Below are positions 1-64,000 of a stretch of DNA of 64,000 nt, in pieces (the first letter of the stretch is position 1; each line of letters begins with the position of its first letter). The translations under genes and the position numbers were made by a program. The notes below the pieces were generated by a model. That model saw nothing but the letters and a program-made list of their open reading frames with translations. It had not been told where the DNA came from and did no database searches. Origin of the DNA: Oikopleura dioica (lineage: Eukaryota > Animalia > Chordata). The DNA is taken from contig OU015567.1 of the NCBI GenBank assembly GCA_907165135.1, positions 4,836,001 through 4,900,000 of the forward strand. Reading direction: 5' to 3'.

Positions 1-3000
1 ACTGATGATCTCTTTGCGCTCAAGAAAGGAGGTGCTTCTTCCCACAGGTAATTCACTTTCTCATCCTTTTCTTCTCTCAGCGATAATTTTAGTGGAATAA
101 CGAACATGTCCCAATTCGTCGCGGAAGATATGCACGAAGCCGCAAATCTGAGCGCCAAAGCCATCGAATCCATCCAACTTGGCTCCTCAGAATACGTTGG
201 CCGGACACTCGGCGTCGCTGAAACAGAGATCAAGGAAGAGTGTCCGCTTACCAATTCTGTACGCCTTATGCAACCGCTCATGCGTTTCCTCCAGGTTACA
301 AACCCAAACTGTTTCCGATCGCTCATAATATCTTCAGCTATTATGCGAAAATCACAATCGAGACTTGCAAGGCTATCTCCGCGAACAAAACAACAAAACG
401 AACTTTGATCTGGTTTCTGAAACGCTGAAATTTCTCGACTGTATTTGCGGAAGCACAACTGGCGTTTTGGGATTGCTAGGATTGTATATTAATAAGAACA
501 ATGTAAATTTGATAAAACAAGCGCTGGAAACGCTCACTGAATACTGCCAAGGTATAGTTTTCACCATCATGTTTTTGAATCAAAGCTTTTTAGGCCCTTG
601 CTGCGGAAATCAGCATGCGATTGCGATGCACGAATCAAACGGGCTTGACATAGTCACTGCTATCGTCGTGGACGACATGGAGTCTCTCAAAGGCCAAGGA
701 CTCGACGAAGACGTCCATGAATTGAAGCTCTCTGCATGTAAACTCCTTCTCGCTATCATCGAGTCGCGCCAAGACTCTGAAATCTACAACCGAATCTACA
801 GGAGCGTTGGTCAAGGGCCGCGACAGCTGCTGAAGGCGATGGTGGTCAGCTATCAAAGTCGACATTTGAATTCGGCGGAAATTGAGACTGTTGGACATTC
901 ACTCTACATTTTGCTCTATCAGCTGTCGAAGAGAAATCCAGAGATCAAGGTAAAGCTTCGTTTTTTTTTCTGATCCTCACGCGGATACTTTAGGAGCTGA
1001 TGACGGATGAAGGAGCGATAACACAAGAAGAAAGCACTGCCGTAAATTTCTACGCCGCTCGAACTGCTCAAATCGAAATCGTCCGTGATAAAACTACAAT
1101 GGAGGAAATCATTTTCCCAATCCCCGAAATCTGTCGATTCCTGACTGAAGAAACGAAAAAGACGACCTTCTTCGAAACGGAAATGGACGACAAAGAATCA
1201 AAAATCGCCGATTTCTTCGAAAGATCGGAAGGAATGTACCGCGAAATGGCTTGGCAGGAGAGGCTTCAAGCGTATCCGACGCTCAACTGGATTACTAGAA
1301 GAATTTCTACTTGGGATAGGATCGCGTTCTTGTTGGCTTTGATTATGAACTTGATTGTCGCCTTCTTTTATCCGTTCAATGATGATCTGTTTCCTTGGGA
1401 CTCGAGCTACATCAGGTTAAACGCTGCCTTTTATCTGCCAGATCATAATACCTATTTCAGTGTCATTTTCTTATCCCTTCTCGCCTGTATCGTCGGTCTT
1501 TTCTCTGATTTCCGCGAGCGGGCTCTTCATGGTCTTGCAATATCCTCCGTTCTTTGGCTTCTTGCTCGCAAGGGCCCAACTTTCGTCCTCGTTGTTCTCG
1601 GATTCTTCAACATCATGAATAAAGCAGCGTTCATCGTATCATACGTTGGCAATCGCGGCTTCCAGTATGATGACAGTAATTTACTGAGCATTTTGAACGA
1701 TCGCTCGTTGCTTTACCACTGTGCGATGTTGATGGTCTGTCTTATCGGCTTCTGCTACCGTTCTTATAGTTACAGTGTCTTGCTCATGGACCTGGTCCAT
1801 CGAGAAGAAACACTGTACAATGTGATTCGATCTGTAACGAGAAATGGCCGGTCGATTATCTTGACGGCCATGTTCGCCAGTATCTTAGTCTACCTGTTTT
1901 CCATCATCGGCTATTTATTCTTCAATGATCAGTGTATTGTGGAAATCGAAACAACTAGAAGATTTACCGAAATGGTCAACGAAACCGTCGACGGATTTGT
2001 TCATCTTGTTCCCAGAGGTAACTTTCTATTCGATTTCCTCGGACTTTACAGTCATTTTTCAGTAATCGAAGAAGTAGAAACGATCGAAGAAAACCACTGT
2101 GAAACCCTTCTGATGTCAATCATCACCACTTTCGATCAAGGCCTCAGAAATGGCGGCGGAATCGGCGACTTTTTGAAGCGAATCTCAAAAGATCATCCTC
2201 AGTTTCTCTACCGAGTTCTTTACGATTTGCTCTTTTACTTTGGAATCATCATTATCGTCTTGAACCTGATTTTTGGTGTGATCATCGATACTTTTGCGGA
2301 CCTGAGGAATGAGAAGCAGAAGAAGGATGACATCATCAGAAACACCTGTTTTATTTGCGGCCTGGAGCGGAGATCATTTGACAATCGGTCGATCTCGTTT
2401 GAAACTCATATACAGGTACTTACAAGCCATGTTTTCCTTCTTGATTTTTTCAGTACGAGCACAACATGTGGCACTACCTCTACTTCATCGTCCACCTCCG
2501 AACCAAGTCCCAAACTGAATATACCGGCCCTGAATCATTTGTCTCAACCCTCATTCAACAAAACGACCTCAAATGGTTCCCCAGACATCAAGCAATGTCC
2601 CTCCAGCTCCTTCCGACAAATGATGATCAGCACGACGTCAAAGTTCTCTTCCAGGTTATCAAGACCAATTTCTTCCTTTCTGATTTATAATTAAAAATTC
2701 TAGCGCTTGGAAAATGTTGCCGAAACCGTCTCCGGTCTAACCGAACAGCTTGATGACTTCAAAATACGAGTCGAAGAGCAAAGACGACGAAATCAACGGC
2801 TTTCGATCATTAAATCATCGGTAAGCATCTCTTTTCCAACTCCGATTTCAACAAGCAAATCCTAGATCCGGCATGCACCGCGGCCAGTGTACAAAGAAAA
2901 CTCAAGTGAAACCGCTCACGATCGGCGCGCCTCGCTCCGCGTCAAATTCGCCCAGCAACAAACCAAATCAATCGACTCTGATCAATTCGAAACCCAAGAA

Positions 3001-3021
3001 AACGACGTCTCACTCTACTAG
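1..3021 (+). CDS. ITPR: Inositol 1,4,5-trisphosphate receptor, 3' part (RIH-associated domain, channel domain, C-terminal tail); 5' end lies outside the window; multi-exon
   Basis: Joined exons give MQPLMRFLQ|LLCENHNRDLQGYLREQNNKTNFDLVSETLKFLDCICGSTTG, pore motif GLRNGGGIGDFL, then LNLIFGVIIDTFADLR, TCFICGL and HNMWHYLYF. Short GT-AG introns at 48-80 and 295-337, and near 551, 949, 2416, 2653 and 2821. The last exon (ending TAG at 3021) is less certain. Confidence 0.95.
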
Positions 3022-3317
3022 AAAAAGAAACTTTAGTGTTATTTATTTAAAGATATTCTCAAAAATGCCTCTTCTTCAGCTACTGTTACTTCAAACTTCT
3101 CAAAGTACTCAAACTCACGAATTTTACTCTTCATTCTATTCTTCACCAAAGTGCAAAAATGCTTCTTCCTCTGAACAAAAAATATTCTCGCTCAAAATAC
3201 GAAATTGCTGCTCAATAAAAAATCTCACAAGAAATAAGCCTCTCGCTTTGTTTTTGGACGCTGAACTCACTTTTCGTCAATTTCTAGCTATCTTCTTCTT
3301 TGATTTCAAATTTTCTC

Positions 3318-3400
3318 AAAACCTGAGTCAGGGTTCTTCGTAGCAGCTTACTACGGAATACCCTGACTCAGGCTTTACACACAGATTGTCGAGTCCAGAC
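3318..3400. mobile_element. MITE family A, short copy
   Basis: AAACCTGAGTCAGGG...CCCTGACTCAGG inverted pair followed by the family right end ACACAG.TTG.CGAGTCCAG. Confidence 0.7.
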
Positions 3401-3700
3401 TGTCGTATTCCTGACGCAAGAGCACTTCTTTACATGAGCCACGTGAATTTTCGCGTATTACGAGACATGTTTTTGAATCACAAGTAACATGATTTTTTCT
3501 CAAAAAAATATTCTTGTCTTGCAAAGTTCGGTTCCATCGAACTCCTGATTATGCATCTTGGTGCTTGATAGAAGTTAATATCCTGTTATTTTTGGATAAA
3601 GAAATGTTGACATGATTTCTTATCAATTCAAAGCGTGTTTCTTCAAGAGAAAATTATGCAAATGATAACAACTGTTTGATAATTTGCTAGACTCCATTTG

Positions 3701-5242
3701 TTAGAGAAGGGTTGAAAGAATAATCTGGCCAGCTTCATCTGGATCTTCAGTGAATCTGATCAGCTCTTGAACCAGTTTCTTCGCTGCTTCATGATAAGCT
3801 GGCTTGTCAGTATGTGTGATGGAGATACAGATCTTGTCAGTCGTCTGGAACAACGTACAGTACTCGCAAACCTGAAAATTCACTTCAGAAACCCGAAAAA
3901 TCCAACAGTTCTTACATTTGCCCATCCATTTCCAGTACAATAGAGCTCGAGAATTTCGCTCTTTTCGTACTTTGTCGAGAACTTGTACTTGCCAACATTC
4001 GAGAAATTGATCGAAGCGTTTACTCCATTGTTTTCAGCAGCGATAGCGTCGTAAATTGCGCCGTTTTCTTTCAACAAATCAGCGATTGAATCGAATTGAT
4101 GGTGGCTTTCTTCGGACATTTGAAGCTTCAGTTCTTGGTGAATTTTTTTGGCGACGGCTAGGAGAGAATCGGATGGAATCGCGTTTGGTCTGAAGAAATT
4201 AGGATATTGATCGGAAGACAGGAAAGATAATTACCGAAGAGATGGCCAGCCGATGTAGCAAGAAACTGTGTTGTTACCGATCTTTTTGGGGAATCTGTCG
4301 CGCAAGTTGTAATCCACATCCAATTTGAAGTTTTCATTGAACGTTTTCTTAATCCAAATTCTTTGATTTTCAAAGAAAAATGGTCTTACTGTCATTTGCG
4401 CGTTGATAAAGGTGACGGAAGCAGCAAGAAAAGAGCCGATAGTTATGCCATTTGCTCGGCAAAACTTGAGAAGATTCGCAGCTCCTTCGGGAGTTCCGAA
4501 ACCGGTGGTAAGAAAAGCATTTCCGTTTCGGTTCTCAACGAGTTCATGGGGTACCGTGTTTTTGAACTCGATCAGATCGCTGAAAAATCTTAATTTCCGC
4601 TGGATCGTTTCGGTTACCGATGATATCGCTTTTTGAAATTCTCGATGAACTTTGGGTCGATTTCTGGTTGAAGCTCTGACGCCGGCCTTGGGAGGGGCGA
4701 GTTTACTTTTGGTCGTTGCAAGTTGTCATATTGACTCAAGATGTGATTGACGATCAGCATGAGAGAAGTGCCATCGGAGATTGAGTGCGGAATTCGAATA
4801 ATCAGCTGGATTTTCAAGCCATCTTCAGAAAGATTTTATTCGTAAAATCAATATTCGGAATAATACCTTGACAAACAATAAGATGACTACAAGTATTTTC
4901 ATTCTTCATTTCACCAAGTCTAATATTCGCCTCCATTTGAGCCTGCCGAAAGTTGCTCTCTGGAACTTCCAGAAATTCTGGTTCCTGCCATAATTCTTCG
5001 GGAACCTGTTGGATCCACCCGCCTTTTGTTGAAACTTGCAGGTGTGGTTCTGTCGCTCTTGAATTCGCCCAAGCTTTGGCCATTCGCTCTTTATCCAGGG
5101 GTTCTCGAAGTTGGACTACTGCAGCGTAGCAGATTGTCGCATTTATATTATCCATTTGGACCTCGATCGCGGACAAGGGCCGGCTTTCGAGGTCATTTTC
5201 GGAGCTTCTCTGAATAAGGGTCTCTTTCTCTTGAGGGGGCAT
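3701..5242 (-). CDS. Condensation-domain / alcohol-acetyltransferase (PapA5/ATF-like) acyltransferase, ~450 aa, multi-exon
   Basis: Spliced reading gives HSISDG (HxxxDG catalytic motif), LLKFCRANGITIGSFLAAS, VDYNLRDRF..IGNNTVSCYIG and SINFSNVG, in the order typical of AATase/condensation domains. GT-AG introns (e.g. 4823-4866, and near 4580-4617, 4187-4231, 3872-3915) join the frames. Confidence 0.8.
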
Positions 5243-5699
5243 TTTTGTGAATGATCGAAAAAAGTAGCGAAAGATTCAAGTTTATGATAACTCGCCCTCG
5301 TTTTCTCAAAAAATAAACAAGACGTCTAGACTCTTTCTAGGTCAAGCAAAGTCTAAATTTGCCCTTCAACAATACGAGCTATTTTTCTAAAGCAATTTTC
5401 TGCCAAGTAGGCACCTACCTTGAGTTCTCCCTAGATAAAACTTATCCAAGCTTAATTTGTAATCTAATGAGCCATTACGAGCAAATTCCAAGTTGTTGAA
5501 CTCGGAGTGTTGATCCAATTTTATGCTCAATTAAATGCACCAAAGTTAGAAATCGCGGCGAAAATTAATTCAAATATTTCAACCCTTCGCCAGGTAGCTG
5601 CCACCGCTGCCGGAAGTTCATTTGCATTTTGTTAATTACTGATTTACCGCCGATTTTTAAAGAAACTTTCACAATAATAGCTGAAATAAAAGCCAAAGT

Positions 5700-5910
5700 C
5701 CGCTTCTGACGACCTTAAACGAAAAGCCGCGCAGCGGCGTTTTACAAGACGAAGCCGCAAAGCGGCTTCGCAATATGACTTTTTCAATTCAATTGCAAAA
5801 AAACTGCCAAAGCCGCTGCGCGGCTTTGTTTACAAAAAAGCCGCTGCGCGGCTTTTGATTAAGTTTGTCTGACCCTGACTCAGGTTTTCTTCACAGGTCC
5901 CCGAGCCGAA
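5700..5910. mobile_element. MITE family A, copy lacking a clear left end
   Basis: Four AAGCCGC-n3/4-GCGGCTT hairpins, then CCCTGACTCAGGTTTTCTTCACAGG. Confidence 0.7.
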
Positions 5911-7625
5911 AAATCAACACGTTAGATCGAAAGAGTTTCGCGAAAACTTCGCTCAAAACCGATTATTCCAGGGCTTAAAATCGGACAGCTGTCTCTCATG
6001 TCCGACTTTAAATATTTGCAAAGATTAAATATCTTTCAGGCGTCAGATCTAAACCAAACGCAGGATAAACGATTCAAAGGAATTTCCGGAAGGAGCAAAA
6101 AAAATGAAAATTGGGCCGATTCGGAAGAGTTTTCTGAAGACAGAACGTTGTTTACCCACTGGTCATTAATCCCTCGATTCTGTCCTCTGGTAAACCGAGT
6201 TCTAAAAATTTGCGCAAGAGAAGCGTGCACTTTCCAAAAGCTGTGGCCCGGTATTAAACTCTGCACCTGTTATTTTGGTGGGTTTGATGCTTACTTTGCC
6301 CTACCGGCTAAAAAACGCCCAATCGGATTTATTACTAAAAAGAAAACCCAAAAGTTAATTTTGACAAAATTTATTGCTGCGGTGAGAAAAAAGACAAGCA
6401 ATTTGCAGGTCAGATTCTTTCACATTTTTGAAACAAGAGGTGTCAACTTTCCGAGCATATTCGAAATCAAAACGTGGGGCTGATTTGACACCACGATTTT
6501 TGAGATACGAAAGAGTTGAACGTTCTGTCAATTTGAAGATAAAATACTCATGGACATATTTTCTGCCGAGAAAATTTAAGAGGCAAAAAATCATGTTTTT
6601 TTTTTTGAAAAACCTGTTTATTTTCTAAGGAATCGGGGATAGCAACAGTCATTCTTAATGAAAAATTATAAATATAAGCAATAGAAAGGGTCTTCATGGC
6701 GAATTTCGCCAAATGACTATAAAACTCATAATTATTTAGAAAAAATTAAAGACACTACGGCAAGGCATTTTTTTCTGATATTTCCGCCCCATTTTGCGGA
6801 TATTTCGGAAACATTGGCCATAAAAGAGGAAAAAAACTGAAAAAATTGGCCAATATTTTAACTCATAAATCCATAAAGATCTTCATTTAGTTTTCACCGT
6901 GACTTTCATAAATTTAATGTCTAACTGGACAATGAACTTGCATTTCCGATAATGAATATAGCTCTAAAAGTCTTTCAAAAAGAATCAGAGTGAAGAAATC
7001 AAAAAAAAAACTGGTTCAGAAATTTTACTTCAGTCTTATGGTTCTTATTTTTTTGAAGAAATTATATGGCGCTGGATTTTCAAATGCAATCACAAAATAG
7101 AATGCTTTGCGTTTCGGCGTTTGAAAAAATTTGACTCAGGTTTTTTACAAAGGTAACTGAGCCCAGAACTTATGTTTTCTCAAGAGGCCCCCAATTCGTG
7201 ATGGGAATTAGTCCATTTCAAAAGCCAGCGTCATATAATTTTCTCCAAATTTCCCACGGAAATTTACGAAAACAACTCACGAACTATTTTTCGTAAAAGA
7301 CACATTTCCACAATATTTATGCTTTGAACTTTTCATAACCCGCGTTCAAGAGCTTCCACGCTTTTCTCTTTCGCCGGATGGGAATCACGTGGTTTGTGAG
7401 TATACAACTCATGCAGTCGTAAGGAGCCTAAAGACCGGAACAGCCGACTCGTTAGCTGGATGAAGTTTCGGCTTCGCGGCTTCCTGCTAAACGAAGTTTT
7501 TTTTCTAAAGTTTTAGCCATCTTCGTGAGTTTTTTCTAACGTGGGTCTGTTTCCGAAGCTTTTCCGCAAAAGTTGAATGTTAGAAGACAAGAAATTCTTC
7601 AAAACGAATCAATTCTCTCATTTTT

Positions 7626-7800
7626 GGCTGGGAAACCTGTGTAAAAAACCTGAGTCAGGGTCTGAAGATCTTTAATGAAAAGCCGCAAAGCGGCTTTTTT
7701 AAAAACGAAGCCGCAAAGCGGCTTCGCTAGAAGTTCAAAATTGATTTGAAAATTGATTTTTTAGGGCCCTGAGTCAGGTTTTCTACGCAGGCTGCCAAGT
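7626..7800. mobile_element. MITE family A, full copy
   Basis: CCTGTGTAAAAAACCTGAGTCAGGG ... CCCTGAGTCAGGTTTTCTACGCAGG inverted termini with two internal GCCGC hairpins. Confidence 0.8.
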
Positions 7801-8214
7801 ACCGTCTGACTTTGACCGCAAAAATCTCCATAAACCTCCATAAAACTTCTGTCCGTTGTCAACTCGTTGTTTGATGAATGTAAATAATTAAAATTGCGAA
7901 ATTGAAATCCTCTTGTGCAATTCTTGCAAAATTAATCTTATAATATTTTGAAAGCAGGTGAGAGAGCGGCACAAGCAAGGGACGTGTCGTATCATAATCC
8001 CGATGTCCCGACATTCCAGAGTAAATTCACGATCCAAATTTATTTCCACCCTCGACGGCGGTCCGTTTCCGTCCTTGTTATCCGAGCGGTTATGATGAGT
8101 GGCGATTTTCATTCCGGCAATGCTGTTTCTCGTAGAGAGGCGTTTTTTATGCAATTATTGATCTTTTTTATTATCTCACCCAAGGTTTTTAAACTTATAC
8201 AATACGACTATTTA

Positions 8215-8500
8215 AACAATAGTCTTAACTTTTTGTAGACCAAAAAAATAAATTTTGACTAAAAAATCGATCAAAAAGTCAAAATTTAAAGCCAATACTT
8301 TAGTCTTATTTCTCAAATTTTTTAGTCTTAGTCTTGTCTAGTCAACTTATCTTCAAATAAAAGTTAGTCTTCTTAGTCCCCTTTAGTTCAGTATAATAAG
8401 GACAAGGGTTAAAAGACTAGAAACACAAGACGAATTTTCATTTGAAAACGAATTGTCTAGACTAAATTTTGACTAAAAAAGACTAAGATTAGACTAAGCT
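8215..8500. repeat. TTAGTC/GACTAA-rich inverted repeat, probably a MITE
   Basis: Many TTAGTC copies in the left half and GACTA(A/G) copies in the right half; ends not defined. Confidence 0.4.
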
Positions 8501-9134
8501 TCGATCTGTCTAAAAATTTATTTTTTTTTGTGTTTTTAATATTTGATAGATTTTGATGCAAAGAAATACAAAATACTAAAATGATATTTGAATAATTTTA
8601 TGATTTTTATTGGTTGGATCCATTTTTCAACAATTTTTTTGGCAGGGCATGAAACTTTGTACAGGATTAAATAAATTTTCTTACTTGGAACAAATTATAC
8701 AATTGCATTAAATTCAGTAGTTGATTCAGTGGTTTGAAATGTTCTGTCGGGCTCTAGGCCTTGTGTTGAGTTTTTCTTTTATCAAGTAAAACAGGAGGCC
8801 GATCCACGTGATTTATCATCATCAGGATCGTTGATTTGTAGATTGAGAATGGGCAGTAGCTGATTTTCGGGACGATTTCTTAAGGTTTTTCGGGATGCTT
8901 TTTTTCCGCAGACCAAGAGGAAGAGTTTCTCAGCTTTTCTTTTTTCCATATTTCCGGGTGGAAGGTAGAAAAGCTGACATCTTGAAAAACACTTAAGGGT
9001 ATCCCCAGGTTAGGTTTAAGACTGAGAATCCGACTGAAGTGACCACAGAAACCAGCGTGAATCGTCAGCAGGAATGAAGTAAAGGGGGTTTCCTTTCAAA
9101 AGAGAAAGGGGTCGGAATTCTTTCAAAAACCTAG

Positions 9135-10194
9135 TTAGAGCGCGGGGATTTTGTCGGACCATCGGTTGTACATGCTGCGGGCGCGCTTGGCTGGAAGCTT
9201 GTCTTTTCGCATGCCGTGGCAGTTGTTCAAATATCGAGTTGCCCACTTGCGAAGACCGGTCGTCACTTGCTTCCAAGCTTTTTGAGGGTTGGCGCTGAGG
9301 GCTCGGCTTTTGCCGCCGCCGCGGACGAGGATTTGATCTTGTTTGCCGCGGAATTGGCAGGTGCCCATGTCGAAGTACGCGCACTCCTCGTCGTCCTCTT
9401 CGCAGAGATCGTCAGCGGAGTCGGTGATGAAATCAAACTGATCATCGCTCAAGTTCTCCCAGTTCTGCCCCTCGAAGCAGTACTCGTACAGCCACATGAA
9501 GCTGGAGTCTTCGGCAACCCAGGTGTTTTGGCGCCAATCGTCGGAGATGGAAAAGTCGGCTTGTCGTCGTCGACGGCTGGAGACTGGGCGACGGGGCTTG
9601 CCATTGTCTCTGTAAAAGATAAAACGTGAGATCTTATTCGAAAAATCATGATTTTTTTTTAATCAAAAAGAAAATTTTAAAGAAAAATTTCAGATAAGAT
9701 TTTTTGCTGAAAAATTCTCTATTTTGACGAATAAGATCTCAATTATAATCAATTTTTCTGCTCACCTGAGATGTGGATCTGGGTCTGGGCCTCCGTTTGG
9801 CAAGGAGCTGTCGAAGAATCCACAGTTGTCGGAGTCGAATCGAGACTTCATTTTGTCAGCAAAGCTCTGGAGGTTTCCGAGAACTCGAGTTCGTCGTTTT
9901 TTTGACCATTCTGCCTCAAGAGCTGGGTGTTCGAGCACCTGTACTGCAAGTTTGTTTCTCAATCTGAAGGAATGAAGGTTATTTTTGGGTCGAAAAATGG
10001 TCAAAAAAGTCGAAAAAATGGCCGAAAATCGCATTTTTTTCTTGAAAAAATCCCAAAAAACAGGATTTTTAGCTTTAAAAATAGCGTGAGGTAGACGCTT
10101 ACCTATTGAGTCGGTTGAGAGGATGTCGAGGAGGCACCTTTCGGTCCCTCTTGGCAACTGCAACGCCGAGGATAACACTTTCAATAATCTTCAT
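9135..10194 (-). CDS. Secreted protein of an Oikopleura-type lineage-specific family; 3 exons (10194-10103, 9963-9766, 9609-9135)
   Basis: Spliced product MKIIESVILGVAVAKRDRKVPPRHPLNRLNRLRNKL...CGFFDSSLPNGGPDPDPHLRDNGKPRR...NPQKAWKQVTTGLRKWATRYLNNCHGMRK. It has a signal peptide and GT-AG junctions that keep frame. Family assignment is from recollection of Oikopleura proteins, not a search. Confidence 0.8.
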
Positions 10195-11408
10195 TGTGTT
10201 TGGTCAGTGTGTTCTTGTTTTTTGGCTTTCCGGGATTTTACTTGTTCGGCTCTTATCGAAACGCGGTAAAAAAGGGGATCAAACCTCGGCGAGTTGCTCT
10301 TTTATTCTTTTATCAGGCTATGCTGATGAAAAAGTATGAAGCTTCCGACTTTTGCAGAGGTTTTTATAAGCGCGGTACCGCGCGGCGCCCGCGCCACGGT
10401 ACACGCACGAGGGCGCTAGTTCCATGCGGATGAGGAATCATGAGAGCGCGCGCCATGAGGATTTTTGGTGCCGCGGTAATTGAAGCTGTTTTGGGGTTAA
10501 TATGTTGATAAAAATTAATCTTTATTTTCTATTATTTAAAATTTTGATGTGTCTTTTAAAAATATGAAAATATAAAAATACTACTAAAGAAACATGAACT
10601 CGCTACATTCTACGACCTGAACGATTCCAGCTAGCAACTTAATCAATATTTTCATAAGACATACCTTGCCTGAAAAACCATATTCTGAGAAAAAATAACA
10701 TGAATATGATTTTCCTGAGAATGCGGGAATTCTAGATTAAATTTAAAGCAAATCTGTAATTCAGTCATCTATTTGAAATTTTTGACTTATAAAAATATCA
10801 TTCTTAATTTTAATGATTCGGAAAATTGTCCTAATTAGAACTTGATCTTGCTGAGTTTATTAGAAAAGTACTTCTGAAAAGAGGAAACGGAGCTTCTATT
10901 TTCGTCATCATAGCGGGTTCTGCTTGCCAAACGAGGTGAAAAATAATTCTCTCGGAAACGCGCATAAGCTTAATGGTCTAGTCAGTGGCTTACAGGATTT
11001 GTCGTTGGATCACAATCACCGCGAAAGCTGTTGAGTTTCTTGAGTTCAAATTATGTAAGGAAAAAAATCAAAAAAGAAAATTGCAAGGAAAGACACGTCT
11101 TCTAGCGCGCAGAACAGTCAATAACGATCCCAAACTTGCTGCAAAGGTCAATTCGTTAATTTCTCAATCCGAAAATCGCCCTTGAATTCTGGGTAAAATC
11201 AACCACGTTACTTCACCTTGAGCCGGTCCTTTATCTGTTGAGCTCTCTTGACATGATCGGCTCATGCGCAATTATTCAAGATGATCGAACTCGCGCAATT
11301 TTCACCCTTCACACTTGCACAATCCGTTTTCGGAGTTTAAGTCGACCTGGAAATGCTTTTGAAAGCACAATTATGCTCTCCCTTTTGTTATTTTCTTCGA
11401 AAATCTGA

Positions 11409-11790
11409 GTATAAAACCTGAGTCAGGCTCTGTAAGATCATCGATGAAAAGCCGCGTAGCGGCTTTTTTAAAAACGAAGCCTCAAAGCGGCTCCGCAAAG
11501 TAACCCTTAGAATAATTCTTAAATTCCGGCGAAGCCGCTTCGCGGCTTCGTTTTTCAAAAGCCGCTGCGCGGCTTTTCAGCAATAATCTTTCATACCCTG
11601 ACTCAGGGCTTATACAAACGAAGCCGCAAAGCGGCTTCGCAAGAACTTTTGAACAGACTGGATAGGTTCTCCGAGATAGCCGCTTTGCGGCTTTGTTTAA
11701 AGAAAGCCGCCAGTCGGCTTCTCCTTAAATATATTATATACAGTATATCAAACCCTAAGTCGGGCTTTCTACACAGGTTGCCGAGTCCAG
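11409..11790. mobile_element. MITE family A, composite/tandem copy
   Basis: Left AAAACCTGAGTCAGG, internal CCCTGACTCAGG, at least seven GCCGC hairpin-like motifs, right end CTACACAGGTTGCCGAGTCCAG. Confidence 0.75.
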
Positions 11791-14074
11791 ATCGACTCAG
11801 ACATGTTTTTTTTCCAAGTTGAAATTGATTGAGGTCAGCGGTCGTCGGATCTTAGACACACTCAAAATGACAGAAGATCAATAAGTATCGCCGATCATAT
11901 TTAATTCTGATAGCCAATTTATTTTATTTCGATAAAAGTCGGCCTATATACAAGTTTTTTTAAATATTCCCGAAGATGGACGAGAAACCATTTAGTGAGT
12001 GAAAAATGCGAAAAGAGCTTCAATTTTCTTTAGTTTATGCGTTGTGTCTTCTGGAAAACGGTTTGAAAAAAATGATCTAAAAAGGTTTTATTTTTTGATA
12101 TAAACATATTACGTGGTTGAGAGTTTGTTTAGAGCGTTTTTCATTAGAACATGATGATGATTTTGCACTTGCAGCGAGCAAGGAGTTTTTCGCGGATCAC
12201 GTGTTTACATTTTTGCGAGCTCCGCGTGAGCAAGTTAAAATAATATCCACGCAAAGAGTTTTCCATTCCTCGGAATCGGGGAAAAAGCAAATCTAAGCAT
12301 GAATTTTTGGTCCGAAATTATCGATTTTTCTTGCAAAATTTGGGCGAAAATTCGACCTGATTTTTGACCAAAAATGATTATTTTTCGTCAAAAAATTCAA
12401 TTTTGGACCAAATTTTTTTTAGAAAAATCGACAATTTTGGAGCCAAAAATACCGAAAATACGCATCATATCAAAAATAAATGATAGTTTTATTAATTGAA
12501 TCTTCATTCAACAAAACTCTTCGAAAACAAAGTAATTTGGTAACAAAGTTTTTCTATATTTGTATTTCAAACCTGTCCAAGTGCTCAGGTGCTCCAGGCT
12601 CCGCAAAACATTACGGCTCAAAACTGGAATTTCATTCATTGAATTGAGTGCCAAAGTAGCACCTGCGCACTATTGAAGTCGAGTTTTTTCGATGAAACTT
12701 ATTTTTTCCACTTTTAAAGTCTCATTGCTTCAGTCTCAAGCGGCTTCTCGATTCTACTTCAATTAAAAAATTCATTTTGGCGCTAGAAATTCTTGAATTG
12801 CTGGATCCAACAATTGAATTGAGTAAAATTTCCGCAGGTGAGGCGGATCTAAAGGAAAAGCGTTCGTCCGGAGCACCTGTATATCCTGTTAGTGGTGATG
12901 TATTTATGCCGCTTTGTTTTTCTACTTTGCTGCTGTTGTGTAGAGATTCCGATTTCCGTTACGATTAAAACGTGATCACATTTTTGCTCAAAAAATTCCA
13001 AGATTTTTCAATCCCCGAAAAATTTTCACTTTGAACTTTTTTCGCGCGAGTAGCTAAGTTGAGATAACATATTTTTGAGGGGCATGTTCGGGGCATCTTT
13101 AATTTATTTTCATCCCTTCCACGCAACAGTTTAACCTTGTAAAATTACGTGTAGCAGATGATAGATCTGATGATGCTTCAAGATGATTGAATATTTTTTA
13201 ATTTGCAAATCGTAATCTCCAAAAAACAGCGGCGAGGCTGACCCTTATTATCAGCAAAAACAAGCCGCTGTTGTATCAACTGGAGAAAATTTCGACAAAG
13301 CCGAAATTTACGACGGAACTGGTCAATAGAGTTTCGCCAAGAGGGTCAAGAAATGAACCGGTCTGTAATTATGGGATCGCTGTAAAACCGTTGTTATCTG
13401 ATTTCGACTCGGGAATAAGTCGACTTGGATACCCGTAATACTCCGATAAGAACGAATGACGGAGCTTGTTGGTGAGCTCGATTAAGTATCGCTCCTTATC
13501 AGCAAAATTTACGATGTCAAACAGAGATACACGTAGACATACAGTCATTTCAAGGCAATATTTCTTATTTCTGGTCGAAAATTGTCGATTTTTCTTCAAA
13601 ATTCGGTTCAAAATTGAATGTTCGACCCAAATTTTCGACAAAAATGACTCTTTTGGACCAAATTTTTGAAGAAAAAGCAACAAACTTGGACCAAAAAATT
13701 TTTTTTTGACAAAAATGGACCTTTTTTTACAATTATTTTGTACTAACCCTAGTCGTCGTAGTTTGACTTCATAAAATTCTTATTTTTCTTGACCCTTGAA
13801 AAGATAAACGAAAATCTGACAATCAAGAATTTCAACTATTCGCCTCAGCAAGAAGAAGACGACGATTGCCGAGAAAGTTGCGTCTGAGAAAACAGAAACC
13901 AAAAGCGTTCGATTCTTTTTGGCGAGTTCTGCGGCGATAAAGAAAAATCCACTTTTGCCACAAATTAAATTTGCCCACTGCCCGACGACCGTCCACGTGA
14001 TTTTTGGGATGCTTCAATTAGAGCATCCTCTTACTGTATCTTTTAAGAGCTTTTTGGGTTTGAGATCATTAATC

Positions 14075-14230
14075 TTAAAATAAGGGTATTCCTTGATAAA
14101 ATTACATAGGAATACCCTTATTTTAATGACAATGACACCCTTAAAAACTTTCCAACGAGGGTGTCAACAACCAAAGAAAGCAAAATCGTTGTTGACACCC
14201 TTAAATTATCGTTGGGGATACCCTTTTATA
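14075..14230. repeat. Cluster of short palindromes (TAAGGGTATTCC/GGAATACCCTTA; GACACCCTT/AGGGTGTC)
   Basis: Adjacent short inverted repeats related to the termini of the element at 14768-15030. Confidence 0.45.
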
Positions 14231-14767
14231 AAATCACAATAAGAAAATAAACTTTCAAGTAAATCTCCTCGAAATCCGTGTTTGAACTCTAAACTGTGAA
14301 AGAATTGCAAAACAAAATGCACAAGACGTATTTTAAATGCCTATCACTTTGCTGGAATTTCAAAATTGTTATTTAGAAATGTACATAAGGTAGATCATTT
14401 TCTTTCGCTACGACTTGACTTGCCAGAAGTCTGCCAGCCGCATTTTTTTCATCTATTTTTATTCAAAATAGCAACTGTTTTAAGGGGATCGGAAAAATTT
14501 TAAATTTCATCCTCTTTTTGGTGGAGTGTTTTAAAAACCGGAAGCATTAAAGAAAATACTGGCGGAAAAGTGAATAAAATAAAGTAAAAGCTGATTCACT
14601 TAGTTTCTGACCTCGCGGAAACTGCAAGCGTCATGCGGGAGCTTAAGGGCCTCCGTGTCAAATGAGCTAAAATTTAAGCCAACTTGAGGTCATTCACAAG
14701 CTCCATTCAATCCTTTTATGGACACTTCTGTATCGACCCCGAGATTCGCCAAAGTTTGTTTATTCAA

Positions 14768-15030
14768 AAGGAAGGGATACGGTATCCCGGATACCCTTAA
14801 TTTTGATCAAAGTTGATCTAAATTTTAGACTCAAAGGAATCATCATGAGCGATAAAAATCGATAAGCCGCTTGCGGCTTCGAGAAAATGAATAATAAAGC
14901 CGCGCTTCGCGCGGCTAATTTTTTTTTGTCACTCGAAGCCGCAAGCGGCTTCTCGATTTTATTCTCATAATTATTTTAAAGAGTCAATGGTAAGACCAAT
15001 TCTGATCAAAATTAAGGGTATCCCTTCTTT
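14768..15030. mobile_element. MITE family B (different termini, family-A-like internal hairpins)
   Basis: Termini GGATACCCTTAATTTTGATCA ... TGATCAAAATTAAGGGTATCC; interior has AAGCCGC..GCGGCTT hairpins. Confidence 0.7.
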
Positions 15031-15213
15031 TTCGGGGTCAAATAATTTGATAAAATCAAATTTCCGTATTTACGAAGTAATTTCCGAAAACGTAATTTCA
15101 TCGCAATAAAACTACGTGATTTCATGTAACCAACTTGTTCCTGACACTTATTTTGGGAAATATCAAACCATATTTGTATTAAATTAGGGCTGCCCCAAAA
15201 CGGCCTACATTAA

Positions 15214-15967
15214 GGATATAGCCGTTCTCAAGGCACTTTCGTAGCGCCGAAATGGGGCGATAAAATTTTTTCATTTCACGACAGCTCCTACCTAAAATTA
15301 TGTCTAGAATTCAATTCTGATGTTTTTAAAAATTTTTTTCCAAGAAAAATTCTCTCTGGAGCGATTTGAAATCTTACGATCACTTTTTCTCGAAATTTTT
15401 CAATTAAATTGCTAAAACTAAACCGTTTTTTATTATAAATAACTGCTAATCTATCTTCCTAGGGCCTCAAAATATCAAAACCCAAGAAAATTTTCATTCT
15501 AGCGTATTCTTCTTTTTGGCGTTTCTTTTTCATAAATGCTGCGCTCAGGGCGCTCGACCAATCAGCGCGCTCTTTCACATGCGCGCCTCACCGCGCGATG
15601 GAGGAGGGCGCCCAGCGCAGCAAACCAGAGCGCTGTCTGACGCTTCGGCTCACTCAAGTAAGCCTCATAAAAATGGCTCTAGAATCATAAATACTTGGAA
15701 TCTATAAGGATTGAGGCCCTAGGAATGTAGAGAAAGGTCCAAATTTTTAATTTATTAAAAAAATTCGACCGATTTAGTGGAAAATTCTCGAGAAAAAGTG
15801 ATCGTAAGATTTAAAATTGCTCTAGAGAGAAATTTTTCCATTAAAAAATTAAAAAGAACACTAGAATCGGGTTTCTTTGGCAATTTTAGGTAGAGTTCCT
15901 TTTGAAATGAAAAAATTTTATCGTCCCCTTTTGGCGCTACGAAAGTGCCTTGAGAACGGCTATATCC
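15214..15967. mobile_element. Non-autonomous Kolobok-like DNA transposon (TTAA TSD, GG...CC termini, long diverged TIRs)
   Basis: TTAA at 15210-15213 and 15968-15971. The terminal 35 bp are a perfect inverted repeat (GGATATAGCCGTTCTCAAGGCACTTTCGTAGCGCC), continuing imperfectly for ~270 bp around a GC-rich core with a CCAAT box. Confidence 0.8.
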
Positions 15968-16164
15968 TTAAATGAATCTGACGATTTCCGGAATCCAAGT
16001 AGGACAGAACACGACAAATAGCTTTGAACCTTCTTTCCGCGGTCCAGATTTACGCGGTGATTTGGTTTAACAATCGTGGCCTTTTTAAAAATTGATTCTA
16101 AATTTGCCCCTCGCGCGGTTTTTCTAAAAAATTTGAACAAGATCATTTTTAAGGCTCTAATAGG

Positions 16165-16400
16165 GTGGACAACCTGTTCAGAAATCCTGAGTTAGGGTCA
16201 GAAAAATCCTTTGTGAAAAGCCGCGTAGCGGCTTTCTTAAAAGTAAAGCCGCAAAGCTGCTTCACAAAAATTTTAAATTGACTACGAAGGAGATTTTTCG
16301 AAGCCGCTTTGCGGCTTTGTTCTCAAAAAAGCCGCTGCGCGGCTTTTCATTGGATATCTTTCAGACCCTGACTCAGGATTTCTACACAGAATATCGAGTC
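16165..16400. mobile_element. MITE family A, full copy
   Basis: AACCTGT..AGAAATCCTGAGTTAGGG ... CCCTGACTCAGGATTTCTACACAG with four symmetric GCCGC hairpins. Confidence 0.8.
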
Positions 16401-17104
16401 AAAAGCACAGCTTTTTTAATCCTTTTTCTTTGAAAAAAAGGGCAAAGGTTCATTTTGAACGAAAAAGTAGCGGATGTAGCGAATGATCAGAAAATCGGTT
16501 AATGAGTTGAAATGAGCTCAAAATAACAGGATGCGCGGCCGTGGAAAGGAAAGGGAAATTTTGTTGAATAAAGTGGCGATTTGGGGCCATTTGGGAAGTG
16601 CTCAGCAAAGATTAGATTCGAACATTCTTTTTGAAAAATAAGTTCAAAAAAAATCGCGATCTGTTAAAATTGGAATTTGTTAATCAAAATTTTTTTCAAT
16701 ATTTTGCAGCCAAGGATCGATCGGGGCGAACCTCGCCGAGGATTTGGCCAAAGTTTGGCCCAAACAGTTATCAAATCGAATCGTGAAAAAAGAAATCATC
16801 CCCCGACCCGTCTTTTTTATTTTCGACAACTTGCAAATCCTGCTTTGAGCTGAAAATAGCCAGCGAGGATAATTTTTCTCGCATGTCCAGAATTTCGAAG
16901 ACCGTACTATTTGCAGATAAGAAATAAAGAAGAAGGTGGAAAAGCGCGATATCACGTGGCTAGTGGTTTTCTAGAGAGGGACATTTATTTTGCCAGATTT
17001 TCGGGATAAATAAGGCGGATAGATAAGGGCAGAAAAAAGGGTTGAAAATTGGAAATGGATATTTTTTCAACGTGAGTTTCTAGCGGTTCAGTTTTTATTC
17101 AGTC

Positions 17105-17415
17105 TGGGCTCGGTCTTTGTAAATAACCTGAGTCAGGGTTCTCAAAGACTTAAATGAAAACCCTGACTCAGGTGTCTGGTAGACAGGAAAAATTGTCTGG
17201 CAGACAATACGAGTTTATACAAAAATGTGACTAGCTGGGTTCGGCATCCTGTGTTAAAAACCTGAGTCAGGGTTCTAAAAGACTAAAATAAAAACTCTGA
17301 CATACGTTTTGCGCACAGGTTTCCGAACCCAGCTTGTTTGATTTTTGTGGAAAATTCGTTTTGTCTGCCAGACATTTTTTGTCTACCAGACATTTTTTTG
17401 TCTACCAGACAGTTT
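17105..17415. mobile_element. Two adjacent family-A MITE derivatives; the second sits in longer inverted arms with TGTCT(G/A)CCAGACA sub-repeats
   Basis: CTGGGCTCGG..ACCTGAGTCAGGG..CCCTGACTCAGG (17105-17172). Then arms TGTCTGGCAGACAA..AGCTGGGTTCGGCATCCTGTG and CACAGGTTTCCGAACCCAGCT..TTGTCTGCCAGACA. Confidence 0.7.
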
Positions 17416-18984
17416 ACAGAAAGGTCAAATCTATCGTCACCGATAACCAGAAAATTGCGCTGGCAGCTCGGTTTTGAAACTCTGAATTTGATTGAACCAG
17501 TTTGAATCTGATTTTTTCATTTTGCCGGCATCTCCGGTCATTTTTCCTCTTCTCAAATCTCTCAGCTGTGAGCTAATCTAGCGCTGGCATTTTGTGGCGC
17601 CACTTCTAACGCCGCAGCAACGACAGCACTACTAACGTTATCGGTTAAGGAGAAGGTATGAGAAATTTGATTTCCAGGAAATTTTATTCCCGAAAGTCCA
17701 TTTTTTCGAGTAACGATAAGGATCGGCCTGCTTTTTTAGAGGAGAATATTCAAAAAAATTATTCAATAATTAATTAAATTATTAAATAAAAAAATAAACA
17801 ATTTATTTTAAAAATTAAAAAAAAAATAATTAATTTTTTGCTGGTGCTAAAAATAATGGATTTCTAAAGAAAGAAAATTCTTCAAAATGTTATTTTTCGC
17901 TTACCAAAATTGTTATTTTTCATCGAGTTTTGCTTGTCACGTAAAAATTGCCCCCAAGATCTGAAGCTGCGATAATAAGCCGTGTTGATCTTGAAATTTG
18001 AAATTATCGTTTTCTTAGGCCGCTTTAGAAACGGCCACTCCGGCACTAGAATTATTACGTAGAGAGTCAAGCAGTTTCCCTTTCTCTTCTTTTTCAGAAA
18101 AAGTAAGCGGCAATTAAGGGTAGGGCAAACGGTTATCAGCGCAGCTAACAAGCCGCAGAAAATGTTCTTTCAAAGAGGTGATAATTTTTAATTGCCGAGA
18201 ACAGGAATTTTTGTTTGTAATCATTTCGACTAGCGGTTGAACTCTAGGTGTTTTAGCGGGCGTTTTTTATGATGATCCAGAGCGAATTTCGAGCAATTTT
18301 CGCAGAAAATAAGTGAGATAAAAATCATCCATAATTAACAATTTAAAGCAATAAGCCGGGAAATAAATTTCATAAGAGCTGCGATAAGCTAAGCTTATCA
18401 ACTTGTTCTTATCATTTTCTTCTGCACCTGTTTTGATTTAAGTTGCTTCTTTTGCGATTCTTGAAATTTCATCGTTATCAATTAATTCAAAAACGTGATG
18501 TCAGGCATCGAAAACGAGAAATAGCGACATGTCAGAAATTGACTTGCGTATGTATTCAGACATCGCGTTTTCAAAAGAAAGAGGGATAACAAAGATGATT
18601 GATAAAAAAACTTTTGATAAAAAAAGAAAAGTGGAGTAGATAATTGGCAGCTTCATTCTGGAAGCAGGAAAGACGCGGTTTGGCCTTGCTGATTGATCTC
18701 GAGTTTTTTCAATAGAAAATAACCGTTCATCAAAAATTCGCATCGTCAAGCAATATTCACAAAATATTTCATGAATGAAAAATTTTTTTTAACGATTTGT
18801 ACGTAGTTTAATGATTAAATATTAATATAAATTTAAATATTTATTAATATTTTTTAATATTAATATTTATTAATTAAATATTTTTCATCTGAAGAATTTT
18901 TTTCATTTCAGAATAGCAGTTGAAAAATATTTTTCAAAAGCAGCTGCCCCCGGGCAGCCCCCGGGAATTTTTCGATCGGGAACG

Positions 18985-19175
18985 AGGGCAAATTGCCCGT
19001 GCCCGTTTTTGGCCGCGGGAATCTATAAATACCAGCCCGTTCCCCTTTTTGCCCGCGGGAATATTTATTTGGTGCCCGTGACCGCTTTTGCCCGCGGGAA
19101 TATTCAGTTTGTGCCCGTGACCGTTTTTGCCCCCGGGAATCATCAATGAGTTGCCCGTTCGCGAATTTTCCCCCG
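18985..19175. repeat. GC-rich minisatellite, ~39-bp period, ~5 units
   Basis: TGCCCGTGACCGYTTTTGCCCGCGGGAAT core repeated with short variable AT-rich linkers. Confidence 0.8.
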
Positions 19176-20474
19176 AGCAAACGCGGGATTTCGAACTCTG
19201 GTTTAATCTGTCTGCCTGTCAGTGTGACCATCTTTTGGTCAGAATAAAAATTCGAGTGTTGGTTAAATTAAACAATTTCGAGCCGTGTAACAGAAATAAC
19301 AGCAGAATCGTCATAACTCGCGCTGCGAGAAGATGTTCCCAATTTCAGGATTAAAGATTTTTAGAACCTTACATAAATCGTGCGGCGAGCGCTGACCATA
19401 AGACCGAGTCAGTGAGTTTTCTAATTCCATCTCTTAAACCCTCAAAAGCCAAAACGCTCTTTAGTAGATCGATCTCATGGGCAGCAGCAGCGCAGACGGG
19501 CGAGTTAGTTAGGACATTCAGGAGCCAGTCATTTTTTTTTTGTTTCTAAAAAATAGTGTGAAAAAACAAGCATTTTTTCGTTTGAAATCCGCGATTTCTT
19601 TGTTCATAAAAATAAATTCAATAACAATCATACTGATTCGTCGCGGTGCCAGAAAAAACATAACGACGAGATGTTGTGTTTTGAAAGTAATTATCTGACT
19701 GTATTACATGTAAAAATGGTTCAATTGATTTCAGAACTATTTTCACACTACAAAGTGAGTATGAAATTTTTTTTCTAGAAATTGAATAAAAAGCCATAAC
19801 TTTATACAGTTTATTTTCAACAGTAATTTTTTCTTGAAGAATAGATTGAACATTGCTATCAACGGCAAATTGGACATTCAATTTAATTTGACATACGGTA
19901 CATAGACTCAGGTTTTAACACAGGATGCCGATCCCAGTAGAGCAACTTTGATTCTGATCCTTACATAAAAATCTTTGCCTGACACAACCCTGGAATTGGC
20001 GATTCTTACATCGGAAGTTCTTTTGGCAATTGCGTTTCCCACAATTTCAAAAAGAATGTCTGCTCGACAAATTGTGCATTTTGCCTCCCTTCTTATCAAG
20101 GAAGTGTTACGGAGATTTTTGATGAACGAAAATTACGAGCCGCTCACCTGGTAAGTGCTTCCCCCGCACTTCTTCTGAAGCTGTGATTGCCACAACAGTT
20201 AGCCAACTGAAGTTTGAACGTGTCGCATAACCAAATTTTCACGTCTCATTTAGAAAAAAACAGCCTCCTCTCTGACGAATGCGCAATCGTGAATGCCGCG
20301 GAATTATGCGAAAACGCTGGAAAGAAGAGGCGAAAGTTATGAATTTACGCGTGATTTGCTTTCCTCTTCGTTTTATTTTGAAATTTTGAAGAGCTAAGCA
20401 CGTTGGTGGCGCAAATTTTGACGAGGGCCACTTGACCAAATCTCAATTTACCAAAATTATCGTCGAGATTATGC

Positions 20475-20770
20475 GAATTGGGCTCCGCAACCTGTGTAGA
20501 AAATCTGATTCAGGGTCTGAAAATCGGAGAAGCATAATTTTCAAAATAAATTTGGAAGAAAATGACTCATTATGATTCATTAATTATGACTCATATATTA
20601 TGAGTTATAAATTTAATATATGAGTCATTATTTATTAAATAATTAATAATGATGAGTCAATGGCAATGAGTCATTGGTAATGACTGAAAGCCGCTTCGCG
20701 GCTTCGATTTTGAAAGAGCCGCTACGCGGCTTTTCATCAATGATCTGTAAGACCCTGACTCAGGGTTTCC
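20475..20770. mobile_element. MITE family A copy with an internal array of ATGA(C/G)TCAT-like motifs
   Basis: Left TGGGCTCCGCAACCTGTGTAGAAAATCTGATTCAGGG; right hairpins plus CCCTGACTCAGGG; about eight ATGASTCAT-like motifs at 20562-20687. Confidence 0.75.
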
Positions 20771-21337
20771 TTAGTGAAAAAGAGAATGAATGATTGAGGC
20801 TCGACCATTAGCTGATCTTTGTATGTTCGTCCCCTGATCCGGGATATGCTCACTTTACCGCTGTAAATTATTAATCTCATCCGATAAATCTTCTTATCTC
20901 TGAGTACTGTGTCGTCACCGGATGAAGACAGGCTCTTGAATGAAGAAAAATTCATCCTCTTTCTTGATTTTATCGCCTTTTTCTGAAGGGTTCATGCAAA
21001 AGTGGGCCAAAATAGGCGATTTTATGAATCATGATTGAGTCCAAAAAGAGGAAAGAATGGTATCTTTGGTTTTCCAAACAAGAGAACGTGAGAGCGGTTC
21101 CTTAGATAACTCTCTTTCTTTCACTTTGTCGGCGGCAAACATACAAAGTGGCTCCTCTTTTCGATCTCGCCTGAGAGTTATGAAGGATTTAGCGGAATAG
21201 CTTCCGCAGCGACAAGGTGCCTCTTTGGTTAGGTCAATTAGTTGAGCCCTTTTTTCTTTGATAAAGAGTCTTTAAAAGCTCATTTTGGATGTAAACACAA
21301 AATAAAAGCAAAGGATGAAAGGTTCAATCGAAATCTG

Positions 21338-21520
21338 GACTCGAAATCCTTTGTAAAAAACCTGAGTCAGGGTCTGAAAGCTCCTCAACGAAAAGCCGCG
21401 TAGCGGCTTTATTCTAAACGAAGCCGCGAAGCGGCTGCGCCATTATTCAGTAATTGATTGAATTTGCGGCTTTTTGTAGAAGATTTTTCAAAGCCTGACT
21501 CAGGTTTTCCAGACAGGAAG
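21338..21520. mobile_element. MITE family A copy
   Basis: CTGGACTCG..AAAAAACCTGAGTCAGGG, two hairpins, then CCTGACTCAGGTTTTCCAGACAGG. Confidence 0.75.
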
Positions 21521-22384
21521 GATTTCTGTATTCTTAGTCGGTTCGAAAATGCAATTCAGAAAAGTCTCTTTTGACATTTGGACGGAAATCTAGACGACCG
21601 CGGTGGCACGAGATTTGAACCGCGTCGATGGTTTACGGCTTGCGAGATGTTCTTTTCGCGGTTAATGCAAAAGTGGAACTCTAAACGGCGAAAATTCCTA
21701 AACAGCGACCAAAAAAGATTCAGGACAAGAGATAAGCCAATTACTGTAAAATTGCTCGGCGGTTTTTTTTCAAGTTCATTTTTTCGGAGAAAATATATTG
21801 ATTTTTCAATCTAAGAGGAAATTAAGGGTTAGGGTTGGGATTAAAATTTAAGGGTGTAACGGGTTTTTGAAAGTTGAATTTGAAAGTTTAAGGGATTTTT
21901 TTGTAAAATGGTTTTTGATTGGAATGAAAAACCAATGAGTTTTGGAACTTGTGATGGAACTTGAAGCGAGGAGTCAAACTTTGAGTCGGTTTGTTGTGGC
22001 TCAAAGCGTTGATCTGATTCAGCTGATCCGCTCGAAGGTGTCGCGCCACTTTTTTCTGAGCTGGCTTGTTTAGAAAATGCCCTACCAAAAATGACTTTCA
22101 AACTTTGAAGGTGATTTTCAACAGTAAAAAAGAATCCCCCCTTCAACTTTTTGAGGGATATTTTGAGCTAGTCAGCGTCTGAAATGTTTGCTTGGTCCGT
22201 GTCTACGCACGATACAAACTCATTATGGAAATGTACACCGCTGTCGCAGAAATGACTTTTTAACTAGCTCAACGGTTGTTCGGCCCGGATCAGGTGGAAA
22301 AATCGTTAACGTTGAAAATCGCGATTCGCCGTTTTTTTTGCCTACTGAGTTCAAACTCTACTGAAATGGGTGTTTTAAAGGTTT

Positions 22385-22790
22385 GAGATGTCGCCAAATG
22401 GTGTTCAAATAAAGTCAAATGTAAGAAATTATCCTTGAATGTCAACAAATGTCGACCTCATACTTTCAAACCTCTTTATTTTGTTAAATGTTAGCAATGT
22501 CTAATGTGCTCGAAAAAAATATGTTACAATCTTCTTGAATATGACATTTGCAATGTATGAGAATGTTGATAAATGTTACATGTTTCTGAATGTCTCATCT
22601 TATCTTAAGATTTCCTTCAATATCGCAGCTTTTTTCAATGTCTTCAAATGTATGAGTGTATCGAACAATTTGAGAAGATTTTCAATCAATTTAGACATTC
22701 AGCGACATTCATAGACATCATTTGACTAAAAGAGACATTCAGGACATCTATAAAGCTTCTTTTTACATCTTGAATGTCACATTCGTTGAT
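22385..22790. repeat. AATGTC/GACATT-rich low-complexity repeat, possibly a MITE
   Basis: Numerous AATGT(C/T) motifs followed by GACAT(T/C) motifs; boundaries approximate. Confidence 0.4.
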
Positions 22791-23644
22791 TTTTAAGAAG
22801 AATGCGATATAAATAAAAGCTCATTCTTGTAAATTTCTCAAGAACTTCACGAATCAACCCTAGTTACATCAGATGTCAATGTAACTTGATTTTGATGATG
22901 AAGAAAAGCAAGAATTACGAAAAAACTGGTCTGTAGATGTAAGGAAAGCCGCGGCAAGTGTAAAGGATTCTCCATCTGAAAAAGATCGTCGGGCGGCGCT
23001 ATAATTTTCGCGGAACGGGGAACACCAAGCTGAGTGGCGGCACTGGGCCCTAATGTTATAAAAATCTTCAAATGTAATCACTTTTTCACGTTTTCTTGTT
23101 TCATCTCTCAAGAAGCTAAAATGGCTGTGAAAATATTTTCTCAATTTTGAAGTAAAAATCTAATCAGGTTTAAAATATGAGAAGCATTTTTTCAGCAGTC
23201 ATAACTGAATGATCCCCTTATTTGCCCTTATCTGCATCTCGGGTCCTGGAAGAGCCTTGATAAAAGCCGCTTAGCGGCTTTCTTCAGAACGAACCTCTTG
23301 CGCGGCTTTTGCCACAGATCTTCCAGGACTTCGATTTGTTTGGACGCAAGGTTTGGACGCAAGAGCCTAAGATTTCTGGTCGAGTTTGAATCTCAAAGCC
23401 GGTTATCCTGTCGAGAAAAGGGCAAGGATAAGGCTTTTGAGCTTGAACTTTTATCTCATTTCTACAAGTATTTGGCGCAAGGTGCGATTAGAGCGCCGCC
23501 AGTTGAAATTGGAGTTTTCTAAATATTTCTTGCAATTTCGTTTTAAAGCCCGTTAGTGAATTACGCTCGTCGCCCTGTTGCCCAAGCAACCAGCAAAAAT
23601 GAGCTTTTCCCGCCGAGCGACGGAAAATCCACAATTTCAGAAAA

Positions 23645-24638
23645 ATGCCCTCTCATTTGTACAAGTTTGTACTTCCAAAGGCGAAAACAGTCGATGGGCT
23701 TCCAGAGTATGTTAATTGGACGAAAGAAGAAGTCGCCGATTTTGTCGAGAAAATTGGATTTCCAGATTACAGGTAAATTTTTAATTTTTAAAAAAAGGCA
23801 ACTCTTGTTCATTCTCCACATTTTTGTATGATTCCCCTTGTTCATCATTAATCAGTAGTAATACGGATCAAAACCAATCTTTGTTGTTGTAATCGTAGAA
23901 AGGGGTTATCATTCGAGCCTATGATTCGAGCCATCCAATATCTCTAGAATTTGGGCTTGTGGTTAGGGTTAGCGACTGGGAACTCTTAAGGGTGGTCCGG
24001 GGGGCAAAGCCCCCTGGTTTGGGCCTTAGGTGGGGAGGGGGGTCCCGGGGGCATAGGCTATGCCGCATAGCCCCCTGTGTTAGGGTTAGGGTTTGGGGCA
24101 GCTCGTATGATAACCCCCTTATTCTGTTGAAACCCTTAAAAAAGGCTACGTGGCCTCAGGATAAACAAGGGGGCACATGCAGGAAGTCCAGAGATGAGCA
24201 AGGGTACAAAGTAGCCGTTATATCTTTTCGATTTGCACAAGCGGTTTTTTCAAATATTTTGATTCAAAAACCTTTTCAACTTATTAACAAGGCCCTGTTT
24301 CGAGCTCAACAATCTGTCCGGCCGCCAACTAGCCTACATCACCGCTTCAAATCTTCCTAAGATCGGAATTCACAAGTTTGAAGACATCAAGCGCCTGATG
24401 CAAGGTGAAAAATTTCAATATTTTGACCCGTCTAACGAGTAATTTAAATAAAGCATTCCGAAGTCTGACGGGCGACGAGTACCCGAACTATCACGTTTCA
24501 ATCTCGGAGAACAAGAACTCGGATCTGGTGGAGACTTGGACGAGGAAAGCGCGCTCGGGACCGGCCGCGGATGCGGTCAGAATTGAAGATGTTACGAGAG
24601 AGAGGGTGCACCAAGGAACGCATAAGATTCCACTGTAA
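23645..24638 (+). CDS. SAMD15: SAM-domain protein, SAMD15-like; exons 23645-23772, 24292-24404, 24454-24638
   Basis: Spliced product MPSHLYKFVLPKAKTVDGLPEYVNWTKEEVADFVEKIGFPDYRPCFELNNLSGRQLAYITASNLPKIGIHKFEDIKRLMQAFRSLTG...VSIS..RKARSG. This matches the SAMD15-type SAM pattern W...V..W...GFPQY..CF..N.ISGRKL......LP..GI..FED.K. Confidence 0.8.
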
Positions 24639-25011
24639 ATAAATATAATTCAAACATAGAACGCTTTATTGTAGCCATGTGAATGCATCTCCTACCCGTC
24701 AGCTTTTTTCTTCATAAAAAGGAAATTTTTATAAACACCATATTTTTGGTTCTGAAGGCGTCGTCAGGTTAAACTTGCTTCAAAAACTTGATAAGAGGAA
24801 TTTTTGACCAAGAAAAATCAATATTTTCGCCAAAATAAGGCCAAATTCGTCAATTTTCGGCAAAAAGTCCAATTTTAAAATGTGCTTTTCGGGGTCAAAA
24901 TTATAAAATTCCGAAATTTGATTTTTCGAAAAAAGCTGACGGGGGTCCTTAACAAAAGTATAGGAAATTATAGGAAGAAATGCTTCATTGTGTCCAGCTC
25001 TGAACAAATGA

Positions 25012-25754
25012 TTGAACGCTCTAGTGCGATTTTATTATGATACTTTCCCTTTTGACGACTTTCTGCTTGATAAAAATCGCTCATTCAAAGAGAGGGGCGA
25101 GAAGGCAGAGACCATAAGACCAGAAATTGCCCTGGATAAAACTTCTCAACGTATCAGGCGGAGAGCAAATTTTCTGATCGTGGTTTGCATTTTGATCATT
25201 ATGTGAGTACTTTTTTTCTGGAGTCAATTAAAGAGATTATTTAGAATAAGCCTTGTTAATATCATCGCTTTCGGAACAACATTTTGTTCAAATACTCTCA
25301 CTGGACTCTATTGGATACTTGTTGGCTTAAATTTTAAGTCTATTCCATCGGCGAATATCAATTCTCTCTACGATCTCAAACTGTCTCTTTCTTACATCTC
25401 ACTCTTCAGTATAACAGGTTTCTATGAAGTGAAGAATCCAAACGTACCAGCCAATAACAGCTCACTTCAGGTGAAAAAATACAAGAAAACGGTATAAACA
25501 GTTTCTTTATTTTAATAATCATACGTTATAAGCACGTGGTCGGCCCTTTAACAAATATCATCCTCTTCCTCGTTTTTCAAGTACAAGATGATACGCCCAC
25601 GAAGTTGTTCGAATCATACAAGCTGGATTATTTGGCAATTAGCTTTTATATAGCTGAATGCGTTCTGATGCTACTGGAATGTCTCGCTTTTTATTTGATT
25701 TTTCTTGCCTTGAAGGATTTCGAAAGAATCAAAACTATTGCCGGGGTACATTAA
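25012..25754 (+). CDS. Small multi-pass membrane protein of unknown family (about 3 coding exons; start uncertain)
   Basis: Hydrophobic segments ANFLIVVCILIII|ISLVNIIAFG, TLTGLYWILVGLNF, LSLSYISLFSITG and LAISFYIAECVLMLLECLAFYLIFLAL across probable GT-AG introns. Confidence 0.55.
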
Positions 25755-25992
25755 TATCTCTTTTACTTGAAATAAAGTCAATTAAGTGGCGATCACCAAC
25801 ATGGCTTAGCGGGGATCTCAGGATAATCGAAAATCAAGGAGAACAATCCCAAAACAATCAAGCATTTCAGATCTGAAAAAAATGATAATGTTTTAATAAA
25901 CGCCCTTATTTTGACTTGATTGCCGAGACTATTAATTTTTATGAAGTGTAAGAACAAAATAATGTCCAAAAAATTTATTTTTTTCAGGTTCA

Positions 25993-26287
25993 GTGAAATA
26001 AATAACACGTGATTTTTGATGGAATAATCAGATTTGCTTATTTTCTTGGTTCTTTTTTTTGGGATTGTGTTTGGAACCGACAAAAAAATTTCGACAAATT
26101 TTGCGTAGGCGGCGACTCGGCTGCTGATTGGCCGGTTTGCCGAATCCAGGCCTCTGATTGGCTGAAAATTTCCACGCAAAATTTGTCGAAATTTTTTTGT
26201 CGGTTCCAAACACAATCCCAAAAAAAAGAACCAAGAAAATAAGCAAATCTGATTATTCCATCAAAAATCACGTGTTATTTATTTCAC
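25993..26287. mobile_element. Young MITE with 114-bp apparently perfect inverted arms and a 67-bp GC-rich core
   Basis: Arms 25993-26106 and 26174-26287 are reverse complements as read by eye. The core has two CTGATTGG (reverse CCAAT) motifs; each arm has a CACGTG. Confidence 0.85.
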
Positions 26288-27229
26288 AGAGCCTGATGAG
26301 GAACCTCCCGATGTTGGGGATTAAAGCCACGTCGATTACAAAAGCGGACAGCTGCAGAACCAAAAAACCAAAAACCCAATTTGCCTCGGTGCTTAGTAAG
26401 GCCTTAATCACACGACAAACGTCTTTACTTGAACCTTTGTCGAGACGTTATTATTTTGGAAAAACAAGTTTTGCCAAAGTGATTGCAATCAGCAATACAT
26501 TCTAGCAACCGGGGGAAGGAATTACACAACACCCTCTGCGGTGGCTGGATAATTCTCCTCCTGGTCAGTTATTTTGCTCCTTCCTTCCTACGACATCGCC
26601 ACATCGGACGTTGAAATGAGTTGTTCAAGTTGGCGACCTTCGGCGAAAAGGACAGCGGGGGGACCTTGTTTCGCTTATTGTTACCAAAAGCATTGCTACG
26701 GGAAAAAAGGTAATATTTCAAGGCGAACAAATTGAATTTTTAATTTCATTAGCCGGCTTTTCCTTTCACTTTTTTCTGGAAGTTTGGGTTTTTGGGTTTT
26801 TTTATTCGCCTGGAATTCTGCGCCGAGTGATGAAAGACGTAATCTAGCCCTACTTGGGCGCAATTGCAGCGGGATTAAGCACTTTTAATGAGCTACAAAT
26901 CAGTGTGACGGATATTCGGAATTTCCGCAAATTTTTATGACGATCCACTTTTTTTTCTTTCCTTGAAAGACACATCTTTCGTCATCGAAAAAAGAGACAT
27001 TTGCTACTTTGATTTTGGAGTCGCTGGAATTACAAGACCGAGCAAATGATCGGTCAAGTGAGCGCGTAATGGTCAAGAGCGCGAATCAATGATCATAGGA
27101 TCAAGTTCAAAGGACTCAAAAGAGCACTAGAAGAGCTTCGTAATCTTGGACTTTCGAAAAAGAATGTCTGACCGCCAGATTCTCATGCTCCGAAATTGTT
27201 AACAAAGAGGCACAAATTCTAGCTTTTGG

Positions 27230-27495
27230 CTGGGCTTCCTGAGTAAAGAACCTGAGTCAGAGTCTAAAAGAGTCAGAAAAGCCAAAAAATGATAAAAACT
27301 AATGATTCGACAGTTTTTCTCCAAGCATTTATTTGAAGTTCATTCCAAGTTAATACAGGAAACATGCACAAACATCGCGAAGAAAGTCGCAAACACCTGC
27401 ACTTTGGTTCTTGAAAAAGGGGATAAGGATACTTACCGGCAACCGAGCTTGACCCAGATTTTGAATCTGACTCAGGATTTTTAGACAGGTTGCCA
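27230..27495. mobile_element. MITE family A, diverged copy
   Basis: CTGGGCTTCCTGAGTAAAGAACCTGAGTCAG ... CTGACTCAGGATTTTTAGACAGGTTGCC. Confidence 0.65.
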
Positions 27496-28054
27496 AAATA
27501 TATATAATGGCAATATTAGCTGACGTTGTTTGTTAAAATTGCTCATATTTTTCTTACAAAACTGAGTTAGTAATTGCCGGTTTCTTCAAAAACCAATTCT
27601 GTCGAGTGCTAATCCCGTTACCGCAAAGTCATCTTTTGTTTTTGTTGATGATTTTTTGCCCAGCCCGTGCCGCGAACTCGGCGTCATTTTCATTTTCACG
27701 GAGTCGCCCAACATTTCTCAGCGATTTCGACATTATGCATTAGCGTGCTTGTTTTTCCACTCGCGCCTCAGAAGGCGCAATTTCTCCACCGCGGGAAAAA
27801 TGGGTTTATGCGTTTTCAAGATGATATTCTGCGGGCGAAGATGATTCAAGCGCTACAGGTGCCAAATGAAAACGCGGAAAATGATTTCATTATTTTTCAA
27901 AGAAAATATACCAGCTCGAGTGTTTGAACTTTTGGAGTTTGCAATTTCTGTAACCGTTTCTCGATATCATAATAAAATATAAGTGGCCTTATTCATCTTT
28001 TACTTGTTTCATGTGTGAGCTTGTTCATCATCCGACTCTATTTTTCTACCTGTA

Positions 28055-28255
28055 GTCTAGGCTAAGCAGACTGTTTATCGAACCTGAGTCAGTTCGATAA
28101 AAAAACGGCAACGAAAGAATTATTAATGAATTGTATGGATGATTTTTGCGAAGCCGCTGTGCGGCTTCGTTTTTAAAAAAGCCGCTACGCGGCTTTTCAT
28201 TTTATCTTATTTTACACCGTGAAGTCGTTTTTAAACATAGGTTGCCAAGCTAAGC
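28055..28255. mobile_element. MITE family A, diverged copy
   Basis: CTAGGCTAAGCAGACTGT..AACCTGAGTCAG, two GCCGC hairpins, right end ACATAGGTTGCCAAGCTAAG. Confidence 0.6.
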
Positions 28256-28904
28256 ATTTGGAAAGTAAGGGCTTTATTGGGGGATGAACAAGGTCATACA
28301 TGCACAAAGTCAAGGATGAACAAGGCCACCTTCTATTTTTCAATTGGTTCTTGCCCTTGTGAAAGTTCAAACAACCTCTTGACGTCGTATTATTCACGCG
28401 TTATTGCGGTAGCAAATGGTTCATAAGTATTGTGTAAGTCAGGAAATGTACCCTCGTTGTTGCATAAACTGAGAGGCTACTTATCTCTAGAGCTCTAAAA
28501 TGCGGCGCCCCGCAATTTCGATGAACATCCCCTCGGAAGTGAAATTTTGAAAGCGCTCCCCGGATGAACTTATTCAAGAGCTTTTTTAACCCGCTCTATT
28601 TTCGGCTCTAGAATTTTTTTAAACAAGTCTTGACATATTCTTGAGCCAATTTATCTGAATAAATGCTGCGCTCGAAAAAAAATAATGCAATTCTAAGCTG
28701 ATTCAGCGCTCAAGGAGCGTCTAAGTACTCGTGAACCTCAAAATCAAGCGAGAGAAGACGCGAAGAATGAAATTTATTCATCAAGCAGGTGCAAACACTT
28801 TCGCAAAGTTCTCTTTCTCCGCGCCTGGCCGCGTAGTTACTGACGTAATGCGCAAATGCGACAACCCGGAAACTCGTTTTCGAGCGCCTTGGGTTCCAAA
28901 AAAT

Positions 28905-30820
28905 TCATTTTCTTAAATTATTTCTTCGCAATCGATTCAAAACTTGAAGCTGTTTATTCAACATTTTGTAACAGTACTTCCATTTCATGTTTAACTGAAT
29001 CCAGCGGATTTGTAAAAGCAAACAAAAAATGAAAATTTCGAAGTATTTCTTCAAATTGCTCAATTTTCTGCCTTGTTTCTTCTGTTTCCTCAATTTGTTC
29101 TTCCAACTTATTTCTTGTTTCTGCGATTGTTTCCGATATCTTTGGCTTTTGAGACTGTTCAATTCTTCGGATGGTGTCGGTTTGGGTCGAATTGAGGCTC
29201 TGGATGGACGTGGAAATGTCGAAAAACTCGGTACGGATGGTAAGAAGGTTGGAAGTTGAGAATTCTTGACGGTATGTTCGCTTCTAGAGGCCGGGTTTTT
29301 CGATTTTTTTTACTTACTAGATTTTTTCGAGAAGCCCTAACTTGAGATGATAAAGATTGTCTTTGTACTCTCTTGTGAATTTTTCGCTGATAGTACCAAG
29401 AGAAGCTTTTGATTTTTCGTTAGCGATGTTCATCATTTGAAGCTCCATCAAATAATCATCCACTAGTCCTCTGAGATATAAGGAATTGGACACTTCAACA
29501 GCTGATTGTTCAGTGTTTTTGAGCGATTTTTCCAGTTCGAGGATAGAGGAGTGGAAACCCTTGAATGAGAGAATGGTTAATTATGAGTTTGTGATGGGAA
29601 CGTACTTCGGTATTGATCGATGGCAGTTGGCTGCGTTCTGTTAGAGTGCTCGTGCTGAGTGTGTGGTTCAAGCCGGCTAATTTTGAGAAAAGCGGCTCTA
29701 CTGAATCCGACCCCACATGAAACGTTTTCAGCAAGATGGCCTCGTTAATTTTTGCACGATCTTTTTTATCAAAAATGTCTCTTTCTTCGCGCAAAAAGAT
29801 GCTCGTATCATGTCGAACCACTGAACTCCAGGTCAACAATTCCAAAAACGAAAGGATGATAAATTGATGACAGGCTCCAGATCTGATAATAAGTAACCAT
29901 AAAATTCAAAATAAAAATATGACATAAGTATTTTTTTATTTGACGCAATCACTGACAATCAAATGACAAATGATGCTCCTATATTATTACTGTCAACCAA
30001 AGGTGAATATTTTGATTTCAAAACATTATTTCATTTTCGCAGAGGTAAAATTCCAGTCATTCCATTTATGGGAATTCCATCAACACTGGAAAATTTTTTA
30101 TCAAGCAATCATATTTATCAGTTCCTTGGAAAAAGATTTGCTCATCATCAAATTTCATTTTCTCAATTCTTCCATAGATCATCATAATTGAAAAGAAAAG
30201 AGACTCTTTTATCAGGATAGACTCCTCCAATGAACCATTGAAAGTCTTGACTTGTTGTTGGGCCTCTAGAATTCTTCCTCGCTGGTGTTCAAAAAGAGAG
30301 AATTTATGAAAATTTGCTTCGAAGGAAGGGATGATCAGCTGTTGATCAACCGAGACTTTGAATGCGGCATTTTTCATCTGAAGTGATTTAAAGTTTCTTT
30401 TAATTTTCCGGAGTCTTCGTTGATTATTTCGTCGAGTTTTTTGTTTCACTTGGGCGGGGGGAAAATGGAAAGTCGGAATTTTCAGCGTTTTTATTTCTTC
30501 AATTTCCATGATTTCGAAGTGCGGAAACGCGAGTTCGTCATTGACTGACGAAAGATCCAGATCATCGGTTATAATTTCCATCACTTTCTTGTCTAAAATG
30601 TCCAGCGACGCGGCAATTCCGCCAAGCTCCGGAAACCGATTCTTCTTTATCTCTTCAACATTATTCTCTTTCAACACGTAAGTCTCAATTTACAACTCAT
30701 TACCTCGCGACCAATAATGAAGTCTGTTCTCAATCTTCGCGAAATCAGGAAAAAAGTTCGTTTTGCATGGATTTTGAGATTCTCGAAGACAAATCAGGGC
30801 AAACTGATTTTTCATAACTA
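28905..30820 (-). CDS. Uncharacterised multi-exon protein with a basic/coiled-coil C-terminus
   Basis: Co-oriented open frames at 30066-30677, 29510-29845 and ~29040-29500, linked by plausible short introns. No recognisable family; both ends uncertain. Confidence 0.5.
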
Positions 30821-31219
30821 TGACCTGCAAAAAATGAAGATAGCTGCAAGTTGCAATTGAGGGGCTGCTAATTAGTGAGCTCAATAATAAGCTGAGCGTA
30901 AGCAGTTTTGAGGGGTTGTTAAAATATACAGCTTACGTACGAAAACATGGAAAATCAGCGTTTCAGCTGTTTACGTATTCAGCTTGGCGAAACAAGAGTG
31001 TAAGTTATTTTATTATCTATACTTGGGTACGAAGAGCTAGAGGGTATTCAGCTCACATTTTATAATTTTTCTCTAAAAGACATCTTCTTATAAAGGCCCT
31101 TCAAAAAGATAAAAATCTTATCGGACGAATCGACCCGTAAAAAGGTTCATTTCTACGAACGAACTACATCAAATCTTAAAACTTGTTGATTTTCCAAGTT
31201 TATTTACAGAAAGAAAGAT

Positions 31220-33217
31220 TCATTCGATGAGTTGTATGTCATAAATCATTTCGGACCTCTTTTCAAAGCTCATTTTTTTCTCCTCGTTTTTGATTTCGAA
31301 GCTCATTAGTCCATAAAGTTGCGTTTTCTTCGCGCCGAAAAGCTCCTCCCTCGCGGTTTTAGAGGACCAGATTTGATGAATGAAGCCGATGGGGACGGAG
31401 GAAATCGAAATCAAGCTCAAAAGCTGACCGAAAGTCAGACACCAAGAAGGATACTAAAATACAATTCAAGCATTATTTCAGCATTATTTTTTCAACCGAT
31501 TACCTCGACATCCCCGTATTTGATCGGCTGCGCGTCGTAAAATTTGACGATCGTAATGATTCCAACCAAAACCGGCGAAATATACTTTAGCACAATCTTC
31601 AAGTATTCTTCTGTTCTATGTCCGGTTGCCCTCTCCAAATCCTTCCTAAAAATAACTGTTGAAATCAAGCAAGAAAACGATCCTCCCTTACGTAAGATTT
31701 TCAACGCCGTAGAAGTACAGAATCGTCACTACTTCGAAGAAACCAATGAAGAAGGTGGACTGGGTGCAAGTGTACCAGTCGACAAGCTTGAAGAAATATA
31801 TTCCACCCTGGAACATATTCGGCAGCGTCAGGAGGCAAAGAAAGAAGCAGATGTAGAGAGTGATTTTTTCCCGAGCGCACCATTTTTTATGCTAAAAATG
31901 GGTTAAAACTTATTTCAAAGCTTTTTTTCTTACCCCAAATTTCTCAGTTATTCCTCCAATAAGAACCTCCACGCTGGCGAAAACCGAGTCCAGTCCGAGC
32001 AAAAACAAGCTGAGAAAGAACAAAGCGGACCAAAACGGTCCAAAAGGAATCTTGGCCAATGCTCTCGGATATGAAACGAAAACGAGTTCCATTCCTTCAA
32101 GACCAAGGTCGGCGATGGGGGTTTGAGTTGTGTAAGAAATGTTGCCAACGACGGAGAAAATGATAAAGGCAGCTGCGACTGATGTCAAACTGTTGACAAT
32201 GGCGATGATGAAGGTGTCCCGGAAGATATCTTTGCTCGATTTCTTGTCATTTAGCGCCGAGTAATGAATCATCGAGCCATAAGCAATCCCAATCGATCCA
32301 AAAGTCTGAGCCGTCGCAGTCACCCAGGGCTTAACTGTCAGTAGCAATGACCAATCGCACTTGCCACCGAGGCCGAGAAGGTATTGAACTCCGAGACTAG
32401 CTCCAGGAAGAGTAAAGCCTCTGATTGCTAACGCAGCGAGAATGACGTAGGGCATGATTGCGGTGAAATGAATAACTTTGCCGATCCAAGCTGTTCCGCG
32501 AAAGATGCAGAAGTAGATGGTGATCCAAGTGGCAATGAGAGCAAGGACCAGTTCAGGGCGAATCGAGCCAAAGTCGGAAATTGATGATGATTTTTGAAGG
32601 ACGATGTCGTCGAAGTAGATTTTACTCGAGGGCCTAAAATGAAAAAATTTAAATTTTCCTCTATGATTTCAGTTTTCAAACCGACCTGGTATCATTGACA
32701 TCCAAGTTCAAAAATTGTTCATTTTCCTCTGCCCAAGGAAGCTTGATTGTAAGCGAAGCACCGAGATAGTACAAAATATACGAAATAATCGTCGTAAAAT
32801 AACCAGCGTAGAAAAACGAGAGAATCACGCTTCCATATCCAACCCCCTTCATGCTCGGGCAAAGAGCCTTCATCGAGGCAATCGGCCCGCGCTCTGAAAT
32901 GATTCCGACAGCAATTTCCATGTAAAGCAGGGGAATTCCAACGAGAAAGAGCATCAGGAAGTAAGGGATGAGGAAGACGGCTCCTCCGGACTCGTAGAGG
33001 AGGTAAGGAAAGCGCCAGATGTTTCCAAGGCCGACGCAGTTTCCGATGCATGCTTTGTTCGGGTTATTTTTTTGGTTGAAAACCTGTGTTGAAACCTGAG
33101 TCAGGTCGAGCCTGTTTTGCGGGCCTGACTCAAGTTTTAACACAGGTTTCCAAGTCCAAATTTAGAACCCATTCCTAAGAGAAAGTCTTTTCGAGACTGC
33201 CAAGTTTCTCGAGCCAT
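31220..33217 (-). CDS. SLC6 (neurotransmitter:sodium symporter) family transporter, multi-exon
   Basis: MARETWQSRKDFLL|ACIGNCVGLGNIWRFPYLLYESGGAVFLIPY, LVGIPLLYMEIAVG, PWVTATAQTFGSIGIAYG, LVFVSYPRAL, FWSALFFLSLFLLGLDSVF. First intron 33053-33174 is GA-AG. Stop position uncertain; subfamily not assignable by eye. Confidence 0.92.
33061..33170. mobile_element. MITE family A copy filling almost all of SLC6 intron 1
   Basis: GGGTT..TTTGG..AAACCTGTGTTGAAACCTGAGTCAGG ... CCTGACTCAAGTTTTAACACAGGTTTCC..CCAAA..AACCC; ~110 of 122 intron nt. Confidence 0.75.
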
Positions 33218-33908
33218 TATTTTTTATTCGGGTTTATTGATGATAAGGCCTTGTACACGACGGTTTATAAATGGTTATTCGGGCAATTAGGCGTATCCGA
33301 TTCCAGTGGGTAGGGGTGGTAATACTGAAAAATCACATGAGCGCGAACTAGGCAGCTCTACCTACTGACTTTCGGCGCCTTGCTGATGGTCCGATGAGTG
33401 AAATACTGTTTCTTGTAAAAACACCTTGAGTCGGCGAAAATAAAGATCGGCGAGTCAATTAAGGGTCTACGACTGGCACGTTCGAATCATCCAGGGAGGA
33501 AAGAAGATCTCCGAGCAACCACCCTCGACGATCGGAGAGTTTGATTTCAAACAACGAGATCAGATCCTAACTCAAAAACAGTCTAATTTCGGGCGGTTCT
33601 GAGTCAGGCGACCTTCTTTTTCTCGCTAACCGAACTGGATTTAACTTTTTGACCTTTCCAACTTAATTGGGGATGGAAGAGGAGATCGATTTTCTCTGAT
33701 ATCTTGCTATGAGAAGGATTTGTTTGGGATTTCTTGAGGTTACGTTAGGTAGATTTGCATATGCAAAATAAATATTTGTGAAAAACGGCGTTTATCGAGT
33801 GCCTTTTTGGAATATTCTTTGAGATTTTCTTTCGAAATTAACAAGTTCAAACTTCTGGAGAATAAAAAGACTTCAACTAAAAGGTTTATATTTTGAATAT
33901 AAATTTCT

Positions 33909-36024
33909 TCAGAAGAACACAAATCTTGCAGTTTCAAAGAATTCTGAATCAGGAGTCAGAACAGTTGAGGGAAATTCTGGTCGATTTGGCGAGTCTTTTT
34001 TATGATTCAAAATTAAAAAATTCGAAAAAAAATATTCGATAAATCAAAATCTTTCCTGGAAAGAACTGAGTTTCAAGCGCCAGACAAGACTGTTTTTCAT
34101 AAACAACTCCTTCTTTGCCAACTTGACCGGTGAAAATATTCGCCGTATAAAATTGAACCGATGGTTGGGTCGTGTAAACTTCCATCACGCGGCCGGATGA
34201 GAATGATTCCACCCGAGCAGCGAGTTTTTCAACGCTTGACGCTTCGGTTTTCAGCACATATGTATGGTCGTATCCGTTGCTCCCTAAAAATGACAACTAA
34301 AATCCACCATAAAATATCTACCAGGGACGAAGCCAAGAATTTGATCAGTCAGCAACACCCCATTTCTCAAATCAAAAGCAGTTCTTGAAACATCAATAAA
34401 CTCCCCTGTCGGAATCGACTCGTCATCTGTTTCCAGCACAAAATCGGAAGGAATTCTTATTTCATGACGATTGAGCTTTCCCCAGTTTGAATGACCATCG
34501 AGGTTGAAATACGCATGATTCGTTAGGTTTATCACTGTATCTTTGTCCGTTACAGCTTTGTAGGTTATTTTTAACTCGTTTTCGACGACTTCGTAAGTGA
34601 TTGTAACAGTCAGCGTTCCAGGATAGCCTTCTTCCATGTCTTCAGAGATGTAGGTCAGTTCAACTCCATTGGTGATGATTTTCGGCGTCCAGATTTTAGT
34701 GTGGAATCCGAACTGGCCCCCGTGAATGGAGTGTTTTGGTGGATCGCCGTTGATTTTGAATAACTCGTATTCCTTTGAAATTTAAAGTAAAGAAATTACT
34801 GAATCATTAGATGTGGAAAATTTTTATTGCGAAAAATCTATGATTATCTTCAACGGCACCATTGAAAAAATAAATACCACTTCAACTTTTTTAAAAATAA
34901 ATTATGGTTACTTGATCGAGTGGTCGTCATTTGCCCAAGTCGTCATCTGCCCAAGTCGTCTTCTGCCCAGGTCGTCATCTGCCCAACTTGGGAAAATGAC
35001 GATCTTGGGTGAAAGACGATCTGTAATTGAATTCGAAAAAAGCTTTTTTATGTTTCACAGGAACGGACTCATCACTGTCAAAGTCCGGAAGTCCGGTCGA
35101 TATATTTTAATAGCAAAGACTTACTCGATAAGGCCTCGATCAGAAAAAGACTGAGAGAAAGTCCTTCTTAAAAAATCTCCTGAATACTGTACCATACAGT
35201 ATGGTCCAAACTTGGAGCTAGCTTCCGGAGGAGATTCATAACTTTTCTCTACTTTTTCAAGAGTTATTACTCAAGTTCAAATGTGAGCCGAGACTAGGCA
35301 GCTGAGTTACTCGGCACGAGTACCCTCGGTTCCACTTCAACATTTAAATTCGATCAATTCAAATAAAATTTCATCCAAAGTTCGAACTAAACACAAAATC
35401 GACTTTAGCACCATTTTCCGGCGCTAAGAGTCAGCAAAGGGGGATACGCGTTGGCGAAAACTCATTACACCTTGCTTTTTGATACGGTGCTAAAGTCCCA
35501 GATTATAGCAGATAAGATTGTTTTCTCAACAAAAACTGTCGAATTTTTACTGATAAAACGCCAACTTCCTGCGAGTACTTTTTTTGCAAGTTTTCAGTTA
35601 GAGTTTCATCTTGCTTCATTTTTCTTAAATTTTGAATTCAATTACATCGTCATTCACCCAGGTCGTCATTTGCCCAAGTTGGGCAGATGACGATCTTGGG
35701 CAGATGACGACTTGGGCAAATGACGACTTGGGCAAATGACGACCACTCTACTTGATCATTCAGCGAAAAACTGGCATTGGAAATTCTCCCCGCATATCTC
35801 CCCATAATCGACCCATCCTTCCTCCCTTTGTTGTTGTAGTCCTCTATGTTGTCAAATCCAGTCGTGACATCATCAAATGCTCCGTTTTTGTCGGGAACGA
35901 ACAGAGATTGAAGCAAAGCGCCGTAAGTTAAGACATTAGCGACGATATTTTTCGATTGAATTGTGAAAATTTGAATGTCGATTCCATTGTAGTTATCGAA
36001 GATTCCTGCTGTTATCTCTGTCAT
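33909..36024 (-). CDS. GALM: Aldose 1-epimerase (galactose mutarotase), 4 exons
   Basis: YGALLQSLFVPDKNG..DDVTTGFD, GRYAGRISNASF, HSIHGG, GYPG, NLTNHAYFNLDG, GYDHTYVL, TTQPSVQFYT, LETQFFP|DSPNRPEFP. Last intron 33995-34055 is GA-AG. Confidence 0.95.
34918..35748. mobile_element. Non-autonomous Mutator/MULE-like (Foldback-type) element, 831 bp
   Basis: Exact 9-bp TSD TACTTGATC (34909-34917 and 35749-35757). Termini GAGTGGTCG...CGACCACTC. ~120-bp TIRs built from 15-bp GTCGTCAT(T/C)TGCCCAA sub-repeats. Confidence 0.88.
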
Positions 36025-36167
36025 TTTTCGACTGGGGAGACTTGAATTGGCGAATTTGAAGAAACATAAAATTGTATTTGATTAGTAAATTTGACTCAAA
36101 AGGCGTGTACAGGGAGATAGATAGGCGACAGTAATGTTGTACGGCAGACTGCTTATGTTTTCTGCTC

Positions 36168-37260
36168 TTAAATAGTTTCGTTGTAAATTTTCGACGCAAG
36201 AAACCGCTTGTACGAGTCCCTTCTTATCAGCGCCAAGATATGCTTTCAGAAAGGTTAATTTTCAGTCACGTGGTTCTTTTTCTCGCATGTTTTTAAAAAT
36301 GCATGGTCGAGGCCTGTGAACCCAGTCCTTTGACGCGTCGTCGAAGATAAATCTGTTCACTTCTCCATTATTCACCGACTCCTCGATTTTGCGCTGGATC
36401 GTGTGCGGCAGATTTACTGGTTCTACGCAGTCTTCCGCCAGGAATCGCTCGAAAATCGCCTTCGCTAAATTTTCATACTCGAAAAATCAACAGACAAAAA
36501 CTCGGCTTACCAACATTGAGCATTCTCCCTGTCGGACCAAATTTAAAACGACGCGTTTGAAGATAAAACGCAAGATTTTCCGCAGCATATTCTGACTCTA
36601 GAAAAATCTGGAATCGGGCAAGGCCATCAGGACATCTTAGCATGTCGGTAAAGCCAAACTTCCATCTAGAATTTTGATTGGTTTTGGTCGATTTTAAAAA
36701 AGGTATCCCCTTATTTATCCTTGATTTCATGTACCCCTGTGTGTCCCCTTATTCATCCTTCTTTTAACTTTCTTTTATGGATGAACAAGGGGACCCCCTG
36801 TTGTATTTTCTTATTTACCTTTGATGATTAATTTTGGTCGGTCGAGGCTGAAGACCATCTTGAATCTTTTTTGGCCAAAACTCGCTGCCGGAAATCTTAG
36901 AAAAGAGCAATTTATCAATTGCTTAGAAAATTAAGCAAAGTTTACCTCGCACTCGGGTAAAAAAGGATCACACGGGGCCCTGGTGCTGCAGTATTGAATG
37001 CTGGTGTCAGCAGCTGTCGAGAATTTGTGACAGCTCTTCTGAAGAGAATGATCGAAGGAGCACTTTTGGAGCTGAAGTCGCTGGAGAATCTTTTCTTTTA
37101 GCTGCAGTCGCTGGGCCAAGTCGAGCGAGGCGATGTTGTCTCTAGAATTGACGATGAGGGGAAGAGATAAGGAGGAGTTACTCGGTAGCTTTGACGCTGT
37201 TTCGACTGCGTTTTCGGATGTCCAGTTCTTCGTTGTTTTTCACAGGAATCCTAGAATTGG
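36168..37260 (-). CDS. R7-family regulator of G-protein signalling (GGL + RGS domains); 5' exons unresolved, possibly reaching ~38640
   Basis: Spliced reading KFSTAADTSIQYCSTRAPCDPFLPEC..SEFW..QR|WKFGFTDMLRCPDGLARFQIFLESEYAAENLAFY...AKAIFERFLAEDCVEPVNLP...NRFIFDDA..|HILALIRRDSYKRFLASKIY parallels the RGS6/7/9/11 GGL-RGS layout. Confidence 0.82.
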
Positions 37261-38800
37261 AGATAAGAGAGGGCCTTGTGCAAGATGATTAACATGTCAT
37301 AAGGAAGAAACCCGAGGCCTGTATGAAGCTTGAGTTAGTTTTTCAATTGATTTTTTGAGAAAAATTATTTTAATTTTGAAATTTCATAATTTTTTTCTTA
37401 TTGAAAAACTGTTTCAAAAGAGACATGCTGGTTGATAAGTTCTTTTGGCTCATTTTTCCCGTTCACCTTATTCTCTGGTAATTCGAATGAGCAGATTGAA
37501 AATGAGTGAAAAGAGACGAAAATAGTAGAGTTATTAAATAACTTATTTGCAGGAGACCTTTTTAGACCGTGAAATATGGATCATTATTTTCCCAGGCGAG
37601 TTAGTACAGCTTCAACTCTGTACTTTATAAATTTTCAAGAAGAAAGCCGATTTACCGATGAATTTCGGGATTTGAGTGGGGACACAAATCACAATTGAAA
37701 TCGAAATTTTTCTCTGAAAACATCGTTTTTTTTCTCGCAATAAAAAATCGTGTTGGATTTGAATATCTAAGGCGATCGTTTTATTATTTACAAAGGAAGT
37801 GTGGCTAACTGCAATATCAGAAATAAAAATAGCAAAACTAAAAGTGCTCCCACGGGAAATTGCGCATTACCGGCGCTTGACAGGTACACTTGGCAAATTT
37901 AACAATCAATCCTTCCCGCCTTGCTTTTTTTCTAATAAACTTGAAAACAATTTCTCACTAACCGAAGATTTGCAAGGCGCTTTTCAAGGCTCGATTTGAT
38001 GCCAAAGGTTCTTTCAAATGGCTTTTTCATCTTTTATATTCAATTTTTATTAGGGGTCCCGAAATTGGGGATTAGGGTGCCACCCCCAGGGCGAAGTCCC
38101 CAAAATCTCGGGGAAGTTGAGGTAAGGGGCCGTCTCAGCCAATCAGAGACCGCAATTTGTTTTTTCAGCCAATCACAGTCGAGCAACCCCCTTTTCCCTC
38201 CTCGACCCCCCTCCCCCCTCACCAAGTTTTTATCTGTCTTAGCTTTGCGAACAACTGTAAAATAACTGTAAAGCCTGTTTCCTAGCAGACTGACTTCTCC
38301 AAGATCGTTCCTCACTTTTCGCTCTTTCTTTGCTCGAGCTCTCTTTTCGATCAAAAGTGCTCATCCTCGTCAGGACTTTCTGATTCAACGATTTTCAATG
38401 CTTTGATTTTTCAAGCTCTGTTCTGTTGTTTATTTTTTTTCATCAATTTTTGATTCCAACCAAATGTAAATTGGATCATTTTATTATTTAAAAAATCATT
38501 GTCTTTTTCTTTGGTTTGCTCGATTTTTTCGGCTTCGACGACATTTTCCGATCTCTGATTTAATTCGACTCTTGCTTGCTTTAAAGTGCGATATTCTGAG
38601 AAAAAGTGACAGACGCATACAATTTGACTACCGACCATCCTTTAGAAAACAAGAAGTGAGTCTAAATTATTCACCGCAACTCGCACTAAATGGGTACCGC
38701 GTCCGTGACGCCTTTTCTTTTTTCTTATTTTCTCATTCAGAAATAATCACAATGAGTATTACAGTTTGTATTTTGGAAAAAAACTGAGCAGAAAAGGAGG

Positions 38801-41800
38801 CTAGAATCCAAAGTCTCTGTATCGATAAGCAGTCTGTAAAGATCTTTTATGTACTTCAACTCGATTGAAGTTTTCTGCCCAATCGACGTCCGGGAAACAG
38901 CTTCTGTACTCTTCCTTATCCGGGAACAAAAAGAAACGAGCTAAAAATGCTGAAATCTCGTTTCAATCTCTTCTTTTCTTACCCTCTTTGAGTGCCTCGG
39001 CGCCAATGCCAGCGACATAAATCATCAAATCATTATCGACACTTTTCTCCGGCTCAATGTTGAAATCGTAGATATACTGTCTTGGTGTTTTCTTGATGAA
39101 ATGAGCAATTCTTCCAGGCCCAAGAATGGAGACATTCAGAGTCGATTTTTGGAAGGTTTCGATTCGAATATTCAGTGACCAGTTGTGTATTTTTGCCGGA
39201 TCAAGTCCGATACTAGAATTTTTTATTTTAAGAAGAGACTGGCAATGTTTACCTGAAGCCACTGTTAACGACATTTATCTGGACGAAATCTTCCATCATC
39301 GGATCGTCTTGACAAATTGGCTGGAAATTACAAACGCCCGGTTTTTTCAGCCCTTTCAGCGCGCTTTCGAAGCACAAACTTTGCACTTTTTTCTTTTCGC
39401 AAAAATCACCTTCCCAAGCATCCGGACACTCGCAAGTAATAGACCCGCTTTCATCGAGCTGGCATTTTCCGCCGTTTTTGCAAGGGTCGCTAGAATCGCA
39501 GGGAGTTAGTACGCAATTGGCACCAGTTGCAAAGTCGGGACAAAAGCATTGATAACTTGCCGGGCCGATTGAATTTGTGATGATTTCACAGCTTCCGCCA
39601 TTTTCGCAGGCATCATCGCAGATTGAAAGCTCGCATTTTTCGCCAAAAAAGCCCTGAGGACATTCGCAAAGGTTGTCAATGCATGTTCCTGGGCCGCATT
39701 CTCCGTAATTGCAGCCATTTTTGGGAATATCGCACCACTCTCCGACCCAGTCGATTTCGCAGAGACAAGTGTTCGCCACGGTTCCTTAGAAAATCATGAA
39801 GTTTTACCCCTTTTGGTAGAAAAAATACCTTGTGGAAGAGTCGGATCTCTACAAAATCCAAATTTGCACTTCTCAAAGCAGTTTTCCTCCTCACAAAATT
39901 CGCCTTTCCATCCATGATCGCATTCGCATTTCGGCAAAGCTCCATTTTTCGTAAATCGAACAACGCATTTTCCATTCGCTCCGCAATTTTCAAACCCAGC
40001 GCAGGGGTCGATTCCACAGTTGACTCCGCTGAATCCAGCTGCGCAGTGGCAGGTGAAGCCGCCCGTGGAGGTGGGGACGCATTTGCCATTGTTGAGGCAG
40101 GGAGACTCGTCGGTGCAGATGCTTTGTTCGCAGAGAACGCCGTGGAAGTGATCCGGGCAGGTACAAAAGGGACGACCGGTGATTCCCGGATCGTTCGGGT
40201 CGTTTCCATCCCCGCTCGATTCTTCCTCTCCTCCGAAGATCGCGGCCCAGTCGATGCCACTGATTCTACACTCGCCTCCGTTCAGACAAGCAACATCGGA
40301 ACAAACATTGTTCTGGCACTTTTGCCCGGTAAAGCCAGTGAAACAATCGCATTCAAAAGTCATGTCCGAAGCCGTTGTTGACCCTCGATCCTTCATTGCC
40401 TTTTTCGGTATACAATTGCCTCTGTTTTCGCAGGGATTCGGATTGCAGACAGATTTTTGACAAGTGTGGCCGTAAAAACCAGGGAGGCATTCGCAGGTAT
40501 AGCGCTTTTTCGAGTTGTTTTCGAAGAGTTTAGAATTGATTCCAAGCTCGCGGGAGATGATAAAGTCCTCGTATGTGTATGAGTCATCGTATGAGTCATA
40601 ATACGAGTCATAATACAATGACTCATTGTATGAATCATAGTCTGAGTAACTGTATGAGTCATCGTAAGAGTCGTTAGCCTCCACAATGAACATTTTGTTT
40701 TCCACCGTGATTTCAATAATTTCATTCGACTCTGTCACCCGACTTGCTTTGGGCACACAAACTGAGTTCCTCGGGCAATCATTAATCGCGCAAATATCGA
40801 ACTCGCAGAATTCCCCTCGTCCTTTTCCTCGGCATCTGCAAAATTGATTGAAATAAGAGCCCCCTCCCATCATCTCGAAAAAGCATTTTCCACCATTGCA
40901 AATATTGACCTCAGAGTCAGCCTGTTGGCATGGGCTTCTTTCGCAGTTTTCTCCGTGCCAGCCCGCGTGACAAGCGCATTTCTTTTCCCCGTTTTCGACC
41001 GAGCACCAGCCGCGCTCGCAGAAAAGCGGGTCTTCGGCGCAGATTTTTTCCGCCGCATTCTCTTCGCAGTATTTTCCAGAAGTTCCTTCATTGCATAAAC
41101 AGACAAAACCCTCCTCAGCAGTGGAATCAGCCTGGCAAGTGCCGCCGTTTTTGCAGTAGCTGTTCAACTCGCACAAAGAAATTTCACACAATTTTCCGAT
41201 AAAAGAACTTGGACAGAGGCAGGCGAAGGAGTCGTCTATGATTTCACATGAACCGTGATGGCAAGGGTTGCTCGAGCAGGGGGTGATTTCGCAGTGCGGC
41301 CCGGAAAATCCGCTTGGACATTCGCAGACGAAACCGTACTCAGTTACAGCTTCGTTGAGCTGGTTTGTTGTCAGATGACATTTTCCAGCGCCGCAAGGGT
41401 TGGTTGAACAGGGTGTTATTTCGCAAAAAAGACCACTTATTCCCGCTTGGCAAGAGCATTTCACCTCGCTATCGGAAAAATGGCACTGTCCGCCATTTGC
41501 GCATTCGATTTTGTCATCCCCTTCGCAAGGAGTTCCCTCGCAAAAATTCCCAGTAAAACCAGTTGGGCATTCGCAGAAAGGATTTTCGTCATCGTCGATG
41601 TTGCACTTTCCGCCGTTGAGGCACATTGAATCATCGCAAAGTCGAATTGAGCATTTGACGCCAGAAAAGCCGGGCAAGCAATTGCACTTGAAATTTCCAT
41701 CTTCAATCGAGCAGGACGCGTTGTTTTCGCACTCGATGTTTTCGCAAATGGATTTTTCGCAGTAATCGCCAAGAAAACCCATCGCGCAGGTGCAGACGCG

Positions 41801-44800
41801 TTTTCCAGCGAGGACTTCGCATGTTCCGTCGTTGAAACAGGGGTTCAAGTCGCAAGGGCTCTGGTCGCAGAACTCTCCGGAATACTCGTTTATGCATTCA
41901 CAACTGACGGAGTTTTCGGAGATCGGAGTACAGAGACCGTTTTGGCCACAGGGGCCTGCGTTGCATGGCGAAATTTCGCACCTGTTTTCCTCTCCATGAG
42001 TGATTCCTGGAGGACAAAGGCACTGAGCAACGCGATCAGCATCGATAAAACAAGTTCCATCATTTTGGCAGTAATTTTCAAAAAGGTCACAGACGGTCTT
42101 TTCACAGAAATCTCCGAGAAAGCCTTCGCTGCAAGTGCAAATCTGCTCATTCAAGTTGTTTTTCGAACAGATTCCTCCATTCTCGCAAGGGTCGTTTGCA
42201 CAAAGATCAATTTCACAGCGACTACCGTGGAAATTCCCAATGCATTTGCAACCAGGCTCTCCATTTTCATCAACAAAGCACTCGCCATTTTCGCCATTAC
42301 AGTCAAAAGACTCGCATACAGTTATCTCACAGTAGCTGCCAGTAAAGCCGGGAGGACAGAAGCAAGATGTATCGCTAAGAGTCTCAGTCGCTTTGAAATG
42401 AAAGTTTTTGATGTTTCCAGAAGCCGGCGATTTCGACTCAGAGACGGTTTTGACGGAAAAGTTTTGGTAGAAAATCTTGTTTCCGGGAAGTTTTACTGTG
42501 TGTCTGAGGTATTCCTTTCCATCGATCGTCACTAGAATCTGATCTGATCTGGCGATGATGTCGAATTTCGTCCCTCCGGTCTTTTCAAAACTTATTTTGG
42601 ATTGCAAAATTGAGCCAGAACCGCGCTCACACTTCAAAATCGTACAGAGCCAAAAGTCAACCGAGTCCGGGTCTTCTGAAATCGTCAGCAGCGATCCAGA
42701 TGCTTCACTTACAAAATCTTCTTTATCCAGAACTTCGATTCTTCTTCCATCAAAAACGACTTCCAAAATGAATTTTTGATCCTGAGGAAGTTCAAAGCTT
42801 TTATAAACGAAGCTCATTTTCCAATCAAGTGTCAGTTCGGAAATTGTCAAAATCTCCTTGCCCATTTCAATGTCGATCGATTCCCTTTTCAAGTCGCCAA
42901 TGAGTTCGCATTTTCCATTGACGCAATTATTGCCCTCGTCCGAGTCGCAAGGGGTTACTTCGCAGACTTCTCCGGAATACCCATCTGCGCAGTCGCAAAA
43001 ATACTCGCTTTCGATTCCATCGCCAGACCCTTCACCTTCTTTTTTGCATTTTCCTCGTTGATTGCACCCTTCAAGCAGCGAATCACAAGGGGTAATATGA
43101 CACAGTGCTCCGGAAAAGCCCTCGTTGCAGTCACACTCGAATCCGTTAACAAGCGGCACGCAGGTTCCATCATCACCGCATGGATCGTCCGAGCAATGAT
43201 TTTCCTCGCAGCGTGAGCCGAAATAGCCATCTGGGCACTCGCAATATCCAATCAAGCCAAAAACCAAGCAAAATCCGCCGTTTTCGCATTGGATATCAGT
43301 ACAAGCGTCGTAAACACAGTCGGGTCCATGGAAACCCGGTGCACATTCGCACTCGTAAAATTGCGGTGGTTCAAAAAGCTGGTCGTCTTCCAAGAGAGCC
43401 GGGTTGGTTTCATTTCTCGCCACGACATGGCAGGTCCCGCCATTTTGGCATTTGTTATCGGAACAAGGAGTAAACTCGCAGAACTGTCCGTAAAAGCCCT
43501 CTTGACAAATGCAAGTTGGAAATCCGCCCTGAATCGAGCAAACTCCATCGTTGAAGCAGCTGTATTGTATTGTCTCTTCAGTATTGCAAGGAGTTACTTC
43601 ACAGTGCTCGCCTGAAACTTCAAAAAGCCCAGAACAATCGCATTGATAACCAGGCGCTTGAGGAATTTGAACGCATTCTGCTCCATTTAGACATGGATTT
43701 TCGTCGCAAGGGTTGATCTCGCAGAATTCTCCGAGCCAGCCAATGCAGGAGCATTCGTATCCCTTCTCAAAATCACTCGATAGGGAGCAGAATCCATCGT
43801 TCAAACATGCATGTTCGTCACAAGGAGTAACTTCGCATCTTTCCCCGGAATATCCATCTTTACATTCGCACTTAAAATCGTCTCCGTTTCCAATACACTT
43901 TCCTTCGTACAAGCATGGGTCTTCGCTGCACACCCCTTCGAGGCAGTACCTGCCGCTGAAGCCCTCGGGACAGTCGCAGTAAAAGTCCTGATCGATGATG
44001 GAACAAGTGCCGTTATTCTGACAAGGAGAATTTTCACACGGAGTTGTTTGGCAAATATCACCAGAAAAGCCATCCGGACAGCTGCAAGTAAAACCTGTAC
44101 TGTCTGCAGTACAAGTAGCTTTATACAGACATGGATAAGTCGAGCAAGAATCGAACTGGCACTTTTCACCGTAGAAGCCGATTTCGCATTGGCAGGTGTA
44201 GCCTGTTTGATGAGGAAAGCAAGTTGATCCATTTTCGCATTCGTTTCCTTGGCAGGAATCGATTTGGCAAAACTTACCAGAATAACCAGTTGGGCATCGG
44301 CACTCGAATTCATCAGCACTGGTTGGATCGCAAAGACCATTGTTGATGCACGGATTCGGGTGGCAAATGTCTAATTGGCAGAACTCCCCATTGAAACCGT
44401 CTTTGCAAGAGCAAGAAACACGCAAATCATTTGTCAGCGAACAAGTTCCGCCATTGACGCATGGATTTTCTTCACAAGGAGAGACTTCGCATTTTTCCCC
44501 TCCAAAGCCTTCTGGGCAGAGACAGACGTACGAATCGACCCCGGGGACGCATTTGTCACTGGAAACGTAGAAACAGGGGTTGTCAGAGCAAGTGGTTAGT
44601 TCGCAGTTGTTTCCGAAAAAACCAGCTTGGCAGGTGCAGCTGGCTTCTCCTTCTTCGATTGAACAATGGCCTCCGTTTAGGCAGATCTGAGAGTCGCAGA
44701 CGGAGTTTTGGCAGAAAGAGCCGGAGAAACCAGGATCGCAGATGCACGAAGTTTGGCTTTGGTTTTCTTCTTTAAATGATTTCTTTTGTATAATATAAAA

Positions 44801-47800
44801 TATTTGAATCGTTAATTGACATCAGAAGATAAATGAGTTCGTTTTTATTGCAGGCTTAACGTTTTCGGAACAGAAATTCCATCATCAGAGCCGGTTGCTT
44901 GAAAACTTGACGATCTTTTTTACAAGGGAGAAACTGACCTTTTCTTGTTGAAGAGTGAACTGATCAAAATTGCGAATAATAATTTGATCCCTAACCATAT
45001 TCTAGAGAAAATTCTTTAACCCAAACTGTTTTTATAATCTCAGAGGCTCCAATTGCCTTCAAAACTTATAAAAACAGTTTGGGTTAAAGAATTTTCTCTA
45101 GAATATGGTTAGGGATCAAATTATTATTCGCAATTTTGATCAGTTCACTCTTCAACAAGAAAAGGTCAGTTTCTCCCTTGTAAAAAAGATCGTCAAGTTT
45201 TCAAGCAACCGGCTCTGATGATGGAATTTCTGTTCCGAAAACGTTAAGCCTGCAATAAAAACGAACTCATTTATCTTCTGATGTCAATTAACGATTCAAA
45301 TAATGGCTACCGACATCGAATCAAGCGCTTGGAAAACTTGGCATCAAAAATGCACAGGTCCAGGGAGCACAGAATTTCTTATCGAACTGTGTTTCTGATC
45401 AATTATTGCCTAATTTTACTAAGGTACCAGCCTCAGTTTTAAAATTTTGTAAATGGGGTAGGAATAAAATTCGTAGGGAACGGGAAAAAATTTTAGTAAG
45501 GGAACTTGAAAATTGTAATAAAAAATTAGAAGAAATTAGGGTATTATTTAATGAACATCTGTTAAAGTTTTTCGATGAAGAAAAAATTAAATCGGAAAAA
45601 GAAAGAATGAAATTTATTATAGATTTAGAAAATAAAGCTAGAATAAAAGATGAAGATCGAGATAACAAGAGACAAATTAAATTTGGGAAACTCAAAGCCA
45701 AACAACAATTTAATAAACCAAAAAATTTTTAGTAAAAATTTATCCAGTAAACAAATTCCAAATAATATTCAGAAAATTCTAGAAAGAGGTTACAAGGCCC
45801 CTGTAGGGGGAAGGCCTCATGAATTAAATTTATTACAACAATTTGACAGTTTACTTGGACATCTTCAACGGTATGACAAATTTCAGTCTCTTTCACCGAT
45901 ATCTAAATTTCATCTTAAGGGAAAACTTACTGTTATGCATGAAAAACTCACTTGTTGTTTTGGGGGAGATGACAGTAATAAAGTAATACGACAATTTTTA
46001 AGGGATAATTCAGATATTGTTTTTGTTCTTGGTGACAAAGATTCTGTAATCGTTATTCTAGAAAGAGACAGATACGAAAATGCTCTTTTAGCAGAATTTA
46101 AGGATACAAATAAATTTATTGAGGTGCCACTAGATCCGGTTGAGGAAGATACTATAGAAATGCGGAAAAACTTAAGATCACTCGAAAAATATGTCGACAA
46201 GAAATTTTATAATTTGAATAAACCTATTTCTAATATAAAAGTAGCTTATGGTTTAGCCAAATATCACAAACCATCGTTTGAGCAAGAATTATATATGAGG
46301 CCTATTATTTCGGCAAAAAATACAGTAAGCGAAAATTTTCAGAAAAATTTTCTTGGAAAATTACTTGATAACTTGAAGTGCGATTTTACTCTTCAAGGAT
46401 CAAAACAATTTAGCGACTGGTTTAAAGACAAAAATTTTGATTACTCACAAATTGATTATGCAAGTTTTGATATTGAAAAAATGTACCCTTCAGTAAATAC
46501 TTCGCATTTAATTGAGTTATTAATCAAATTTATTTATGAGGAAAATTCACCGTCAAAAATTTTGCCAAGATTTAGAAATGAGGAAAAAAAATTATTGAAA
46601 CCAATTCCAAAAACTGTTCTTTGGCCTATCTTAGTTTCTGTGCTCACTCGTTTGACCTCTTTCCGTTGTTTTGACAAGTATTATAAGCAAATTTCGGGTC
46701 TAAGTATGGGTGACAGTATTAGCCCTAAATTGGCAAATTTTTATCTACATGTACTCGAAAAAGACAAAATCAAAAAATTGATTAATGAAAAAATCATTTT
46801 CGGTTATCGGCGCTATCTCGATGATACCATCGTATTCTTCAAACGTGGTTGTTTCGACGAAGTCAATAATATTTTTCAAAGTCTTCATGAAAGTCTGAAA
46901 ATTACAGTCGAAAGATCTTGTCCAAGTGGTATAAAATTCCTTGATTTTATAATTTATCCTTCAGAATCAAATATCCTTCAAATACGCAACAATCGTAAAC
47001 ACACAGTTCCGATGAATTTCGTAAAAGATACTGCTCCGGTCTCTCTGAAAAAGGGAATTCTTATATCAGAAATCAAAAGGTCATTCTACAAGCATTCTTG
47101 TCAGAAAACTCTTGACGAGGAGTTAAAAGAGATAGAACAGAAATATCTCTCTCAAGAATTTCCCCTAGAAATTATACGTGATGCAGTAAGAGTAGTTAAA
47201 GAGGGTAAAACGGATAAAAAAGACTGGAAACTGGAAAAGTCTGAAAATCCAGAGAGAAATTTTACAATCTGTATTCCTTTCACGAGTCAGAGGGTGTCCC
47301 GAATAACCAGCGAGTTGCGCAGGTTGATATCCGTATTTTTACCAGAATTTAATTTGCACACGGCATTGTCTACTGTAACGATGCGTAACACGATTATCTC
47401 CAGTCTACTGCCGAAGACGGAATTCGAAAAGGCCATTAATGTGGTGTATTCGTTTAAATGTCGGTGCGGCGAAGAGTATATTGGAGAGTCGGAATCCCTG
47501 AGCATGAGAATCCGAGATCATGGACAACCATCAAAAGATACAGCTATATTTTCTCATACAAAAGAGTGTGATGATTTTAAGACAGGGTTCATTGAGAAAT
47601 ATCAGCAAAATAATCCTCAATCTCGATTTGACTATCTTAGCTCACATTTATCGATATTACATAAAAATCTTCCTTATGACAAGAGAAAACAAGTTGAGGG
47701 TCTTGAAATCGTGCTTAAAGATCCGCAGTTAAACAAACAGATCAACCATCGAAAAATCTTCATTTTGTGATACCACTCAGAGGCAAGTTTTGAAGGCAAT

Positions 47801-50800
47801 TGGAGCCTCTGAGATTATAAAAACAGTTTGGGTTAAAGAATTTTCTCTAGAATATGGTTAGGGATCAAATTATTATTCGCAATTTTGATCAGTTCACTCT
47901 TCAACAAGAAAAGGTCAGTTTCTCCCTTGTAAAAAAGATCGTCAAGTTTTCAAGCAACCGGCTCTGATGATGGAATTTCTGTTCCGAAAACGTTAAGCCT
48001 GCAATAAAAACGAACTCAATATAAAATATATATAAAATATATATTCTGGCAAAAAGGAACAAATTTTTTTGTGCGATTTTTTAAATCTATCGTTCATTTA
48101 TCATGATCAAAAATTCCTGTTCTCCCAATTTTATACACCATTATGGTTTTTAGAAGCAAATGTTAAAAATACAAGAAACCATTCCTGTTTTCTGCTGAAC
48201 AACACAAGTCTGATCCAAATGACACGGATTTCTAGTGCAGGGATCATTTTCGCATCGCGCCCCGTAAAAACCCTCTTCGCAGTCGCAAATGAACCCAGTT
48301 ACACTTTTCGCCTCCAACAGACACTCTCCATCATTCAAACAAGGAGAGTCGTTACAAGGGCTGTTTTCGCACAAATCTCCAGTGACGAATGGGTTTTGAC
48401 AGGAGCAGACAAAATGAACGCCTTTTGGGACACATTCGCCGTCATTTTCGCAGGGCTGGGTTGAACAGGCCTGGTCTTTTTCGGATATTTCAAGAAATAA
48501 TATAATATAATATAATATAATATAATATAATATAATATAATATAATATAATATAATATAATATAATATAATATAATATAATATAATATAATATAAAGTTG
48601 ATGTATCCGTGCGTATGTGGCAGTTATCCCCTTCAAATCCACTGGCACAATGGCATTTTGCTGCTAAATTCTCCGAGTCAAAAACGCAAATTCCCCCATT
48701 TTCGCAGCTCTTCCCCAAGCAAGGGTCAATTTCACAAAACAACCCTTTTAGATCTTCTGGGCAGTCGCAATAGGTGTCTGTTCCATCAACTTTGCAAGTT
48801 CCGTACTTGCAGGGCGAGTCGTGGCAGGGATCGATATCGCAGTAATCACCGCTATAGTTTGGCAAGCAATCGCAGGTGTAAGAGCTTCCGGAGATAAGAC
48901 ATTGAGAACCATTCCGGCAATTATTCTTTGAACAAGGAGTAATCTCGCAATTTTCTCCGGTGTAGCCATCTTTTTTTGGGATGAAAAAGATCGATTTTTA
49001 AGCCATAAAATATCATTTACAATTCATGCACTTTTGTTAATTAAGGCCTTCATCAACTACTGTCTAAGACAGGCTGTTATTCATGAATTATTCAAAGCGA
49101 TATATTTTCTTTGGAAAGTTTTTTGACCAGAAACCTGTTTCGAGAAATATGCGACTTTCTTATTTGATTTTTCTTTTGTTTGGAATTCAGGGAAAATTCA
49201 TCTTTGGAGGTTTTTACGACGCCATTTGCGCCAGAAGTGGTAAGAAAGAGAATAAAAAAAAATGATTTTTTCGATTATTTTTAGATTACAGAAGAGCGTA
49301 TCCAGAAGATTGCCAGCGAAGAAAAAATGGCTTTGGCTGGCGGATTCAATAAACTTGACAAAATTGACAAATAAACTTGACAAAGCCACTCTTCATGAAT
49401 TATTTTCAGAACTTCTTATTTGAAAGGCCGCATGTTTTCGACTAAGAGCCTTCTTCTTAGCGAGAACGATGAGATTTTTCTACGTTTTTTTACTGTTTGG
49501 AATTCAAGGAAAATTCATATTTGAGCGTTTTTACGATGCAATTTGCGCGCGACAAGGTCTGAAAAAATTATTTTCCGACTTAATTTATTTTCTTTCTTCA
49601 GATTACAGAATTGCTTATCCGGAAGATTGCCAGTCCGGAGCAAACAAATTCTCCTGGCAAATTCACTACAAATGACTAATGAAATGGGGCTTATTCTGAA
49701 TTGACTTTTCTGAGACTCTTCTTTCTATAGTTTTTATATTTTTCTTGAATTAAATTCGTATTCGCCGCAAATAAACTAGATTTCTTCCATTAGAATCAAA
49801 AATTCATGCAAACTTCTTCGCAATAAATCTCAAAAGACAGCCCTAACGACTCATTATCGTATAAATAATTATCATCGGAGCATAAAAAGAAACCATCAAC
49901 ATTTAACAGAGTCAGTAAAAAAACGTCCTAAAGTTCAAATGAAAATCTTACTTCCTTTTTTCTTTTCAGCGATTTCGGGAAAATTCGCCTTTGGGGGCTT
50001 TTACTATGCTATTTGCAATAAAGAAGGTATTAAAAATATTTCAAGAGAATAAATAATCGGAAAATTAAGATTACCGACAAGCCTATCCAGAGGATTGCCA
50101 GCGAATGAAAGGAAATCCAAATGAATGGAAAATTCTTTAAATTTCTCTGATTTTTAATAAATTCTTCGTTTTCATCCCTTTCCTGGGCAATGACACTTGT
50201 ACTCTCCTCCTTCCAGATCTTCGCACTCTCCTTCATTCAGACATGGGTCAAGATCGCAAAGAGTATTCTGGCAGTAAATTCCCACAGTTCCAGGTCGACA
50301 GTAGCACTGCGGCAGGTTATCTTCGTTGATTCCACAGACACCCAAGTTGGCGCAGGTCAACAGTCCCGTGTCGCAAGGGGAGTTCTCGCAGTTTGGCCCG
50401 GAAAAACCAGGCTTGCAGGAGCAGATGTATCCTCCCTGAATGACAGTACAACTGCCACCATTCTCACAAGGCGAGCTAGAGCAAGCATCGATCTCGCAAT
50501 GAATTCCCGAAAATCCATCATCACACTGGCATTTATACGAATTATCTTCCATAATATAACATTTCCCAGATGTCCCGCAAGGATTCAAGTGGCAAACTGT
50601 CTCCTCACAAAAATCCCCTATATAGGGAGGGTCACAGCTGCATCGAGGGGCGCCGCCGTCCATGATGCATGTTTGCCCATTGCAAGGATTCAAGGCGCTG
50701 TCGCAGGGAGAGCGCTCACATACGACGCCGGAATAGTTGTTGATGCAGGAGCAGTTAAATCCGCCGGTGGGAATGTTGTTTTCGTCCATGTCTTTTCAAA

Positions 50801-53800
50801 GGCCTATGAATTATGGTGAGAAAGACCGATATTATTGAAAAAGGGCCTTTCCTAAAGAACAGCTTCCGCCATTCTGACATGGATAATCTGAGCAAGGTGT
50901 TATTTCGCAAAGTTCACCGTTATAATTCTCCGCGCAACGGCACTCGAATCCATTTTCTCTCTCCTCATTATGGACGCACATAACCGCTCCAACTTCGCAA
51001 GGCTCGTCAAAGCAGGCATCTTGCTCGCAACGCTTTCCTGAGTAGAACCCGGGGCAGTCACAATCTGCGGTTCCAAATGTATCATTGTTTGAGCATGTTC
51101 CTCCATTAAAACAGGGAAAGCGCTCGCAAGGAGAAGTCTGGCAAAACGGTCCAAAGTAGCCAGGATCGCACAAGCACTCGGTATAATAGCTTTCTTCAGT
51201 AAGAACGAAGTTGCATTTGCCTTTGGAATTACACATATCATCTCCGATGGAATCGCAAGGGGTTACTTCGCAGTTCTTTCCATCAAAATCTCTCGGGCAC
51301 CCGCATCTATAATCATCTTCGAGTTCAATACAAGGCGCTCCGTATAAACATGGTTGTTCCAAACAAGGATTCGGAGTCAACGGAACACTGGGTACGAAGA
51401 AATCATTGAGAATTCGGACAGGGGCTGGGGCGAAATGGGATGTTGCCATGATCGCGATTGTCCCGACATTTGCGTCGAACTGCACTCGATCCCTTTCTTC
51501 TCCCTCAACTTCAACGATCAGGAAAAGCTGTTGACCGACAAACTTTGTTTTCAGAGTAAATCTCGTCGAGTAATCCGAGCTTATCGTGTATTTTGTCCCA
51601 AGGCATTGAGAAGCAGTGCAAATTTGAATCGATCCATCACTGCCTGTCTGCCAGACTGAGAACATGGTGCTTACGTAACTTGGGATGGAAACGATGTCGA
51701 TAATGTTGGCGGTTTCGCTGAGAGGAGCTGAGTCTTGTCTCAGGTCAAAACTCATTTCCCATGTTTGCTGGACGCTATCTACTCGCTGAAGCTGCTGATT
51801 TTGGGCAACCAAGATTCCTGGTGTTTCGGGAGGCGGAGGACCATCGATGGTATAAAGCTTCAAATGCCTTATCAGCCCGTCAAAAGGTCTGTAGCCACTT
51901 CGAGTCGAATAAATTTTTGCCCCTTCCAAGGTCGTTACGATCGTCTCACTTGTTCTATCAACTTCAATGTGATTTACGAAAATTATACCAATCGATTCTC
52001 CCTGCGAGTTTATGGTCTGTCTGTAGCGATAATTGACTGAATTCTCAGCTGGGATTGCTGCTTGACGGCATTCATTGATATAACAAGTGACGAAGCTTTC
52101 TTCTAGAGTTTCGGTATCCCAGCTTTTCCAGACTGAAAGTAAAAATGCTCCGTCTTGTCCTGTTATTTCCACGAAATTGACCCAAGAAGTAGGTAGCCCA
52201 CCTCCCTTATTCATTTGAAAAGACAATTCCCATTCGCTAGTAAGTGTCAGTCCGGAGGGCTCTAGTGGTGTCTCTGATGGAACTGGCTGGTGTTCAGGTA
52301 AGTCGAAAATAAGCGTCCTATTACTTTCGTCTTCATCGTCGCTTTGGAATTCAGAGTCGCCATTGTCATCGGCTCTCGCATCCCAGTTGAAATCGTTGAT
52401 CACGAGTGCTGGTGCTTTCGTCGGCGGAGGCGCCGTTTTTTCAGCCAGAAACGTTGCAAAATCAACCTCCTTCGCATCATACTCATAATCGTACTCCTCG
52501 TACTCTTCTTCCTCCACTCTAAAATTCGATTGAGCCAGCTCCTCATCTTCGCTCAAAATTTCATTCAAGAAAGAAGCCGGGTTTTCTTCAGCCACAAAAG
52601 TGTCATCAACAAGATTCATGAACTCGTTGCTCTCGCTGATCATCGAGAACTGATCCTCTGGCATGTCAAAAGATCTCACAAAAAGCGTCGCTCGAGTGTT
52701 TTTCTCGGGAATTTCAGACTCTTCGGATTCTTCGTACTCCAAGTCGTATTCTCGTTCTTCGGAGTATTCGAGGATTTCAGAGGGCTGGAAATCATAGAGG
52801 AAAATTTCAGAAGCCTCGGATTTTTCTGGGAAGGTATCGTGAAGAAGATAGGGATTTGTAGAGTCAGTAGAGTCAAAGAGAAGGTTTTCAGCGACTTCTT
52901 CTTCGCTTGCCATTTGAGCTGCTCTCTTTTTCGCCTCCATCATCGTCGAAAAAGCATAAATCGAAAACGCAAGTTTCTCAAAATCCCCAAATTGCAGATC
53001 GTACAGCGCTCCGAAGGTTTTATAGAGCAATCGATGAACTGACCGCATGCTTGTTATTTTAGTTACGAAAGGAAATTGAATGATGCTTTGGCAGAGAAGG
53101 TTGGTCTTCGCTTGGTTTTCTTTTTCGAGGAAGATGATCACCATTACTTTGAAGATTTCAGCGTCGGAGATTAATAATTGGTCGTAGCAATAATTATCAG
53201 CCTCTGTAAAACTGGGCTAGGCAAAGCTATGTAGAAAACCTGAGTCAGGGACCCTGAGTCAGGGTTCTGAAAAAGCTTTAATTAAAGTGGCGAGGTTTTT
53301 CAATCAAGCTTTATCAGGTCATGAGTCAGGACCCTGACTCAGGATTCTGACAAATCTGACTTCTGTGTAGAAAACCTGACTCAGGGTTCTGACAAAGCTA
53401 AAATAAAAAGCCTAATAGCTTTTCAATCAAGCTCTTTTAGGTCCTGAGTCAGAAATCTGAGTCAGGATTTCTGACTCAGGTTTTGATAACAGTTTTTCCG
53501 GACCCTGACTCAGGTTGTCAACACAGGTTGCCGAGCCCAGCTTTAAAAGCGACGATATCTGAAGACACTTCTCTTTGTAATGCAATCATCGAAGCAAAGT
53601 ATCTCGAAAAAGTAATGTCATCCGCCGTTTGACCAGAAAAGCTGCCCAGAATTGTGGATAGAAAACGCATCAGTTGGTCAAAATCGAGATCGGCATTCAT
53701 TCGCGAGTAAATGGAAGTGAAAATGAGCATAGTTGAAAACTCCGGATGCTCGGTCATTGGGGCGATTCTTGGGTCCTTGAGGAAAATTGCTCGGATTTTG

Positions 53801-55218
53801 AAAAAGTATCGGATTTCGAAAACAGAGAGGTCGATGGATTTGGGGTTCGGGAAGCCGGAATCGAGGAGGAAACGATAAATGATTCGCTGGAAAAGATGCT
53901 CTCGCGTGTATTCTCTTCTGACGAGGGAAAACAAACAGGCTTGGTCGCAGATCATTGGTGGAATTAAGAGGTCGGTAGTCGAAACAGGGTCGTTTTTGAC
54001 GATTTTGATCGCCTGCCCAGTAGAAAGAATTGTACTGGATTCGGTGTCGCAGCCGTTTTCGCAGAAAAGAAGATCGCTTCCAGAAGTGTGGGAGATTTCA
54101 AAGAGCTGGGAGTTTGTGCTTTTCTCGTTGCCCCAAGTTTGGATTGAAAAACCGTCAAGCTTTTTGAAAGAGCATGCTGAAATAACGGATTTTTCGGAAT
54201 CGTCATTTTTCGAGATGATTTTTTGCTGGTTCGCGAAGGAGAGTTCAAGATCGAGGGCGATGCGGGAAGACTCGATTTCGCCATTCTCTGATCGGATTAT
54301 TTTGTTGATGGGTTTGAAAAAGAAGCAGTGGACGATCTCTTTTTCCGCAGTTTTAAGAAATTTGTTGTATTGCTTTCTTGCTTTTGCGGCTGTTTCTTTT
54401 CCGTAGATTTGCTTCACTGCAGCAGAAAATGTCTCGATCGTCAATTTTTCGATATCAAAATCAGCTCTAGCCGCTGGTCGAAGATTTTCAACAAATTTTT
54501 CTTCCAGTTGATGACCTCTTGAATCGAGAAAGACTGAAACTTCAAGGAGAAACACGACGCTTGCGAATTCTTCCGACGATTTTTGCAAGGCAAGTTGAAA
54601 GCGTTCCTTTTCAGCAGGAGATAAAAATTTGGTGAGTTGAAATTTGAAGTTTTTGGCGGTTTTTTCTTGGTAAAGAATTTCGACCCAATCGGTGGTGATG
54701 ATCGGGATGAAAATGTTATCAAGCCCAGAGTGAAGATTTTCTACGAAATCGAGGAGCATTGATTGGAGATAACTTGGCTTGTACGCATTTTTCACGATGA
54801 AAAAATAATTTTCTTCCAAAAACTCGCCAAAGGGCACATTTTTCCCGATATTACGGAGCTTTTCTTTCGTAAAATCGGTTGATTTGAGACTCCACTTTTC
54901 AAAATTGTCGATAACTTCTTCAGAAAGGGTGGCAAAGCCAGAATTTTCGGGGGAAATGAGCGAGTATTGCTCGAGAATTTCATGCGCGAGGCGGAGGTTT
55001 TTGCTGTTGTTGAGCTGAAAAGCTTTTTTGTTTTTTCTAACGCGGACAAAAAAGTCATCCGGCCGGGGATTTTCTTCGATTATTCTCTCGATAAATTTTA
55101 AATCTTCTCTGCCAAGTTTTTTTCTGAAAAAATCTCTGGAAATTAATCTCTGCGCCTCTTTTAGGCCAAAACAGTTTCTTTCCGGTATCAACAAAAATAC
55201 GAAAAAATAGAACATCAT
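38801..55218 (-). CDS. Giant secreted EGF-repeat protein (~3,700 aa; roughly 50-60 EGF-like modules, three LamG/ConA-like beta-sandwich domains, acidic Tyr-rich linkers, no TM segment)
   Basis: Signal-peptide ORF 55218-53541 joins in frame to 53203-~50845 once the MITE and one TSD copy are removed. Further exons ~50790-50176, ~48975-48610, ~48475-48185, 44769-~39812, ~39783-39254, ~39213-38982, ~38940-38801. Repeated C-x3/5-C..NGG.C..C.C..G(F/Y).G..C. Joining the first ORF is inferred. Confidence 0.8.
44850..44898 (-). ncRNA. Minimal type I hammerhead ribozyme (inverted pLTR copy)
   Basis: Exact reverse complement of the motif at 45205-45253. Confidence 0.8.
45205..45253 (+). ncRNA. Minimal type I hammerhead ribozyme in the 5' pLTR
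   Basis: Stem I GGCU/AGCC; core CUGAUGA; extra U; stem II GGAA/UUCC with loop UUUCUG; GAAA; palindromic stem III AACGUU; predicted cleavage after UUA at 45246. Confidence 0.85.
45281..47770 (+). CDS. Penelope polyprotein: reverse transcriptase + C-terminal GIY-YIG endonuclease, with two 1-nt frameshifts (~45376, ~45722)
   Basis: RT motifs FDIEKMYPSV, GLSMGDSISPKLANFYL, YRRYLDD, KFLD; GIY-YIG NVVYSFKCRCGEEYIGES..RIRDH. The N-terminus MSINDSNNGYRHRIKRLENL..EHR[fs]FLSNCVSDQLLPNF is recovered by correcting two homopolymer indels. Confidence 0.9.
47954..48002 (+). ncRNA. Minimal type I hammerhead ribozyme in the 3' pLTR
   Basis: Identical to the 5' copy; predicted cleavage after 47995, immediately upstream of AATAAA. 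Confidence 0.85.
48496..48595. repeat. (TATAA)n microsatellite, ~20 units, intronic
   Basis: Perfect pentamer array inside a short intron of the EGF gene. Confidence 0.95.
49149..49352 (+). CDS. Nested small secreted Cys-pair peptide A (exons 49149-49239, 49285-49352)
   Basis: MRLSYLIFLLFGIQGKFIFGGFYDAICARS|DYRRAYPEDCQRRKNGFGWRIQ*; 45-nt GT-AG phase-1 intron; AATAAA at the stop. Confidence 0.8.
49469..49675 (+). CDS. Nested small secreted Cys-pair peptide B (exons 49469-49556, 49602-49675)
   Basis: MRFFYVFLLFGIQGKFIFERFYDAICARQ|DYRIAYPEDCQSGANKFSWQIHYK*; 45-nt GT-AG intron at the homologous position. Confidence 0.8.
   Translation: MRFFYVFLLFGIQGKFIFERFYDAICARQGLKKLFSDLIYFLSSDYRIAYPEDCQSGANKFSWQIHYK
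49939..50140 (+). CDS. Nested small secreted Cys-pair peptide C (exons 49939-50026, 50070-50140)
   Basis: MKILLPFFFSAISGKFAFGGFYYAICNKE|DYRQAYPEDCQRMKGNPNEWKIL*; 43-nt GT-AG intron at the homologous position. Confidence 0.8.
53212..53540. mobile_element. MITE family A copy between two coding exons of the EGF gene, with an 8-bp near-identical TSD
   Basis: CTGGGCTAGGC...GTTGCCGAGCCCAG termini; flanks CTGTAAAA (53204-53211) and CTTTAAAA (53541-53548); nine TGA(G/C)TCA motifs inside. Confidence 0.85.
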
Positions 55219-55527
55219 TTTCTTTTTTTCGTCCTTTTCTAGTGATCTTTTTTTTTGAGAATATTCTTGTCGTGTCAGATTGTTACGTTCATAGCATATC
55301 GCCTAAGGGATGCAGATTACAATTTATCTTTTGGATTATGGCCTTGTTTATTTTGGGGAATAATATGAAAAACTGGGGAAATTAGAGCAATTTCTGTTGA
55401 ATGTTTCTTTATTTTTCGTGATAATTTCAGCTTCTCAAGAGCTTGACATCAAAACTTTTGATGCAACTTTAAGTGCAAGATCTTTAAATTTATCATCAGA
55501 TGAAAAGTTATGAAATCAAAAAGAAAT

Positions 55528-57378
55528 TTATAATTTCAGAAACAGCAGAAAAATCAACAGATTTAAATTCATAAGAATAACCGAAGATTTCGAAGTGGTT
55601 GTTTGAATCAAGCTTGCCGGCGTGTTTTCTTTATTTTCTTGACTGACCGTACTATGATGATCAGCTTCGAAAGTCGACATGGTCTTTTCCGTCGTTTCAA
55701 AAAAGAAAGGTGTCGTTTCAGGAATCGTGAAAGGCGTCTTTGTTGCCTTGAAGAATTGAGAAAATCGAGTAATGTTTCGGACATCATTGACGATTTCTTG
55801 AAGACCCTTCATGTTTTCGGTGAAGGTTTCGATCAGCTCGTTTTCAGGAAGGAGAAATCCATTGAGACCTTTGTCTCGGAGCTCGATTGTGTAAGAAATT
55901 GGCACTCCTGAATCAATTTTTAGGAGACATGGGGAGAAGGGTTCTCGAAGCCAATAAGAGGCCAGTATTATTTTTTCAGCCAATCAAAGACAAGAAGCCC
56001 CCACAACACCCGAGCTTTTGTCCAATTAGCCGGAGGAAGTTAACCACAATTTAAATCATACCTTGATTATGAATCCAGTCATCAGATCCCCCAGAAGCTG
56101 CATAAAACGCCACTGCCCCTTCGCCATAAGAATATTCCCTCCCATGTTCTTGATAAATAGCTTTGCTCATTCTCAAAGCGAGTGATTTCAAGGCATCTTT
56201 GTAAGGAGAGTTCCGTTTAATCGACGCCGAATAAGGGTAGATGATGAACTCGGAATAGGCGTGGTAACTGACAAAGGCGATTTTGGTCTCGATCTTCATC
56301 GCATAATCGCGAAAAGCAGCGCCTAAAACATGAGTTCTCGCGATAAAAGGGGGATCTTACTTTCTGGCTCGGAAAAAGGAGCGCTTCCACCAAAGGTTTC
56401 TCCACAAGGACTTTCAGAAGTCGAATGCTTTCCCCATTCAATATCAAAGTTTCGATTGAGATCGACTCCATGGCAAGGACTGTCGCGAATAATCCGACGA
56501 TTTTTTCGCCAAAATCGGTTGAATCTCCAAGAAAATCTCACAAAAGATAGAAAAACGCGGGACTTGGTTCCTTTTCCCCCTAATTTCTATCCTTCCTGTA
56601 TCCGTCCGGATTCATCATCGGAAAAATGACCCACCTGATTCCATCCCTTTCCCAATTTTTCGACAAAATCTGATCGATTAAAAACGGGCAAAAGGCGACG
56701 GAAACCCACTCTCTCGCGTGAATTCCGCATTCGATCAAAATCGCTGGGTCTTCTTCCTCGCCAATGTCGATCACCTGCAGCGGGCGTTTTTCATAGCTCT
56801 GGCCGTAGGTCTTTACCACTCGTTCTGGCAGCGTCTTTAACCAGTCTTGAATTTCTTTGAGCGTGTGATAGACTCCGAAATCAAAGTGCTCTCTTGTTGA
56901 CCCAAAGGACTTTCCCGTTGCTCCGGAGAAGCAGGAAAAACAGGTGTTGTAAATCAAGCCCTTGATGTTTGAATTTTTTTCGGTCGAAATGTTGTGTTTG
57001 TCGAAAAAGTCGTCAAGTTGGGAGGATGAAAAAGCATTGACAGTGAAGAAAACGGAATCTGCATCGTCAATCGATCGAATTTCGCCTTAGTTTAAAAAAT
57101 AAGGGTGTCACAGTGAAAAAATTTATTGATAAAGTCAACAAAAAAGATGGGTTTTTCTCCTTAAAATCGTAAAATATCTCTTTACCTGGCCGAATCCACT
57201 GAATTTCAAAGCCCTTCTCAATCTCCCCGACTTTCTCTTTCACATAATCACATGTCAAATTGACAGTATACCCAACAAGTTTCGACTGAAACGAGTTTCT
57301 TCGCATCATTCTGTCCTCGATAAAATCACAGTTGCATTTTCTCATCAAGAAAAAAACTACCAGTAAGCCGATGATCAT
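55528..57378 (-). CDS. M14A zinc carboxypeptidase (A/B-like) with prodomain, Thr-rich stalk and hydrophobic C-terminus (possible GPI anchor)
   Basis: Signal MIIGLLVVFFLM; YHTLKEIQDWL; GIHAREW; NPDGY; WRKNRR..CHGVDLNRNF; FSEPES; SYHAYS; ASGGSDDW; YTIELRDKG..GFLLP; C-terminal VILMNLNLLIFLLFLKL. Confidence 0.92.
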
Positions 57379-57883
57379 TTTTTTTTCTGAAAAAAGTAAA
57401 CATGGAAAGTGGGAGCCTCCTTTTGGCTTGGAACTTGATTGAATTATTAATTCTAGCTTTGCAAATTGCAGCAGCGCAGCTTTGCCGTAGACTCTTATTT
57501 GGTCGCCCAAAAGGGTTGAATAGAATGGAGACTTGGGGATCTTTTTTCGCTCATTTTTCTTTAAAATTTCATGAACACTTTGGTAGATGACGTCAATTTT
57601 TCCATTTGTCGAAAATGAAAAGTAAAAGTAGCAAAACGAGCCTAAATAAATACCGTCGTTTTCCATCTTTAGAGCGTTTTTCAGATGACAAGGGTAGACC
57701 AAAACGCTCTTAAGTTGGAAAATTTACGATTAAACTAGGATGACAGTGGGAAAAAATGATGAATGAAAATGCATAAAATGAATTTTTTCAAAAATTCCTA
57801 AAAACGCTCTAAAGTTGGTATTTTTTCAGATGACAAAATATGGAAAATATTGGCAAAAACGCTCTTAAGTTGGGCGCTCTTAA

Positions 57884-58571
57884 GGGATCCCCCCCCGATT
57901 TCGCCAACTTTGACGTCGAACTACTTTTTTCTGGGCTTACCTTTTTAAATAGTTAATGGCTCATTTTGAAGCCCGCTTCTCAATGAACAAACTCTAGTAC
58001 AGAAAAAAATTTTCATAAGGGGAAACACCTCGAAAAAGCGGGCTGAATACATAGATACTCGCGAAAACCCCCGTTTTGGGCCTTTTTCAAAGTCGAACTA
58101 GTTTTTTTTGCTCTTATATAGAGCCCTAAATCAATTTTTATTTTCTTTCTTGATCCCTTATCTACAATCTCTAGTACAGAGAAATCGTTTGGTCAAGTGA
58201 GAAAAATTTTTTCTTAAGAAAAACTTTTTGATGCCATTTTGGCCCTTTTCTCGCTCTAAATTGCTCTCTAGCGCCGATATATGGCCGAAAATTCGAATGC
58301 GGTTATCAGATTCTTACTCAGTGCACTGTAAGCGTTCGATAGATCCCTTAAACGTCTATTTTCGATGACATCGAAAAGTCGAAAAAATTGCGATTTTCAC
58401 GCTAAGTACAAATTACATGCATTTTTATGATTTTCGAGGGTCAAAATTTTGGGTAAAGATGCTCGTAAGGGGGACATATAATATATCAAAATGATCCTCA
58501 GAACACGGGGATTCTAAAAATGCCGCTTAGACATCTATCATAAAGACTTGAGAAATCGGGGGGGGGATCCC
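57884..58571. mobile_element. Non-autonomous Kolobok-like element (TTAA TSD, GG...CC termini), 688 bp
   Basis: TTAA at 57880-57883 and 58572-58575; ~19-bp TIR GGGATC(C)nGATTTC / GAAATC(G)nATCCC. Confidence 0.8.
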
Positions 58572-58734
58572 TTAAGATGGAAAACCACGGTAGCTTTTTA
58601 GGAAAATTAACGACATAAGGCTTTTTTTTTTAAGCGGAGCGTAACTCTGAGTAATGTAAGAAGCAGTGGGCGTTCTGTTCATACAAATACACAGTAGGAG
58701 CTGAATTTATAATTCTGAAAGGAAAAGCTGCAAA

Positions 58735-59849
58735 ATGGGATTTGACGCCCTGATAGACAATTCTGAGAGAAGTTCGGTGGTAGAAAATCTAAAGGATGAA
58801 ATTAACTGCTCGATTTGTTGCTCTATCTTTGAGGTAAAACTATTTGCTCATCCTTTAACCTGTGTAGAAAACCTGAGTCAGGATCCTTTTACTCCTTGGC
58901 TTTTTGAGTTTTAGCTTTATTTGAGCCCTGATTCAGGTTTTCATTGCTAAATCAAATTTTTCTTTTGAAGGATCCGATGAAATTAGACTGCTGCGATGGT
59001 CATCTTTGCAAAATTTGCTTCAACGATGTCAAGAAAAAATTTCAAAACTGCCCTCTTTGCCGAAAAACGAATTTCACCGCGAAACACTCACGGCTCATGG
59101 TGACTGTTCTGAGCCAGCTGAAACTTCTCTGTCCTGCGAAAGAGTGTAAAGAATCCGTGGCTTATTCCAGCTTCGCGAATCACAAGAAAACCTGCCCGGC
59201 TTTGAACAAAAAGCCCTGTCCGGAATGCAAGAAGCTCTACTGGAAAAATGACTTTCAAGAGCATTTTGAATGCTTTTCGAAAATTGCTTCAGCGAACGAA
59301 AATATGAAGAAAAAAGAAGCAGCAAATTTGTTCAAGATCAAAAATTTTGAAACAAAAAAAAAGTCCTTCACAGCGAAAAATAAGGAGCTTCAAAACAAAA
59401 TCAAAACTCTGGAGCAATCAGCCACGGTTTCAAAAGAGGCGGAGCTAAAAATCGAGCGACAGAAGAAAGAAATCGCGATGTTTCATGAGAAAATCAAGAA
59501 GCATCAAAATGAGACAACCAAAAGACTTGCTGACCAAAAGAAGTCATTCAACAAAGAAAGCGGAGAGCGAAAGAATGAAATCAACAATTTGAAGCAAGAA
59601 ATTAAAAATCTTGAAAAAAGAAATGCCCAAAAAATTGACACCTCGGACTATTTGAATAATGAACTCACGGTCGAAAATTGGAATCTGACTGAAGAAAACG
59701 AAGACTACAAAAGACAACTTCAAGAAACAAAGATTGCGCTAGAAAGGTCAGACAAGAGCTATGCCCAGCTTTGTCAAAAACACAGTCAGTTGAAAGCCGA
59801 CTACGATGAATTGAAAAAACAAAGACGAGGATTATTCAATCTTTTTTGA
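58735..59849 (+). CDS. RING-finger + TRAF/SINA-type zinc-finger + coiled-coil protein (putative E3 ligase, no MATH domain); exons 58735-58833 and 58971-59849
   Basis: CSICCSIFE|DPMKLDCCDGHLCKICF..CPLCR (RING), then CPAKEC..HKKTC and CPEC..H..C, then ~170 aa of coiled coil. GT-AG intron 58834-58970. Confidence 0.88.
58855..58945. mobile_element. MITE family A short copy in the RING gene intron
   Basis: AACCTGTGTAGAAAACCTGAGTCAGG ... CCCTGATTCAGGTTTTC. Confidence 0.75.
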
Positions 59850-60120
59850 ATGCCTAAATGAATGATTTTTCTTAAAAAATCAATCTAAGTAATGAAAAAT
59901 AAAGTTCAAAAAGCTGTCTTTGAGTCTGATTTGTGTGTAAGAAAGCACAGGAAGCCGCCGCAAAGCTCGCAGAATTAGTCGCAAAATAAGGTCACATCGC
60001 GTCGCTGCCATTTTGAGCTTCACGGCGAATCATTGAAGCCCTACTTTACTCCGCGCACTTGCATTTTAGAAGGCATTCAGGTCATTTTTTTCGGAAGAGA
60101 GAAAGTGGGGCGGAAAAGAT

Positions 60121-60320
60121 ATGAAAATCAGGTAAAAGCAAAAAGATGGAAAATCCGTTGAAGAGAAATATTCAGTTTCCGATTCCAAATCGCCATTTTC
60201 GCGCTCTTTTCCCTGGCAACCGCGAAACCTACTAGAAGAAAATCAAGAAGCAGAAAGCTTAATGTTTGGGACTTCGATTACATCAATAATTTCAACGTTG
60301 TTCCTGACCGAAAACTGTAA
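60121..60320 (+). CDS. 51-aa secreted peptide precursor (exons 60121-60131, 60176-60320)
   Basis: MKIS|FRFQIAIFALFSLATA-KPTRRKSRSRK-LNVWDFDYINNFNVVPDRKL*; 44-nt GT-AG intron; AATAAA at 60332. Confidence 0.55.
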
Positions 60321-60361
60321 ATTAACCATCGAATAAATGCAAGAAAAATGAAAAGAACAAT

Positions 60362-61311
60362 TTATTCTAAAGAAGAGGCGATGAATTTTTTGAAGTCTTC
60401 TAGAGATCGATCTCCTTGGTATTTGATCGGAGCAGTTTTTTCCCCGTTTTTGAAGAGCAAAACTGTCGGGAATCCCTGGACCAGATCTTTGTACGATTCA
60501 AACTCTGAAAAAGAAATAAGTCTAGAGCTTTCTTTTCGTGTTTTTACCGATTTCATTCGCAGTAACATCGATATCGCCAATCACAAGTGCGTCGTTTTCG
60601 TTTTGCTCCGCGAACTCGACCCAAGTTGGAGCCATATTTTTACAGTGGGGGCACCAAGGAGCGTAAAACTTCACGAGAACATGCTTTTCAGACTCGAAAA
60701 CGAGCTCGTTGAAGGTTTTGCCAACGATTTTGAGCATTTTTCCTTGCTCTGATGGAATTTCTTCGGATCGTGGAATCTTAAAATTTATCCCCATAAACCC
60801 CCTTATTGATAGTAAACTTACATGGAGCATTTTCTGAACGATGGCCAAGCTCTCAAGTGGACCCGAGTAGTCGCTCTTGACTTCGCCATTTTCGAAAATT
60901 TTCAATGTCGGAAAACCTTCGATTTCGTATTTTCCGCAAATTTCCTTGTTGATTTCAGCGTCGCAGTCGATTTTCGCAATTTGAATTCCTTCGTCTTTCA
61001 ACTGATCCGCGGCGAGGTCATATTCAGGTCTGAGTTTCTTGCAATGGCCGCACCAAGGAGCGTAAAATTCAACCAACGATTCTTTTCCAGCGACAAAAGC
61101 ATCGAAAGTCGAATGATCTTTTTCGTGATTTTCTAGCTCTGAAACCTTTTCTAGCGCTTTGAAAAACCGTTCCTAGTACAACAACGTTCGATCTAAAATC
61201 TTGCCATTTCTCTGCAACAAAACCAGACACGTCAAAAGGGAAAACTGCTCTCAGAAAAACCAAAAAGACGCCGAAAATTCCAACAAAAACCGCTTTGGTA
61301 GAAGTCTCCAA
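60362..61311 (-). CDS. Protein disulfide-isomerase-like protein with two adjacent catalytic thioredoxin domains
   Basis: VEFYAPWCGHC..GFPTLKIF and VKFYAPWCPHC..GFPTVLLF; hydrophobic N-terminal segment; three short introns, the first probably GA-AG at 61139-61172. Confidence 0.88.
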
Positions 61312-61680
61312 TTGTGGCAGGTCGAAAAAAATTTTTTTTTTTCTGATTGGCTCATCTGAAAGAGCTTCTCAAACTGTATAAAAAACGTTTTTAGAGTCTG
61401 CTCAAATCTTCGAAATTTTCGACATTTGGACTTGATAAAGGTTGAAATTCCGAAATTTTAACTGCTCATAGAGCAAAATTTTTCCATAACAAAATTTTTT
61501 TTTTATTTTTTTTTGGAATCTCTATAGTCGAATCTATGTGCTTGCGAAAATTGAAGCAAATCGGGCAACATTTGGGCTGTAAAAATTTTTTTTTGAGGAT
61601 TAGTTTTGCACTAATTTCGCAAATACAAAGCATATACTTTTATTAAATTACAAACTACAAAAAAGTAATCAAATAGTGCT

Positions 61681-61733
61681 CTGAGGTCACTTGAGGTCAT
61701 TTGAGGTCATCTGAGGTCATCTGAGGTCATTTG
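61681..61733 (+). repeat. 10-bp tandem repeat (TGAGGTCAYY) x5
   Basis: Five AGGTCA hexamers each separated by 4 nt. Confidence 0.85.
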
Positions 61734-62459
61734 AGAACAATTTTTTTTGCCGTTAAATTACATTTTTTTATTTTTTTTAATTTTGAAAATAATAATTTTG
61801 AGCAAAAATATTGCTCATTTGATTTTGAAAATTTTTTGTTTCAATATCGATCGACGGTGAAGTGTACACATGCGCTCGCGATTCCGGAACTACCTCGCTC
61901 ATTAATGATTATTTAATGGATGCATCAATCAAAATCACAGTATGAAAAAAAAATTTCCAAACTAATTTCTGGCTGGCAGTTCACTTCGAGAAAGTTAATT
62001 CTGTGAAACACACAAAATTGAAAGAGAAGAAGAGAAAGCTAAGAGAAAGATTGTTAATAATTTTCGATACCAGTGACAGGTATACTAAATATATATATTT
62101 ATTCTTAAAATTATATAAGACGCTTGTTAATTGCAGAAAAAATCAAAAACAGAAGAAATCCTGCCAACGACTGACTCCAAAGAAAGTAGAATTCAAACGA
62201 AGACAGAAGGTATGCTTTAAAGACTTCCCCCACGGTTTTGGCCTAGATGGGCCTCGCGCAGAAAAAAATTCTGAAAAAACAGTATGTTCGGTGGTCCTTC
62301 TTATACTTATTTATTATAATTATCGTTTGACTTATTTTTTAAACAGATATATCTATTACAAGTCTAAAATTATAAAAGGGAATTTAGGCCATTATAATTC
62401 CCTCATTTTACATTTTTCCGTAAATCGGAATAGCGCGGACCAGAGTTACAAATTTTGTG

Positions 62460-63645
62460 AGCTAGCTGAGGTGAGCTATATGAGCTAGATGAGCTACAGC
62501 TCAGCTCAGCTCAGCTCAGCGATTTCGAGGTGAGGGTCAGCTCAGCTCAGCTCAGCTTAATTTTTCTGAAGAAAGCAAGCTCAACTCAGCTCAATGGTTC
62601 TTCGAGAAAAGTCAGCTCAGCTCAGCTAGCTCAATTTTAACCTCGACTTAGCTAGCCCAGCTCAGCTCAGCTTGAAAAAATTGTCAGCTCAGCTCAGCAA
62701 GCTCAGATTGAAAAATCATCAGCTCAGCTCAGCTCAAGAACTAACAGATAAACCCCAGCTTAGCTCAGCTCAATTTTTTCGGCAAAATCCAGCTCAGCTC
62801 AGCTCAGCTCAGTTGTTTTCAAAGGGGTCAGCTCAGCTCAGTTCAGCTTAAAAAAATTGTCAGCTCAGCTCAGCTCAAAAATTTTCAGATAAGCCCAAGC
62901 TCAGCTCAGCTCAGATGCTTTACAAGGGGGCCAGCTCAGCTCAGCTCAGCTCAATGGTTCTTCGAGAAAAGTCAGATCAGCTCAGCTAGCTCAATTTTAA
63001 CCTCAACTCAGCTAGCTCAGCTCAGCTCAGCTTGAAAAAATTGTAAGCTCAGCTCAGCTAGCTCAGTTTGAAAAATCATCAGCTCAGCTCAAAAACTAAC
63101 AGATAAACCTCAGCTCAGCTCAGCTCAAATTTTTCGAAATAATCCAGCTCAGCTCAGCTCAGCTCAGTTGTTTTCAAAGGGGTCAGCTCAGCTCAGTTCA
63201 GCTTAAAAATTGTCAGCTCAGCTCAGCTCAAAAATTTTCAAATTAGCCCAAGCTCAGCTCAGCTCAGCTCATTTTTTCGAAAAATCCAGCTCAGCTCAGT
63301 TGCTTTTCAAGGGGCCAGCTCAGCTCAGCTCAGCTTAAAAAAATTGTCAGCTCAGCTCAGCTCAAAAATTTTCAAATTAGCCCAAGCTCAGCTCAGCTCA
63401 GCTCATTTTTTTCGAAAAAATTCAGCTCAGCTCAGTTGCTTTTCAAGGGGCCAGCTCAGCTCAGTTCAGCTTAAAAAAATTGTCAGCTCAGCTTAGCTCA
63501 AAAATTTTCAAATTAGCCCAAGCTCAGCTCAGCTCAGTTCATTTTTTCGAAAAATCCAGCTCAGCTCAGTTGCTTTTCAAGGGGCCAGCTCAGCTCAATT
63601 TCGACCACAGCTCAGCTAGCTCAGCTCACAAAAATTTTCAAAAAT
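62460..63645. repeat. (AGCTC)n pentamer-based array with higher-order units (~360 bp and ~115 bp)
   Basis: Runs of CAGCT separated by recurring A/T-rich linkers. The block starting GCTCAATGGTTCTTCGAGAAAAG occurs at ~62589 and ~62950; the AAAAATTTTCAAATTAGCCCAAG block occurs three times. Confidence 0.9.
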
Positions 63646-64000
63646 CTGCAACTCTGGCTCGGACCGAGAATTAAGATCACTTACGTTCGTTACACCTTTA
63701 ATAGGGATGAACCTGAAATTGTCAACAAGGCAATCAAGGCCATCACGGCCAGCATGGCCATCAAGGCCATCGACCCGACCAAAAACTCGACCTAGTCGGA
63801 AATGGTGGGGTTTATATTGGCACCGAACGATCCTACCATGGATTTTTTTGATTTGATCGGTGGTGGGGTTTGGTCGGTGGGTGGTCGGCTTAAGTCGGTT
63901 TCTTTGTGTTTTTCGTTTTGACCGATTTTTTTCATTTCTCTCTGGCGATAAAAGAAAAAGAGATTGTCGACAAGGCCATCAAGGACATCATGGCCATCGA

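Follow-up and report, generated by a model that had tools for sequence, protein, structure and literature searches.

Three small genes in an intron of an Oikopleura dioica EGF-repeat gene probably encode an undescribed, lineage-restricted family of predicted secreted peptides

Comparative analysis of a 64-kb stretch of Oikopleura dioica DNA (hereafter the window) makes it likely that real protein-coding genes of an undescribed family of small predicted secreted peptides, lineage-restricted and probably larvacean, lie there. One copy would have been antisense in this intron of a giant EGF-repeat gene since before the split from two relatives, and three tandem copies are found here. This would add a conserved, selected and unannotated predicted secreted-peptide family to a model chordate. 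Such small genes are easily missed because a 40-45-nt intron divides their open reading frame (ORF), which lies concealed on the opposite strand of another gene's intron. The architecture of small genes nested in an intron is already known, and no new kind of mechanism is revealed.

A preliminary description of this DNA had proposed three plus-strand, two-exon genes antisense in the EGF-gene intron, and we recovered them at 49149-50140 (g1, g2 and g3, 52-53 codons each; Table 1). All three carry the 14-15-aa hydrophobic start ending in Gly and, at the same position, the 43-45-nt GT-AG phase-1 intron described earlier, which interrupts the same Asp codon in each. As the g2 intron is in frame and free of stop codons, an unspliced ORF (49469-49675) reads through it, with 15 extra residues within the putative disulfide loop. 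A degenerate DNA pattern made of two motifs and an intron gap had three matches in the 64 kb, exactly g1, g2 and g3, with 0.00 expected from 100 shuffles, and tblastn with the exon peptides detected no further copies in the window. The exons of the paralogues are 62-77% identical (z = 4-10 above shuffles), whereas the identity of their introns and flanks is at or near shuffle level (z -2.0 to 2.7), in agreement with the original statement that intron and intergenic DNA had diverged around kept exons. A mobile-element origin was considered and rejected, the gene units having no flanking repeats and the repetition being confined to exons. AATAAA hexamers are present near the genes, and a perfect 15-nt direct repeat (D6) was recorded at the g1 exon 2/AATAAA.

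Table 1. Features of the nested peptide genes and of the flanking host gene (positions in the window).
Feature	Position	Strand	Description
Host EGF-repeat exon starting at intron acceptor	48599..48969	-	63% identical to L001 host
Host intron	48970..50176	-	1207 nt, phase 1, GA-AG by homology; contains g1, g2, g3
Upstream motif TTCATGAATTATT	49080..49092	+	8-bp palindrome TTCATGAA inside; 69 nt 5' of g1 ATG; candidate cis-element
g1 exon 1	49149..49239	+	ATG, 15-aa signal-like region, mature residues 1-15, up to base 1 of split Asp codon
g1 intron	49240..49284	+	45 nt, GT..AG, stop codons inside
g1 exon 2	49285..49352	+	DYR..YPEDC.., tail, stop TAA; g1 product 52 aa
g1 AATAAA copies	49348-49353 (overlapping stop) and 49370-49375	+	
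Upstream motif TTCATGAATTATT, copy 2	49392-49404		77 nt 5' of g2 ATG; candidate cis-element
g2 exon 1	49469..49556	+	14-aa signal-like region, then start of mature part
g2 intron	49557..49601	+	45 nt, GT..AG, in frame, stop-free
g2 exon 2	49602..49675	+	Stop TGA; g2 product 53 aa; closest canonical AATAAA 49770-49775
g3 exon 1	49939..50026	+	TATAAA 49860-49865, 79 nt 5' of ATG
g3 intron	50027..50069	+	43 nt, GT..AG, stop codons inside
g3 exon 2	50070..50140	+	Stop TAA; g3 product 52 aa; AATAAA 50156-50161, 15 nt from host exon
Host EGF-repeat exon ending at intron donor	50177..50789	-	Pfam EGF E = 7e-24; 63% identical to L002 host

Homologues were sought with HMMER against 1.84 billion representative proteins, which yielded P0001 (E = 3e-6), and a profile search added P0006; these sit on metagenome contigs L001 and L002/L003. 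In both relatives the peptide gene is a single copy, antisense to the EGF host and placed in the phase-1 host intron that corresponds to the one here. The small intron measures 45, 45, 43, 42 and 40 nt across the five genes. Read unspliced, it shifts the frame in L002 and brings stop codons into g1 and g3; in L001 and g2 it stays in frame, but 14-15 unconserved residues are added. The spliced products of all five genes align end to end, and comparison of the sequences thus supports splicing-out of the 40-45-nt intron. Also conserved in the relatives is ACTATAAAAG, about 36 nt 5' of the ATG, and in the L001-type taxon all five contigs, from five samples, are intact. The orthologue is no further from g1 than g3 is, with dS saturated and a five-taxon tree that is unrooted. 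The spliced or unspliced products of g1-g3 were absent from a 5.8-billion-cluster protein collection, and a homologous-protein search with the g2 read-through ORF gave no candidate. Two DNA-pattern scans of the metagenome contig collection had no match, although the first pattern hits the window and L001 and the second, judged by eye, suits the four known copies; these contigs are thus missing from that collection.

The purifying selection proposed from the window was borne out by several measures. Between L001 and L002, dN/dS was 0.19 overall and 0.09 in the mature part; between the paralogues it was 0.18-0.36 with dS > 1, therefore pointing to long survival after duplication. In all pairs pS exceeded pN (Fisher p from 9e-9 to 5e-3). 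The 159 nt of exon contain no indels, beside 8 gap columns in the intron, 6 in the 5' flank and 11 in the 3' flank.

Since the blocks lie within a host intron and neither a transcript nor a peptide has been seen, they might be conserved as intronic elements that regulate the host pre-mRNA or help to splice it, or as exons of an antisense non-coding RNA. We regard this as barely credible, because the 19 differences between the orthologues fall mostly at the third codon position of one plus-strand frame (5/2/12), the proposed frame alone being open and having a synonymous excess (p = 0.002; no excess in the other five frames). Moreover, five genes retain ATG, stop, GT..AG and frame with introns whose lengths differ by non-multiples of three, and nothing came near the gathering score in Rfam. 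A less improbable, though still unlikely, alternative grants the ancestral nested gene a function, which it retains in the relatives, and takes the three window copies for redundant relics that are becoming pseudogenes and are little or not expressed. In the DNA contigs of another individual, X27, 1-nt deletions at 49159 and 49206 and an early stop mark one g1 allele (depth 6.1), next to a reference-like allele (depth 7.6). The sole g2 contig of X27 has T6 instead of T7 (49485-49491), so that the ATG is no longer in frame; another ATG further upstream, at 49432, would then be in frame, but with a poor signal sequence. No X27 contig covers the g3 stretch. Because of these frame-breaking variants and the missing g3 contig, at least some copies are taken to be dispensable or decaying in this lineage. 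The lack of a nearby TATA or canonical poly(A) signal at g2 points the same way, as might the absence of reads at ≥90% identity on 48850-50300 in three RNA runs labelled as this species, two of them oligo-dT RNA-seq and one single-cell. The host exons, however, likewise received no reads, and these runs possibly come from another cryptic lineage; the zero count for the peptide genes is therefore no test of their expression. Against decay, the three reference copies retain ATG, both splice sites, frame, both Cys and the full motif despite dS > 1, and segregating null alleles are common in multi-copy secreted-peptide clusters without the locus being dead. The preliminary description had named dN/dS near 1 together with frame-breaking alleles as evidence against its proposal; such alleles do occur, in g1 and g2 of X27, but dN/dS near 1 was not found.

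We sought relatives of the peptides among known families. P0001 and the g2 ORF matched no Pfam family, the PDB profile search gave no significant match (best E-value 0.43), ESM Atlas gave none (best score 0.71) and the motif strings were not found in the literature. These results, with the orthologues in the same host intron of two diverged relatives, agree with the earlier view of the family as unannotated. The weak HMMER matches P0002-P0005 all lean on residues encoded by the g2 intron. P0002 and P0005, which are bacterial Kazal-like repeats, raised the possibility of a Kazal-type inhibitor; this was rejected, since the mature peptide has two Cys against six and the alignment uses the g2 read-through ORF, including intron-coded residues that are unconserved in the other copies. 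P0003, a 105-nt tandem repeat on Tara metagenome contig L008, and P0004, a giant protein without YPEDC and the Cys, were set aside as chance matches. Opioid/nociceptin-like peptides carry Y/F-GGF at a free N-terminus released by dibasic cleavage. The FGGF of the present peptides did not qualify, being internal (mature positions 4-7, after KF-x), replaced by FERF in g2 and preceded by no cleavage site.

All five predicted precursors begin with a signal-like stretch of 14-15 aa (maximum 8-residue Kyte-Doolittle value 2.0-3.2) followed by a putative cleavage site with G/G/G/A/A at -1 and Ile at -3 in 5/5 genes, both by heuristic. The mature part is aromatic-rich, with 37-39 residues (4.5-4.8 kDa) and two Cys. 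The Cys-x12-Cys motif noted at the outset has invariant spacing in all five peptides and belongs to 18 invariant mature positions (KF.F..FY.AIC...DYR..YPEDC, then an Asn and a Trp), which look like those of a small folded binding module. No mono- or dibasic cleavage site, as expected of a neuropeptide or hormone precursor, is common to the five peptides: RR/RRK is confined to g1, L001 and L002 have RR at another place, and none of the peptides has the C-terminal Gly of an amidation signal. We propose that each gene would be transcribed from the plus strand, where TATA-like sequences, shared upstream motifs and AATAAA are present, and that the 40-45-nt intron would then be removed by splicing. 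The resulting 52-53-aa precursor would enter the secretory pathway by way of its signal peptide and be cut after Gly or Ala, and the two invariant Cys may close one disulfide loop. Because there is no conserved dibasic or amidation site, the entire 37-39-aa peptide would be released.

Single-disulfide bioactive peptides include hormones of the somatostatin/urotensin type and defence peptides of the arenicin, thanatin or bactenecin type. Compared from general knowledge rather than by alignment, the present peptides share with them a predicted signal peptide and a short, aromatic-rich mature part with two Cys; they differ in a 12-residue loop with an acidic YPED core, in having no conserved dibasic or amidation site, in being weakly basic and in showing no Pfam or PDB similarity. 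The antimicrobial role suggested earlier, taken here to mean that single-disulfide hairpin peptides defend the host by an action on microbial membranes, would suit their small size, predicted signal peptide, putative disulfide and aromatic residues, the tandem cluster with presence/absence and null alleles, and the net charge of +4 in g1 and +3 in L002. It is nevertheless improbable: the charge is just +1 in g2, g3 and L001, that is, in three of five peptides, the invariant core (DYR..YPEDC) is acidic and aromatic rather than cationic and amphipathic, dN/dS of 0.09 in the mature part is unlike the diversifying pattern usual in such peptides, and no Pfam or PDB entry matched. Our best guess, of low certainty, is an extracellular ligand or a matrix- or house-associated binding peptide rather than a membrane-active antimicrobial. 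About as improbable as the antimicrobial role is a wider proposal in which peptide and EGF-repeat host would be parts of one functional module of ancient origin. The survival of this intron, in lineages where all others nearby were lost or replaced, would then be due to the nested gene. Antisense transcription of that gene would be coupled to host expression, for example in the house-building epithelium, and the peptide would serve the EGF-repeat matrix protein as ligand or accessory. If this were true, every annotation would have missed a conserved larvacean-specific signalling or matrix factor.

There is a parallel in lineage restriction with the oikosins, the house proteins, which likewise are lineage-limited and have no detectable outside relatives; the peptides described here are also predicted to be secreted. 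Of 80 oikosins, 44% resemble no known protein, families of paralogues are frequent among them and some contain EGF repeats (PMC3390340), these last resembling the host gene here. What defines an oikosin is that it is detected in the house proteome and expressed in the oikoplastic epithelium, whereas the present peptides are predicted from sequence, and we found no sequence relation between the two. Peptides of 4.5 kDa would probably escape a gel-plus-trypsin workflow.

As in intron-nested gene pairs of Drosophila, mammals and compact genomes including that of O. dioica, a complete small opposite-strand unit lies inside one intron. Genes nested in this way tend to be short, and many are young duplicates (PMC5174743); the CORAL preprint lists intron-nested genes among the characteristics of compact genomes, with O. 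dioica as an example. The present case departs from the usual pairs in three ways: the nesting is old, being common to relatives that share no more than 63% identity in the host protein; it coincides with the sole intron common to the lineages in this part of the host gene; and three copies of the nested gene have arisen within the intron. Across some 1,850 aa of host sequence that can be compared, the relatives have no intron other than the one carrying the peptide gene. The clade of O. dioica is known for massive intron turnover. As loss of the intron would delete the gene, nesting explains why only this intron is common to the lineages, and it probably has no mechanism of its own. The nested gene is a clean example marking the sole intron common to diverged lineages, and suggests that nested genes can freeze host introns in place.

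A homologous-protein search with the host exon gave no match at 1e-20. Both flanking host exons align with the host exons of L001 and L002 up to the same residues (63% identity), and the boundaries set by this homology place g1-g3 wholly inside one host intron. The intron first described thus stands, but its limits move from about 48976-50175 to those in Table 1, and its donor is GA, not GT. The corresponding host intron of the relatives is 371-374 nt long and GT-AG; O. dioica has many GA-AG introns (PMC7072748).

Inspection of 48800-50400 and assembly of the spliced products gave three two-exon genes for predicted secreted peptides, g1, g2 and g3. Their introns run GT..AG, lie in phase 1 and interrupt one common Asp codon; stop codons occur within those of g1 and g3, and that of g2 is stop-free and in frame, leading to a 68-aa read-through ORF in the ORF list. 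The sequence and spliced products thus bear out the preliminary description, which had proposed three spliced plus-strand small genes with a phase-1 intron at a common position. A degenerate pattern of two motifs and a gap matched at the g1, g2 and g3 sites and nowhere else (0.00 expected from shuffles), and tblastn found no further copy of the peptide gene in the 64 kb. Paralogue exons are 62-77% identical (z = 4-10 above shuffles), while the introns and the flanks (100 nt on the 5' side, 60 nt on the 3' side) are at about shuffle level (z -2.0 to 2.7), as had been claimed for the exons against the introns and intergenic DNA. The sole three-copy families in a repeat search were the two exon blocks.

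Coordinates of the peptide genes, nearby sequence elements and features of the host EGF-repeat gene
Feature	Strand	Coordinates	Remarks
g1	+	exon 1 49149-49239; intron 49240-49284; exon 2 49285-49352	45-nt intron; 52 aa
g2	+	exon 1 49469-49556; intron 49557-49601; exon 2 49602-49675	45-nt intron; 53 aa
g3	+	exon 1 49939-50026; intron 50027-50069; exon 2 50070-50140	43-nt intron; 52 aa
TTCATGAATTATT		49080-49092	-69 from g1 ATG
TTCATGAATTATT		49392-49404	-77 from g2 ATG
Direct repeat AATAAACTTGACAAA		49348-49384	15 nt, perfect; two copies 22 nt apart
Inverted repeat		49482-49495; 49913-49926	14 nt, perfect
Inverted repeat at host intron ends		48978-48997; 50159-50178	16/20 complementary
Host intron enclosing g1-g3	-	48970-50176	1207 nt; phase 1
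Small host intron	-	about 48483-48595	absent from relatives
Large host intron	-	about 44792-48152	absent from relatives
ORF in large host intron	+	45650-47770	706 aa
Probable in-frame host intron	-	50790-50834	missing in relative

With the g2 read-through ORF as query, a full HMMER search of 1.84 billion representative proteins recovered P0001 (66 aa, E = 3e-6), and P0006 came from a profile search. The two proteins are ORF calls made without splicing, and they lie on metagenome contigs of two relatives, L001 (JGI) and L002 (ENA; identical to L003 of Logan), whose minus-strand EGF exons are 63% identical to those of the window on both sides and collinear up to the intron boundaries. In each relative the host intron (371-374 nt) encloses a single peptide gene on the plus strand. 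This gene begins with an ATG, its exons 1 and 2 measure 91 and 68 nt, and the GT..AG intron between them (42 nt in L001, 40 nt in L002) is again in phase 1 and at the position seen in the window. The five peptide-gene introns are thus 45, 45, 43, 42 and 40 nt long. Read unspliced, g1 and g3 run into stop codons and L002 shifts frame, which accounts for the odd C-terminus of P0006; the spliced products of all five genes align end to end. Judged from sequence, this splicing pattern marks a spliced coding gene and not a conserved non-coding block. Four L001-type contigs from four further samples (L004-L007) are all intact, their exon changes amounting to one synonymous and one K-to-Q.

Between L001 and L002, dN/dS was 0.19 over the whole CDS and 0.09 in the mature part (Sd 7, Nd 3; S 23, N 88); among the paralogues it was 0.18-0.36, with dS >1. 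The 19 differences between L001 and L002 fall 5, 2 and 12 by codon position, a synonymous excess in the proposed frame (binomial p = 0.002), and pS exceeded pN in each of the ten pairwise comparisons (Fisher p 9e-9 to 5e-3). The proposed frame alone among six is both open and in synonymous excess. The 159 exon bases carry no indels between L001 and L002, with 8 gap columns in the 42/40-nt intron, 6 in the 5' flank and 11 in the 3' flank. Low dN/dS, the frame-specific synonymous excess and the indel-free exons uphold the purifying selection proposed earlier. The signal region evolved faster (0.4-0.8), retaining its hydrophobicity.

The DNA of another individual, X27, from the study to which the window's likely source also belongs, speaks against the genes. 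Its g1 is represented by a reference-like allele (depth 7.6) and a mutant one (6.1) with 1-nt deletions at 49159 and 49206, a stop after five codons and a Phe-to-Val replacement in a conserved position. A single contig (depth 13.7) covers g2 and differs solely in having T6 in place of T7 at 49485, which puts the g2 ATG out of frame; an upstream ATG at 49432 would come into frame, yielding a poor signal sequence. The g3 stretch 49922-50168 is without a contig, suggesting that the haplotype there falls below 90% identity or that a filter artefact caused the gap. The full-depth contigs stop at 49921 and resume at 50169, with no joint reported. With one g1 allele and the g2 contig broken in frame and g3 uncovered, single copies in this population are either expendable or in decay. 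The preliminary description had named, among findings that would speak against the genes, dN/dS near 1 together with frame-breaking alleles: such alleles do occur, in X27 g1 and g2, and dN/dS is not near 1 (0.09-0.36). Mapping at >=90% identity, with two oligo-dT RNA-seq runs and a single-cell run, gave 0 reads across 48850-50300 and likewise 0 on the host exons; cryptic lineages within the species are deeply diverged, and the runs possibly come from another one. The shared anatomy and the orthologues in the same host intron support the gene nature, and we consider it likely that g1-g3 are genuine genes, members of a conserved peptide family not described before.

No family match was found in Pfam, PDB, ESM Atlas or Rfam, and the literature searched does not contain the motif strings, in line with the initial failure to recognise a known family. 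Weak HMMER matches were rejected, as they rest on g2 intron-coded residues; they comprise Kazal-like repeats, a giant protein and a marine tandem repeat. The last, on a Tara Oceans metagenome contig (L008 400-894, three 105-nt tandem repeats read as a 164-aa ORF), resembles the g2 exon-1 end plus intron translation, a likeness judged to be chance. Oikopleura dioica is already known to have both intron-nested genes and orphan secreted proteins; the peptide family is new, the kind of gene is not.

Comparison of the five precursors, with the mature peptide predicted from sequence, showed a 14-15-aa hydrophobic N-terminal segment (Ile at -3, Gly or Ala at -1) followed directly by an invariant Lys-Phe. 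The predicted mature part (37-39 aa, 4.5-4.8 kDa, 21-23% aromatic, net charge +1 to +4) has exactly two Cys, 12 residues apart in all five, and 18 invariant columns, KF.F..FY.AIC...DYR..YPEDC followed by one conserved Asn and one conserved Trp. Neither a dibasic site nor a C-terminal Gly is conserved across the five, so the peptide would probably be released whole with one disulfide loop. Its most likely role would be that of a small folded extracellular binding peptide, as a ligand or associated with matrix or house; a membrane-active antimicrobial role would be a poorer fit, given the low charge, the acidic invariant core and the strong purifying selection.

Promoter-like sequences lie ~36 nt upstream of the ATG in the relatives (ACTATAAAAG) and 79 nt upstream of the g3 ATG (TATAAA). 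TTCATGAATTATT, which includes the 8-bp palindrome TTCATGAA, is a candidate shared cis-element; a related AATTCATGCA occurs upstream of the ATGs of g1 (~126 nt) and g3 (~138 nt). In g1 and g3 an AATAAA overlaps the stop codon or lies downstream of it, and the first AATAAACTTGACAAA copy overlaps the g1 stop codon, so that the poly(A) signal is duplicated. The 14-nt inverted repeat, which may be chance, has one arm in the polymorphic T7 run of the g2 signal-peptide codons and the other 13-26 nt upstream of the g3 start.

The minus-strand host is a very large EGF-repeat gene (Pfam EGF matches reach E = 9e-91), and no sign of its regulatory coupling with the nested genes was found at the locus. The size (~1.2 kb) and contents first proposed for the gene-bearing intron stood, and homology with orthologous exons replaced its bounds of ~48976-50175. 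By the same homology its donor in the window is GA rather than GT, the same intron being GT-AG in L001 and L002; GA-AG introns are numerous in Oikopleura dioica (PMC7072748). With intron bases only, the inverted repeat at its ends pairs at 15/20, a value reached by ~0.6% of shuffles and of interior pairs. The relatives' comparable host sequence is unbroken on both sides of the peptide-bearing intron, over 718 aa upstream and 1127 aa downstream, and the 1127-aa exon of L004 is uninterrupted where the window host has at least two more introns. Within this comparable stretch the gene-bearing intron is thus the sole one common to the window and the relatives, and we infer that the nested gene guards its host intron against loss. 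At 50790-50834 an in-frame stop divides ORFs 50172-50789 and 50832-53144, and the L005 host protein aligns straight across, so this stretch is probably a small in-frame intron. The small host intron contains a short tandem repeat (LYYII... in the ORF list), and the ORF in the large one has a weak reverse-transcriptase match (RVT_1, E = 5e-5).
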